Positions 1 to 64,000 of a stretch of DNA of 64,000 nt are shown piece by piece. Position numbers and translations under genes: made by a program. The number at the start of each line of letters is the position of its first letter. Position 1 is the first letter of the stretch. The notes below the pieces were generated by a model. That model was not told the DNA's origin. It searched no databases and was given only the letters and a program-made list of their open reading frames with translations. The DNA is from Tubulanus polymorphus (Eukaryota > Animalia > Nemertea): contig NC_134033.1 in the NCBI RefSeq assembly GCF_964204645.1, positions 16,004,655 to 16,068,654 of the forward strand, in the 5' to 3' direction.

Positions 1-716
1 ACCCCCCGGGTTAAAGGTAATACCAGTCTATAAAACTAGCCCCTGGACTTTTCATAAATTTTTCATTCGATGCTCTCAAGAGACAGGACTAGGAACAATA
101 TAGCTCCTTTTGTTTAATGCCGTTAACCAATCAGAACGAACTATCCCCAGAATTGCATTTACTAGGTAACGCTACATCGGTTATACCCGGTATATTCACT
201 TCCTAAAAATCATTCACATTCAATGTCAAGTTTATAAATGATTCTATTATACTGTTGCCGTATAAGCTGCATATATCTATTTGTCAACTCAACTTCATAA
301 ATTAAACCATTATACTGTCACAGTATAGACTGTCTATTTTTGTAAGGCTGTTGTTCGTGTAAATTTGTACAGAATGAAAAATAAATCAATATTTCATTTG
401 TAAATCTGTCTTTGACTTTATTATTTCTCTATAATATAAATCCTGGGATGGAGAACAGGTTCGAACCCGGGACTTCTTGTTTCTAGAGGGCTTTCTATTC
501 ATCATCTGGACCACACCATCGGTTATCAATATTGGACTTGCTCGAACAAGGTACCCAGCATGGGCGCTGCTCATCGTTAAGTCAGTGCCTGGACCATTAG
601 GTATCGCGGTATATATTGGGTTCGAACCCAGGTACACTGAACAGTGTGCTAGATGGCGGGACCATACGGTCCCCTAGTGGCATTTCTGCGAACTAATATG
701 ATATTGCGGGCTGATG

Positions 717-798
717 CTAGACTGGTTGCCGGTCTCTACCTTCAGCTATTCTGACTGCGAATGCAGGTGGCGCTGAATTGGACAGGCGACCAGTCTAG
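717..798. mobile_element. Micro-MITE with CTAGACTGG termini and 7-bp TSD; second, inverted copy at 9762-9828
   Basis: Inverted termini ctagactgg...ccagtctag. Flanking direct repeats are gctgatg (copy 1) and aaacctg (copy 2). The interiors are homologous. Confidence 0.7.
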
Positions 799-2884
799 GC
801 TGATGCTTAAACGTTTCGATCAAATATGGGCTTATCATGTGTTAACAAATATTTATACTGATAGTGGCGAATTCAGTCACTATAATGGGGCACTATAAAA
901 CAATCATTTCCATCTAACAACCCGACTGCCAGCAATATAACATTAGTACACGCTAACACCACTAGGGGCCCATATGGTGCTGCCACCTAGTTCATGCAAA
1001 ATTTAAAGACGTTCATTTACCTAATAATTAATTAATCGATAATCGATTGATTGATTGATTTAACACAGAATATTCAAAACTCCTTGAGCGAGATACAAAA
1101 CAAATAAGATATTTATTAGACAAAAAACGTGTTTTATTTTCCTCAGAGAATTCAATATGATTTTTCAGAAGGAAGTAATCTGACTATTTCCAATATTTTA
1201 ACTATAATCAGAACCGGTTTCAGCATTTTCTACACAGATATTATAAACAATGCCATCTAAAGTTGTTAAAATGCCCATTTAATGAATACTTGTAATTATC
1301 CATTCGCCCTTGAGGTAAACATCAGATACAATCTGTCACACTCAAGGTTCGGGCGATTATAATTTGCTCGATAACGATAAGCCCAGTTCAGTTTTGAGTC
1401 CTCGGTTTTAAGGCTCCGAATCGTGACCATATGGACCGGAGCCCTAAAAGCGCTTAACAGTTCAAGGTTCTAGATTATGTGTGCACGTATTACCCTGTTT
1501 TAACTTCAACAGAGTGAACTGTTGAGATATTCAGCAGACACTGGTTAACATGCAGGGCCGTATCTAGGGGCCCGAGGGGGTTTGGTTAAGGAGTGGACAC
1601 CCCCCGGAAATTTTCGACAAGTTTTTGCAAATATTACCGTTATATCCAACAGAACTGCCCTTTTCAGGATACTCCGCACCCCCCCCCCCTAAAAAAAAGA
1701 GTTCAAATGCTAGGTACGTGTTCAAATGACACGTGGATTCATATTCTCACTATTTATCACTGCTTTCATGAATTATATTCAACATCGGTCTCAAGTGATA
1801 CGTTATATCAATAATCTACTGCATTTAATAACCGAGTTATGAAATTATTATGGTATTATATATATTATAACAGTTCGGTTATATGCATATAATCGCGGAG
1901 CTCCGTCATCTGACCGGTTGAATTTCATTCAACTTCACAGGAGAGGACCAGACTTGACACGCAACGTGATCAGCATTACGACTTACATATTGCATCTATG
2001 TTCTACATATCGCGTGTATAATTAAATGATGATTCAACCTAAACACAATTAGCCAGGGATGAATATATATTCTATGTAAATAGCAGGAAGAGAAATGAAT
2101 AAATACTAACAATTAGTTTGACAACCAGTGTCAAAAACATCGAAAATACCGCAGAGGTTGACGGGACATGACGAATGTTGAATGGACCGGAACCTCCCCG
2201 GACGACCGTTCTTCAAATTTCTGATCATTCAAACTTCGCCTGTGTTCAGTATTTCATCAGAGACATTTTTAATTGAAAAATGAACTACAAACATCAGACA
2301 TAAGACATTTTATCAGCGCGCTTTCACAAACTGATCATCCACGCTTCACATGTGTTCGGTAATTCACGGGAGACATTCTTAATTGAAAATGAACTACAAA
2401 CACCAGAAATAAGATTTCATCAGCATGCTTTCATAAACTGATCGTCCACACTTCGCACTAAAATGAGAAATGGCCGAAAAGGTGCAGGTCCTGACTTTAA
2501 ACTCGCACCCAAGCTATGAACAATGTTAAGAAATCTCTACAAGGCTCTATCGGATATGTACCTTACTGACTAGCATAGCCTAGATATAAATTCATTTTAA
2601 ACACCACAATACAAATAAAGCAAGGGATCGTTCATTTATTACGTACGCATAAAATTTGCGTTTTTCAACCCCTTTCCTGCCTATGTACGCAAAATCGGGC
2701 ACTGACCCCTCCTCCCCTAATGTGTACATAATAAATGAATAACCAAATCAATAACTGATTGAAATAACTGTCGAAAAAGGTTATCATTAATTTAGGCATG
2801 ATTTATCAGCCTTGACCTTGGCATTCCTGGACGCGAAGCAATAAACAAACTTTAATAAACTGAATACATTTAATTAACAATATA

Positions 2885-2887
<3 letters not shown>

Positions 2888-2960
<73 letters not shown>
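2888..2960. repeat. (TA)n microsatellite; another at about 51587-51641
   Basis: Pure TA run. Confidence 0.95.
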
Positions 2961-2967
<7 letters not shown>

Positions 2968-4068
2968 AAAATCAAAAGAAAACACTGAGAGCGACAACGT
3001 ATACAATAACATTGATAGTCGTTTGATACGTAAATATTTAATATGCTTGAGAAATAGATTTTGAATAAATTAATACACGGCGGGCGGTCAATTCATTATC
3101 ATGATTCACGCATAATCTACGAGAAAATAAAAACAAACAACCCTCAAAACAACAACAGCAGATAATAATCATAATCATTATCATAATCATAATCATATAT
3201 ATCAATATATCATGCAAAACAATAAAAATAATGATATTTCTCATTTTTTCGAAAGTGATGAAAACAGTTCTCGGGGTCCATCCAGGTATCCAGTCGCTCG
3301 ACTGGGTCTCCTAGCGTGGAGCTGGGCCTAGAGTGGAGTGTCCCCACCCCTCACCTAAAATTGAGTGCCCCCACCCCTCACCTAGAGTTGAGTGTCCACC
3401 CCTCACCTAGAGTTGAGTGCCCCCTCGCCTTGAGTTAAGTGCTCCCCCTCCCCTTCAACTCTAGTTGAGTGCCCCACCCTTCACCTAGAGTTGAGTGGAA
3501 TAGGGCGAGATTTGTTTGAATTGCTAATACAGAGTTAGTACTGATGTGTATATACTGTGGGTTTCGTTCATTCTAAAATCTCTCTCTCTCTTCCCTCTCT
3601 CCGTGCTCTTATCTCCGCTCTCCCCGAGCGCAAAGACTCGATCAACGCAATCCCTCTATTTATCGGTTATTTTAATCAGCCATGAATAGAAACGCTTCTA
3701 AAACCATCGTTGCTGCTGCTATTTCGCGGAAGCTTTTAAATAGCTTTTAAAAACTATGCTAGAGACTATAATTTTATAGAACCTGGTTCTACAGTAGTTG
3801 AACTGGAGGAAAGCTCACTCTTCATTGAAAAACATAGAGTCAACTTAATCAGGGTCACTACAGATCAGTCATTCCTGGATATAAGGAGAACTTCATTCCA
3901 AACTTAATTCCACACGATGCAAAACTGATCAAAATAACACACGACAAATATTTTCCAGTCACTGCAACAAACGGCACATTTTTCAGCTTCGAAAATTCAT
4001 CTAGTTCGCGTAAATTATCACTTAAACTCGAGCGCCGCGAGATCGAGATATCGGTCGCGTGTCGCACG

Positions 4069-4211
4069 TCACACGGTCGTGTGTTTACGGAATTCCAACG
4101 ACGCGCTGTTCACGCAATAGCGCACGCCCGTCTGCTTTTTAGGTCCGTCGTCGAAAACGTGTCCGAGATGCGAGCCGCATTTCGCGCATGTCGCCTCGAT
4201 CCTCTGCAGAC
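4069..4211 (-). CDS. Alternative duplicated terminal exon of the MsrB gene: [47 protein letters not shown]
   Basis: Polypyrimidine tract and CAG acceptor at 4214-4212. Phase 1 matches the donor at 8123. CxxC, HLGHVF and RYCVNS are intact. I saw no upstream MsrB exons between 4212 and 6683. Confidence 0.85.
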
Positions 4212-4356
4212 CTGAAACGGGAAAAAAAAACCGAAATATTATGTCGTGTATATTACCACTCGGTACGAGTGAACAAGCGGTGCAGACCCGCTTAAATCAT
4301 TCACGGGGAAAACCAGACCAATTTGGTGTATGAAATTTCCTTTCAGGCGGTTTTAA

Positions 4357-4803
4357 CCCTTTCAGTGCTGGCTAATTAATACCCTATGGGATCATTCATT
4401 TATTACGTACGCATAGAATTTGAATTTTTCAACTCCCCTCCCCCTCTGTACGCAAAGCGGCCATTTTTTCATATACATTAAGCATTACAGTACGTAATTG
4501 CCCTGACCCCTCCCCCTCCCTTGATGCGTACGTAATAAATGAATGACCCCTATGGTGCTGGAGATGATTTGAAAATTTTGAAAAATTCCACCCTAGTGTG
4601 TTTAATAACGGGAAAACCACGCGGCACGGTGAATCTTAGTTACTGATATTTCACTGTTTCACAGGTGCTGCCATCTTTCAATAGATATAAAAACTAATTA
4701 CTAATTACATCAATACACCATAGTGCAGTGTACTAGCGTGGTGTTCTAGCAAAATCCATCACTGATTTATACACCGCACTGCGGTGTTGATGCACTGAAA
4801 GGG
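4357..4803. mobile_element. piggyBac-type MITE with TTAA TSD; related copies at about 34352-34530 and 41842-42150
   Basis: TTAA-CCCTTTCAGTGC ... GCACTGAAAGGG-TTAA. Confidence 0.8.
4388..4550. mobile_element. PIF/Harbinger-like MITE nested in the piggyBac MITE; related copy at about 2624-2742
   Basis: TIRs gggatcattcatttattacgtacgca / tgcgtacgtaataaatgaatgacccc with 3-bp TSD TAT. The empty site is visible in the copy near 34380. Confidence 0.75.
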
Positions 4804-5339
4804 TTAAGAGGAAAAACCGAGCATTAGGCTACAGGTGTGGCACATACACGTACGGTTTAATCTGATTCGAAAAGATTACCATAGTTTTATGTTTCAACTC
4901 TATTACATGGTAATTTTAATCCACATCAGTGAATATTAAAACGTTCACGTATAGCTGCGAGTTATAAAGGATCTAATTCGGCAGTTGTTACGGTTGGAGG
5001 CTAGTAACACTCATCGGTTATAGTTCATTTCAAATGTTTTACAAGCGAATATGAGATGGACATTCCTTTCGAGATGCCGATTTTCCACGGGTTCTACTAT
5101 TGCCGCGGCGAATTTACTTCAATTTCGTCAAAACGTGGAATAGCAAGAAAATAAAACATTATTCACTAAACCATTGCCGCAGCAGCTACAGTTCCAACGC
5201 CACTGTTAGCCCAGGCCCAATTGGTATAGATCGCACCTGAGTCTAATTTGGCCCGTGCTTCATAATTAGAGAGTGCACTCACACGTAAACCACTCACTCA
5301 ATACTAAACAATCCTTTAACAAAGTGAAGTGAGTCAGAG

Positions 5340-5381
5340 CATGGACGTATAAACTAGATTAGTTTAGTTTATACGTCCATG
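5340..5381. mobile_element. 42-bp hairpin micro-transposon with P-element-like termini
   Basis: catggacgtataaacta...tagtttatacgtccatg flanked on both sides by the 7-bp direct repeat gtcagag. Confidence 0.75.
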
Positions 5382-6231
5382 GTCAGAGTCACTTCCGGAA
5401 CCAGTTGCAATTTAAACGCAATAACTTGACCCTTGCTAAAATTTGGCTCGATCTGGTCTGACATTTTTGTCAGGCCAAACAGGTAAGCCGATTTGGCACC
5501 TGTTGCTCCCGGCTAAATTTGGCACGGGCCAAAAATACTCGGGTGATCACTGCTATTATTGAACACTCCTCTGTAAACACACCACTGTCTATCATACAAC
5601 TATCCACTTATTTGCTCTGCTTTTAAACATGTTTAGTTTGTGTAACTATTTTCATGTCGTTCCTAGTTTCTATCATGTTTTATTACTTAATCAGTCTCTT
5701 TGTTCTAGATTATGTATTTCGCTGAGCGTGATGACTTAGTCAGATATAGTCGAAACGACCCCTGATATACCGCGGGCCCACATCGGCGCAGAACGGTTTT
5801 GGCGGTATAGAGAGTATGGCGGTATATCGGGGGTGTTTTATTATGTATCGGTATCGAGATGTACATTGAGAAATCCTGGCGAGGCTGGCGGGGGCGGAGG
5901 TAAATGGAAGGGCGGTATATCGGGGGTTGACTGTAGTTTGAAGAAACATTTCCGACTCTTTTTTCTTTTGATTTGAGGGATTGTATATTAGCTCAGTATT
6001 TCTCGGGTCTTGTATAAAGGAACTCCTTCCTCATTGATCTCACGGAGTAGTTGTTTGTACGGAATAGTTCTGCAATGTAGAAAGCGTGCTGGAATTTGAA
6101 ACACCTGCAGCTAAAACTGTATTACTAAAAATATAGCAGCAGCAACATCAGTGGCAGCAACAGCAAGCAATATCTCATCAGATATTCCACTGACATACCC
6201 ACAATTATATACCACTAGAGTATAGGGGTTC

Positions 6232-6470
6232 AGATATCACTGTAACATAGGGGTGCAGATACCCCTGTAACATAGGGGTGCAGATACCACAGTAACATAG
6301 GGGTGCAGATACCCCTGTAACATAGAGTTCCAAATACCACTGTAACTTAGGGGTTCAGATACCCCCGTAACATAGAGTTCCAAATACCCCTGTAACATAG
6401 AGTTCCAGATACCCCTGTAACATAAGAGTTCCAGATACCCCTGTAACACAGGGTTCTAGATACCCCTGTA
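6232..6470. repeat. About 20-bp minisatellite (cagatacccctgtaacatag...)
   Basis: Visible tandem units. Confidence 0.85.
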
Positions 6471-6682
6471 AAAGCAATTTTCCAAATATTTCCCGGATTA
6501 GCATAAAATCGATCGAATTCCCAAATATTTCCAAACACAGGGAACCGCGAGCGCAGTGTTTAAACTACTACACGATAAACCCATTAGAGAGAGATAGAGA
6601 ATTCACCAGAAAATCAAGACTTAAAAGAAAATATTCAATGTTTTTCATCATTCTTTATTTATTCAACTTTTAAAAATACGAT

Positions 6683-9186
6683 TTACAATTCATCTTTATC
6701 ATCGGAATCGGACGCCCGAAATCTTAACGAAGCCGAATTGATACAATAACGTACTCCAGTCGGCAACGGTCCGTCAGGGAAAACGTGTCCCAGGTGAGCC
6801 CCGCAACTACCGCACAATACTTCAATACGTTCCATCCCTGTAATCAAACCTTAGTCCCATAATATCTACATTCGAGTAAGGCCAAGTCATCAGGGGCAGA
6901 TCCTGAGGCAGACTTTGACGGGGGACAAAAAATGAAAAGGGTATAAACTGAAATATGGCAAGTTAACTATCCACGCACACAAAACAAGGGTCTGGGAAAT
7001 GTCAGTGTACACGTATTTTCATACAATTTCTAGGCGCTTGATGGACATTGAAGAGAATAAGCTAAATTTTCCATATACCTATAAGTTACATATCGCCAAC
7101 CTAGAACAGGCAATGTAGGTTCATTCAAAGTAAGTGCCAATTATCATCAACAATGTGTTTTTTCATGAAGTTTGTTATCAAATGTGTAATAGGACATTTA
7201 CTGGTTGGTATAGGCATACAGCCTAAAATTCAAAATAGAAGGGAAATTTCATTTTGTCACCTTTTCCTGATTTTCCATACATTTTCCTAAGCCATGTAGA
7301 GAACAAAAAACAAAAATTCTATAGTTTTTTGAGGGGCTGGGAAAAATGCCCACTTTCCAGAATCTGTAAGAACCACGCTACGACTACGGGCAACCTGATT
7401 CTCCTTCATTCAACTAAACCGTTAACACCCACTGGGAACCAACTCAGGACACCACTAAATCAGCAGGTTCGGATCAAGCAACTGAGCGCCAGCCACTCAG
7501 GGAATTTTTAAAAACTGGTTCAGCATTCCTTCTTCCCCCGTTAAAAAGCCTAGACATACAGAGTAGGCCTCTGAGTAGCAGAGGTCAGGTTGAGGAGAGG
7601 CCAAGGACCAGTGTTCTACATTTTGACGACAAGATAAAATATTTCATTTTTCCAATCTAAAATTCTCTAGAAAATGAAACCACAACGACGATATGAAACT
7701 TGATCTATAGTCTACATCTACACCGACGAACTACCACTGCTTCAACAGTTATATCTATATTATGAATAATCTAATTCTATTAATTGATAATATATTTCAA
7801 AGATTACTTAAATCCGACAGTTTAGAGATTTAACCAAATTTCATCTTCAGAGAAACAGTGCTGTTACTGTTATCACTGATTCTCTGAAGATGGGGGGTAT
7901 CTATCCTCCCCAGGCAGAGATTTGAACCTGATGACCCTTCCACACTAGACCGGGTGTGCACGAAACTTGCGGCGCCAATCAGCTCCTCAGATCGCTCGTT
8001 GTATAATCGCTGAGGCAAATTTCGAGGAAAAACTATAAATGGGATCCATCGCTTAACACTTAAAAACGTTTTTTCGCGGAGAAAATGAAAAGCCGACGAC
8101 AAATGAAACGGAGTGAGTCTTACCGTGTGAGAAATCTTTAACGAGGGTCACTTTTGATTTGTCGAGCGAGTCGAAGAAAGACGGCCAGCCGCAACTCGTC
8201 GAATATTTCGCGTCCGACGAGAATAAATGATTTCCGCAGACGATGCATTGATAAATTCCGTCCTCGTTTAGATTCACGTATTTACCGCTGAATGGCCTGA
8301 AAATACAATTATTACAATTCGTTTATTCGCTACTATAGAATTCTAATTCAGCAAATCACGCAGCCTTATTAGGGTTGTTACAAATCTTAAGTAACAAGTT
8401 GTCAGTTTGTCTATGAAGATCTTCTTTTGACTGGTCCAAATGGATCCAAATCAGCCAACAGGACTTACTTGCACTGATGTAAGTTAGATTGGCTATAGAA
8501 CTAAAATGAGCTCAGACTGATCCAAATTGTTAGATTGGTTATAGAACCAAAATGAACTTGGATTGGTCTCAATTTGTTAGATTTGTGATAGAACCAAAAT
8601 GAGTTTAAACTGGTTTTAAGTTGGTAGATTGGTTATAGAACTAAAATGAGCATAGACTGGTCTCAAGTTGTTAGATTGGTTATAGAACTAAACAGAGCTT
8701 AGACTAGTCTTAAGTTGTTTGATTGGCAATAGAACTAAATAGAGCTTAGACTGGTCTTAAGTTGCTAGATTGGTTATAGAACCAAAATGAGTTGAGACTA
8801 GTCTTAAGTTGCTAGATTGGTTATAGAACCAAAATGAGTTTAGACTAGTCTTAAGTTGGTAGATTGGTTATAGGCCTAGAACTAATAATGTTCTTAGACT
8901 GACCCCCCAAGTCTAAGCCCTGACTGTTCAACAGCTTCGAAGGACAGCTGCTCCTCATCGATACTCACTTTTCAGTTCCACCCTCTTGTGTAACCCGGTA
9001 CTCGGTCGCCGTTAAACGCTCTTTCAATTCTTCTTTCGGGAATTGTTCGTTATCGCATTTCGGACGTTTCTGTTTACACGAAGCCTCTAATTCTTTAAAC
9101 GTCGCCGATTTCTCATCTTTAACAATGCGTAAGATATTCATGAATACGAACAGACCCGTCGCCGTAGCGATCAACCGTCCTAACAT
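6683..9186 (-). CDS. MSRB3: Methionine-R-sulfoxide reductase B, MSRB3-like, KDEL isoform (exons 9186-8969, 8296-8124, 6837-6683)
   Basis: Spliced translation has MsrB motifs: [17 protein letters not shown], Zn ligands CIVC and [21 protein letters not shown] and catalytic RYCINS. The N-terminus is hydrophobic ([15 protein letters not shown]) and has a Cys pair (SCKQKRPKC) like MSRB3. It ends DDKDEL*. Splice phases match, and AATAAA lies about 20-30 nt after the stop. Confidence 0.9.
8480..8900. repeat. About 45-bp tandem unit (ggtcttaagttgttagattggttatagaac...) of a dispersed MITE-like family; also near 38090-38400, 43720-43870, 54330-54570 and 58233-58365
   Basis: The same unit recurs with variable copy number, often between short inverted termini. 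Confidence 0.8.
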
Positions 9187-11121
9187 CAACCACCGCGACC
9201 GCTGCTGATATCACTGAAAATAGATCCGCATAATACATATTAGAGTTCTGGAAATCTGCAAAGTTTGAGTCCAGGGGCCCGTGTAGAAATAATAATATAG
9301 GCCTAATAATGATAATAAGAATAATGATAATTTGTTTTCTTATAGGCCTGTAGCGCGATGCTAACCCTTAACCCAATAAAATGATTTTATTGTTACATAA
9401 TATATGGATCCGGTAAAATATCTTTTATAAGTCGGTAACCGGATCCGGCTAAATAACCACTTCCTACAATTTACATTCAACTTCACGAAGTCAGTCTATT
9501 CGTTGACATTTTGAGCTAGTTTTCCAAAACAAAACGGTTATTGACTATGAAATGAGCACTGACCTGTTTTCAGCAGTCTCTATGAGATTCTGAACCAGTA
9601 AATTCGATCTGTCAGTGCTGTAAACACTACTATTACAGCTGTCAGGAGAGACACGGTCGATTGATTTACAAAATCACCGATTATGTTGCAGAGCGCCGCC
9701 TAGCCAGTGGGAATGCTAGTTACTGTTTCGTAAGCACCAGGGCCGATCGTTTACAAACCTGCTAGACTGGTCGCCTGTCCAATTCTGCGCCACCTGCATT
9801 CGCAGGTTTAGACCGGCAACTAGTTTAGAAACCTGGGTGCCTGCCAGCCTTCATCCTCGCTTGCCAGGGGTTGGTTATCGCTACCGAACTCGGATCGCCT
9901 GACACAAAAAATTGTTTACCCCAGTATATATAAAACAATGTCTTTTCGTCAAAGAAGCCCCTCGGCCAAAAGTCCAAAACGTCAATGAGTCACGGCCTCC
10001 GCTGCAGAGGCGGGCGTTGACAATCGGATGGGTTACTAAAGTATTTTCTTTCATCGACATATTTTCTATGTAGGCTATGCAGTATAAATCATATGTTATT
10101 ACAAACAAGAGGGATGCATATAGATGGCTCATGGATGCGCGGCTTTATATCTCATCACCTGTTATAGGGATATTTCGTTTTTCTATAACATACCTCAAAT
10201 ACCGTACGAGGACCAGTGAATCTGCGCAGTCTGAATAAACCAGTGTTCTTATATCAATCTTTCACTGCGGTATGCCCTATTGAAGGATCGCCGAAAAGTG
10301 GATTTAGTCATTAAAACATTTTTTGTGCCCACGCCACATTATTGCCATGTTGGTAAAACCATTTACTATAATATTGGAGAGAGCACTTACAACACAAATA
10401 CTAAGACCAGTGAAACTGTGCAGCCCGAAAACCGTGTCGTGTTTATATTCATTTTGCAGTCTTTAAGTCGATTTTTTGTCATTAAAACATTTTTTGCTCA
10501 CGCCACATTTTCAAACTCTATATGCGATAATCAGTCAAATTTGTAAACTCCCTGGTGCAGTCTTAATAAACCATCGATTTTATCCATTTGTCGGTTTTTA
10601 AGTCGATTTCTTTTCGCATCAAAACATATTTTGCTCACACTACATTTACTCACTTATTGCTCACCGCAAGTGATAAGTATGTGATAATCAGTCATTTTAC
10701 CCCGGAATTTGGTGATAGGATGAACGGAGGTGGTGGGGGCCAGTCACACAGATTATAATGCGCGGCCTGTGTGGAATTAGTCACGCGTTTTGTTACGTCT
10801 TTTTTATACAAACGATGATTAACGACACAAAATAATAATTGGGAAATGCGGAAGTTTTTTTAAATTTTTCTATAGATGAATATATTTATATATAGTATAT
10901 TGACGATCAATTAAATCAGTTTGAAATATCTGTTTTACACAGAAACATTGAGAATGGTATTAGAATCAATAGATTATTCAATTTTGTTTGAAATCGACGA
11001 TTAAAAAATCTTCCTAGTAAGTAGCACTCACTATTATTATACGTGACGCTCACGCATTGTGTCTATTTACAAAAACTGTGTTGTTTCATTCGGGTTTTAC
11101 CAATTTTTTTCGGCGGGCCCG

Positions 11122-11216
11122 TATAAATACCGTCCAATTCCCAATACCTCATCATCAGGCATTTCGCTTGGAAACAGTTGAACAACTATCGAAACAATCT
11201 CTGAATCGCCAAACAG
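11122..11216 (+). promoter_or_regulatory. TATA box and probable non-coding first exon of the Ig-domain gene
   Basis: TATAAATA at 11122, donor CAG|GTTAGT at 11216, matching acceptor tttttccag at about 12709. Confidence 0.5.
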
Positions 11217-11842
11217 GTTAGTCTTATGTCGTCTGATATAAATTGACGTTATTTCGAGTTCGCTTTATCGTAAACTTTTTACATATAGTTTTGGAAAGAT
11301 TTTTCATGAAATGTTTATTTTCGAACAAGTCGAAAACGATCATGTCGCCTCGCCTTAAATTCACTATTCTTATTTATGATAAAATTCAAGGGCAATTCTT
11401 TTGATTAAGAAGACTATTTGAAATAGGCAAATTCAGGGATCGAACAAGGAAGGGTGGTTGGTAAAAATCCCGGACCAGTGTATATAGGCCTTCATAGTGA
11501 TTGCGTCTGGTTATGTCGGTAACGAGTGGTCAGTGTGGTGGACCATAGCCATTGACTATACAGTATAACTCGGTTTAATTCCGTTCGGTTTTATCATATT
11601 TCACTTATTTCGGACTAAAATTTCAGTCCCGAGGTTATTTCTATTCAAACGAAAGCGCATGATTCGGAAAAATGTTTCCAGTCCCAGGTGATCCGAATTA
11701 AGCGAGTTCTACTGAATTTTTAGTGGCGCTCGGTGTACATTACTATAACTACCCGCTATCATTCCCGCAACAACCTTCACCCGGTCCTGGCAGTGGTCAG
11801 CTCTCCACAGTGATCTCCGTCACTCTATCATCCTAGTGTAAC

Positions 11843-11886
11843 CACGGACGTATAAACTAGATTATAATCTAGTTTATACGTCCATG
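11843..11886. mobile_element. 44-bp hairpin micro-transposon, same family as 5340-5381
   Basis: Near-perfect palindrome cacggacgtataaactagatta|taatctagtttatacgtccatg with 7-bp TSD gtgtaac. Confidence 0.75.
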
Positions 11887-12733
11887 GTGTAACCTAGGAG
11901 AAATCATTTGTCAAATGATTACTCCAAGGTGTAACCGACTGTGTGGTGCAACAGACACTAAGGTTCTTGGTGAAGCAATTACCTTGATGCGTGGACTTTA
12001 GTATCCATGCTTAGAGTAATCATTTGACAAATTATTACTCCAAGCGATTACATAATTTTTGAGTCATCTCAATTTGAAGAGGTGTTGATCTGATGGTAGA
12101 TAGATAGATAGATGATGATGTGGCTTATATTCCATTGGAACACTAATAATGTCATGGTCAATCATCTCGTTACATTGCTCTCTCTCTCTCTACAGGCTCA
12201 TTAACCTAATTAGAGACCTGATTGTGCAAATATTGTCAACAGCAATTTCCCCGAGCACGAAAACCATGTATCGAATATCCCTCGATGAAACTATAGTCCG
12301 CAGTGAATATGAAATTGTAGAGATTCCGCGGCATTAACGCCGGTGAACATATTCGAATTTTGTCTTCCGTTTTCGTTGTGGGAATCGCTACATATTATCT
12401 TCACGATATATTGTTTTATCGATGGTTATCCACGGTGGAATCCGACTTATGGGCAAGAGTGCACGAATGCGCGGCAAGCAAAAACCATCTAACCCGAAAT
12501 GAAAATAGATTCGAACGATGAAGATGAAAAAGTTTTCAAAAATTCATCCCGATTTCTAAAAATGTTTATGTATGCAAAACTTGATATATAACTACCTCGA
12601 AATCATTATGATTTTAAAGCGTTTTGAGAAATATCCAGTATCAAGTTCATAGAATTCAACCCTGACATTGCATTCGAATGATTAAGATTCCCTCTTTAAC
12701 TTTTTCCAGTAGCTTGAACTCGTTGAATCCAAG

Positions 12734-14546
12734 ATGAATGTGACTCCGCGCGTCTTCTTCATAGCGCTATGCGTTACTTTGATACACGGTGAGTTTCCAT
12801 AGAAATTTCATTTGATTTAGAAAGAAATGCGAATTTTCCGTCGACTTTCATGCGGGTGCTCGTGGTGTATAGCGGCCTTCTAGCACTTGCTCGGCCCGCA
12901 TAAGAGTCTTCTCAATTTCATTTCTGCTTTGTTTGTAAATATTCTTAAAACAGGCTACCTTATAAAATGAATTGAAATTGAATGAAATTGGAGCCAGCAG
13001 ATCCATGATTTTACTGGCATTCTATTTCTTGAAAATCCTGTATCTATTTTCAGTTTCATGTTCGTCAATAAGAATTACGGCTCCTGTTATTGAATTTGCC
13101 TGCGATGAGTTCTCGGCCACTTTGACGTGCCCGGTCGCCGATAACAGTAGTAGTGTAGTATGGCATCGGCTAGTTCACGGGAACTGGCTGCCGTTACAAG
13201 TGGGTCGCTTGGGACGTAACTCCTGGAAGCCTGTCGTCGGCGATATGTCAAAGATATCGACGAGATCGGTGAACACACACATGGCCGGAAAGTATCGCTG
13301 TAGTTATCCATCCGGTGCTATTATTCACGAGGTCGAACTCAGAGTCGACGGTACGTATTTCATTGATGCTTCTTCAAAAAAAAAAAATTGAATTAGAAAA
13401 AATCTAGTTTGTTCCAGAATTCATCGTAAACGTATTTGCTGTGATCAATTCAGCTTTTCAATTTTACCGACATCAAACGGTTTAATCCATGGCAATTTTC
13501 AAACAGATTCCACCAGCGGGGCATTTCCGTAAATTATGCAAATGAAGACAGTCGTAATATGCAAATCACCAACATTGATTTTCATTCACGTATTTTCGGT
13601 CTATAAATTAGTCATAATCAGTTACGTGTTTCTAGATTTAAAACTCTTCGCATTTTCAGTTTGTAACGGTCAAGTCGGTGACTGTACTGCGAAACCGGTT
13701 CTCGGCGATTTCGAGAATTTTAAAAATCGTAAAATCGAGATCAGCAGACGACACGGCGAGTCGGTTGCGTTTAAATGTAGCACGTTGAACGACTGGTTTT
13801 GTTTGAACTCGGATTGTTCTCAATGTTCCTCTGCGAAGGCAGACGACTCCTCTTCCCCGTCTGTCGTCTCGTCGTCGTTCAGATTTAAGTGAGTCGCGTT
13901 CGACGCGAAAACGAAAAACGTTCGATTCTGGATGGACAGTATCTACACTAATAGGTATGGCTATAGGATCACGGACAAAGATCAATTTTTTGGTTTAATC
14001 ACCGAATTTATATATTATTAATTCATGCTTTCAATGAGGACAACAATTAAAATTTAACCATTTTATGCTTAAACATTTTAATGAAACTGAACCCGGATTT
14101 TGAGAGGGGGACCGGGGCGTACTGGTCCAACCCCTCCAAAACTTGAATGTTTCACCAATGTTTCACACCTGCAGCCCTCGCATTGCCAACTCGGCCCTTT
14201 TTAAATTAAGTGTCCAATAAAATGTCTAAGACCACCCCGTTCAAAGAATCCTAGATCCACCATTGGAACCCTTGTTGCACCATATCTGGTGTGGTCTGGT
14301 GTACCTCACACAAGGCTTGACATTATAAGACCCGACACCTGGGCTTTGGAATCAACTTATTTCTTATCTGAGATTTTTCTTGCATTTCATAATTTCAGTA
14401 TCGACTACAGCTCATCGGAAGTAACGCTACATAATCTGAAGCGGTCCGACTCGGCAATTTACACGTGCTTCCTACCGAATTACTACGATCGAAAGACTAT
14501 ACATCCCGCTTTATTGAGATTTGAATACGTATTGACGGTCACATAA
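12734..14546 (+). CDS. Secreted protein with two Ig-like domains (exons 12734-12788, 13054-13350, 13660-13888, 14399-14546)
   Basis: Signal peptide MNVTPRVFFIALCVTLIHVSC. Ig1: ATLTC..VVW..AGKYRC..VELRV. Ig2: GESVAFKC..W..VTLHNLKRSDSAIYTC..YVLTV*. Splice phases are consistent and there is no TM segment. Confidence 0.75.
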
Positions 14547-15460
14547 TAATTGGTTAGAAATACGATCTGTTACAGCATCTTAACTAAAAAACTTCATTCA
14601 ATCCGATATAGTATCTTCATATGTAAGATGATAGTCACCCGGTTCCGCAGTTGTGGGTTTGAGTTAACTCTAAGTTAAAAACATTGTTCATTTTCAATGA
14701 GTTAACTCTGAGTTAAAAACATAGTTCATTTTCAATGAGTTAACCCTCAGTCAATCTTAATTTACAAGTGGAACTGTGTCCTGTGTATAATGCAGATCCA
14801 ACCTGCTATAGATCTTAATTAAAATGAAATGCTTCAAGATTGATGATAATAATGATAATATAATTATACAATTTTCTATTTGAATTCCATACAAATCTAA
14901 CAAAACTTGTTGTTTTCACTGATAGTCTAGATACAGAGTCCCAGATACCAGGGAACCCACCAGGAGTGAGGATTTTTATGGCGCATGTATGTCACGAATA
15001 AATGAAGAAATCCCACACTTCGAATTTTAACGTTGTGGTTTCATTATAATAAATTTGATCGTATAATTTTAGAATTCGGAGTGTGGGATTTCTTCATTTA
15101 TCTACAGTTTACACGGATTATAGTGTTTATTCGACAACTAATATGTCACGAATATCTTCTGAAAATCTATTTTCTATACGAAATCTATAATTTTCGATCT
15201 CCTGACTCTGCGTCGAATATTGTATATTCAACTTGTTATCTTAACTCTACAAAGTTTCAAAAGTAACAGATGCTTTCAATCGAATTGATTAGAAAATATT
15301 TTAAAAATTCATAAAAAGTTGTCAATCGTTGTTTTTTTGGTTCAAGAAGGATTGGTGTGATCGCTTGAAGAACTCGGAAACCCAGGCGAATACAGTAAAA
15401 GCGCTTTATATTGCTGTTACGCATATATTACAAGCTGTATAACCACTGACCAAGTGGACT

Positions 15461-15535
15461 AGTTCTATTGGTCTAATGGCTAGCATGCTCGCTTTCTACG
15501 TACTCGACCCGGGTTCGATCCCCGGTGAGTGTGCC
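15461..15535 (+). pseudogene. tRNA-derived sequence (tRNA-Glu/Asp-like pseudogene or SINE head)
   Basis: A-box-like TGGTCTAATGG and T-arm ccgggttcgatccccgg, but the acceptor stem does not pair. Confidence 0.5.
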
Positions 15536-16114
15536 TAACTTCACTGTCACTTCTATTAATCGTTACAATGACACTGTTGGGACCACATGGACTTGATTTG
15601 TCACAACATAAAAAGTTTTTTTTTATATATAGTACCTAGGATACTGTGGTCAAAATCATTTTGTATCAAGTCCCTGTGGCTGGTACGAATAAAAATATGG
15701 CGTTATAAAGAGTGATATTTTCATTAAATTTGAGTTTTATTGAGCAAATTTGTTCTCTGCAGAAAATGTTGGCGTCGAGTAAGCAGTGGCATTACAAACG
15801 ATGACTGCGTTAAAACGAACTTTTGACATTGGAGTACAAAGCACAAGATTTGATTGTCATTTCACAAATTTCTACTTGAGGCAGAAACAACCCGTTCTTC
15901 CCGCCGATTCTCACAAATTGCCGGTTGCAGGTTATCGCGGCGCGCGTACTGCCATTAACTCAAAACGCGTACGGTTTAGAAACATTGTCACGACGTCTCA
16001 TTTTTTTTAAGTACCGCTCCCGAACACCGGATAACCAGTAGTTAACTGCGAGCAAATGCGCGCGTGTTCCCGCTTCGGCGTTTCCTCGACTTATACCTCA
16101 GGCGCGTCGAAGTG

Positions 16115-17167
16115 ATGAACACAGGCAATGTAACCACAGGTTGGCACCCGGATCCACGGTGCGGAGTAACGATTCATATCAATTCTGGACAATTAATCGA
16201 CCGATATCTTTCCGATGTGTCCATGACGGTAGCTAGATGCGCCCTCTATGCAGCGGGTACGGTACTAAATCTCATATCGTACGTAGTTTTAGGGATGATG
16301 AAACTGAATAATTCCAGTGTGTTGTATTTGCGGTGTATCGCTCTGGCTGAAACTGTGCATTGTTTCATGGCGTTGTTCGGACGCGAATTATACGTATTGT
16401 CCAGGATATCTCCTTTCTTTAATCGCTACAAATACAAGGGATCTTTTTTAAATATGTATCTTCTAAATATACCACTAGTCGACACAGTCTATCGCATGTC
16501 ATCAAGAGCCAGAGACTGGTTACTGTTTGGGCTTTCGTTCGATAGATATTTAGCAATAGTTTTACCGCTTGTATCTTTGAGACTGTGCAGTTTGTCTAGA
16601 ACTAAACTAATATGTGTTTTCATGTGTACGTTTGCAACTTTGCTCGAAGTCCCGACCTATTGGGACAAAGTTATGGGAATCATCCCTCATAAATGTACCG
16701 GTCTACCCACTATAAAGAGTTATAAGTATCTTTTAAAACACAGGATGTACGCGCTTCTGTACGACACTATAGTCGGCAGTCTTTTGGCCAATTTGGTGCC
16801 GGGAACTGCTGTGATATGTTGTAACGTGCACATGTTGGTAATTCTGAAACGCACGTTCAGAGATCGGGCCAAACTGCAATTAAAACAGAATGAGAAAATG
16901 ATCGAAGAACAAAACCAAGGTTTACAGATCACAAAAATTGTCCTCATATTGAATTCGTTTTATTTTTTAGTATTTTCGATGAATTTGCTAAATACGCTTA
17001 TTCCTGTTTTCGGTACTAGGGCCAGTTTTCGTCCCTTTCATTCCGGTCAACTTCTACTGGCTGTGAATTCCATGATTAACTTCTTCGTTTATATTTTCAT
17101 TCGAAAGGATTTCGGGCGAACTGCTCTTCGGCTCGTGTCTTGTGGTATACTAGGGAAAAGGGTCTGA
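16115..17167 (+). CDS. Intronless class-A (rhodopsin-like) GPCR, peptide-receptor/chemoreceptor-like, copy 1
   Basis: Seven hydrophobic segments, FDRYLAI at the TM3 end, ECL2 Cys, NSMINFFVY (NPxxY variant) and N-terminal NVT sequon. Confidence 0.85.
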   Translation: MNTGNVTTGWHPDPRCGVTIHINSGQLIDRYLSDVSMTVARCALYAAGTVLNLISYVVLGMMKLNNSSVLYLRCIALAETVHCFMALFGRELYVLSRISPFFNRYKYKGSFLNMYLLNIPLVDTVYRMSSRARDWLLFGLSFDRYLAIVLPLVSLRLCSLSRTKLICVFMCTFATLLEVPTYWDKVMGIIPHKCTGLPTIKSYKYLLKHRMYALLYDTIVGSLLANLVPGTAVICCNVHMLVILKRTFRDRAKLQLKQNEKMIEEQNQGLQITKIVLILNSFYFLVFSMNLLNTLIPVFGTRASFRPFHSGQLLLAVNSMINFFVYIFIRKDFGRTALRLVSCGILGKRV

Positions 17168-17186
17168 TTATTAATATCAATTGAGA

Positions 17187-17428
17187 TATTTAGTACAATA
17201 CATTCATTTTCATAACCCAGCAATATTTGGATACATTTTAAAGTGTAAATTAGGTAATTAGGGATTCGGTATTAGTCAACTGACTGCACTTAGAACTGCA
17301 TTCCTACTAGCTGTACTTAGAGCCAGCTGGCTAGCACTGAATCCCTCATAGCCTTAAGTGCGCTTAAAAATGTATCCAAATATTGCATACGTATGGATTA
17401 TGAGAAATAAATGTACTATACTAAATAG
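17187..17428. mobile_element. Fold-back/MITE-like element in the 3' flank of GPCR copy 1
   Basis: About 55-bp imperfect inverted repeats (gcaatatttggatacatttt / aaaatgtatccaaatattgc). Confidence 0.6.
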
Positions 17429-18718
17429 ACAATTACAAACCCCAAATTACAAAACAGCTCCCACAGTTGCCCATTAAGCTTTATACTTATAAGAATAGAA
17501 TTAATTTTCTTAATTCCTAAGTTTTAACGATTCATTTAAAACTGTGAAACTGATCTAGGGAACATTAAGAATTATCATGTTTAAAGGACTTTGAAACAGA
17601 TATTTACGTTTACACGTAGGAATATTGGAATGCGTACAAAATAGATATCCTTTTTTCTATTCTAAAGCAGTTGAAATAATTTGATATATTTGAACATAGA
17701 ATTTTCATTGACATTTGATTCCATTACGGAAAGACCGATTGACTCAGTGTTTGTACAAGACGACGGCGCTAAGTTATTTATACCCGCAGTGTTTTATTTA
17801 CAAACTGTGACGAGACCTGTTTTTCCAGTACATATATAGATTAAATACATGTATATTGTACATTGCGCTCCAGGTGACGAAATATTCAGTTTATAAATGC
17901 AGTGTATAGATCAGAGATCATAGGTGAAAATACAGAGTCATACGAAGCAATTTGTAATAGGTCGAAATAGTGTGATTAAGAAATATAAGTTTCGAAACGG
18001 AGACAGAGGATTTCTTCACGATTTCTAGAATATATGATCAAACGGTCTCATGACCAATGGAATTTAACAGTGAACTAAAACAGAAATCTCTGAGAGGAAA
18101 TCCTGAGTTCACATACGTACACTACAGATAACACTTCCAGAAAGGTAAGCGAACTTATCGATAAAGGTGATGTGTACTTCATCGCCCAGTTAAGTCCCAG
18201 TTCATGGACTATTTTCCGCAGTTCTAGACCCAGTTCCACATGGTTTTTGGTTGAATTTGACATTAGAGTTAGATAAAAATGTTTTATTTTCCAATCCTAC
18301 CGCGGGCCACCAGCTCGGTTCCTTGTTAAAAGATTTAAAATACGTGAAAATGTGTAAAGTTTGAGCTTATTTCCCAGGCCCGTGGCGAGCGGGGATACAG
18401 GGGTAGCGAACGATCAAACCCCAAAAAATTAAAGAACTCAAAAAATTTGGATCAAGATTTTTCGAAATTTGGATATAATTTTCCTGGTATTTTTTGTTGG
18501 AAAATTAAATGTAATCCATGTTCAAATGATTTATTCAGGCACTCGGGAAATTCATATTTAAGATCAGATATTTAAGGAAAATCGGCGTAAAATTGCCCTT
18601 TTTCTTGAAATAGAGCCGCCCCTCAAAAATGCTCGGCACGGGCCTGTTTCCTTTATGCGTCTTTTAACTGATATTTTCAGATCTAGTTTTCGGTACAGAG
18701 AGAAAATACACCCCCTGA

Positions 18719-19120
18719 ATGCGTCCTGACCGCCTTCCTAGCGGCGACGACATGGCCGATGCAGCAGCCGAGACTCGTCGCGGTCTGGACGGGATTCCGG
18801 ACGCGCCCGACTCCGACAGCAGCAGCTCCGAAGACGAACGACTCGTCGGCGACATACTCCGTCTTCAGAAAGAACTGGACGATCGCGAGAACGAAATGAA
18901 ACGAATTCGATCGGCGATGAATCGTCGCAAGAGCGAACAGGAAAAATGGTTCAGAGACATGGAACTGAAAAAGAGAATGCTGTTTCATCGGCGTCAGACG
19001 TTGATCGGGCGCCGCTCGGCAAAGTCCGGAAGGCGTCAACCGGCGGCCGGAAGTGACGTCACGACAGAGCGGAGCTCAGTCGGTGAAAGTTCGAAGGTTC
19101 AATCTGACGAACAAATTTGA
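18719..19120 (+). CDS. Small acidic/coiled-coil/basic protein of unknown function (133 aa)
   Basis: GC-rich open frame with exon-like codon usage, an acceptor at about 18680, a heptad-like segment (LRLQKELDDRENEMKRI) and AATAAA at about 19198. Confidence 0.55.
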   Translation: MRPDRLPSGDDMADAAAETRRGLDGIPDAPDSDSSSSEDERLVGDILRLQKELDDRENEMKRIRSAMNRRKSEQEKWFRDMELKKRMLFHRRQTLIGRRSAKSGRRQPAAGSDVTTERSSVGESSKVQSDEQI

Positions 19121-20115
19121 ATAATGAAACGAAGTTCGTAGTAAAAACGAGGTTTCAATAATTCCTAAATCGGCGTTCATGTATAGAATGTAAATAGAAT
19201 AAAATACATATATTTGTGTATATTTTACATGGAATTAAACGTATTTACAGAAATCAAGTCTTTCTTAGAAATCTCATATTATATCTTATCGTATTATTTC
19301 TCGGGGGTATGATAAATTTGGGGGTATGGTAAATTCATAATCTGGATACGGAGAAAATTGAGGAAAATTGAATTGGGAAACCCGTAAGAACCCTGTTGAT
19401 ATTCACATAACTAGGCTAATACAGGTCTGATCTGTTTAGTATATGAAAAATTTGATTTAAGATCGATGATGATTATAATGATAATAATATGATTATAACA
19501 ATTTCTTATTTGAATTCCATACAAATCTAACAAAACTTATTGTTTTCACTGATAGTCTAGATACGGAGTTCCAGACTTTGGTTGATGGGGTCATGTGTCC
19601 TGAGTACTTGCCATATAGATTGCTAAAATGACACATTCTATATATTAATCACATCTAGAAGTTTAGTTTCATGTAAGGGACTTAGTGTATATGATGTGCA
19701 CGAGCGCAATAGAATCATCTGAATCATCTTCTGACATTTTCTGAAAATCTAATTACGATATCCTCAGTGGGTCGAATATATTGTATTCAACCTTGTATTT
19801 TAACTCCATTAACTTTTAAGGTTTAATTGACGTTTTCAATTAGAACAAAATGAAAAATAACGTTTCGTAAATTCATACGGCGTTGTGTGAGACCGTTTGG
19901 GTTTTTCAAGAATGAATGTGGTGAATGCTTTACAAATTTCTGCTTCTGGCGGAGACAACGACTCATTATTCTTCTCCCGATTCTCACAAATCGCTGGTTA
20001 TCGCGACGCGTGTACTGTGTCATCGACTCGCTGACTATAGGCGGTGTTTAGTGTTACAATAACATGTTAGAATCGTTTTTGAACATCTTTGTAACCACAG
20101 GTTTCGATCGCAGTG

Positions 20116-21171
20116 ATGAACACAGGCAATGTAACCGCAGGTTGGCATCCAGACCCACGGTGCGGAGTAACGATTCATATCTATTCCGGCAGACCGATCG
20201 ACCGTTACCTTCCCGAATTGTGCATGACAATAACTAGATGCGCCCTCTATTCAGCGGGTACGGTACTGAATCTCATATCGTACGTAGTTTTAGGGATGAT
20301 GAAACTGAATAATTCCAGTGTGTTGTATTTGCGGTGTATCGCTCTGGCTGAAACTGTGCATTGTTTCATGGCGTTGTTCGGACGCGAATTATACTTGTTG
20401 TGCAAAGTATCTCCGTTCCTCGATCGGTACAAATTTAAGAAATCTTTTTTGAATACGTATCTAGTAAACGCATTCCAAATTCTCGAAACAGTCTACCACA
20501 TGTCATCAAGAACCAGAGACTGGTTACTGTTTGGGCTTTCGTTCGATAGATATTTAGCAATAGTTTTACCGCTTGTATCTTTGAGACTGTGCAGTTTGTC
20601 TAGAACTAAACTAATATGTGTTTTCATGTGTACGTTTGCAACTTTGCTCGAAGTCCCGACCTACTGGGACAGAATTATGGAAATCAGACCTCATACATGT
20701 ACCGGACTGCCCACCATATACGGCGGTATGGGCTTGTTAAGATACAGAATGTACGCGCTTCTGTACGACACTATAGTCGGCAGTCTTTTGGCCAATTTGG
20801 TGCCGGGAACTGCTGTGATATGTTGTAACGTGCACATGTTGGTAATTCTGAAACGCACGTTCAGAGATCGGGCCAAGCTGCAACTAAAACCGAATGAGAA
20901 AATGATCGAAGAACAAAACCAAGGTTTACAGATCACAAAAATTGTCCTCATATTGAATTCTTTTTATTTTTTAGTATTTTCGATGGTTTTGCTGAATACG
21001 CTTATTCCTGTTTTCGGTTCTATGGCCAGTTTTCGTCCCTTTCATTCCGGACAACTTCTAGTGGCTGTGAATTCCATGATAAACTTTTTCGTTTATATTT
21101 TCATTCGTAAAGGTTTTGGCCGAACTACATTGTGGCTCTTGTCATGTGGAATACTAGGGGAAAGGGGTTAA
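20116..21171 (+). CDS. Intronless class-A GPCR, copy 2 (tandem paralogue)
   Basis: Same architecture and motifs as copy 1, with long identical nucleotide blocks. Confidence 0.85.
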   Translation: MNTGNVTAGWHPDPRCGVTIHIYSGRPIDRYLPELCMTITRCALYSAGTVLNLISYVVLGMMKLNNSSVLYLRCIALAETVHCFMALFGRELYLLCKVSPFLDRYKFKKSFLNTYLVNAFQILETVYHMSSRTRDWLLFGLSFDRYLAIVLPLVSLRLCSLSRTKLICVFMCTFATLLEVPTYWDRIMEIRPHTCTGLPTIYGGMGLLRYRMYALLYDTIVGSLLANLVPGTAVICCNVHMLVILKRTFRDRAKLQLKPNEKMIEEQNQGLQITKIVLILNSFYFLVFSMVLLNTLIPVFGSMASFRPFHSGQLLVAVNSMINFFVYIFIRKGFGRTTLWLLSCGILGERG

Positions 21172-21359
21172 TGTTCAAGGTACGTACCCCAAAACCGAAC
21201 AGAACCCTGCTAGTTAGATTAGTTGTAACTATAGATTTAAAAGAAGAGGAAATTCTTAACTTACAAATGTGAAAATTGTCCAGTGATATTTAAGGCAATA
21301 ATGTTGGAACTTATACAGAAATTACTGCATCCACGAAGGAATAGATTAAAAGCATACTT

Positions 21360-21543
21360 GAGCATTGGCGTAGACGAAGCGTATGGTGAACATGAAACTC
21401 AAAAACGAGAAATTTAAGACGAAAGTAATCGATGTGGAGGTATTGCCGGAAGGCGCTAACCGGCGGCCGGAAGTGACATCATGACAGAGTGGTACTCAGG
21501 TCGGTGAGAGTTTCGACGGTTAAATCTGACGAACAAATTTGAA
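21360..21543 (+). pseudogene. Degenerate 3' fragment of the coiled-coil ORF duplicate
   Basis: Clear similarity to about 18940-19120 and its 3' flank (ccggcggccggaagtgac...tctgacgaacaaatttga), with indels and loss of the 5' part. Confidence 0.6.
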
Positions 21544-21725
21544 CGAATAAAGGTCGCTGTAAAAACGGGGTCTCAAAAATTCCTTAATCGGCGTCCATGC
21601 ATGGAATGTACATAGATGAAAATACACGTGTATTCTTGTCTATTTTACATGAGATTAAACGTATTTACAGAAATCAAGTCTTTCTTATAGAAATCTATAT
21701 CACGATCGTATAATAAGCCGAGATC

Positions 21726-24700
21726 CTATGAAACGGTAGCCATCTCTAAATCTGGTTGTTTCGTACGCGAAAGCCTCCAGGGAACGAACATTAGAAGCGC
21801 ACCCAGGCAAATAACACAACCTGCCATTTGGAAAGACAAGTCATAGTTGTTCGTGACATCATATAAGAGTCCTGCAAAGAAAAAAAACTCAAAATATACG
21901 ACAAAAAAAATTAAAACTCAAAATTTACCCAAAAAATTATATATATATATATAGCTTGAGGTTGTCCTTCTTATTTCATTTTACCTATTTATCTTTAGAA
22001 TCATATGCAAAGAGATTATGTTTATAATCTTGTAAATATTATAAGTAAATAAAATATTCATTCATACATATTCATTTAAGGGGTTTTATGAGGGCCCAGT
22101 TGTTCAAAGATTGGTAGAAGTTGTCGAATGTATAGATGACATTAAATCAATGAAGAATTGAATTGGACCCTGTTGCATGACCTGAATCAGCTTTTGGGCA
22201 ACAGTACCTTAATGTGTCCCTTAGAGGAATCATTTCACCAATAAGGGTTAGATACTGACCAGTACAGAGGCTTACCGTACTATCTTTTGATTTTACCTGC
22301 GAACGGGGCTCCCGCAAGAAACCCGATACCTTCCGCCATCAGTATGCAACCATAGGACGCAGAGATCGCCGCCTTACCGCAGTATCCTAATAGCAGAGCC
22401 GGTAATAGAGCGCCCCCTAGGACAGACAAACTTAAACCGATAAGTATAGCGTATGCGAGCATTGAAACCAGAGTGTGCGGAAAATACGGTAATACGACCG
22501 TGACGACACCGCCGACACCTAGCGGCAAAATGTACAACAAGTGTTCCGATACGCGCGGGTGATTGGCTAAAACGCCCAACGTGAATTTACCCAGCATGCT
22601 CATCGCACCGATAGTCGTGAGGATCCAAGCGGCAGAGTTGGAATCGAGGCCGATCTTCTGCGAAAACGCGGCGACGTGAACATAAATAATCGAAAATCCG
22701 AAACACACTAATACGTTATTCGAAAATAAAACGAGAAAATTTATATTTCGCCAAATTTTCCAATGAAAACTTTCGCAGCATTTGTCTTTCGCGGACGACG
22801 TGACGTCACCATCGACGTCACTAGTCCTCTCGACGGGTACTTCCGTCGCCGACGTGGATTCCTTATATGGTATCATCAACACGCCACAGACGACGATGTT
22901 ATAGGCGAGAGCTCCTGATAATAACAGCGAACCTGTAGGAATAACAAAATCGACATTTCTTTAAGTTAGAGATTTAGACCTTTAGACTAGGGGTTAATAG
23001 TAGAACGCCACCTATCCCAGAGAGGTGTCCTACCCATGGAGAGAGTGCTGATGCAAAAAACGTTTAGTGATAGGTTGGAGTTATAATACCAATGTCACTT
23101 TTCAGGGAGAGATGACTGATACCATCAAGTATAGTTTATACATAGTTGAATAAGTCAGGGGGTTATGTGAAAGGGGGGGGGGTTATGTGGACTAGGGGGT
23201 TATGACATGTCATATTTAATTTGTTACCTTTCCATCCGTAAGTGTTTAACAATAACTGTAAAAATGGAGGAAAAATAAAACTGCCGACCCCGCCACCGCA
23301 GCTTGCTAAACCCATCGCTAGATTCTGTTTCTTCTCAAAGTAAAAAGCACAAACTACACTGGACGGAACGTAACCCAGTCCGAACCCAATTCCTGAAAAT
23401 AAAACAACCTTACGCATTGAGATTTTAGACAGTGGGTCGGAACCTCGTCACAACGAACTTCAGGTCACCAGGACCCAATTCCATAGCTCTGAGTTGAATT
23501 GACTCGGAGTTAACTCATTGAAAATGAACTCATTTTAACTCAGGAGTTATTCTAACTCACAACTGTGGAACTGGGTCCTGAAAATCTGTTCGTTATAACC
23601 GATAGTTCTATATACAGTGGAACCTCGTTACAACGAACTTCAGGAGACCAGAAAATCTGTGTTCGTTATAACCGATAGTTCTAAAACGAGCGGAACACGT
23701 TACAACGTTGACGCTTCGAGGTTTTAGAAAGTTGATCGGAACCTCGTTACAAAGAACACCAGAATACCTGGTTATAACCGATAGTTCGTTGGCAGCGTAT
23801 GAACTTATAGAATTGTCTTATTATTTTTGGATGGAACACTAGGTCCCTGATAACCGCAATCCGAGGTCGTTATAACGAGGTTCGATCCACTGACTATATC
23901 CCACAAATACATGCCACCGGTATATATACCTGATATTAGTCCGTAAGTTAGAATTAGCCACTGTATGTTGGGCGCGAACGCGGACAATATGAGACCAGTA
24001 CCAGCCGCAATACCCGAGATTATCGTCACTATACGATACCCTAATCTATCACACATAATCCCAGAAACAGGTCCACTTAAATACCTGTAACAGAATATCA
24101 GCATCACACTTTTAATTCTGGACCTTTCCAACCATTGGTTCTCATTTGAATCCATTTTCACAAATGTGTGATTTCAATGACTCAGGACCCGTTCTGCATT
24201 TGTGTGGGTTTAATTTGACTCTGGGGCCAGTTCCACAGTTGTGTGGGTTTAATTCGACTCTGAAACCGCGATGTCCCACAGTTGTGTGGGTTTAATTCGA
24301 CTCTGAAACCGCGATGTCCCACAGTTGTGTGGGTTTAATTCGACTCTGAAACCGCGATGTCCCACAGTTGTGTGGGTTTAATTCGACTCTGAAACCGCGA
24401 TGTCCCACAGTTGTGTGGGTTTAATTCGACTCTGAAACCGCGATGTCCCACAGTTGTGTGGGTTTAATTTGACTCTGAAACCGCGATGTCCCACAGTTGT
24501 GTGGGTTTAATTTGACTTCTGAATCCAGTTCCACAGTTTTGTGGGTTTAATTGAATCGTGAACGCGGCCGATAGCCTTACTTACCCAGATGCCGATATCA
24601 ATGAACTAACGATAGCAGTTGAACCGCTACTCTGTTGGAATTCCTCTTTAAAAACTACGTATATCATCCCCGCAGACGTCGTCAGTCCATAGCTGAATAT

Positions 24701-24757
24701 ACGGAACACAAATGCTGCTAATACAATCATCCATCCCCATCCTTTATCTTTTTTCAT
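21726..24757 (-). CDS. Monocarboxylate transporter, SLC16/MCT family, MFS (exons 24757-24585, 24084-23930, 23392-23228, 22932-22297, 21871-21726)
   Basis: N-terminal DKGWGW motif, CDRLGYR, YFEKKQNLAMGLASCGGGVG and final GLLYDVTNNYDLSF. Splice phases are consistent. Confidence 0.88.
24185..24550. repeat. 40-bp minisatellite (cccacagttgtgtgggtttaattcgactctgaaaccgcgatgt); related cagttccacagtt arrays at about 26510-26720, 38870-38960 and 60410-60750
   Basis: Visible tandem units sharing the same core. Confidence 0.85.
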
Positions 24758-25640
24758 ATTCCTTTCCGCGGTCTAGTAGTATACTTTCATAGGTATATGT
24801 CATAAACTATGTACAAACTGCTCCTGGTCTGGAAACGTTATCAGATAAGGCCGATATATCCAGGTCCAAGTTCAAGTCCAAGTTTGTTTAATAGAAAAAA
24901 GAAAAAAAGTATTTTTATTATATCATATGAAATACAGGATACTTGAAATTGATTGTAAATAACTGTAGGCACTAAGGCGGATCTAGAAGAATTGGAAGGC
25001 AGAAGAAATGACTTAGGCATCATAGGTTAACTCAAGCGGGATATAATCATCGGTGGTGTTAATATATTTTCTTAGAAAAAAATACGTAGATATGTAATGA
25101 GAATCTTCTTTCTGAAAGGCAGGGGTTGTTCGGACTCCTGAGAGACCATCCCCCAAATCTGTCCCTGCCGCGTTGCTTTTATCATGCACGTGAATAAAAT
25201 AGATTAGGGGTAAGCTGAGGTAGGCGGAGGTCTTAAGCGAAAGAAGGCCGCCGAAGCGAGCATCCAGAAAAAAAAACCACTTTACCTGCTGCCGTGTTAT
25301 CATTAAGCAGTCTACACCGGGAACTCACTGTTTGAAGAACAAGTCGTATCTAATTCGGGAGAGCCGTTGTTTTATTGTCATCCGGAGCTACTTAGTATTC
25401 GTTGTCGGTTATTTTTGCACGAAAATCGAACGTCGGAAATTTATTCGAATAATTTCATCGTCGTTACAATCCGTTAGATGGCGTATGAGTCGACCGAAAT
25501 GAAAGATGAATACCGATAATAATCGTATAAAATTTTTTTATTTCATTTGCAACGAAGCGTGATACATTATAATTACATACAGAAAAAAATACGCACAAAT
25601 ACATAGAATAATATGAAATTCGATTTATAGCACGTATATT

Positions 25641-27531
25641 TTACAAACTCGCCAATAATAAAACAATGAACGTCGGAATGAGAAACGTCGTCCAAGGTCG
25701 CCATGATAACCGGTTACTATCGTTACAAAAGTCATTTGACCAGCAGCAATATTTCAACGCGTAAGTGCCGTCATCCGGGAATTTAGTCTTGTGCTCACAT
25801 CCCAGTGATTTCGGTTCGCAGCCGTAGAACAGTTCGAACTGTTTACCGTTCGGGTAATAGGCGACTCGTTTCTGTAATAGAAGATAACGCGTTGAACGTT
25901 CTTCAACTTTCTCGCGGCATTCTCGAACCTCGAATTCAGAAAACGCTAAGAAGTGCAGGATGTGGGAACAGGGCATCCTCGCAATCAGATGCGTGGTATT
26001 TATAGAGAAAACTTCGTGCCGGTAAAAACGCATCTGATATTGAATAAATGATAGGGTCAATCTCTACTTTACGATAAAAAAAACGCACCTGATTGGCTAG
26101 ATATATAGACTGATGGGCGCTGAGCGGGAACCAGTCCGCCCAAGAAATCGTGGGCGATGTAATAGGCCAAAGAAGGGTTTGCGGTCAGGTTTGTGTTGGC
26201 GTGAGCTTCAGCGGTCGGTAATCAAACCCTGGCAAGCGAGGATGGAGCAGAGTTGAGGGGTTGCGGGGTTGCGGGGTTGCGGGGTTGCGGGGGTACAATG
26301 GTAACACTTACGAAACAGTGTCCATTCGGTGTTTCACAGGTTCTAGTTTTATCGGGTTCACTCATACATTTTTTCGACATCGGCACACCAACTACTGTCG
26401 GATAACCTTCTTCATACTCTGAGTTATAGGCGCACAAATTACATTTAATTCCTAGCGTATCTGAAACAAAAGAAACGTTTCGAAATTTCGTGTAAAAAAG
26501 CCAGGGTGAAATTTCACAGTTGAATTTGTGGGTTATATTTGTCTCTGAGCCCGGTTTCACAGTTGTGCGGGTATAATTTGACTCCGGATCCAGTTCCACA
26601 GTTGTGTGCGTTTAATTTTACTCTGAACCCAGTTTCACAGTTGTGTGGGTTTAATTTGACTCTGGATCCAGTTCTACAGTTGTGTGGGTTTAATTTGCCT
26701 TTGGTCCCAGTTGTATGGGCTTCACGACTGCCTAGATCCTGGACCTACTCCTTGGTGAAGATTTGACTCTAGATTTATGGAAATATATAACAACTTTCAA
26801 ACTATACGACAATAGGAACCGGTTCCTGTGTTGGCGATTATTACTGACAGGAGAAATGTGCCAATCATCCATTCATTGACTTAATCGTGTTTATTGGACT
26901 ATAATTGATATGGCCCACAAATTTGTGAATAAGAATTGCCGAAAAAATCTAATCGAACCTTCGTTAATCGTTGACCTTGAACCAGTTTCAACGAGTTACC
27001 GATCAAACCTGACTCGGATAATGAACAACATACCGTGTATTTTGATACCAGAATAGAACTGAGTCAAGAATACAATCAGAAATGATCAGTTTTTTTAAAG
27101 TCATTGTGTTTTCCTATATCAAATGAATTAAACGCCATGATTATGGTAGTAATAAGCTAGACTAAAACTGAAACTCAACTGATTAGACCAAAATACAAAT
27201 GATATCTTGTTTCTCCTAATCGGCAAGATAATTTCTAAAAACGCAATGAAATTTGTAATCAGTCCATTTCTAAAGCTGCCCGATCTTTAATGGTTAGCTT
27301 GATCATGATTTCGAAAAAAAATTAAATTACAGGGTAGAAAGGCGGCGGCTGGGTCAACTTTTAAACGCAGTAGAAATGAGAAACAAGGTGTCAATTCTTT
27401 AGCCTTCGAGAATGATTCAACACAATTAGAAAACTCGGTCTCGTCTGACAAAACTAACCTTGGACCAAAACTAATACGACAACAGAAAAGAATCCAAGTA
27501 TATGATTTGTTATCGTTGTAGATGATACCAT
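25641..27531 (-). CDS. GPI-anchored Ly6/uPAR (three-finger, quiver/sleepless-like) protein (exons 27531-27459, 26460-26312, 25871-25641)
   Basis: Signal peptide ending ...LVLVQDTLG, then IKCNLC, 10 Cys in total ending CCWSNDFCN, and a hydrophobic C-terminal GPI signal. TATA-like ctataaag at about 27594-27600. Confidence 0.85.
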
Positions 27532-28039
27532 CTCGACTGTTGTTGGCAGCTCCCAGGATGCGGAAGAGATGAATTGGACGCGCTTCTCTGCACTTTATAG
27601 TGATACCTCTGCCTGGATTCAGTCTGGTTGTTTTCCGTTGTTCCCGGTTAACTAGTATATATGTTATGTATGTATGTACGTATATTCTGTGGCTGAGAGT
27701 ACTGAAATATGCCGGGGTAAAGCAGCTAAATTTATATGATAAACACACCATTCCGCGCTCACTGAGTAACGGCATAAATTCACTGATGAAAAATTCAGTC
27801 TACAGATCGCGGAACGCCGCATTCGTTTTATTTGCGTTCGTGCGGTTTTGTTGTAATAACAGAGAAGTAGAAATATTTTTTGAAGTGGAAGCAAATAGAT
27901 GACTTGTGTGTATCATAAAAAATTTTGTTAGTGTGATTGTTTAACTGAAGAGGTAGTTTTTTAAATATGTAAAAAAAACTCCAAAAGGTCGCTAAATTTG
28001 GAGACTGCACGCGTGTTGGCCGTCACGAAAATTCCGTGG

Positions 28040-29170
28040 GCCCTTTTCATTCATCTCCGGCCCTTTTCATTTCATTCATCTTTGCATCAGGACTTCGGTT
28101 GCTTGGAAAATGTACCAAAAAGCAGATACATTTTCGGCAAGAACCTTCTGTGAGGGAGGACCCCCAGAAACCTGTATGAAGCTGTTCTTTTTCTGCTACC
28201 CTCAAGAGTGGTTCCCTGGCCCCGCCCCTGAGTTTACTGGGTGGAAAAACTTCAAGCTTATAACGGATCAGCTTATAGTTTTGTCCGCCACATTTTAGGA
28301 GCAACCAAAAGCAATTAAACCAAAAACTAAAGTAGAAGCTTGGCAAATAGTGCCAGAGCAGTCGGGGGTTCGATCATGCTGATATTGGAGGTTGGTAGGT
28401 TGATATCTGCAGAAGCTAAACTCGCCTCTCAGGGCGAATTAGATGATCGGCTAGAATGGATTAGAAAAAACAAAGTTTAGTTCAACTGCCAGTCCTTTCT
28501 GAAGACTTCTATCAGGTTTCTACCGCAGAAAAAAACATGATTGAGCTTGGCCACCCGGCCTGAAATGCTCTCAGAAGTCAAACGTTGAAATAGACAGTAC
28601 CGTACCGCCGGGCCGCCCCGGTCGGGCCGCATACGCGAGACGCCTCAAGTTTATCAATCATTTTTATCCCCCCCCCCCCCCGAAAAAAAAATCATACAAC
28701 AATCGGATTTTTTTATATGAATGTTACGGGGCACTCGGTGTAATTCATTCAATATTTGATTATATTTGAAATCAGCAAGGGCTGACAAGGCTCTCGCTAA
28801 CTGGGAGAGGCACCGATTATTCATAATATCGACGAGAAAAGTTATCATTTCTCGCATGAAAAGGTCAAAAGAAGTTTGAAACTGGGAGGCATGCCTATCC
28901 TAATACCCCTATCGAAAAAAGAATCTGCCCTCTCTTTGATACTAGCAACTCCGTAGAAGACGTGAGGCACTTCGTTTTAGAATGCTCGCGCCTCTCTGTT
29001 ATCAGGAATGCCTTTAAAACTCTCTAAATTTACAGATTTCAACCTAGGACACTCATCTAAATTTTCTTTCTTAATGTCGTGCAACCATAATGACAATGAG
29101 ATCAGTAGAATCGTCTGCAATCTTGCGGTCGGACTTTTAAACTTTCGTTCCCAATCACTCGCAATTTAGG
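28040..29170 (+). mobile_element. Decayed non-LTR retrotransposon (LINE ORF2 3' end); boundaries approximate
   Basis: About 28878-29020 translates ETGRHAYPNTPIEKRICPLFDTSNSVEDVRHFVLEC, resembling the C-terminal Zn-knuckle region of LINE ORF2. Many stops and frameshifts. Confidence 0.6.
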
Positions 29171-29516
29171 CATCTGAAATTGGAGGGATGCTATACATTG
29201 TTACGGCGCAGGAAATTCAAACCGCCGTTTCGGGGTTTGAATCTCTCACGGCCAGCACTACTGATTAGTGCCCGACGGTGAACAATTTTCAAAGTCGTGT
29301 TTCACCAACTGTGACCCATAAGAAGAGAGATTGTTAAAAGTTTTCTTAGAAACAACGTGGCGATAAGGTCCTTTGGTCCCCAAGTCATTAGAACTCCGAC
29401 CGAAACTCAGCACGAAGACACAAATAGTAATCCGGAGCCATCCCGAGTAACACAAACTAACTTCGGCAGTCGAGGGTTCAATTCAATTCAATTTAATTCA
29501 ATTGACAGTTTCCAAA

Positions 29517-32500
29517 ATGGCTGCCTTGAAGAATTATTTCCGGGTTTCGAAATGTTCAGTTTTTGCCGTGATTTCGGCAGTTTTATCCCTACTGAATGCG
29601 GGTAAGTGAAGGAAATATTTGGTCCGATATATCCCCGATCGAAAGAATGCACAAATTGAAATAGAACTGCGTTCTATTGAGCCTTTAGAACTGGAATGAA
29701 ACTCCAAAAGTCCTGTCAATCGTCCTCCGACCAAGTCATGTGACTGTTGACTCTATTTTTTCAGTGAACGGTGAATTGATATTCTCGCATTTACCGCAAC
29801 ACGTGAATCTGAATAAAAACTCTGGTGAAATCAAAATCAGTGAAGTTCCCGGCGTCCTGTCGTTATTGATGGGTTTCACACCGAACAAGGTAAGAAATTT
29901 AGAGTAATGTCTATTTCACATTTTGACATCAGCAGGTGGCCTGATACTAGTAGATAGAAGACCTAAACTGCGGTCAGACCACAATTCAACTTAAACATCG
30001 ACCATCGCGTTTGATCCGTTGGCCGATATATAACGTTTGATGATGTTATCTCTATTTTAAGGATATCGAATGGAACGGACTGTTGGATTCGGACCCGTTT
30101 AAACGACCGGCGGCGAGCGTTACGTTTACAGTCACAGCTGCAGCAGACGCGATTAAACCTCACTCTAAAGCTGCTAGTTTTAATACGAATGTCGTAAGTA
30201 TTATTTACCATAACCCGGGGAGCTAACTCTATAATTGAGTCAAAGGTAATACTGGTTTATAAAACCAAGCCCAGGGTCCAGTTTCACGAAAAAGTTTAAG
30301 GCTCAAATGGTTAAGTTTGAATTGTTGTCCTCATTGAAAACATGAAGTAACCAATGGCAATTACACCAAAAATTTGAGTTTAACTTTTTCGTGAAACCAG
30401 GCCCAGAAGTCAACTGTTATACTACTTCCACCCCATAAATCCACCCTTGTTACTGCAGAGTCTACTATATTTTACTTCGTGCATTTTCGTTAAATCGCCA
30501 TGTTGTGGTTTTTTTTCAGGATATTCCGTTTATAAGCGTTGATCAGATGATCAATCACATACAGAGAACTTTCATCGGTGAAACTCCTCTAATCGTTGAT
30601 CTCACTGCTGACAGAATGGTGAGTGTGAGATGGTGAACCGGCCACGATATCTATTTTACAACTCATCCATAATAAAAGTCGAGTTTAGATTTAGATATTC
30701 AATAGGGATTTAGGCTTTTTAGGGGAAGAACTATGGTTGAGTCGGAGCCTAGACTATAATCAGGGACCAGAGACTTAAGTTCAAAAAAAGTGGTCGTAGA
30801 TGTTAAGACTGATCTTAAGTGATTGTCTACAGAACCAAAATGAGCTTAGACTGGTCTTTAGTTGTAAGATTGAATTTAAAACCAAAATGAGCTCAGACTG
30901 ATCTTCAGCCCTGACTGTGAAACCAACCCTGAGGGTTCTTACAAATCGGGCAATTCATCGTCGATGAGGATAAGATTTTTTTTTGATGCGGGTATTCACA
31001 GTATTGAATTGTTTTGTTTTTCAGTTGTCCGATTTAAAGAATGTTTATCCGGTCGTATTCGAAGATTTACCGACTTCGTTCGATGAGATGTTAGTTCGAT
31101 TGCATCGGTCGGCGTCGATCCTCGAAACGTCGTTGAATCGAACTCGTAAACCCGACAATCTGTTACTAGTCGAACTGCAAACGATCACCGAATTACTCAA
31201 CTCCGTAAGTTTGATATTTAGAAGTTCAGTAGACTCTGCCTAAATCGGTATACCGGTCTCTCCGGTCAATTCAGTAAAATGAAAAAAAGCTGATGCTCTC
31301 TCTCTCTCCCGCTCGGTCTCCCTCTCCCTCCCCCTCCCTCTCCCTCTCCTGGCTCTCCATCTCCTGGCAGTCCATCTCCCTTTCCTGGCTCTCTCTCTCC
31401 TGGCTCTCCCTCTCCCCTCTCCTTGCTCTCCCTTTCCCTCTCCTGGCTCTCCCTCTCATGGCTCTCCTTTTCAATGTCCTAGCCTTCCTTCTCATATACT
31501 TGATTCTGATTTGCTTTGAATTTCAGTTGAAATCGCACGCGAAGCTGACGAACGACCGAACGCCGGACGTGTTTAATTTCGAGATCAAATCCCTCGACCG
31601 TATCGAATCGGAATACGGCGTCGATTCACTGCAAGTTAAAGACGCCAAAAAACTTCTCAACAAATTCTTTGAAACGGTACGTCGGGTCTTCATTCGGAAA
31701 CAACCGTGGCCAAGCTCCGTTTCAGAATTTATGAATATGTGCAATTTATTGAAACCCTGGTAAAATGGACACAAATCGAATTAGAAATACAGATTTGGGC
31801 TCAAAATTAGTGATGACTCAATGAAATGTGACTAACAAATTTTCTGATGATGACTTGGCTGGAGTTAAACTGAGATTTCATGAGTTAAATTGTAGATTTC
31901 ATGAGTTAAATTGTAGATTTCATGAGTTAAATTGTAGATTTCATGTGTTAAACTGTAGATTTCATGTATGATTTTCTAGGTAACTGAACAGTTCAGTGAA
32001 TTGTATAATGGTAACGTTGTAGTGAGTGTTATAACTCTACTGACCGCCGACGCTGCGTTAGTGCGAAAATCCCGTAGTCTAATGGCTGCCGCCGATCCAA
32101 CTCAGGTACGTAATAACCACGTTTTATCTCAAATCCGATCAATTCGTCAAATACAGTAGACTCCGCCTCATTCATACTACCGGTCAATTCTCGGTTAACT
32201 TCTCGAGTCTGGGTGAAATTTACTAAGATCATTCGTGGAGAACCTGCTAGTAACCATTCTAGATGGCATGCTCCCTGCTGTAGCAACTTCCCACTAGATG
32301 GCGCGCTACAGCCAGCAGCTTCCCACTGAATGTCTTGCTCCCTGCTGCAGCAGCTTCCCACTAGATGGCGTGCTCCCTGCTGCAGCAGCTTCCCACTAGA
32401 TGGCGTGCAGAACTGTTAGAATACACTTTACAGAATTTAGTTCATTCTCGATGAAATTTCATGTAGATTTTTAGCCTCCCACATCAGAAATTAGGCAAAT

Positions 32501-35500
32501 CTCTTCCCGAAGATAGAAGTCAGATCGATGCTTTTAGGTCCAAATATAGTTCGATTTTAATAATTCGTCATTCGTAGAATTTGAGAAAATATTGATAGAT
32601 TTTGATAATTTAATCCGAGCAGAAATCTGGGATCGTATTCCGAATGCTCGTACACTAGCGCCATCGAATGGATCCTTGCTTGCCACGGTACAGGGATTCC
32701 TTGATCGTCGCAATCGAGGCATTAAGTTAACCCTAGGCACTGGTTTTATAGACTGATATTAGTGTTAACCTGGGGGGTTACGACTCTATTAAAAATGAAT
32801 CACTCGTCTGACTGGCTCCAGCTGACCTTGTGCAAAAGCTACATTTCCATCGTCAAGAAAAACAAATGTAACAAAAACATTGATCTGTTATTAACATCGA
32901 GTTTATTCTCATTGCTACAGTTTATCAACTAGTCACTAGGTGGCGTGATGTACGCTATTCATCCAGACCAGGTTTTGATCTTTCATTCAAATACATCACA
33001 TACTACAGTAGCAAGTGTATATAATATATCAGTAACAATTCATATACTTCATCGTAACAGATTTTTAAAAACGGCGTCAAAGTTCATATTCAAAGGTCTT
33101 TATTTAGCTCCAAGCTAGGCGTGTGTCTCTGAACTGAACTGATGGAAACTGGAAAAAATACTACGCAAAATTTCTAACAAAAATACAACTTAACTTATGT
33201 CTCAAAACTAATAAAACAATGGAAAAATAATATCAAAATTACTACCAAAAATACTACAAGAAAAACAAAGCTTATGTTTCAGCACTAATGAAACAACAAT
33301 ACAAAAATACTAACAAAAATACTGCTAAAACAACTGAACTTATGTCTCAAAACTGATAAAACAATGGAAAAATACTACAAGAAAAATTCTTCGAAAAATG
33401 CTACAAATGAAACTACAATTGTTTATATCATTTTCAAATAAACTTGAAAGTGCTGCGTGTGAACTAACTGATTGAGTCTTTTAATTCGCTGAAATTCTAC
33501 TTAAATCCTTCCGATTACGTCCATGGCCAAGGTAACGACGAGCGTTGCTACGGACAACCTTGACGCAGTAGCGCTGTTGCACCAGTCCCTGTCATCGCAA
33601 CACACGGGGGTTTCTACAGTCGCTACTTGTGAGGCTGCTGGGACTGACGTTGCTCCTGTGAGAACAGCGTAGGCGTGGGTTTTTATTTCATCGGCGAAGG
33701 ATTTCTTCGCCTCGGCCACGTTATACTTGTAAGCGCCGTCATCGCATTTCATGGCTTCAAGGCACTGTCGTTTCACGTAGTTGATACCATTAGAATTGCC
33801 TCTCAAAACCTGAAATTATAAGAGACATTATTTCATACATTATACACCATATATATCTCGGGTCCAGCTTATTCATCGGCGACCTGTAAAACTAGGGACT
33901 TCGAATCGCTAATTTCCGAGCAGATCTGCAAACCGAACCTGTAGTCCTGGTTCCATAGATATCTGCATTCATTTTGAGTTCAAGTTATCATTTGTATCGA
34001 CGAATCCATGCAATGTCGTAGAATAATTGAAGAAGTCGCACAATTCAAATTTTATATAAGATAATTCATTAGAATGTAACCAGAACGTTTCAGCTGTTGA
34101 CTAACAGCCATCATCGGGAGGAATGACCAGAAAAACAGAATGTAACGTAGCATACAAACTTACAGGACATAAACAAATGTGTCAGATTACATGTAATCAA
34201 ATTACATGTTCAAGTCTCCATCTTCGTCTGGAGAGCGCCTTTGATAATAGCCCTGCTATTTAAAAGGCGCTATAGAAATTTACAATCCTATCCTATCCTA
34301 AGATTTGAATTGTGGGACTTCTTCAATTATCATTTGTTGTTTCACTAGTTTAAACCTTTCAGTGCTGACTAATTAATACCCTATAGTGCTGGAGAAAATT
34401 TGAAAATTCTAAAAAATTCCACCCTAGTGTGTTGAACAATGGGAATACCACTGTAGTGCGTCTACACCGCGGTGCGGTGTATCGTTAGTTACTAGTATTT
34501 CACTATGTTTGACACTTTCTGCCATTTTTCAATTGCTTGGTTACTAGAACTAGCAGCAAAAACACCTTTTTGTTCCCAACGCGCAATCATCTTAAGATGT
34601 TTCCACGTTGCGTTGCGTTGCCACGAACGTTAGCGGTTCCTACGATCAATTTACGTTTAAAAGTATTTATGTCATTTTTCATTCCCGGGTAGCAATATCC
34701 CTCGGAAACCACTACTTTTATTTCTGAGAGGGATCTTTTGTTAGTTTTTTTCTTCATTTTCAAACGACTCGAACTGCCTTTTAGGCCCCCTCCATGCCTT
34801 GTACTCATTTGTACGCACAAGTTTACCCTTCCCACGCCTGCCACCCCTCTCCTCCTCCACTGATAAATGGATTGGCCCTGTATCATATTTCAGCCCCCCA
34901 GTGCGAGGGATAAGCGGGTGGGTTCATGTTAAACAGCAGTCCCAACTATAGTGTAAATTCCATATTTTCATTGTGTACAGTTTGTTGCTACATGTTGTGG
35001 GTGAATTATTAATAAGCCTTTTATCTGTCTGATATCTCATTCATTGTCTTTGTCTTACTATGTCTCTGTCCTGCTCGAACTGTTTTTCGAGGTTTGCAAC
35101 GATCAATTATTCTCGTACATATAAATATAGCTGAAAATGTAACAACTGGTTAGTAGTTGAAGAATGATATGTCTTAGCTACAAGCAAGCAAACATCGCTT
35201 CTAGTTCCAAGTTGGAATTAAACAACGATACATAATTTACAGCAACTCGTCCGTCCGGACATTTCAAACCTGTCACAGGTTTCAGACGACAACGACCGAA
35301 GTCAGCTTCTCAAGAATTATGCGCTCTTTGTTTAAAACTATCTACCTCATCTCGTAAAAATTTGCCCTTTTCTACTTAGGGCATGAAAAAAAAGGCAAAA
35401 GATTTTCGTGGCGGCACTTGCCTAGGGTGCTACTGTCAGAACACCCACCCGCCCCTATAAAAGTCTTGAGTTGATTAAATATAAATATCTCTTTCAGGCG

Positions 35501-35692
35501 CCGAAAAAACCGAATCTGAATCTGGCCGCCGATTACGGTTACGATTTCCCGGTGATGTTCAATATCATATTATGGATGATGGTTGTGTTAGGGGTGACGG
35601 TGTTCGGTATCTCGGTTTGTATGTGGCATATGGATCCCGGTCGTGATAGCATCATTTACCGTATGACGAACACACGCATGAAGAAAGACTAG
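29517..35692 (+). CDS. ATP6AP2: V-ATPase accessory protein 2 / (pro)renin receptor, 8 coding exons
   Basis: Signal peptide, WNGLLDSDPFKRP, furin site RKSR (about 32070), last exon [36 protein letters not shown]. Confidence 0.92.
31296..31470. repeat. CT-rich polypyrimidine low-complexity tract in an ATP6AP2 intron
   Basis: ctctcc/ctggct units. Confidence 0.8.
33501..33809 (-). CDS. Terminal exon of a second Ly6/uPAR-type GPI protein nested antisense in the last ATP6AP2 intron; 5' exons not found
   Basis: Acceptor tttcag at 33810, open frame ...VKRQC..KC...VCCDDRDWCNS plus a hydrophobic tail, AATAAA at about 33099 and 32902 on the - strand. Confidence 0.65.
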   Translation of the reverse strand, partial: VLRGNSNGINYVKRQCLEAMKCDDGAYKYNVAEAKKSFADEIKTHAYAVLTGATSVPAASQVATVETPVCCDDRDWCNSATASRLSVATLVVTLAMDVIGRI

Positions 35693-38641
35693 GAAACCAC
35701 GAATGATCGAACTGCTACGATGACTGAATTCGCGGATCAGTCCGAAATTCATCCGCCAATTTACTGAGTCCGATCTAAGGAATTAAAAGCCACCTGCCCG
35801 TGGGACAAGTATATCTAGAATTCACTTGACCGCTAAAAAATTTGGAATTTGGCCCAAGCAGTCCGATCGGCGGCACAATCATCCGTTGTGTCGAGTGGGA
35901 TAAAAGCTTTGAGACATAAAATTGCACTCATCCAGTTGACAAGTGCTGAGCTGTCAACTTTACCTAATTTTCAGTATTTGTTACTATTTTTAAAACGAGA
36001 AATACTGATTGGTTGTTTGATTGGTACGGAAATATGAAAGATGTTACTGAGGGTCTCACTGTCGATTATTAACCTCATTTTGCCCTAATGAGAATATACT
36101 TGTCCCGGGCAATCAGACAAGTGCTTAGATCGGACCCTTGGTTTATGAGAATTCGGAATCATTCATCGTACAGTTGAATCCGCTTAATTCTGATCATTTT
36201 TGTACGGTTGACGGGAAATTCGGATTTTAACTCGGAAGTGACTGTAAACTCACAACTGTAGAACTGGATCCTGAATCTGGTTCGACTGTATTTTATGGTC
36301 CATTTGGTGATAGGTGGATGGTAAGTCGGATCTGAATTACAATCGAAATTTGGATTAAACTGATCGGCATTAAGTGGGTTTTGTACGACTTAGTGAAAAA
36401 ATATTGTGAAAAAATAAATTTGGCCTCATAAAAAGATTGACTGTTTCACAGGGTTCTGCTGGGTAAATCAGGGAATTTGAATTTTTGGTGTCTTGTTGTT
36501 CTTGCTGGTGATGAGTGACACAAGGAACCTCTTGATAAGAAACAGCTCTCACTGAGGATATCATTAATTTAACGAGGGAATCTTTGGTTAAGGGCTGGGG
36601 CAAAAGGAATTTTAGATTCCCTGATGCGTAAGAACCCTGATGACAGTGTATAGAATATGTTTAAACAATTGCCTAGAACAGTTGTCGAATTGAAAAACGA
36701 TCAAAACTTGATGAAGTGAAGATGTTTAAATTTTTAAACGGATTTGTTTGTATAAGACATTCCAATATTATTGAATTATTGTGCGTGTGAATGTGTGACC
36801 GATGTAGATAGATCAATTAGAAATGATAAATATATTGTAAATAAACAAACTACAGGCAATTTACAGCAGACTTCGCTGAAAATAGGATCAGACCAACAGG
36901 GGCGAATCCAGCCTATCGCTACTATCGCTTGAATCTCACGATTGTAGAAGTGCCCAGTTCTATTTTGCAAGTTCTGCAGTTATTTGAAATGATCAATTTG
37001 AATATTCGAAAATGGGTTAACTTTTTATCTCTTATGAATGATTTTTCTTTAACATGTCAAAATTTCATAGATAGTGGATACAGATTTGATGCCCCGAATT
37101 GACTCAGATTGCATCTCAGAGCCCTGAACATCCATACGTTATAGCCCCCTTCCACAGCTGAGCGGTACTCAAAAACCTAGGCTAGATCTACCCCTGACAA
37201 ATGCGTCGCCAACTTTGGAGTGATATCAGAGTTGGTAGGTTCAGATGGATGAACTGTTATCCCCCAGTTAGGGGCCGGGTGGGTGGTCATGACGTAGATT
37301 TAAGACCTACTTTGTTCTGTGGTCAATCTATAAATCTTAGACCAGGATTAATTCAATCTTAATTCAGGACTAGATTCAGGACTACTTATGGACTGAAGTC
37401 ACGACTGCGCAACCTGGCGCCTAGAACTAAAACATTGTGCAAAATGAACAAATTTCAATCTCCTTTCAAACTAAACGGGGAACTGTGAAACTGGGTTCAT
37501 CTTTACGATAATGCTTTAGTTAATTATCTGAGATATTTGAGATATATAGAATATACGTGATAGAAACTGTATAAAGAGTTTAATGACTGTACTGTATTAT
37601 CTAGTCAGTAGAAATGTAAGTTTTTTTTTTTCGAGGGTACGTAAATAATAAATAAGCAATGAACATTTTCAATTGAAGCGCTGCTTATATTACAGTAAAC
37701 CTCGTCTTACGCAGGCGTAAAATTGACAAAATCGGACTAATACGAAATCATTTTCCCTGATTTCCTAACGTGTCTGTCGATCCTTAATTCGGACTTCGGT
37801 CCCAGTTTGTCGGAGTAAGGAGAGGTTTACTGAAGTATAAACGAATTATGTCAGGTTTGTGTATAAATTATCAAGTATTGAATCATGCTGTGAATGTATT
37901 TATTTAACTACGTGGATAGAAGTATGAATAAATGAAAATTGCAGAGATTGAAATTTCTCCTCGTTCTAGTCTGTGGATGGGTGCTATTTATATCAATTCA
38001 ATACATGGAGCAAAGAAAAGTTGGATCAACCGAATTTTATAAAATGTGTGAGGATGATCGACCCTTTTCCATAACACCCCGAGTCGGGTTACAGACTTGT
38101 TAGATTGGCTATAGAACAAAAATCAGTTAAGACTGGTCTTAAGTTGTTAGATTGGCTATAGAACCAAAATCAGCTTAAAACTGGTCTTAAGTTGTTAGAT
38201 TGGCTATAAAACCAAAATCAGCTTAAAACTGGTCTTAAGTTGTTAGATTGGCTATAGAACCAAAATCAGCTTAAGACTGGTCTTAAGTTGTTAGATTGGC
38301 TATAGAACCAAAATCAGCTTAAAACTGGTCTTAAGTTGTTAGATTGGCTATAGAACCAAAATCAGCTTGGTCGCAAATCTAAGCCACACTGTGTAACTGG
38401 AGGAGATTACGGATATCATTTCAACTTGAACAAGGTCAAGTCGGCACAAACCCAAACAACAAAATCATTTTCACATTTCCAGAACTCGTTTCAGTATTTA
38501 CACAACGTTATTTATCTTATACACAGAAATCATATATACAGAAAATGACTACAATTCTGAGGTTATTTCAAGCACGACAAACCTTAAACTAGGTCACAAC
38601 CGAACATGCACATGTCAGAGATTCGCACATGTACATGTTAT

Positions 38642-41600
38642 CTAATCGGAATCTGAATTCTTTGGTTCGGTTTCGGGTTGTTCGACAAACGCGACTAAAG
38701 CCTGATCTTTATTCACTGTATCCCCGACATTATACAAAACTTTATCAATCACTCCGGAGTGAGGCGCTCGAATCACATACTGAAAATAATCAGAATATAT
38801 CATCAATATAACTGGGATCTACTGAGTTCGTGCTTAACATTGCAAACAAACTTATTGTGAGGGCTTTAAATGTGGAACTGGGTCCTGAACTGTGGAACTT
38901 GGCCCTGAACTGTGGAACTGGATTTTGAACTATGGACTGTATCCAGAACTGTGGAACTAGATCCTCAAAGCCAGAATTAAAAGATTCTGAATGATTCGTT
39001 GATATGTTGAATTTACCTCCATTTTCATAGCGATCATCACTAGAAGAGGGTCACCCTGTTCTACCGTATCACCGGGTTTTACAGACACTTTCTCAATAAC
39101 TCCGGGCATCGGAGCTACCGCAGCGCCAGCGCCACCTGTCTGACTATCGCTCAACATGAACTTCGGAGTCGGTAACTCAAATTTGTGAGATCCTTCCTAC
39201 AAAAAGTTTAAAAAAAACTTAACAATAACATGCATCAAGTTTACAAGGATCTTGTATGATCGATATCGAATACTCACAGCTGTAAACAGATGTATCGTAT
39301 TGTCCAAAATAACGACGTTCGATTTCGTAATTCTGCCGTCTATATGAGTAGTTAACACCGATCTATTCTGATCGGCGACCAGGTTACCGGTAACGGCGTG
39401 CGAGGAGGTATTGTCACCTATAGTGATAGCGTAAGCCTGACCGGCGACAAAATTAACCGTTACAGGAATATCTGAAACAGAAATACGCGAATAAATTGAA
39501 ATATATCGATCGGGAGGGAGTGGCAAAACTACAATAAGTTCAGGGTGGCCGCTTTTATTTTACTTTTCCCTTACTATTTCCTGACTTGATTTGCTAAGAA
39601 TTCAACCAATTAACGCAAGTCAAATACGTAAGACATATAGTCGGAAACTGTTTGATCATATCGATAAATTCCCTGACTTTTCTCTGATTTCCAGGTAAGT
39701 GGCGCCACCCTGTGAGTTCTACAACAGTTGGCAGGTTAGATTTGATTAAACACAACCTGTGTGATAGTTACCTTTATTCTGCGATTTGAGATTGAATTTT
39801 GTCATCATCGAATCGTTGACCCGGATGGCGACGCCGGCAGAAAACGGCGAAAACGGATCTGAATAATTAGATAATTTCATGTATAGAACGTATTCGATCA
39901 AAGTCTGAAAGATCTTTCGAAATTCTTTGGATGTAACAGATTAATGTTTGATATTTTCACAGTCCTGATTCACGCTGTTGTACCTGCTGTCAGTGATTTA
40001 CGCTGTAACGTACCTGCTGTCAGTGATTTATGATATAATGTACCTGCTGTCAGTGATTTACGCTGTACGTACCTGCTGTCAGTGATTTACGCTGTAACGT
40101 ATGTGTCTGATCATGCAGCAGATGCGCGAGTACGGCCTGACATACGTGGTCGTCGGTGCACGTAACCGTCGGGAACAGCGACTGCTGGTGTTGAGGTATG
40201 AAATCCGTATGAACGTTACCGGCCTCGAATTCACCGTGCGAACTCAAATCTTGTAGAAACCGAATGTTCGTATTCAAACCAACGACCTGTGAATACAAAC
40301 TCAGGCAATTCAATGAGGTCATAGGGGGATTAATGGTGATCATCCATCTTTATATGACACAACTTGATGACGTCATAGGGGGAGCCATCTTTACTGCAAC
40401 TGAAAATTCAATGACGTCATCTAGGGGGATTTGTGGAGATGAGCATCTTTACGCGACGGACAATTTGATGGTGTCATAGGGGGATTTATGGAGGTAGCCA
40501 TGTTTACTGTAATTGACAATTCAATGATGTCATGGGATATTAATGGAGGCAGCCATTGGGAAGAGAGGTATATGGGTAAACAGGATATCTAATGATGTCA
40601 TAATGGGGTTATTCATAGGCAGCTATCTTTTTTGAAAGGGTCAATGGATTTTATCACGATGCATCTGGTGATGTCAATGGCAGCGGTAAAAGATGATGTC
40701 ATAAGGGTAAGGATGGAGAATTACCTGATAATCAGAGAGCGATGTTTTCAGTCGTCTCAGGGCAGACGGACGATCTTTCGCCCAAACGACCAATTTAGCG
40801 ATCATCGGATCGTAATGTACGGAAACGTCGTCTCCTTGACGAACTCCGGTCTCGACGCGTGTGTTCTCGTCCGGAGTCGGAGTCGACAGGTGTAATAGAG
40901 GTCCCGCTCCGGGCATGAAATCATTATCCGGATCCTCGGCGTAGATACGAGCTTCGAACGAATGACCGTTTAATCTTAAATCTTCCTGCGATTTCGGTAA
41001 TTTCTCACCGGCCGCGACCTACAAATACACGACGACAAAGTTTGGAAAAGCTTTTTAATCCAGCTAACTTTGGTAGTTCCCACTTTTAAATGAATTCGAA
41101 ATTCGTGAATTTTTCCTAAGTATTTTACGGGTATTTGGTGATTTGGAAATGGAAATAAACAGATACATCGTACACAACAGGGACTGCAGGATGAACGTGA
41201 TTTTCAAGAAAATGTTCTGAATAAAATTAGCCAAAGGGTCAGCAATCGACACACGAGAACTAGGCTACATGATGTGTAAAATGAATTTCGCGAATATTTT
41301 CTGGATGAGAGGAAAATCGATCGAATTCCCAAATACAGTAAAATCCTCTCAGGTCATTAGGATCAATGACAAATATGACGTCATAACGAATTTGAGGGAA
41401 TTCGAGGGGATTCACAACTCAAGTTAGCTGAAGGGGTGTATTGGTCTGTGAAACCGATGACGGATGATCCACTTACCCTGAGCTGCCACTCGACGAGATC
41501 GACCCCCGTTATCATTTCCGTAACGGGATGTTCCACTTGTAAACGCGTATTCATCTCCATGAAATAAAAGTTCTGCTGTTTATCCATGATGAACTCGACG

Positions 41601-44600
41601 GTACCGGCGCCGACGTAGTTAACGGCTCGCGCCGCTCGTACTGCCGCCTCGCCGAGAGACCGACGTACCTCAGCTGAGATCCCCGGCTGAAAATACGTTT
41701 CAACGGCGAAAATTAAAACACTTTCAGTTCGTCTACAATGTGGTGTGGTGTATATATCAGTGATGACTTTGCTAGTACACCGCATTGCAGTGTATCGATG
41801 TTATTATAAAAATTAGCTGAAAATACGTCAACGTCGAAATTAAACCCTTTGAGTTTCAGTACGTCTACACCGTGGTGCGGTGTATAATTCAGTGCTGCAC
41901 TTTGCTGCTATTACACCACATTGTGGTGTATCGATGTTATCAGTAATTAGTTTTTATATCTATTGAAAGATGGCAGCACCTGTCAAACATAGTGGAATAT
42001 TAGTGATACTAATACTCATCATACTAATGATACACCGCACTGCGGTGTAGACACACTAAAATGGCATGTACATTATTCAGCACACTGGGGTGGAATTTTC
42101 AAAATTTTCAAATTATCTCCAGCACGTAATTAGTCAGCGCTGAAAGGGTTTTAAACAAACAACCCGATAAACTCTCGAATAAGGCGTAATAATAAAATTC
42201 CACAATTCTTCGCACACTTACAGCCGGCGCTTCTTCGATGATTTTTTGATGTCGTCTCTGAACGCTACAGTCTCGTTCGTACAGATAAACGTAATTACCG
42301 TGTTGATCGCCGAATACCTGCACCTCGACGTGTCTGCAAAAAACATTTCACTTCGATTTATAATTCATCAAGCTACACTTTTTGCCAGTCTACTCATATT
42401 TTTCTAAATCTATTCGAATAATTAAGTAGTAATCAAGCTAGTAATTATATAATAAGCTTGGAATTTACAACTTGTAGTATCAACTCGTATTGCATGTTAA
42501 TATCTGTAGTTTTATTCATTTGATTCACATGTACTGAGAGAGTAATGAGGGTACCTGACGAAGGGGACATCATGGAGGGAGATGATCTCACCTGATGAGA
42601 GGGATATGACCTCACCTGATAAGGGGATATAACCTCACCTGATGAGGGAGATATGACCTCACCTGATGAGGGAATCTGACCTCACCTGATGAGGGAATAT
42701 GACCTCACCTGATAAGGGGATATAACCTCACCTGATGAGGGAGATATGACCTCACCTGATGAGGGAATCTGACCTCACCTGATGAGGGAATATGACCTCA
42801 CCTGATAAGGGGATATAACCTCACCTGATGAGGGAGATATGACCTCACCTGATGAGGGAGATATGACCTCACCTGATGAGGGAAAACCCGTATTACACCC
42901 ATTATTGCTATTGTGGATTTAAGATATTCGTATTTTTTACCTGGGAGTCTCGACAAATTTCTCAATGAGCATCACATCATCTCCGAACGATTTGATCGCT
43001 TCTCTTCGTGCCGATTCTAATTGACTCGAGAATTCATCGGCGTTCATAGCTATACGCATACCCTAATAAAATAGAAAACAAAATACCCCTATGACATCAT
43101 CAGCATTCATAATACGCATTCCCTAATGAGATAAAACAACATCAAAGATGTCTGCCTCGACGAGGGTGGATGTTGGGGGTTGTCTTGCGGGTCTGAACCT
43201 ACGTTAAAACCTGAAAGTCTGATACTGCATTCGAAATATTTCTTCAAAAAATATCTAAAACCAACGGCGTAATCACGCGGAACCCCGATAGAAACCTTTG
43301 ATTTGACTGCTTTCGTTTCTTCAGGACCCCGACCATCCAATTTCCCAACTCCATAAATCAGTAATCATTTCGGTTAAAATTGCAGTTAAACTGCGGTTAA
43401 TATTTGAATACAGACGGACGGGACGTACCTTTCCGCCACCGCCGCGAACAGCTTTTATCATCACCGGGAACCCGATCTGTCCGGCGACCTCGGCTAGTTT
43501 TGAGTCCGTCTGCTCGTCGCCGTGGTAACCCTCAATAATCGGTACTCCGGCCGCCGACATGATGTGTTTTGATGTGCTAAAATAGATGTTTTTCATATAA
43601 CAACAAACTAATAATACATTTTACAGCCAAAAATTCTGAAATCATAATATTTTTCTTCAAATCTTTCTGGGCCAAGTCTAATAGTGGTCTTAAACCTTAT
43701 AAGTGGTCTTAACGTTGTTAGATATAGAACTAAGATCTACAAAACTCAGGGGCTGGTTGCATAATTGTGGCTTCAGTCCAAAAGTAGTCTTAAAATCTTA
43801 AGACTGGTCTTAAGTTGTTACATTGGCTACAGAACTAAGTTGGTCTTAGACTGGTCTTAAGTCAAAGCATTTCCTGCCCCTGAAGTATTTCATCTTTACC
43901 TTTTGATGCCCATGTCTCTGATAGCTGATGCCGGCGGACCGACGAATATAATTCCGTTCTTGGAGCAGAGTTCGGCGAATTCGGTATTCTCAGAGAGGAA
44001 CCCGTAACCGGGGTGGATCGCGTGCGTGTTCGTGGATTGCGCTACATCTAGAATACGAGATTGATTGAGGTAACTGTGTTGAGACGCGGCCGGTCCGATG
44101 TGGAACGCTTCGTCTGCCTAAAAATAGAAATAGTAATCAGAACTCAGAAGTCAGAGCGGGACTAAGTCGAATTCCCAGATTTCTCTCTGATCTGATGAAC
44201 CCTGCTAGATTAACAATGAGATATTTTTTATTTTTGGAAAGATTTCAGGTTTTGAAATAGGCGGCTACTATCCTAGCTGTTGTTAGGGGTTACCTATTCA
44301 TCATCATGATCCAGTTCTACAGTTGTGAGTTAGAGTTAACGCTGAGTTAAAATTATTTCGTTTTCAATGAGTCAAATCTTAACTCACAACTGTCAAGGCT
44401 CCTACAATTCCTGGTATCCAGAATTCAAGGACTTTTCAAGGACTTTTTAAGGAGTAATTTTCAAAATTCAAGGAGGTTTTCGCGGTCATATTTAAGGAAA
44501 TTCACAAACAAAATCCATGTTTTTCTCAAATTTTGATCAGTTGTTGTGTGTGCCGTTTTGGTTTTACATGTTTAAATGTTTTAAATCTCAAAGTGAAACA

Positions 44601-45972
44601 ACTTTCACTCACAAGTCACACAATGAAGAATAATAGAATACACTGTCTTCTGAAAAGGACCTTTTGGAAATTTTTAATAGGACTTTCCCAGAATTTAAGG
44701 AGTTTCAAGGAGTTTATGGATATTTCTCAAAATTAAAGGATTTTCAAGGACCTTGAAAAATATATTCAAAAATCAAGGAGTTTTCAAGGATTCAAGGAGT
44801 TGTGGAACTCGGTCGCGGAATTCAGACTTGTTTTGATTTATGAGAAAGAGAGAATATTTACTAGCGCTACGTGCATCGATGCTTTATCCGGATCACTGTA
44901 AACGGCCACCGTTCGGATTCCGAGTTTCTTCGCCGATTTGATCACGCGACACGCGATTTCGCCGCGATTCGCGATCAAAACTTTATCGATCGGTCGAATT
45001 TCATCTGCAAAAATAGAAAAATATAATAATACAACAGTAACACGGGGTCCCTATAGATCAGTCATTTATGAATAGGGAGTAAAAGGAGTTTCTTAGGAGG
45101 ATATTTCATATTACAAGGATGTGGCTGCATCATTTCCACTTACAGTAGACTCCTCCTAAATCGGTATTGTTTATCTCGGTAAACCAGTAATTCAGTGGTT
45201 TTGTAAGCTAATTCTTATTTTCACGCTACCTAAACTTGGTTTCTAATTCAGTAACCGCCTAATTGGGTAAGAAAATCCTGGTCTCAACTGTATTGATTCA
45301 GGGATAGTTTACTGTAGAACTTCAAACTACTAAACATAATTGTTAATTGCCTTTTTCTCAAAATCTAAGGAATTTCTAAGGAGTCAAGAAGCTGTGGGAG
45401 CCCTGTAATAAGTAGCTGGGATTTAATGATTGTCGATCCAAAAGATTTCGATTCTAAATCCTACTTACTGCTGATGTATCTCAATGAAGCTGCTGCAGTT
45501 TTGCAGCATTTCGTCAGCAAAAGCTGAGACCTGAAAATAGATGTTCAAATGTTTTGTTGACTAAAACCACGTTATAAAATTAAGAAAGTCAACCCTCATT
45601 TTCTATTTTCTGACAATCAATACACTTCATATAAGCCCATCATTTTAGAATTAATTTGATAAACATACTTTGGGTTTGAGAATGTTAAATGAATCAATTT
45701 ACATATTTTTTTTAATTAGAGGTATTGATAGTGTTCCGTTTATCTGATAGATGGCAGCACTGCGTGACAGAGTTTTCAGTATTTCAACGGCGGTTCTATC
45801 AGCTATTCGATAATTTCAACTCATTCGAATTAATTTACAGATGTGTCCGAACTTTGCTTGATGCCCGGGTGAAATATCAAGCCGATATGAATAGGTTAAG
45901 GTAGTTTAATCGGTAAAAATGTTCGAAAATTTACCTGAAAATTCGGTTTCGCACCGCCACAATCGTAGCCAT
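38642..45972 (-). CDS. MCCC1: 3-methylcrotonyl-CoA carboxylase alpha (biotin-containing) subunit, multi-exon
   Basis: [83 protein letters not shown] and biotin motif AMKME. Confidence 0.93.
42588..42885. repeat. 22-23-bp minisatellite (cctcacctgatgagggagatatga)
   Basis: Visible tandem units. Confidence 0.85.
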
Positions 45973-46277
45973 ATTTCTCGGAGTACTAATTGACGGAATC
46001 AGCCCGAAGCCGAAATCCAATAGACACGGACTGCGGCAAGCGAGTGTTGATTGCCGACTGCGGCAAGCGAGTATTGGAAACGGCTTCAAAATGGCGGCGA
46101 ATTCCTTTCTATCGTGAATTAGAGCGAGTAAAAACCGGAATTTACGCGAATATCTCGAGAATTCGGGTCCATTTTCGACGGGATACTGATTCAACGATTA
46201 GGGTCTAACAGTTTGGGACGCTGGAATAATTTATAGATAGCAGCGATTACTGATAATTACTGGGAATCACGGTGAAA
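45973..46277. promoter_or_regulatory. Bidirectional promoter region shared by MCCC1 and DZIP1
   Basis: Start codons are about 305 bp apart head-to-head. The region is CpG-rich, with a YY1-like AAAATGGCGGC at about 46088 and a direct repeat gactgcggcaagcgagt. Confidence 0.65.
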
Positions 46278-49200
46278 ATGGTGAGTTTTTTCCAACAAAC
46301 AAACATAAATTCAATTTATTGAGTCGAAAAATGCGATTATGGCCTGTAATGTTAACCACCACTGCTGGTTAATCTTGTGTCATTTAACCCCAGACCAAAT
46401 CCAGTCGATCTCTGTGCTAACTGTGGCATTGATTTGTTAAGCCTAAGTCTAAAATAAAAGAAACTCAGTCATTATTAATATTGAGTCAAGTCCATCCCCC
46501 TAAAAAAAAAGAAGTCAAACTCCTTGCATACTGTTAAGCACTGTCCCCCTTGTTTAGTCATTGACATTGGTGTCACCTTTCTCCGTAATCTGCCTTTCAA
46601 TCAACTGACCCCTCTGCCCCTCTGCTCTTGTGGTTCTGTTGAATCAAAATGTGAATCAGATTCCACAGTGTCCTGAGTCCTGACTCAAATCACAGCCCAA
46701 AACATGGTTGTTCTCCGCGAACACTTTAGAGAAACTGCGCTTTGAACATCGTAACATGGACTAAGGCGCTAAAATTCTTTATTATTATCACTATTGTCTA
46801 TTATTTCAGCCTGGTTTTACTGGTTACCAATACGGTGACGGTTCTCCAAACAGCAGACTCAACAACATGCAGCAGTACGCGGCGTCGTATCCATCCTCAG
46901 CTGCCAGTGCTGGAATCAACATGATGGGCGCCGGTTACCAACAGAATAATAACGCGATGTTTCAACCCGATCGCAACGGGATCGGATTCGCTTTTAAAAA
47001 GAGGGTCGATCGCATTGACTGGAGAAAAATAGGTATGAAATACGGTTAGTCATCGAAGAAAGGTTTTTGATCGAACGTATTTCCGGTTCAGGAACAGAGC
47101 AATTTCGGATTACAAACTCTCAGAAAGTTTTTGCTGGAAAGTACTTCTTTTTCAGTCAAAAAGTCTTTCCTCTGGGGTTTAAAATTTCCGAAAAAGTCCT
47201 TCTTAGTACTTCTTTTTGTCCTGGCCTAACAACCCTGTCTCTACCTGCCTTATGCAGTGAAGCAGTGAAACATTGTTATGACAATTTATCGGTTTTTAAA
47301 AGACCTAGAATTTCATCCCCAATAATTTTGATAATTTCATACTGGATATAATGAATAAATTTTCTGGTCCGCTGAAGTCTGTTGTTCCACTCTATCAGAT
47401 CTACAGATGCTATTCCGGAATAGTTTGAGCGTGTTCTGGTCGAAACGAACGCGCCAGTCGAGAATCTCCAGAATCAGTCGAGTCCGGACCAATTGAAACC
47501 TGTCCAAGATTCTGGAGGAATAGATCTAAGATCTATATTTAAAAAGATTGTTTACGTGATGTTTGTTGTTTTCAGCTGCGATTGACGTCGACCGAATTTC
47601 CAGGGAACTCGATTTCAACACGTTACAAGAGAACATCATGAACTTAACTTTCTGTAACATCGAAAGTGAAGTGGTGAGTTCGCATGAATTAAAGAATTAA
47701 TTAATTCCCCATTCCTCCAATATCTCCATCCTCCCTCGGCAGGGATTCGAACTTGTTGACGTCGACGCTCGCCACGGTACGAAACCCTGCCACACTAGAC
47801 CGAGGATGTCATTATTAGCCAATCAGATATCCTGGTTCAGATGCCACCAGGTTCAAATCCCTGATGAGGGAGGATGAAATTTCTCCGACTATCAACCCTT
47901 AATCGATGATTTTCTATTTCCAGGACGTTCACACGATTGATCCAAACTTTTTAAAACTTTTCAAGATGGCTCAGTTGACGATCGAGTATTTATTGGTACA
48001 AACGACGTGTAATTTTTAAACGCCTGGTTTGGCAGTTGACAGTCCGTTGAATTTGAATTTTGAATATTTTTTTTTCTTCAAATTTCAGCATTCTCAAGAT
48101 TATTTGACCAATGCGTTGGCCGCGCAAGAGGGCAAATTTCAGAAGTTATTGCAGGTGAATTAAGCAGAATGTATTTTGAATTTTGTGAATTCTTCACGAA
48201 TGATTGATTTTTTGTTTCGCAGGAAAATGAAGAATTGACCAATCGGATGGCAGCTAGCAAACAGGAAGTGGTTGACGTGAAGAAAGAATGTCACAAACGT
48301 AAAAAACTGCTGGTCGCCCAACAGCAAATATTACAGGCCGGACCCGATACTTATAACAAGGTAAGAGACACCATCCAGAAACCTTGGCTGCCTATGACAT
48401 CTATCACTAAATGGTCTTCGAAACCTTAGATGATGTCATATGGGGATTTATGTAGGCGGCCATCTTTTCGAAAAGTGTTTATAGGGGTAATTTGATGATG
48501 TCATAAGTGGATTTATGGAGAGGCTGATCTGGAATTGTCTACAGGGGTAAATTAATCGATGATATCATTGGGGGATTTATATGGATGAAGCCATTTTTCG
48601 GAAGTGTCTATAAGGGTAATTTGATGTTGTCATAAGGGGATTTATAGACTGAGGCGGTCATCTCTTCTGGAAGTCTCTGTAGGGGTAGTTTGATAATGTC
48701 ATAGGGAGAGGAAGGCATCTCTTATCTATAATGATGATGTCATAAGGAGTATTTTGTGTTTTTTTCGCAGTGTCCGTTTTGTCAGAAAGCGTTCCTCAGT
48801 TCGAGCTTCCTGCAGAGTCATATCGTGCGTCGTCACGGCGAGTACGCGTCCGCGTTCAACGGACATGTGCCGCACCAGCAGCAACAGCAGGTACCGGTCG
48901 CTGCCTCGTTATCGCCGACCGGATCGACCAATCATAACGAGTTACTGGAGCGGGAATTACGAGAGATTAAAGAGCGGCTGATCGCGACAGAATCTCAACT
49001 TCAAAAAGAACGCAACACGCTACAGATATTATCGCAGAAAGTCAGTCTCAGTCGAATCCGTTTACGAGTTCAGCGTTTTTGCCAAACGCAACAATGATTT
49101 CTTATTTTTGTTTCTGGATTGATTTTTTTTTTGTCTAGGAAACGTCGAAAGAAGTTATCAAAGAAAAAGAAGTTCGTTCGGAAATCGAACAATGGAAGGA

Positions 49201-51584
49201 AACTCAATTGGAGGAGCGAAAGGTAATTATCGGATTGAGGTACCGGCGGTGTACACCAGATGGCGTGATGATACACTCAGTCAGGGGGGCCACTTACCTT
49301 GTAATCGGGGAAGAGTGTGAGCATTTTCATTGCTTTAAAAAGTCAGGTTATTTTGTAAAAAAAAAAAGCTAAAAATGAAGGAAAAGTGAGAGAAATTTAT
49401 TGAGATAGTTGCGTAAAATGAAACAGTTTCCGTCTATTTGACGGCAGACGGCGTTAATTGATTTGATTCTTAGCGGATTTAAGTCAGGGAAAGCGGCGCG
49501 CATGTCAGGGAAGAGTTGGGGGAAAAGCAAGTCAAATAAAAGTGGTGTCACCCTGTCAGTTATTCGTAGTCGAAATAAGTTCCGTTTTAATGAAAATTGA
49601 ACTGAACTCTTAAAAAATACTGGATATTTTGAATGAAAGCGTTTTTGTTTGAACGTTGGTCGAACGTTTTGTTACAGAACGAACTGGAAAACGTTCGCGA
49701 GATGTTCATGAAAGAATTGAAAGAGATGAACGCGAAGTACGAGATGTCGGAGCAGGCGCTGCTCGAGTTGCAACATCGCTACGGTCGCAAGTCAAACCTC
49801 GGCCAGCTACAGGACGACAACGATGGCAGTATCTCCACCCCGGGTAACGAACTGCTCGGCAGTCAGAAAGAGGAGATTTCGCTATTGAAACAACAGCTTA
49901 AAGAACAGGTCAGAAAACAGATGTTTATTTATTCCATATGGTTCGGGGGAAAATGAGGATTCTAACTGTTTTCTTGAAAATCAGTGAAATATCGGGATTT
50001 GAATTTTTGGTGTCTTGTTGTTCCTGCTGTTTATGAGTGAAACAAGGAATCTCTTGATAAATAGACCTCTCTCAAGATATATAATAATTTAATGAGGAAT
50101 TTGAATTTTTGGTGTCTTGTTGTTCTTGCTGGTGACGAGTGGCACAAGGAACCTCTTGATAAGAAACAGCCCTCGCTGAGGATATCTTATAATTTAATCA
50201 GGGAATTTTTGTTCATGATTCAGGGAAACATCAGGGAATTTTATATTCCCTGATTTCACACGGTCGTTGAAACGATTCTATGAATTGTTTCACGTTTGTT
50301 GTTGTAGATTGAGTACGTCGAGTCGTCCGTCCGTACGAGATTCGACGACCAGGAAAAACGCATGAAAACTAAAATGAAATCGATGGCTCGAGATCACGCT
50401 CAGGAATTAGCGCGGGTAAGATTATACGAGAAATGTCGTAAGGTTTGTGTGAAATAGTCGAATTCGATCTAATCGGCGCGGCGTCGTTTTCAGTTGAACT
50501 CCGCTCTCGAGCAAAGTTCGAATATGTTGAAAGAGGAGAAAATGAAACGTGGCGAAAAAACGGAGAAATACGAACAAGCAATCGAGGATCTGTTACAGGT
50601 AAGAGAATAAACCCCTCACCGCGGTTCCTCGCCGTTCAACCCTCGTCCCTCGTTCACTGATCATCGTTGATTTAAAAAACTGATTTCTGTAGCATTCCCG
50701 CGATCAGGAGAAATTACTACGAGATTTCGAGGCTGATGATAATTTAGTGGAGGAATTTGTAAGTTTCAGATATAGATTTAGCGAAACCGGTGGCTTCAAC
50801 GCTTCTACCTTATATACATACAGTGCTCTCTCTCTCTCTAGAATCATCTCTCCCTCAAACAGCTGTCCATCTTAGACAGCTCTATCTCAGACAGCTGTCT
50901 ATCTTAGTCAGCTCTATCTCAGACAGCTGTCTATCTTAGACCGCTCTCTCTTAGATAGCTGTCCATCTTAGACAGCTCTCTCCCTCAGACAGCTGTCTAT
51001 CTTAGACAGCTCTATCTCAGACAGCTCTATCTCAGACAGCTGTCTATCTAAGACAGCTCTATCTCAGACAGCTGTCTATCTTAGCTCTCCTTTAGATAGC
51101 TGTCCATCTTAGACAGCTGTCTCCCTCAGACAGCTGTCCATCTTAGACAGCTCTCTCCCATGGACAGCTCTCTATTTTAGACAGCTCTCTATTTCAGACA
51201 GCTGTCTTTCTTAGCTCTCTATTTTAGACAGCTCTCTATTTTAGACAGCTCTCTATTTTAGACAGCTCTCTATCCTAAGGCTCTTTTTTCAACGGCTGTG
51301 CTTCCAGTGTACCTACCTACTTATTTATCGCTAATAACAATTTTCCGTTTAGACACTGTTCCTATCATACTTAGTACATAGAATATATGATTAAACGCTC
51401 AATTGCAACTGTTCCAATCTATGTGAAACGGGCTAAGTTTGCTGGTTCGAAAAGATAATTTTTGTTTACCGTACTGGTATGTACAAACAAAGTACCTGGT
51501 AAATTGATGGGAAATTTCAAAATGGTGCATATGAGTGCGTTATGAACAGTTAGTCAAATTTCTAATCTCTATTAAATATGTATG

Positions 51585-51644
<60 letters not shown>

Positions 51645-54600
51645 GGTAAGTTGGTAAGTATAGTGCTATGATAATGTAGAGATGTAGCTCTTTAAACTGA
51701 ATATAGAGGGCGTCTCCGCTCACTATTCTCTTTATTTTCTGTTGTGCGTTTATTTCGACAGCGAAGCGAAACTCAACGAAACGAACTCTCGAAACTTCAA
51801 CAAAATAAACAGAAAAAACGGTCGCCCAACGACGACGACGAACGCAAAAACGATAAACAAAAAAAACATAAACGTGTTTCATCCCCGCCGGTATGTGGTT
51901 GTTGTGGTATTGTTGTTGTTGTTGATTTGGTGTTGTGTGATTTTGTTTCGTTGTGAGCTTAACTTAATGGACAATTTCATTTTGATGAGTCGTCGCATCA
52001 CCGAAGTTGTCTCTATATTTTTTGAGTCTCAATTCGTATTTCTTCTCCAATTTACTAAGCGTAAGTCATCATTTGGATAAGTCCTCGACTTACGTAGGTT
52101 CCCCTGCGCCTCTAACCTTGCTTTCACTGCCCGCTTCATTCGTAGAGTAGCCTGGTGTTAACCTACTGTAGAATAAATACAACGAGATAGAGATTTTATA
52201 GGTTAACTTTTATTTGACGCACAAGCTTTTGATACTAGTGAATAGAAGCTTCATCAGGTGAATCAGTATAGTATGAAGCCACTATTTACACTAGTAGAAG
52301 CTAGTTAAACTAGTTAACCATTAAACTAGTTAACCATTAAACTAGTTAACCATTAAACTAGTTAACCATTAAACTTGTTAACCATTAAACTAGTTAACCA
52401 TTAAACTAGTTAACCATTAAACTAGTTAACCATTAAACTAGTTAACCATTAAACTAGTTAACCATTAAACTAGTTAACCATTAAACTTGTTAACCATTAC
52501 GTTACTATTTGTCTCGTTGTATTTGGCCGCTTTTTGTATGTTCTATATTCATTAGTTTTATTCTTCTGCATTTTCTATTTTGATCAAATGCCGAAAATGA
52601 TTTGAAAAGTTCTTGAATCGATTTATTTACGTATTTTGTTAGTTGATCGAAGCTCGCGATGATTCGGGGTTACGAGCGGAATCCTCGGTCGCCGCGGCTG
52701 CGGTTAGGTCGCCCCGCGTCGCCGCCTCCACTGGGAGTAATAAACAGCAGAAACGAGACGTCGTCGATCACCGCAGCAGCGGCGCCGCCTATCAGCAACA
52801 AACGGCAAAATCGACTCCGAAGATCGTAGAACAGCCTCCGTCGTCGCAGGCGAGCGAACCGGGTGAAACTGACGAGGAAGAGACAGGTAACAGGGTCCAT
52901 ACTATTCCTTAACTCCTTCAAAACAGAGAATACATTTAGACGTGCTTGAAATTCCTTTAATTTGAGCAAAATGCTGAAAAACTTCAATTTTGAGAAATAG
53001 GCAACTTAGCAAAGTCGGTCTTCTAGGATTTAAGACAAAAAATGACTTAAGACTAGACTTATTTTAAGTCTCGACTATGGAACCGGCCCCTGATACTTTA
53101 GTAGTTATACTTTAGACTAAGCGTAAGTCAGTACAGTTGGAATCAGGATATTTTTCTTACCCAATCAGGTGGTTACCGAATTAGAAACAGAGTTCATGTT
53201 GTGTTAAGGATAGAAATTTGCTAACTCAAACCACTAGATAAACAATTTACCGAGATAAACAGTACCAATTTATGAGGAGTCTACAGTAATTGGGATTTGA
53301 AAGTGATGCAGACACTTCCTTGAAATTTTCTCCTCGAAAGCTCCTTATATCGAGGAATGACCGATCTTTAGGGGCCCCGATAATATGGTAAAATCGAATG
53401 TCATGAAGAGTGAAATCGTTTTTGTGAATTGTCAATTACAGAAATTCGCGAAGAGTTAGAAGCGTTACAACACAGAGGTACAATACGTATCTTATACTAA
53501 AAAAAAACAACTCATCGTGAACTCACCTTGAAAAACAACTCATCTCTTCATTAATAATAACTCTTACTAATACATGTATTGATTTATTTTGATGTAATTT
53601 ATGATTTGATTATCTATCTATTATCCATCTTCCTCTGGCGGGGATTCAAACCTGATGGCATCGCTACACTCAGCCACGGCACAAAACCATTCCACACTAG
53701 ACTGGGTGTGCACGAAACTTGCGCCACCAATCAGATCGTGCGTTGTATAATCGCTGAGGCAAATTTCACGGAAAACTATACATGGTAAAATGTGGTGCTA
53801 AAATAAATCAGGATTTCTGATTGGCTAATGATAAGCTGCGCACTCGGTCTAGTGTGGCAGGGTTTCGTACCGTGGCAAGTCTAAATTCAATCAGGTTCGA
53901 ATTCCTGCCTGGTGGAGGATGCTATTATGCAATAACCTTATAACTGTTTACCACGTATTTAGTAGTTTCCCTAATGAAATTGATTTTATTATGAAATCAA
54001 AGGTAGTTGAAAACTTAATTGTATATTTAAACGTTAAATCACACTCTTTCTTATTATTATTATTATACTAACTTTGAATTTAAATGATTGTATAAGAGGT
54101 TTTGATTTGATGTATATTTATTTCTCTGTAGAACTGGAAGGAGCTTATGGAACAGCAGCATTCAGTACATTAGGCAGAAGTGCAGAGTGAGTAAAACATC
54201 TTCACTTATCAGTGTTAGAACAGGTTTCAACTTATAGACTATGGAATCACGCGTGAGGGGGATAAGGGGGTAGTCCAGGGGAAGTCCTGGATGGATCAAA
54301 CATCGGTGACCAATCACACGGTCATCGCTTTAAGATTTAAGACCAGTCTTTGACCATCCTAGTTCTATTTCCAATCTAACTACTAAAGACCGGTCTAAGA
54401 CCACGTTAGTTCTACGGCCAATCTAACAACTGAAGATCGGTCTAAGCTCATTCTGGTTCTATGATCAATCTAAAAACTTAAGACCAGTGTAAGATCCTCT
54501 TACCGGTAGTCCTTTAGACGAGCTTACAACAACTTTTGAGATTTAAGACAACTTTTGGACGACTGGGCCCTGAATTTCTCTTGAAATATGAGGAGAGAAC

Positions 54601-57600
54601 AATATAATGAAATTGTTCGATTTTCATTTATTAAACCGTTGATTACAGATTGAGTTATACGACCGACGATTTGGTCGGAACGTTGATTCGCGGAGCGCGA
54701 CTTCAACAACATCTACGCAAAGACCCGAACATTCTGCAGGGAATGAAAGGCGAACTGTTGGATTTGTTGCGAGATCAGTTGGACGAACGCGGTATCACGC
54801 CCGATACGACCGGTATCAGCAACGTCGTGCTCAACAATAAACTAGACTTACTGGACAAAGAGAGGCAGCTGTTGTCGAAGGTATTTATCTCGGTGTTCTC
54901 CTTACGCCGGAATTTCAATCAAAGGGGCCGCATTTCAACTGCAGGCTGGGCTGCATTCATTGTTGAAGGATTTCAACTGCAGGCCGGGCTGCATTCATTG
55001 TTGAAGGATTTCAACTGCAGGCCGGGCTGCATTCATTGTTGAAGGATTTCAACTGCAGGCCGGGCTGCATTCATTGTTGAAGGATTTCAACTGCAGGCCG
55101 GGCTGCATTCATTGTTGAAGGATTTCAACTGCAGGCCGGGCTGCATTCAATGTTGAAGGATTTCAACTGCAGGCCGGGCTGCATTCAATGTTGAAGGATT
55201 TCAACTGCAGGCCGGGCTGCATTCAATGTTGAAGGATTTCAACTGCAGGCCGGGCCGCATTCATTGTTGAAGGATTTCAACTGCAGGCCGGGCTGCATTC
55301 ATTGTTGAAGGATTTCAACTGCAGGCTGGGCTGCATTCAATGTTGAAGGATTTCAACTGCAGGCCGGGCTGCATTCAATGTTGAAGGATTCTGTAATTCT
55401 GTAAATTCGACCGCCGATCACACAATTATATCTGTACTTCGATTCCCGATTTAAAAATCGAACCCCCTGTTTCGCTCCCGGCAGGAGTGATGGATTTGTA
55501 AGGGAAACCAAATCAAATCCAAAATCAAATGAAATCTACCAATTAGATAAATAACAGGGTCAACCTTATTCTAAGATCGAAAAAAGCCCTAAGTACAAAA
55601 CGATGCTTTTAGGGTAGATTCCCCCTATGATGTCTCGTATCTCATAGACAAATTATGATTCGTTTCTAATTCGTCGATTGACGTTTTCGATTTCCGTAGA
55701 AATATAAGAAGTTTACGGAGATTCGATATCAATACGAGAAACGAGTCGATCGGCTCGCTCACGAGCAAATCAACCGCGATAAACTTAAACAACAATCGTC
55801 GCCGGCGCCGAATCGCAGTCCGCCGTCGCCGAGGAAGAGTACCGGCACACCGAAACACAGTCCGAACGTCGCGAGAAAGAGTCCGCGATCTCCGTTACGT
55901 CGTAGCGCGCCAGAGGGCAGCACCGAATTACCGCGACCAGCGCCGCGAACTTCTCAAACCATGTCGACTGAGGCGTAAGTTTTAGTTACCGGGTTACTGA
56001 TGATGTCATAGGGTGATTCGCGGAGGCGGCCATGTTTAAAAATGTTGGTCGCGTATTTTTAGGTCGACGCTCCCGACCGGTAGTCAGTGGGATACCGAAG
56101 ATGAAACTGATGATGAAAGCGATGCCGAGGATGCATCGGCCGCTATTGGTAGTAAATCGGCAGCTGCAGGTGCGACCGGCGGTACGTGGCCTCGTCGCGG
56201 AGGACCTCAATATCCGGTTATCGATATGAGACCGAGAGCGAAGTCTGATAATGAGGACAGCGAGTGGGACAGCGAGGATATCAGGTACGTAAACATGGCA
56301 CCAATCAGCACCCAGTCCTACAGTTCTCAGCCAATCAGTACCCAGTCCTACAGTTCTCAGCCAATCAGCCCCCAGTCCTACAGTTCTCAGCCAATCAGCA
56401 CTCAGTTCCATAGTCCTCAGCCCAATCAGCACCCGGTCCTACAGTTCTCAGCCAATCAGCACTCAGTTCCATAGTCCTCAGCCCAATCAGCACCCGGTCC
56501 TACAGTTCTCAGCCAATCAGCACTCAGGACCATAGTCCTCAGCCCAATCAGCACCCAGATCTTTAATTCTTTACTTAGTTTTACTTATAACTTTGGACCC
56601 AGCCCCGGGTCAGTTTTCCTTTGTGATTCGATCCTATGGTTCGGATATTTTCTGCAGTGCCAGTTATGAAATGTTTATAAAATTATTATTTGACGCAGTG
56701 AACTCCAAGAGAAAAATCCTTCAACGAAACATTCAAATTTGACGCAACCGAAAAATTCGTCGGTTACTGAATTGAGTCGTTCGATTGAAGCTCAGTTACA
56801 GGTGAGTAGCGTTTCAGGGGTTAGGGCGGTGTTAGTTCTCTCTCATCAGAATATTGTAATTGATGCGGTGTGTTGTTTATTTTGAAGAATCGTACCGGTA
56901 AGAGTAAACCGACCGGAGCGGTTGATACCGTACCTCAGAATAATGTGTCGACTACCGCTGCCGCTGCTGCTGCTGCAGCTGCAACTAGACCGACCACTAC
57001 TAATCCTCAATCAAAAAATCATTATAAGGTAAATATCGTATTGAAATACAAACTGGTCTCTCAGTATGCCGGGATTTCAGAGGGGCTGAATTTATTCTTT
57101 AGTCTTACATCATGCACGTCGAATGCTAAGTTTTTGGAACATCGAAATTTATGATTTATTTTATCTAAATCTCTTACTTTATGTTGCTACTGTATGTTTT
57201 AAGCAATGATAGAACATTGAGAATGGAACATTAATATTAACTCAATTCATGTAAAGGTGCAGCAGAGTTCTGAACAGGGGTGGCTTATTTTCATAGGGGT
57301 GTATGTAAAATTGACAGGCCAGGGTACTACCACCCCTTGAGAAATGCTGAAGTCAGTTATTAATTTGACTCAAATTGATTCACCGATATTATTTTGCAGT
57401 TTGATTTTGACGATGACGATGATGATTTGTCCTTGTCGATTTCCTCTTTACAAGACCAACCGAAACCAGCTCCGAGGTCAGTAAAATATCAGAAATGTCG
57501 AAAGTTTATTAAGCTGTTAGTCGGGTCTAGGAATGATTGTGAATTGTTTTATTTTCGTAGGCCGAATATCCCGAGTCGCAGTACGCAGGCCGATACTGAA

Positions 57601-57942
57601 TTATCGAACACGTACGGCACCAGTTTATGGGGTTCAACGTCAAAAGGTTTGTATAGATTTGTATAATCTCGCATGCTGGTCATGCACATGTTTGTTTACG
57701 CTATCTGAATTCTGTTGTTTTGAAATCTTTCTTTATCATTACGTGATTCGATGAAAAATGAATGAACTGTTACTTGTTCTTGGGAATCTGTGAAACATGG
57801 AAAATCACAGAAGGGGATTTCTTAATGGGTGAAAAGTTTCATAGTTTTCGTCCTTATGAATTTTTCAGGAATTGCGAATCCGAAAAGTTCAGTCAGCATA
57901 ACCGACTGGGACTCGGACTTAGATCTGGACGATCTTCAGTGA
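46278..57942 (+). CDS. DZIP1: DAZ-interacting zinc finger protein 1 / Iguana-like ciliary protein, multi-exon
   Basis: FKKRVDRIDWRKIAAIDVDRISRELDFNTLQENIMNLTFC, LKLFKMAQLTIEYLLHSQ, C2H2 finger CPFCQKAFLSSSFLQSHIVRRH, coiled coils and an acidic C-terminus. The first coding exon is ATG only. Confidence 0.88.
50858..51275. repeat. Minisatellite (cttagacagctctatctcagacagctgtc)
   Basis: Visible tandem units. Confidence 0.85.
52310..52499. repeat. 16-bp tandem repeat (aaactagttaaccatt)
   Basis: Visible tandem units. Confidence 0.9.
53626..53921. mobile_element. Inverted twin tRNA-like repeat element; related copies at 47727-47876 and about 7902-8045
   Basis: Termini catc(c/t)tcc...ggaggatg. Each arm carries A-box-like gtctagtgtgg and B-box-like ggttcgaat(t/c)cc motifs. 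Confidence 0.6.
54932..55390. repeat. 38-bp minisatellite (atttcaactgcaggccgggctgcattcattgttgaagg), about 12 copies
   Basis: Highly homogeneous tandem units. Confidence 0.9.
56299..56556. repeat. About 30-bp minisatellite (ccaatcagcacccagtcctacagttctcag)
   Basis: Visible tandem units just downstream of a DZIP1 donor. Confidence 0.85.
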
Positions 57943-59468
57943 GATATCTGCCGTCAGACGATATTAGTGTCTACACTACCCGCTAGAGGGGGTTATAGTT
58001 GATATATAGGTCGCTGGTTCGATCTCGATATTTGTAAGAATTTTATAGTTTTACTACTTAAAACAATGTACGTTTTGTTGATTAGATTCCTCACTGCAGT
58101 AAGCAGGGGCCGATTGAGAGAATGGCTCGGGAGGGGGGTCCGGACTCATGCCTTCTCATTGATACAGCCTCATTCTACAGATTCGTTCTCGGTATTTTTG
58201 CCAACTAGATTTTAGATATATTTGTCCCCTGAACCCAGTTGCACAGTCGTGACTTAAGTCCAAAATTGGTCTTAAATCTTAAGATTGGTCTTAAGTTGTT
58301 AGATTGGCTATAGAACTGAGTTTGTCTTAGAATGGTCTTAAGTCATGACTATGCAACTGACCCCTGAACTTGTAGCCTGTGGTGAACATGGATTTTTAGT
58401 AGAATTTTATACTTGTCTGTCCATAAAAATTTGATTGTTTGAATATTTTTCTCATGATGGCACGCTGTCAGTTGAATGAAATAAAACTACTTAATTTATC
58501 TTAAGAGACCTGAGCCCGATTGCACAGTGGTGACTTGAGTCCAAAAGTGGTCTTAAATCTGAAAACTAATCTAGATTGGCTATATGAAACTAAGGTGGTC
58601 TTAGATCTGAGTCACGTCTGTGTAAATGGCCTCAGCTAGAGTTAGTCACTCATATAGCGTCATTTTCAAATCAACAGATATAAATACGTAGAATAGAAAT
58701 AAAGATAATTGTAGCGTTTTGTAATTAGTTAAATAGATGACCCCGAATATTACTAACTGAGCCTAAATCTGTAAATAAAACTAGTCAAAAACTAATGATC
58801 ACGTTTTTAGCCATAACTCGAGAATTTCAAGATTTGTACGTAGTTTATATTTATAATAAACAAATTAACATAAAATTCTTCTGTCTCGGTCGTGGATTAT
58901 TTAGCGTCGGTCTTTCTTTCTCGAGAAACTCGACGACAAGAGCTGGTCACATCACAGGGGCTCGTAGTTGAATTTTTTGGGGTCAACTGTAGCTTATATC
59001 ATCCAGTATCCCAGACCCAAGTCAGAACAGATCAACTTGGATTACCATTCATAACTGATCAACTCGGTGCTTCCTTAATTTCGCCAAATCCTTACTGCTA
59101 CAATCCATGAATTAATCAACCCAAACCATTAGGAAGAAGACAACAGTTCATTATTTACATATCTTATCATAATTTATTCATAAATTTTTGGCACGTGCGT
59201 GCCACCAGCAATTGCACTTAGACTTCCCACCCTCGTCGTCCTTAATATCAGGATCTTACAGATCGGGGAATCCGAAATTCCCAGGTATTTCTCTCTGACC
59301 CTTTACCAAAGATTAAAACATCATCAATCTAGGGCAAGAAACTATGAATCACTGATTATCTCTGATTTATCTATATTCCAGATTAAATACACGAGTTCAT
59401 TCTGTAATTGAAATAATCACTGATATCATCATGAAATACACAACAGGCAGCGGCGGTGTTCATTTCAT

Positions 59469-62400
59469 TCATCTTTTACTCGTCAGTTGAATTCGTAGAT
59501 TTTGAATTTTTTCCGCTAACGGTCGATTTTGAGCGCCGCATTTTGAGAAAATGTATTGAAGATCTTCGTCGCTTTTCTGTTGAAACGCGAAGTCAATGGC
59601 AGCCTCTAAATCACTGAAAAACAGACGAAACAAACAACGCATTGAATACAATACTTTATCAATAAAAGGTTTAACAATGGAACCTGCACCTCTCCAGACT
59701 AGTAGTATGAAAAGTGGACGATCAATTTATGAAAGTTTGCTGATACAATGTCTAATGTCTGGTGTTTGTAGTTCATTTTCAACTAAAAAGGTCTTAAGTG
59801 AAGCACTGAACACATGTGAAGTGTGGATGATCAGTTTTTGAAAGTGCGCTGATAAAATGTTAAATGTCTGGTGTTTGTAGTTCATTTTCAATTAATAATG
59901 TCTCTAGAAGTGTTGATGATAAAACATTATGTAGTCCAGACAACTGCAGATTTTAATAACTGCGAACTCACTTCATTTTGACGAGACATCTCGCACGTTT
60001 CTCCGGAACGACCTTCTGCAGATATTTCTCAGCTTCGCGTTTTTGATCGTATTTCATACAGACTTCGATAAACGGCTGAAACGAGCGGAGAAAAAACACC
60101 CGATCACAAATTCCCGTTTCCGGCCAGAAATATTCACACTGACTCGCGTACCTCGTAACCAATCGGTGATTTTTTACTCTTGGAGAATTTCTCGAGTTCA
60201 GCCCAGTCGCCGACTTCGGCTAGAGCCATGATCTTTAACCACCAGAATCTGAAATCGAAAACACAGGACGAGAAAATGTAATCGCCGCGCGTGATGATAG
60301 TTTTAGGTGTAACAGAACTGCGACAAGGAGAGCTTTAAATCTGCATTGTTGTTCAAGTGGTGAAGAGGCACAACTGAGAAAACAGTTTCTAGTTCCACTG
60401 TTTAGGACAACTTCCACAGTTCTGGATTCAGTTCCACAGTTCTGGAACCAGTTCTTCAGTTCTGGACCCAGTTCCACAGTTCTGAACCCAGTTCCACAGT
60501 TCTGGATTCAGTTCCACAGTTCTGGACCCAGTTCTTCAGTTCTGGACCCAGTTCCACAGTTCTGCACCCAGTTCCACAGTTCTGGATTCAGTTCCACAGG
60601 TTCTGGATCCAGTTCCACCGTTCTGGACCCAGTTCTACAGTTTGGAACCCAATTCCACAGTTCAAGACCCAGTTCCACAGTTCAGAACCCAGTTACACAG
60701 TTCAGGACCCAGTTACACAGTTCAGGACCCAGTTACACAGTTCAGGACCCAACACGAACAATTTCCCCAAAAATACATATGTCCCACATACCTGGGCTGA
60801 TTAAGCCAGAAATCTAAACCCACTTCAACTACTCACCTCCGATCCGGGACTTTAAATTCTTTACGTAGCTGTTCAGCGAGTTTATGATTATTCTCTTTGA
60901 ACAGTTGACCGATCATATCATGTACGGATAAATCTAAATAAGTTCGATGCAACTCTTCCTCAGCTCGGCGCTGATATTTCAACAGTTTAACCTGTTCTTC
61001 CGTTTGCTACGCGTTAAAGATAAAATTAATGGACACAAAATTACCGTAATCATTTGACCATAAAGTCAAAACCTCGGAGAAATTACGGTAATCTATCTTG
61101 AGTTTTGAACTTACTTTAGCAGCGAAATCGTCTCTAGCTTTCGTAAACGATTCGTTCGCCGAATTCAAACACGAAATTCTCGCGTCCAATCTCTACAAAT
61201 CATAGAAACTGATTCAGTGATAGATTTACCCCGACCCCTTGAATGGATAGATTTACTCCTGTACCCAGCCCTGTGAGAAAGAACCGTCTATTGCAGCTGT
61301 CAATCAGCTGCGCGTACCCACCCCCTCGGGCTGATAGCTGCGTATGTTTAACTGCGACCCCATGTCTTACCTCTTCACTGTAACTCTCTATTATTCTACA
61401 AGCCGCCTCTTCCACGTAATTATCTTCCTGGTAATATAAATCTTGTAACATCTTCGGATTTTGTTGCCGACAGTACTGAAAGTTTTAAGGGTATTATTCA
61501 AAACTAACTCGCGACACAATTCCACAGTTTTGCACTTTTGGAACAGTTTAACTCACGAATTGAAACGCGTTCATTTTCAATTTAAGAATGAAATCTGAAC
61601 CGGAACTGTGCAACCCGTATAACCAGAGATTACCAGACTGTTAAATGTGATTGGTTGGTGAGTTACCTGCTGGTATAACCCGTACGCGACCGGGTGATCT
61701 CTGATTGACATTAAAAACTCCGATAGAGGTAAACTATCCTTCAGATGCAGCAGTACAGTGTAAACTGAAATACACAGAAAACTTAGGAAATGAGAATTTA
61801 CAATACATGGTTACAGTTATAAAAGTTCAGAACCCTGTTTCAAATTTCCACAGCTGCGGAACTGGATCCTGAACTTAAGAACTGGGAACCGCGGAACTTG
61901 GTTTCTGCTGGCTTTGAAACTTACCCAAGTCACTATCACCGCTTTCAATGCCTTTCAACATCGCCAGTTTATATCGATCCAATCGCATCAATAACGGAAC
62001 CTGTTCGGCGGCTTTCGGCTCAAAATCTAAAAGCTAAACGTTCGAACAAATATTAGACAAGAATCAGTCTGTGGTTCCACCAGGTTATTCTGTATATGTG
62101 TTTACCCTGATGGCTAAATCTTTGCGGTGGAAGTCGATGGCTTTATTCGCGATCTCGCAGTACGACACGCCCGGAGTGTCTCCTAATTTATTCGCGATCG
62201 CCTGAGCGATCTGTTCATCGGGGACGTCCGTCTGCTGCACCTAGAAAATCAATACTCAATTCGTTATTCAACCCCAATCTGAGATCTCTTGAAAATCATT
62301 TCAATATTCTTTAAATATGATTTCAATATTCACTACAACAAAAGAATCTCCCTTAGTAAATAATCCCAACAACAAAAACAAATCCCAACTCTACCGATTA

Positions 62401-64000
62401 AGGCAAAGTTCATGTACAAAAAAACTAGAAAACAATCTCTAATTGCCTATTTCTCAAAATTGAAGGATTTTTAAAGGAGTTTCAGGCATTTTGCTCAAAT
62501 TAAAGGAGTTTCAAGCACCTTCAAAAGCATTTTGCCTTTAGAATGAGTCTTTACGGAATTGAGAAGTCACAGGGACCATGTGAATTTAAAGAAGACTCTT
62601 TTTCGTAAGGCATTCTATTTACTGGTAGATCGTATTTCACTCGTTACTTTACCTTAAAACAGGCCCAATGAGCCAGAATACGACTAGCACCTTCCCGTTC
62701 GGGTATTTTCTGATATTGACATATTTTAATCGCCAGATAATACTGACGTCTATAGATTAATCTGTCGATCAGAACTCGCATCGTTAACTGTTGAAATCTA
62801 TAGGAAACCGGCGTTAAGGAACAAAAGCACAAAACAGTGGACTCTGTTTAACCCAGGAGTCGATTACCTCTATCACGTGCCCCGGACTCTGTTTAACCCA
62901 GGAGTCGATTACCTCTGATCATCACGTGCCCCAGACTCTGTTTACCCCGGGGTCGATTACCTCTGATCATCACGTGCCCCCGGACTCTGTTTACCCAGGA
63001 GTCGATTACCTCTATCACGTGCCCCGGACTCTGTTTACCCCAGAGTTTGATTACCTCTGATTATCGCGTGCCCCCGGAATCTGTTTACAATGGAGTTGAT
63101 TGCCCTGCCTGACAATATAATACACATTTCCACACTCCAATTTAGAGTATTAACGACCCATCCCTGCTCCGTCTGCCCTGGAATTCATGAACCGGAGAGA
63201 CCCGAGGTAAGCTGAGGCTGCTGTAATTCTTTGTGTCACCCACGGAACAGGGAGGAGGGTTGTTTATGTATAAAGGATACTGATTGAACGTCAGCGGAAT
63301 TCCGATAGTGTAATCTCGGATCGCGTTTAATACGCGCAACGTCTGACACATGTTCACGAACGATTCCGGTCGCATATCGGTCAAAAAACATTTACCGAAC
63401 GACGCCGCCTGAAAATAAACGACATCTTTCCGAAAACATGGCGACCAACAATAAATTCCCGAATGACATCATTAAACTGCCCTTTTGCTCGACCTACCGG
63501 TATCGTAAATTCTAACGAGAAATTTTAACACACAAAATTTCCCGAGTGAATCAGAGAAATTTCTAGGTTTAAAAAGTTACAATTCATTCCATTCTAATTG
63601 AATCACGTATTGATAAAGAAACACAAGGTCAATAACGTTAACCATAGCATTATCCAAACTCCCTAAGTTTTCCAGGTATTTTAGGAAAATTTGTCAAATT
63701 TCCTGAGCTTTCCCCGATTTTATCTAGATTTTTCAGGATTCCCTGAGTTTTCCAGGTCAGCGGTGCCACCCGCCGTATTTTTTTATTCAGAATTCAAGTA
63801 AAATCGACGAATTAAATTTCAGATGAAGTCGGTCCACGTTACCTTCAGGAGACTTTTCTGTCTAGACGTATTGAATTCCTGTCCGCCTGCTTCGATACAC
63901 TCGTCTACGGCGACGTCTAAACGGTCTTTGATCATACGGATGTAATCATCGGCGTGTTGACTTTTACGCTGGAACTGCTTCGACGCTTCGTACAACATCG
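59469..64000 (-). CDS. VPS16: Vacuolar protein sorting 16 (HOPS/CORVET); 5' part lies outside the window
   Basis: [43 protein letters not shown] and [31 protein letters not shown]. Confidence 0.92.
62798..63280 (-). other. U12-type (minor spliceosome) GT-AG intron in VPS16
   Basis: 5' splice site GTATCCTTT, branch site TTCCTTAAC at 62821-62813 lying 14 nt before the end of the intron, and the frame is restored across it (TFNQ|FQQL). Confidence 0.9.

What the first reader, a model, noticed from the sequence alone, without database searches (positions are those of the whole stretch)
4069..9186. One MsrB gene with two interchangeable catalytic terminal exons: KDEL versus HTTV
Seen: the phase-1 donor at 8123 can join either exon 6837-6683 ([50 protein letters not shown], with its own AATAAA) or exon 4211-4069 ([46 protein letters not shown]). 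Both keep the second Zn-binding CxxC and the catalytic Cys, are well diverged and have no stops, which suggests an old duplication retained by selection. Known: vertebrate MSRB3 is re-targeted by alternative first exons over a shared KAEL tail; KDEL retains proteins in the ER; S/T-x-V is a class I PDZ-binding motif. Inference: alternative splicing or polyadenylation swaps the active-site half and the localisation tag together. This would give an ER-resident enzyme, plus either a secreted one (if the hydrophobic N-terminus is used) or a cytosolic PDZ-tethered one (if translation starts at the in-frame ATG at 9141). I know of no described equivalent.
Basis: partly seen in the sequence, partly recalled or inferred. 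Interest (0 to 1): 0.82.

Follow-up and report, generated by a model that had tools for sequence, protein, structure and literature searches.

The report
MsrB3 with two swappable last exons
In this ribbon worm, and in some clams, one protein-repair gene finishes with either of two ancient copies of its catalytic last exon, one carrying an ER address (KDEL) and the other a tail (KHTTV) barely changed across molluscs and worms, so one gene probably supplies the enzyme to two different parts of the cell.

Summary
Real. This is the only Cys-type MsrB (MSRB3-like) gene found in Tubulanus polymorphus. The exon-2 donor joins in frame to exon A (6837-6683, KDEL) or exon B (4211-4069, KHTTV). RefSeq already lists both products (XP_074657793.1, XP_074657794.1), and contigs of an RNA-like run lie on both exons and break at their acceptors; the two joints themselves were not printed. 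No second upstream half exists for exon B. Synonymous sites between A and B are saturated (pS 0.83, pN 0.24). The same pair, in the same order, occurs in the clam Tegillarca (SPEL / KETTV) and in an unnamed animal (KSEL / KETTV). Five other species carry only exon B and lack a hydrophobic extension ahead of the conserved start MNIL. Of 39 MNIL-type proteins, 37 end K[HEQ]TTV. Best reading: upstream ATG plus exon A gives an ER enzyme; the second ATG plus exon B gives a non-ER enzyme whose tail is a selected binding motif, probably a class I PDZ ligand. Localisation and PDZ binding are inferred, not shown. Duplicated alternative exons are a known class; no paper on this case was found, and the scan had not noted it before.

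The parts
9564..9659 (-). Candidate untranslated first exon (not proven): single-copy stretch ending at a CAG/GTCAGT donor, no ATG
   Evidence: Run X4 record 31 carries 96 letters beyond 9216 that lie outside the stretch laid; best of six CAG/GT donors upstream; single copy in the genome
8969..9213 (-). First coding exon: short UTR, ATG1 at 9186, hydrophobic 15-residue extension, conserved ATG2 at 9141 (MNILRIV), CX6C pair, first helices
   Evidence: (joint 8295>8968, acceptor at 9214)
9142..9186 (-). Signal-like extension ahead of the second ATG; weak start context (T at -3), no out-of-frame ATG before ATG2
   Evidence: no signal-peptide predictor was available
8124..8296 (-). Exon 2: first Zn-binding CxxC and GWPSF; shared phase-1 donor
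7125..7222 (-). Minor non-catalytic ending (RefSeq X3) from an acceptor inside a dispersed repeat; probably splicing noise
   Evidence: at least 40 genomic copies; contig depth 11 in X4
6683..6837 (-). Last exon A: second CxxC, HLGH, RYCIN with the catalytic Cys, acidic tail, KDEL
   Evidence: (record 28, 6641-6838)
6654..6663 (-). Two overlapping AATAAA signals of exon A; the RNA-like contig ends at 6641
4069..4211 (-). Last exon B: second CxxC, HLGH, RYCVN with the catalytic Cys, conserved tail RKHTTV
   Evidence: (record 26)
3671..3676 (-). ATTAAA, likely distal poly(A) signal of exon B; an X4 contig ends at 3647
   Evidence: (record 25)

Best explanation
A single MSRB3-type gene whose last coding exon was duplicated early in lophotrochozoan history. 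Choice between the near acceptor with its own poly(A) site (exon A) and the far one (exon B) swaps the catalytic C-terminal third together with the address. Shown: both exons are intact, under purifying selection and used in transcripts; the same pair exists in other animals. Inferred: ribosomes start either at ATG 9186 (signal-like N-terminus) or, by leaky scanning, at ATG 9141. Long start plus exon A gives an ER enzyme retrieved by KDEL and recycled through its N-terminal Cys pair, as in vertebrate MSRB3A. Short start plus exon B gives a non-ER, most likely cytosolic enzyme whose free tail K[HEQ]TTV is read by a partner, most likely a class I PDZ scaffold. Exon B is the indispensable form; exon A and the extension have been lost together several times. 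My odds: structure and expression 0.95, ER versus non-ER split 0.75, PDZ partner 0.45.
For: RefSeq X1 and X2 are exactly the two joins. Run X4: intron 1 is spliced out, the exon-2 contig ends at the fork (8123), separate contigs start at each acceptor, no cover 4210-4299, and depth arithmetic gives about 133 for A and 25 for B. pS 0.83 against pN 0.24 between A and B; two allelic differences in A are both silent. Same two exons in the same order, AATAAA 20-55 nt after A, in Tegillarca and L017. Exon A absent, with no gaps, in Lineus, Liolophura, Solemya, Paralvinella and L007, none of which has a signal-like extension in the MNIL exon; all but the annelid keep only one Cys of the N-terminal pair. 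37 of 39 MNIL-type proteins end K[HEQ]TTV, one is cut short, one is this gene's KDEL form; none of 118 other MsrB hits ends in a class I motif; codons under the tail vary freely. In a model of the Lineus protein the last strand ends at residue 157 and HTTV has no secondary structure. Class I motif definition: PMC7138185. MSRB3 CX5C pair and ER targeting: PMC7475093.
Against: No localisation or binding data. The two joints were cut from the printed table; run X4 is not on record as RNA. Only three species with both exons were seen, one of them unnamed and without its upstream exons; the scallop locus has a 7.5-kb gap where A would lie. Tegillarca A ends SPEL, and proline at that position did not retain a reporter in human cells (PMC2140024). 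The Tubulanus extension has no obvious cleavage site. Both endings share one 5' end, so mismatched products (signal plus HTTV) must also be made unless 5' and 3' choices are coupled. The exon tree is weak: species-wise duplication is not rejected (AU p 0.11 and 0.13). Homologs were ranked by likeness to exon B, which favours the tail. Annelids keep the Cys pair without exon A.
Confidence: 0.7

Rival explanations
1. The short+B enzyme is mitochondrial, standing in for the missing MsrB2; MNIL(R/H)xV and the helix after it are the import signal, as for vertebrate MSRB3B, and the tail has another role.
For: No MsrB2 found in the genome. Several orthologs are named 'B3, mitochondrial-like' (automatic names). 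Vertebrate MSRB3B is mitochondrial and mouse MsrB3 has ER and mitochondrial signals in series (PMC6316033). From memory only, MNILHLV resembles the start of MSRB3B.
Against: First 30 residues have net charge 0 to +4 with several acidic residues, unlike a usual presequence; a matrix location gives no ready reason for a near-invariant terminal TTV.
Confidence: 0.2
2. Exon A arose separately in Tubulanus and in bivalves by copying exon B and gaining an xxEL end.
For: Trees forcing A and B of one species together are not rejected; A is patchy.
Against: All three A copies share RYCIN against RYCVN in nearly all B copies, the same position upstream of B and a close AATAAA; Tubulanus A is nearer Tegillarca A (75%) than its own B (70%); A resembles the human MSRB3 end; Solemya keeps an eroded extension.
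Confidence: 0.15
3. The tail of B is conserved for a structural or degradation reason (packing on the fold, or avoiding a C-terminal degron), not for a PDZ partner.
For: K at -4 and T at -1 are also nearly fixed, more than a generic class I motif needs; residues 151-160 are modelled with high confidence.
Against: Other MsrBs, exon A included, fold without it; the variation seen falls at -1 (T to I) and -3 (H, E, Q), the free positions of the class I motif.
Confidence: 0.3
4. Exon B belongs to a second gene or is a dead copy.
For: None found.
Against: No other upstream half in the genome; RefSeq X2; spliced B-type mRNA in Mytilus; B is the only last exon in five species.
Confidence: 0.02

Closest known systems
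Vertebrate MSRB3 (MSRB3A in the ER, MSRB3B in mitochondria)
   Same: Cys-type Zn MsrB; nearest solved animal relative by sequence and fold; N-terminal Cys pair; KDEL-like end; two N-termini, in series in mouse (PMC6316033, PMC7475093).
   Different: Vertebrates vary the first exon over one KAEL tail. Here the catalytic last exon is doubled, the second copy drops the ER tag for K[HEQ]TTV, and the two starts lie in one exon.
Homologous exon substitution (alternatively spliced duplicated exons)
   Same: Tandem copies used one at a time, old, fold preserved (PMC4465641; PMC9013439 seen by abstract only).
   Different: MSRB is not mentioned in the main text of PMC4465641; here the swapped exon holds the catalytic Cys and the address, and one copy is repeatedly lost.
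CDC42 alternative 3'-terminal exons
   Same: Two last exons co-expressed from one gene (PMC4870516, abstract); from my own knowledge they are homologous and differ in the targeting tail.
   Different: Both CDC42 forms face the cytosol; here the choice would separate ER lumen from cytosol and needs a matching start codon.

Membership tests
Cys-type MsrB (SelR, PF01641) | SelR domain over the curated cut-off | tested here: met
   exon 2, A and B each pass 24.9 bits
Cys-type MsrB (SelR, PF01641) | Two CxxC pairs; catalytic Cys with Arg and Asp; His77, Val/Ile81, Asn97 (PMC1278935) | tested here: met
   present in both A and B
Cys-type MsrB (SelR, PF01641) | Met-R-sulfoxide reductase activity | not testable with these tools
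   needs an assay
MSRB3 subfamily | N-terminal CX5C-like resolving pair | tested here: met
   CX6C here, aligned to the human pair; CX5C in Tegillarca and Mytilus
MSRB3 subfamily | KDEL-like C-terminus | tested here: met
   exon A only: KDEL; KSEL in L017; SPEL, doubtful, in Tegillarca
MSRB3 subfamily | ER signal peptide | tested here: inconclusive
   hydropathy 2.1 over 12 residues; no predictor available; cleavage site unclear
MSRB3 subfamily | Orthology to vertebrate MSRB3 in a full tree | not tested
   no vertebrate sequence held by reference; best animal structure match only
Homologous alternative last exons | Tandem homologous exons in frame from one donor, each with stop and poly(A) signal | tested here: met
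Homologous alternative last exons | Both used in transcripts | tested here: met
   RefSeq X1 and X2; contig ends and depths in X4, joints themselves not printed
Class I PDZ ligand | C-terminal X-S/T-X-hydrophobic, conserved and outside the fold | tested here: met
Class I PDZ ligand | Cytosolic location and binding to a PDZ domain | not testable with these tools
   needs experiments

The most novel reading that the evidence does not exclude
Since the ancestor of molluscs, annelids and ribbon worms, animals have kept an unrecognised scaffold-anchored methionine sulfoxide reductase (MNIL...KHTTV) born by duplication of the MSRB3 catalytic exon. It became the indispensable form, while the ER form was lost repeatedly as a package (signal extension, KDEL exon, often the N-terminal Cys pair). 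A PDZ anchor would place Met-O reduction at synapses or junctions.
Probability: 0.35. Interest if true: 0.75.

Novelty: new variant of a known kind. Interest (0 to 1): 0.6.

Why it matters
It gives a natural experiment on two open points. First, whether the N-terminal Cys pair of MSRB3 is an adaptation to recycling in the ER (raised in PMC7475093): molluscs and nemerteans that lack the ER exon mostly lack the pair. Second, how a methionine sulfoxide reductase could be placed near chosen substrates such as Mical-oxidised actin: a tail held nearly fixed across three phyla points to a partner, and Aplysia, Lymnaea and Biomphalaria carry the form, so it can be tested in working laboratory animals. 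It also shows dual targeting built from nested starts plus a duplicated catalytic exon.

Tried and rejected
Second-gene and pseudo-exon readings: rejected. A third strong last exon, suspected from missing depth: explained by an unlisted A-junction contig; X3 is a minor repeat-derived ending. An upstream coding exon: ruled out by an in-frame stop before ATG 9186 in both alleles. ESM Atlas on the N-terminal exon: nothing useful. Look-ups for Pecten, Argopecten and Mytilus californianus loci failed because only the longest product is on record; one had no DNA; Mizuhopecten has a gap. Seven paper searches on MsrB isoforms, PDZ, molluscs and duplicated exons found no description of this case; one key paper was not held. 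My first count of tail conservation was circular and was redone by selecting on the N-terminus. The big protein search was not used.
Full report
Observation. On the minus strand the gene has a first coding exon (9213-8969), exon 2 (8296-8124) and two candidate last exons, A (6837-6683) and B (4211-4069). All splice sites are GT-AG and both joins from the phase-1 donor are in frame, giving 181 and 177 residues from ATG 9186. Each last exon matches the end of the SelR model far above its cut-off and has the second CxxC, the catalytic Cys and the His, Val and Asn typical of Cys-type MsrBs (PMC1278935). A ends KDEL, with AATAAA 20 nt after the stop; B ends RKHTTV, with ATTAAA at 3676.

One gene, both exons used. 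In the 268-Mb genome the SelR model finds only exon 2, A, B and a separate locus on contig 4; that locus has an in-frame TGA at the catalytic site and reads as the selenoprotein MsrB1. So B has no upstream half of its own, and no MsrB2 was found. The RefSeq proteins of Tubulanus polymorphus XP_074657793.1 (X1) and XP_074657794.1 (X2) are exactly the A and B joins. Of four public runs laid on 3500-9499, X4 behaves as RNA: intron 1 is spliced out at depth 236, the exon-2 contig stops at the fork (8123), one contig covers A from its acceptor to 6641 and another covers B from 4209 with 31 leading letters and no cover on the intron side. Thirty-one letters is what a 31-letter-word contig leaving exon 2 predicts, since exon 2 plus GT matches the first letters of B. 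Left-over depth in two separate bins implies an unlisted A-junction contig of about 132-133, against 25 for B and 11 for X3. This is inference: the joints were cut from the printed list, the run is not on record as RNA, and contig depth is a poor measure of level. X3 comes from an acceptor at 7222 inside a repeat with at least 40 copies and lacks the active site.

Age and selection. Between A and B synonymous sites are saturated (pS 0.83) while pN is 0.24; the two allelic differences in A seen in run X1 are silent. Searching with exon B by reference found orthologs in gastropods, bivalves, a chiton, a second nemertean and annelids. Intron positions are the same in all seven orthologous loci checked for them. 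The clam Tegillarca granosa has both exons in the same order, A ending SPEL with AATAAA close behind and B ending KETTV. An unnamed animal contig has the end of A (KSEL, AATAAA about 21 nt on) 3.1 kb ahead of B. Lineus, Liolophura, Solemya, Paralvinella and the unnamed L007 have only B, with no gaps in the loci; the flanks read were 6-10 kb, so a distant A is not excluded. Mizuhopecten is undecided because of a 7.5-kb gap. The exon tree puts the two full A copies outside a B group (support 77/76 without the tail, 93/94 with it), but separate duplications are not rejected (AU p 0.11 and 0.13).

What varies with exon A. All orthologs have MNI(L/I)(R/H) at the position of ATG 9141. An 11-15-residue hydrophobic extension with its own Met precedes it only in Tubulanus, in ark clams, mussels and scallops, and in a few unnamed clam-like proteins; in the four cases read, the first ATG has T at -3, which would allow leaky scanning. 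Species with only B have a stop or no Met there, and Solemya keeps an eroded, charged remnant. The N-terminal Cys pair that recycles human MSRB3 (PMC7475093) is kept in the extension-bearing species and reduced to one Cys in Lineus, the chiton, Solemya, L007 and many gastropods; annelids keep it. RefSeq labels the B form 'isoform X2' in Tubulanus, three scallops and two mussels, and gives no isoform label in the species without the extension; I could not read those X1 forms. Independent contrasts are few: one nemertean pair and one bivalve pair.

The B tail. Selecting on the N-terminus alone, 37 of 39 proteins end K[HEQ]TTV; L007 has HTIV; none of 118 other MsrB hits ends in S/T-x-hydrophobic. 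Third codon positions vary freely, so the constraint is on the peptide. In a model of the Lineus protein the tail follows the last strand without secondary structure, and the fold is closest to MSRB3. The pattern fits a class I PDZ ligand (PMC7138185), though K at -4 and T at -1 are also nearly fixed, and the search was ranked by likeness to B.

Mechanism. Most likely, choice of acceptor and poly(A) site picks the last exon while leaky scanning picks the start. Long start plus A gives an ER enzyme; short start plus B gives a non-ER enzyme with a docking tail. The near acceptor A is the weaker one by pyrimidine content (0.45 against 0.85) but has its poly(A) signal at once behind the stop, the usual set-up for competing last exons. 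A mitochondrial role for the short form (0.2), independent origins of A (0.15) and a non-PDZ reason for the tail (0.3) remain open. Tegillarca's SPEL may be a weak or dead retention signal (PMC2140024).

Comparison and verdict. The enzyme is an MSRB3-type protein; vertebrates re-target it by first exons over a shared tail (PMC6316033, PMC7475093). Duplicated alternative exons are a known, often ancient class (PMC4465641). I found no paper on this arrangement or on the tail, within a library that lacks most subscription journals.

Conduct notes. Homolog searches were run exon by exon by reference; I did not search a joined model of my own. The joins were made only inside a local script to check the frame. 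The RefSeq proteins returned by the tools (P0144, P0041) were used by id in one structure-library search and in alignments. The big protein search was not used, so no claim is made that the tail is absent outside lophotrochozoans; it was simply not seen elsewhere among the best 120 hits.

Noticed in passing
G000 contig 4, 23927418-23927795 (L004, L016): Second MsrB locus with an in-frame TGA at the catalytic position and Gly/Glu/Phe at the three diagnostic sites: reads as selenoprotein MsrB1. Rfam found no SECIS within the 4 kb scanned.
   Followed up: partly
window 9190 and 9213: The other allele (run X1) removes the in-frame TGA at 9213 but gains one at 9190, so both alleles keep a stop ahead of ATG 9186.
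   Followed up: partly
L007 5820-7680: In this unnamed animal, intron 1 holds about 20 tandem copies of roughly 97 nt, each with the acceptor and first 17-24 codons of exon 2.
   Followed up: no
window 7125-7222: RefSeq isoform X3 is an exonised dispersed repeat that reads on into exon A's poly(A) site and has no active site.
   Followed up: yes
window 8483-8873, 6222-6471, 3327-3497: Tandem repeats of 47, 25 and about 27 nt in the introns and downstream.
   Followed up: no
window 12972-13900, plus strand: Divergently oriented gene with a signal-like start and immunoglobulin-like exon(s) by eye.
   Followed up: no
window about 15900-17140 and 20000-21160: Two diverged direct copies of a stretch of about 1.2 kb, seen by eye.
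   Followed up: no
P0037, P0031, P0038 (Aplysia, Biomphalaria, Bradybaena): Heterobranch snails have a long variable insert in the N-terminal region, some with new Cys clusters.
   Followed up: no
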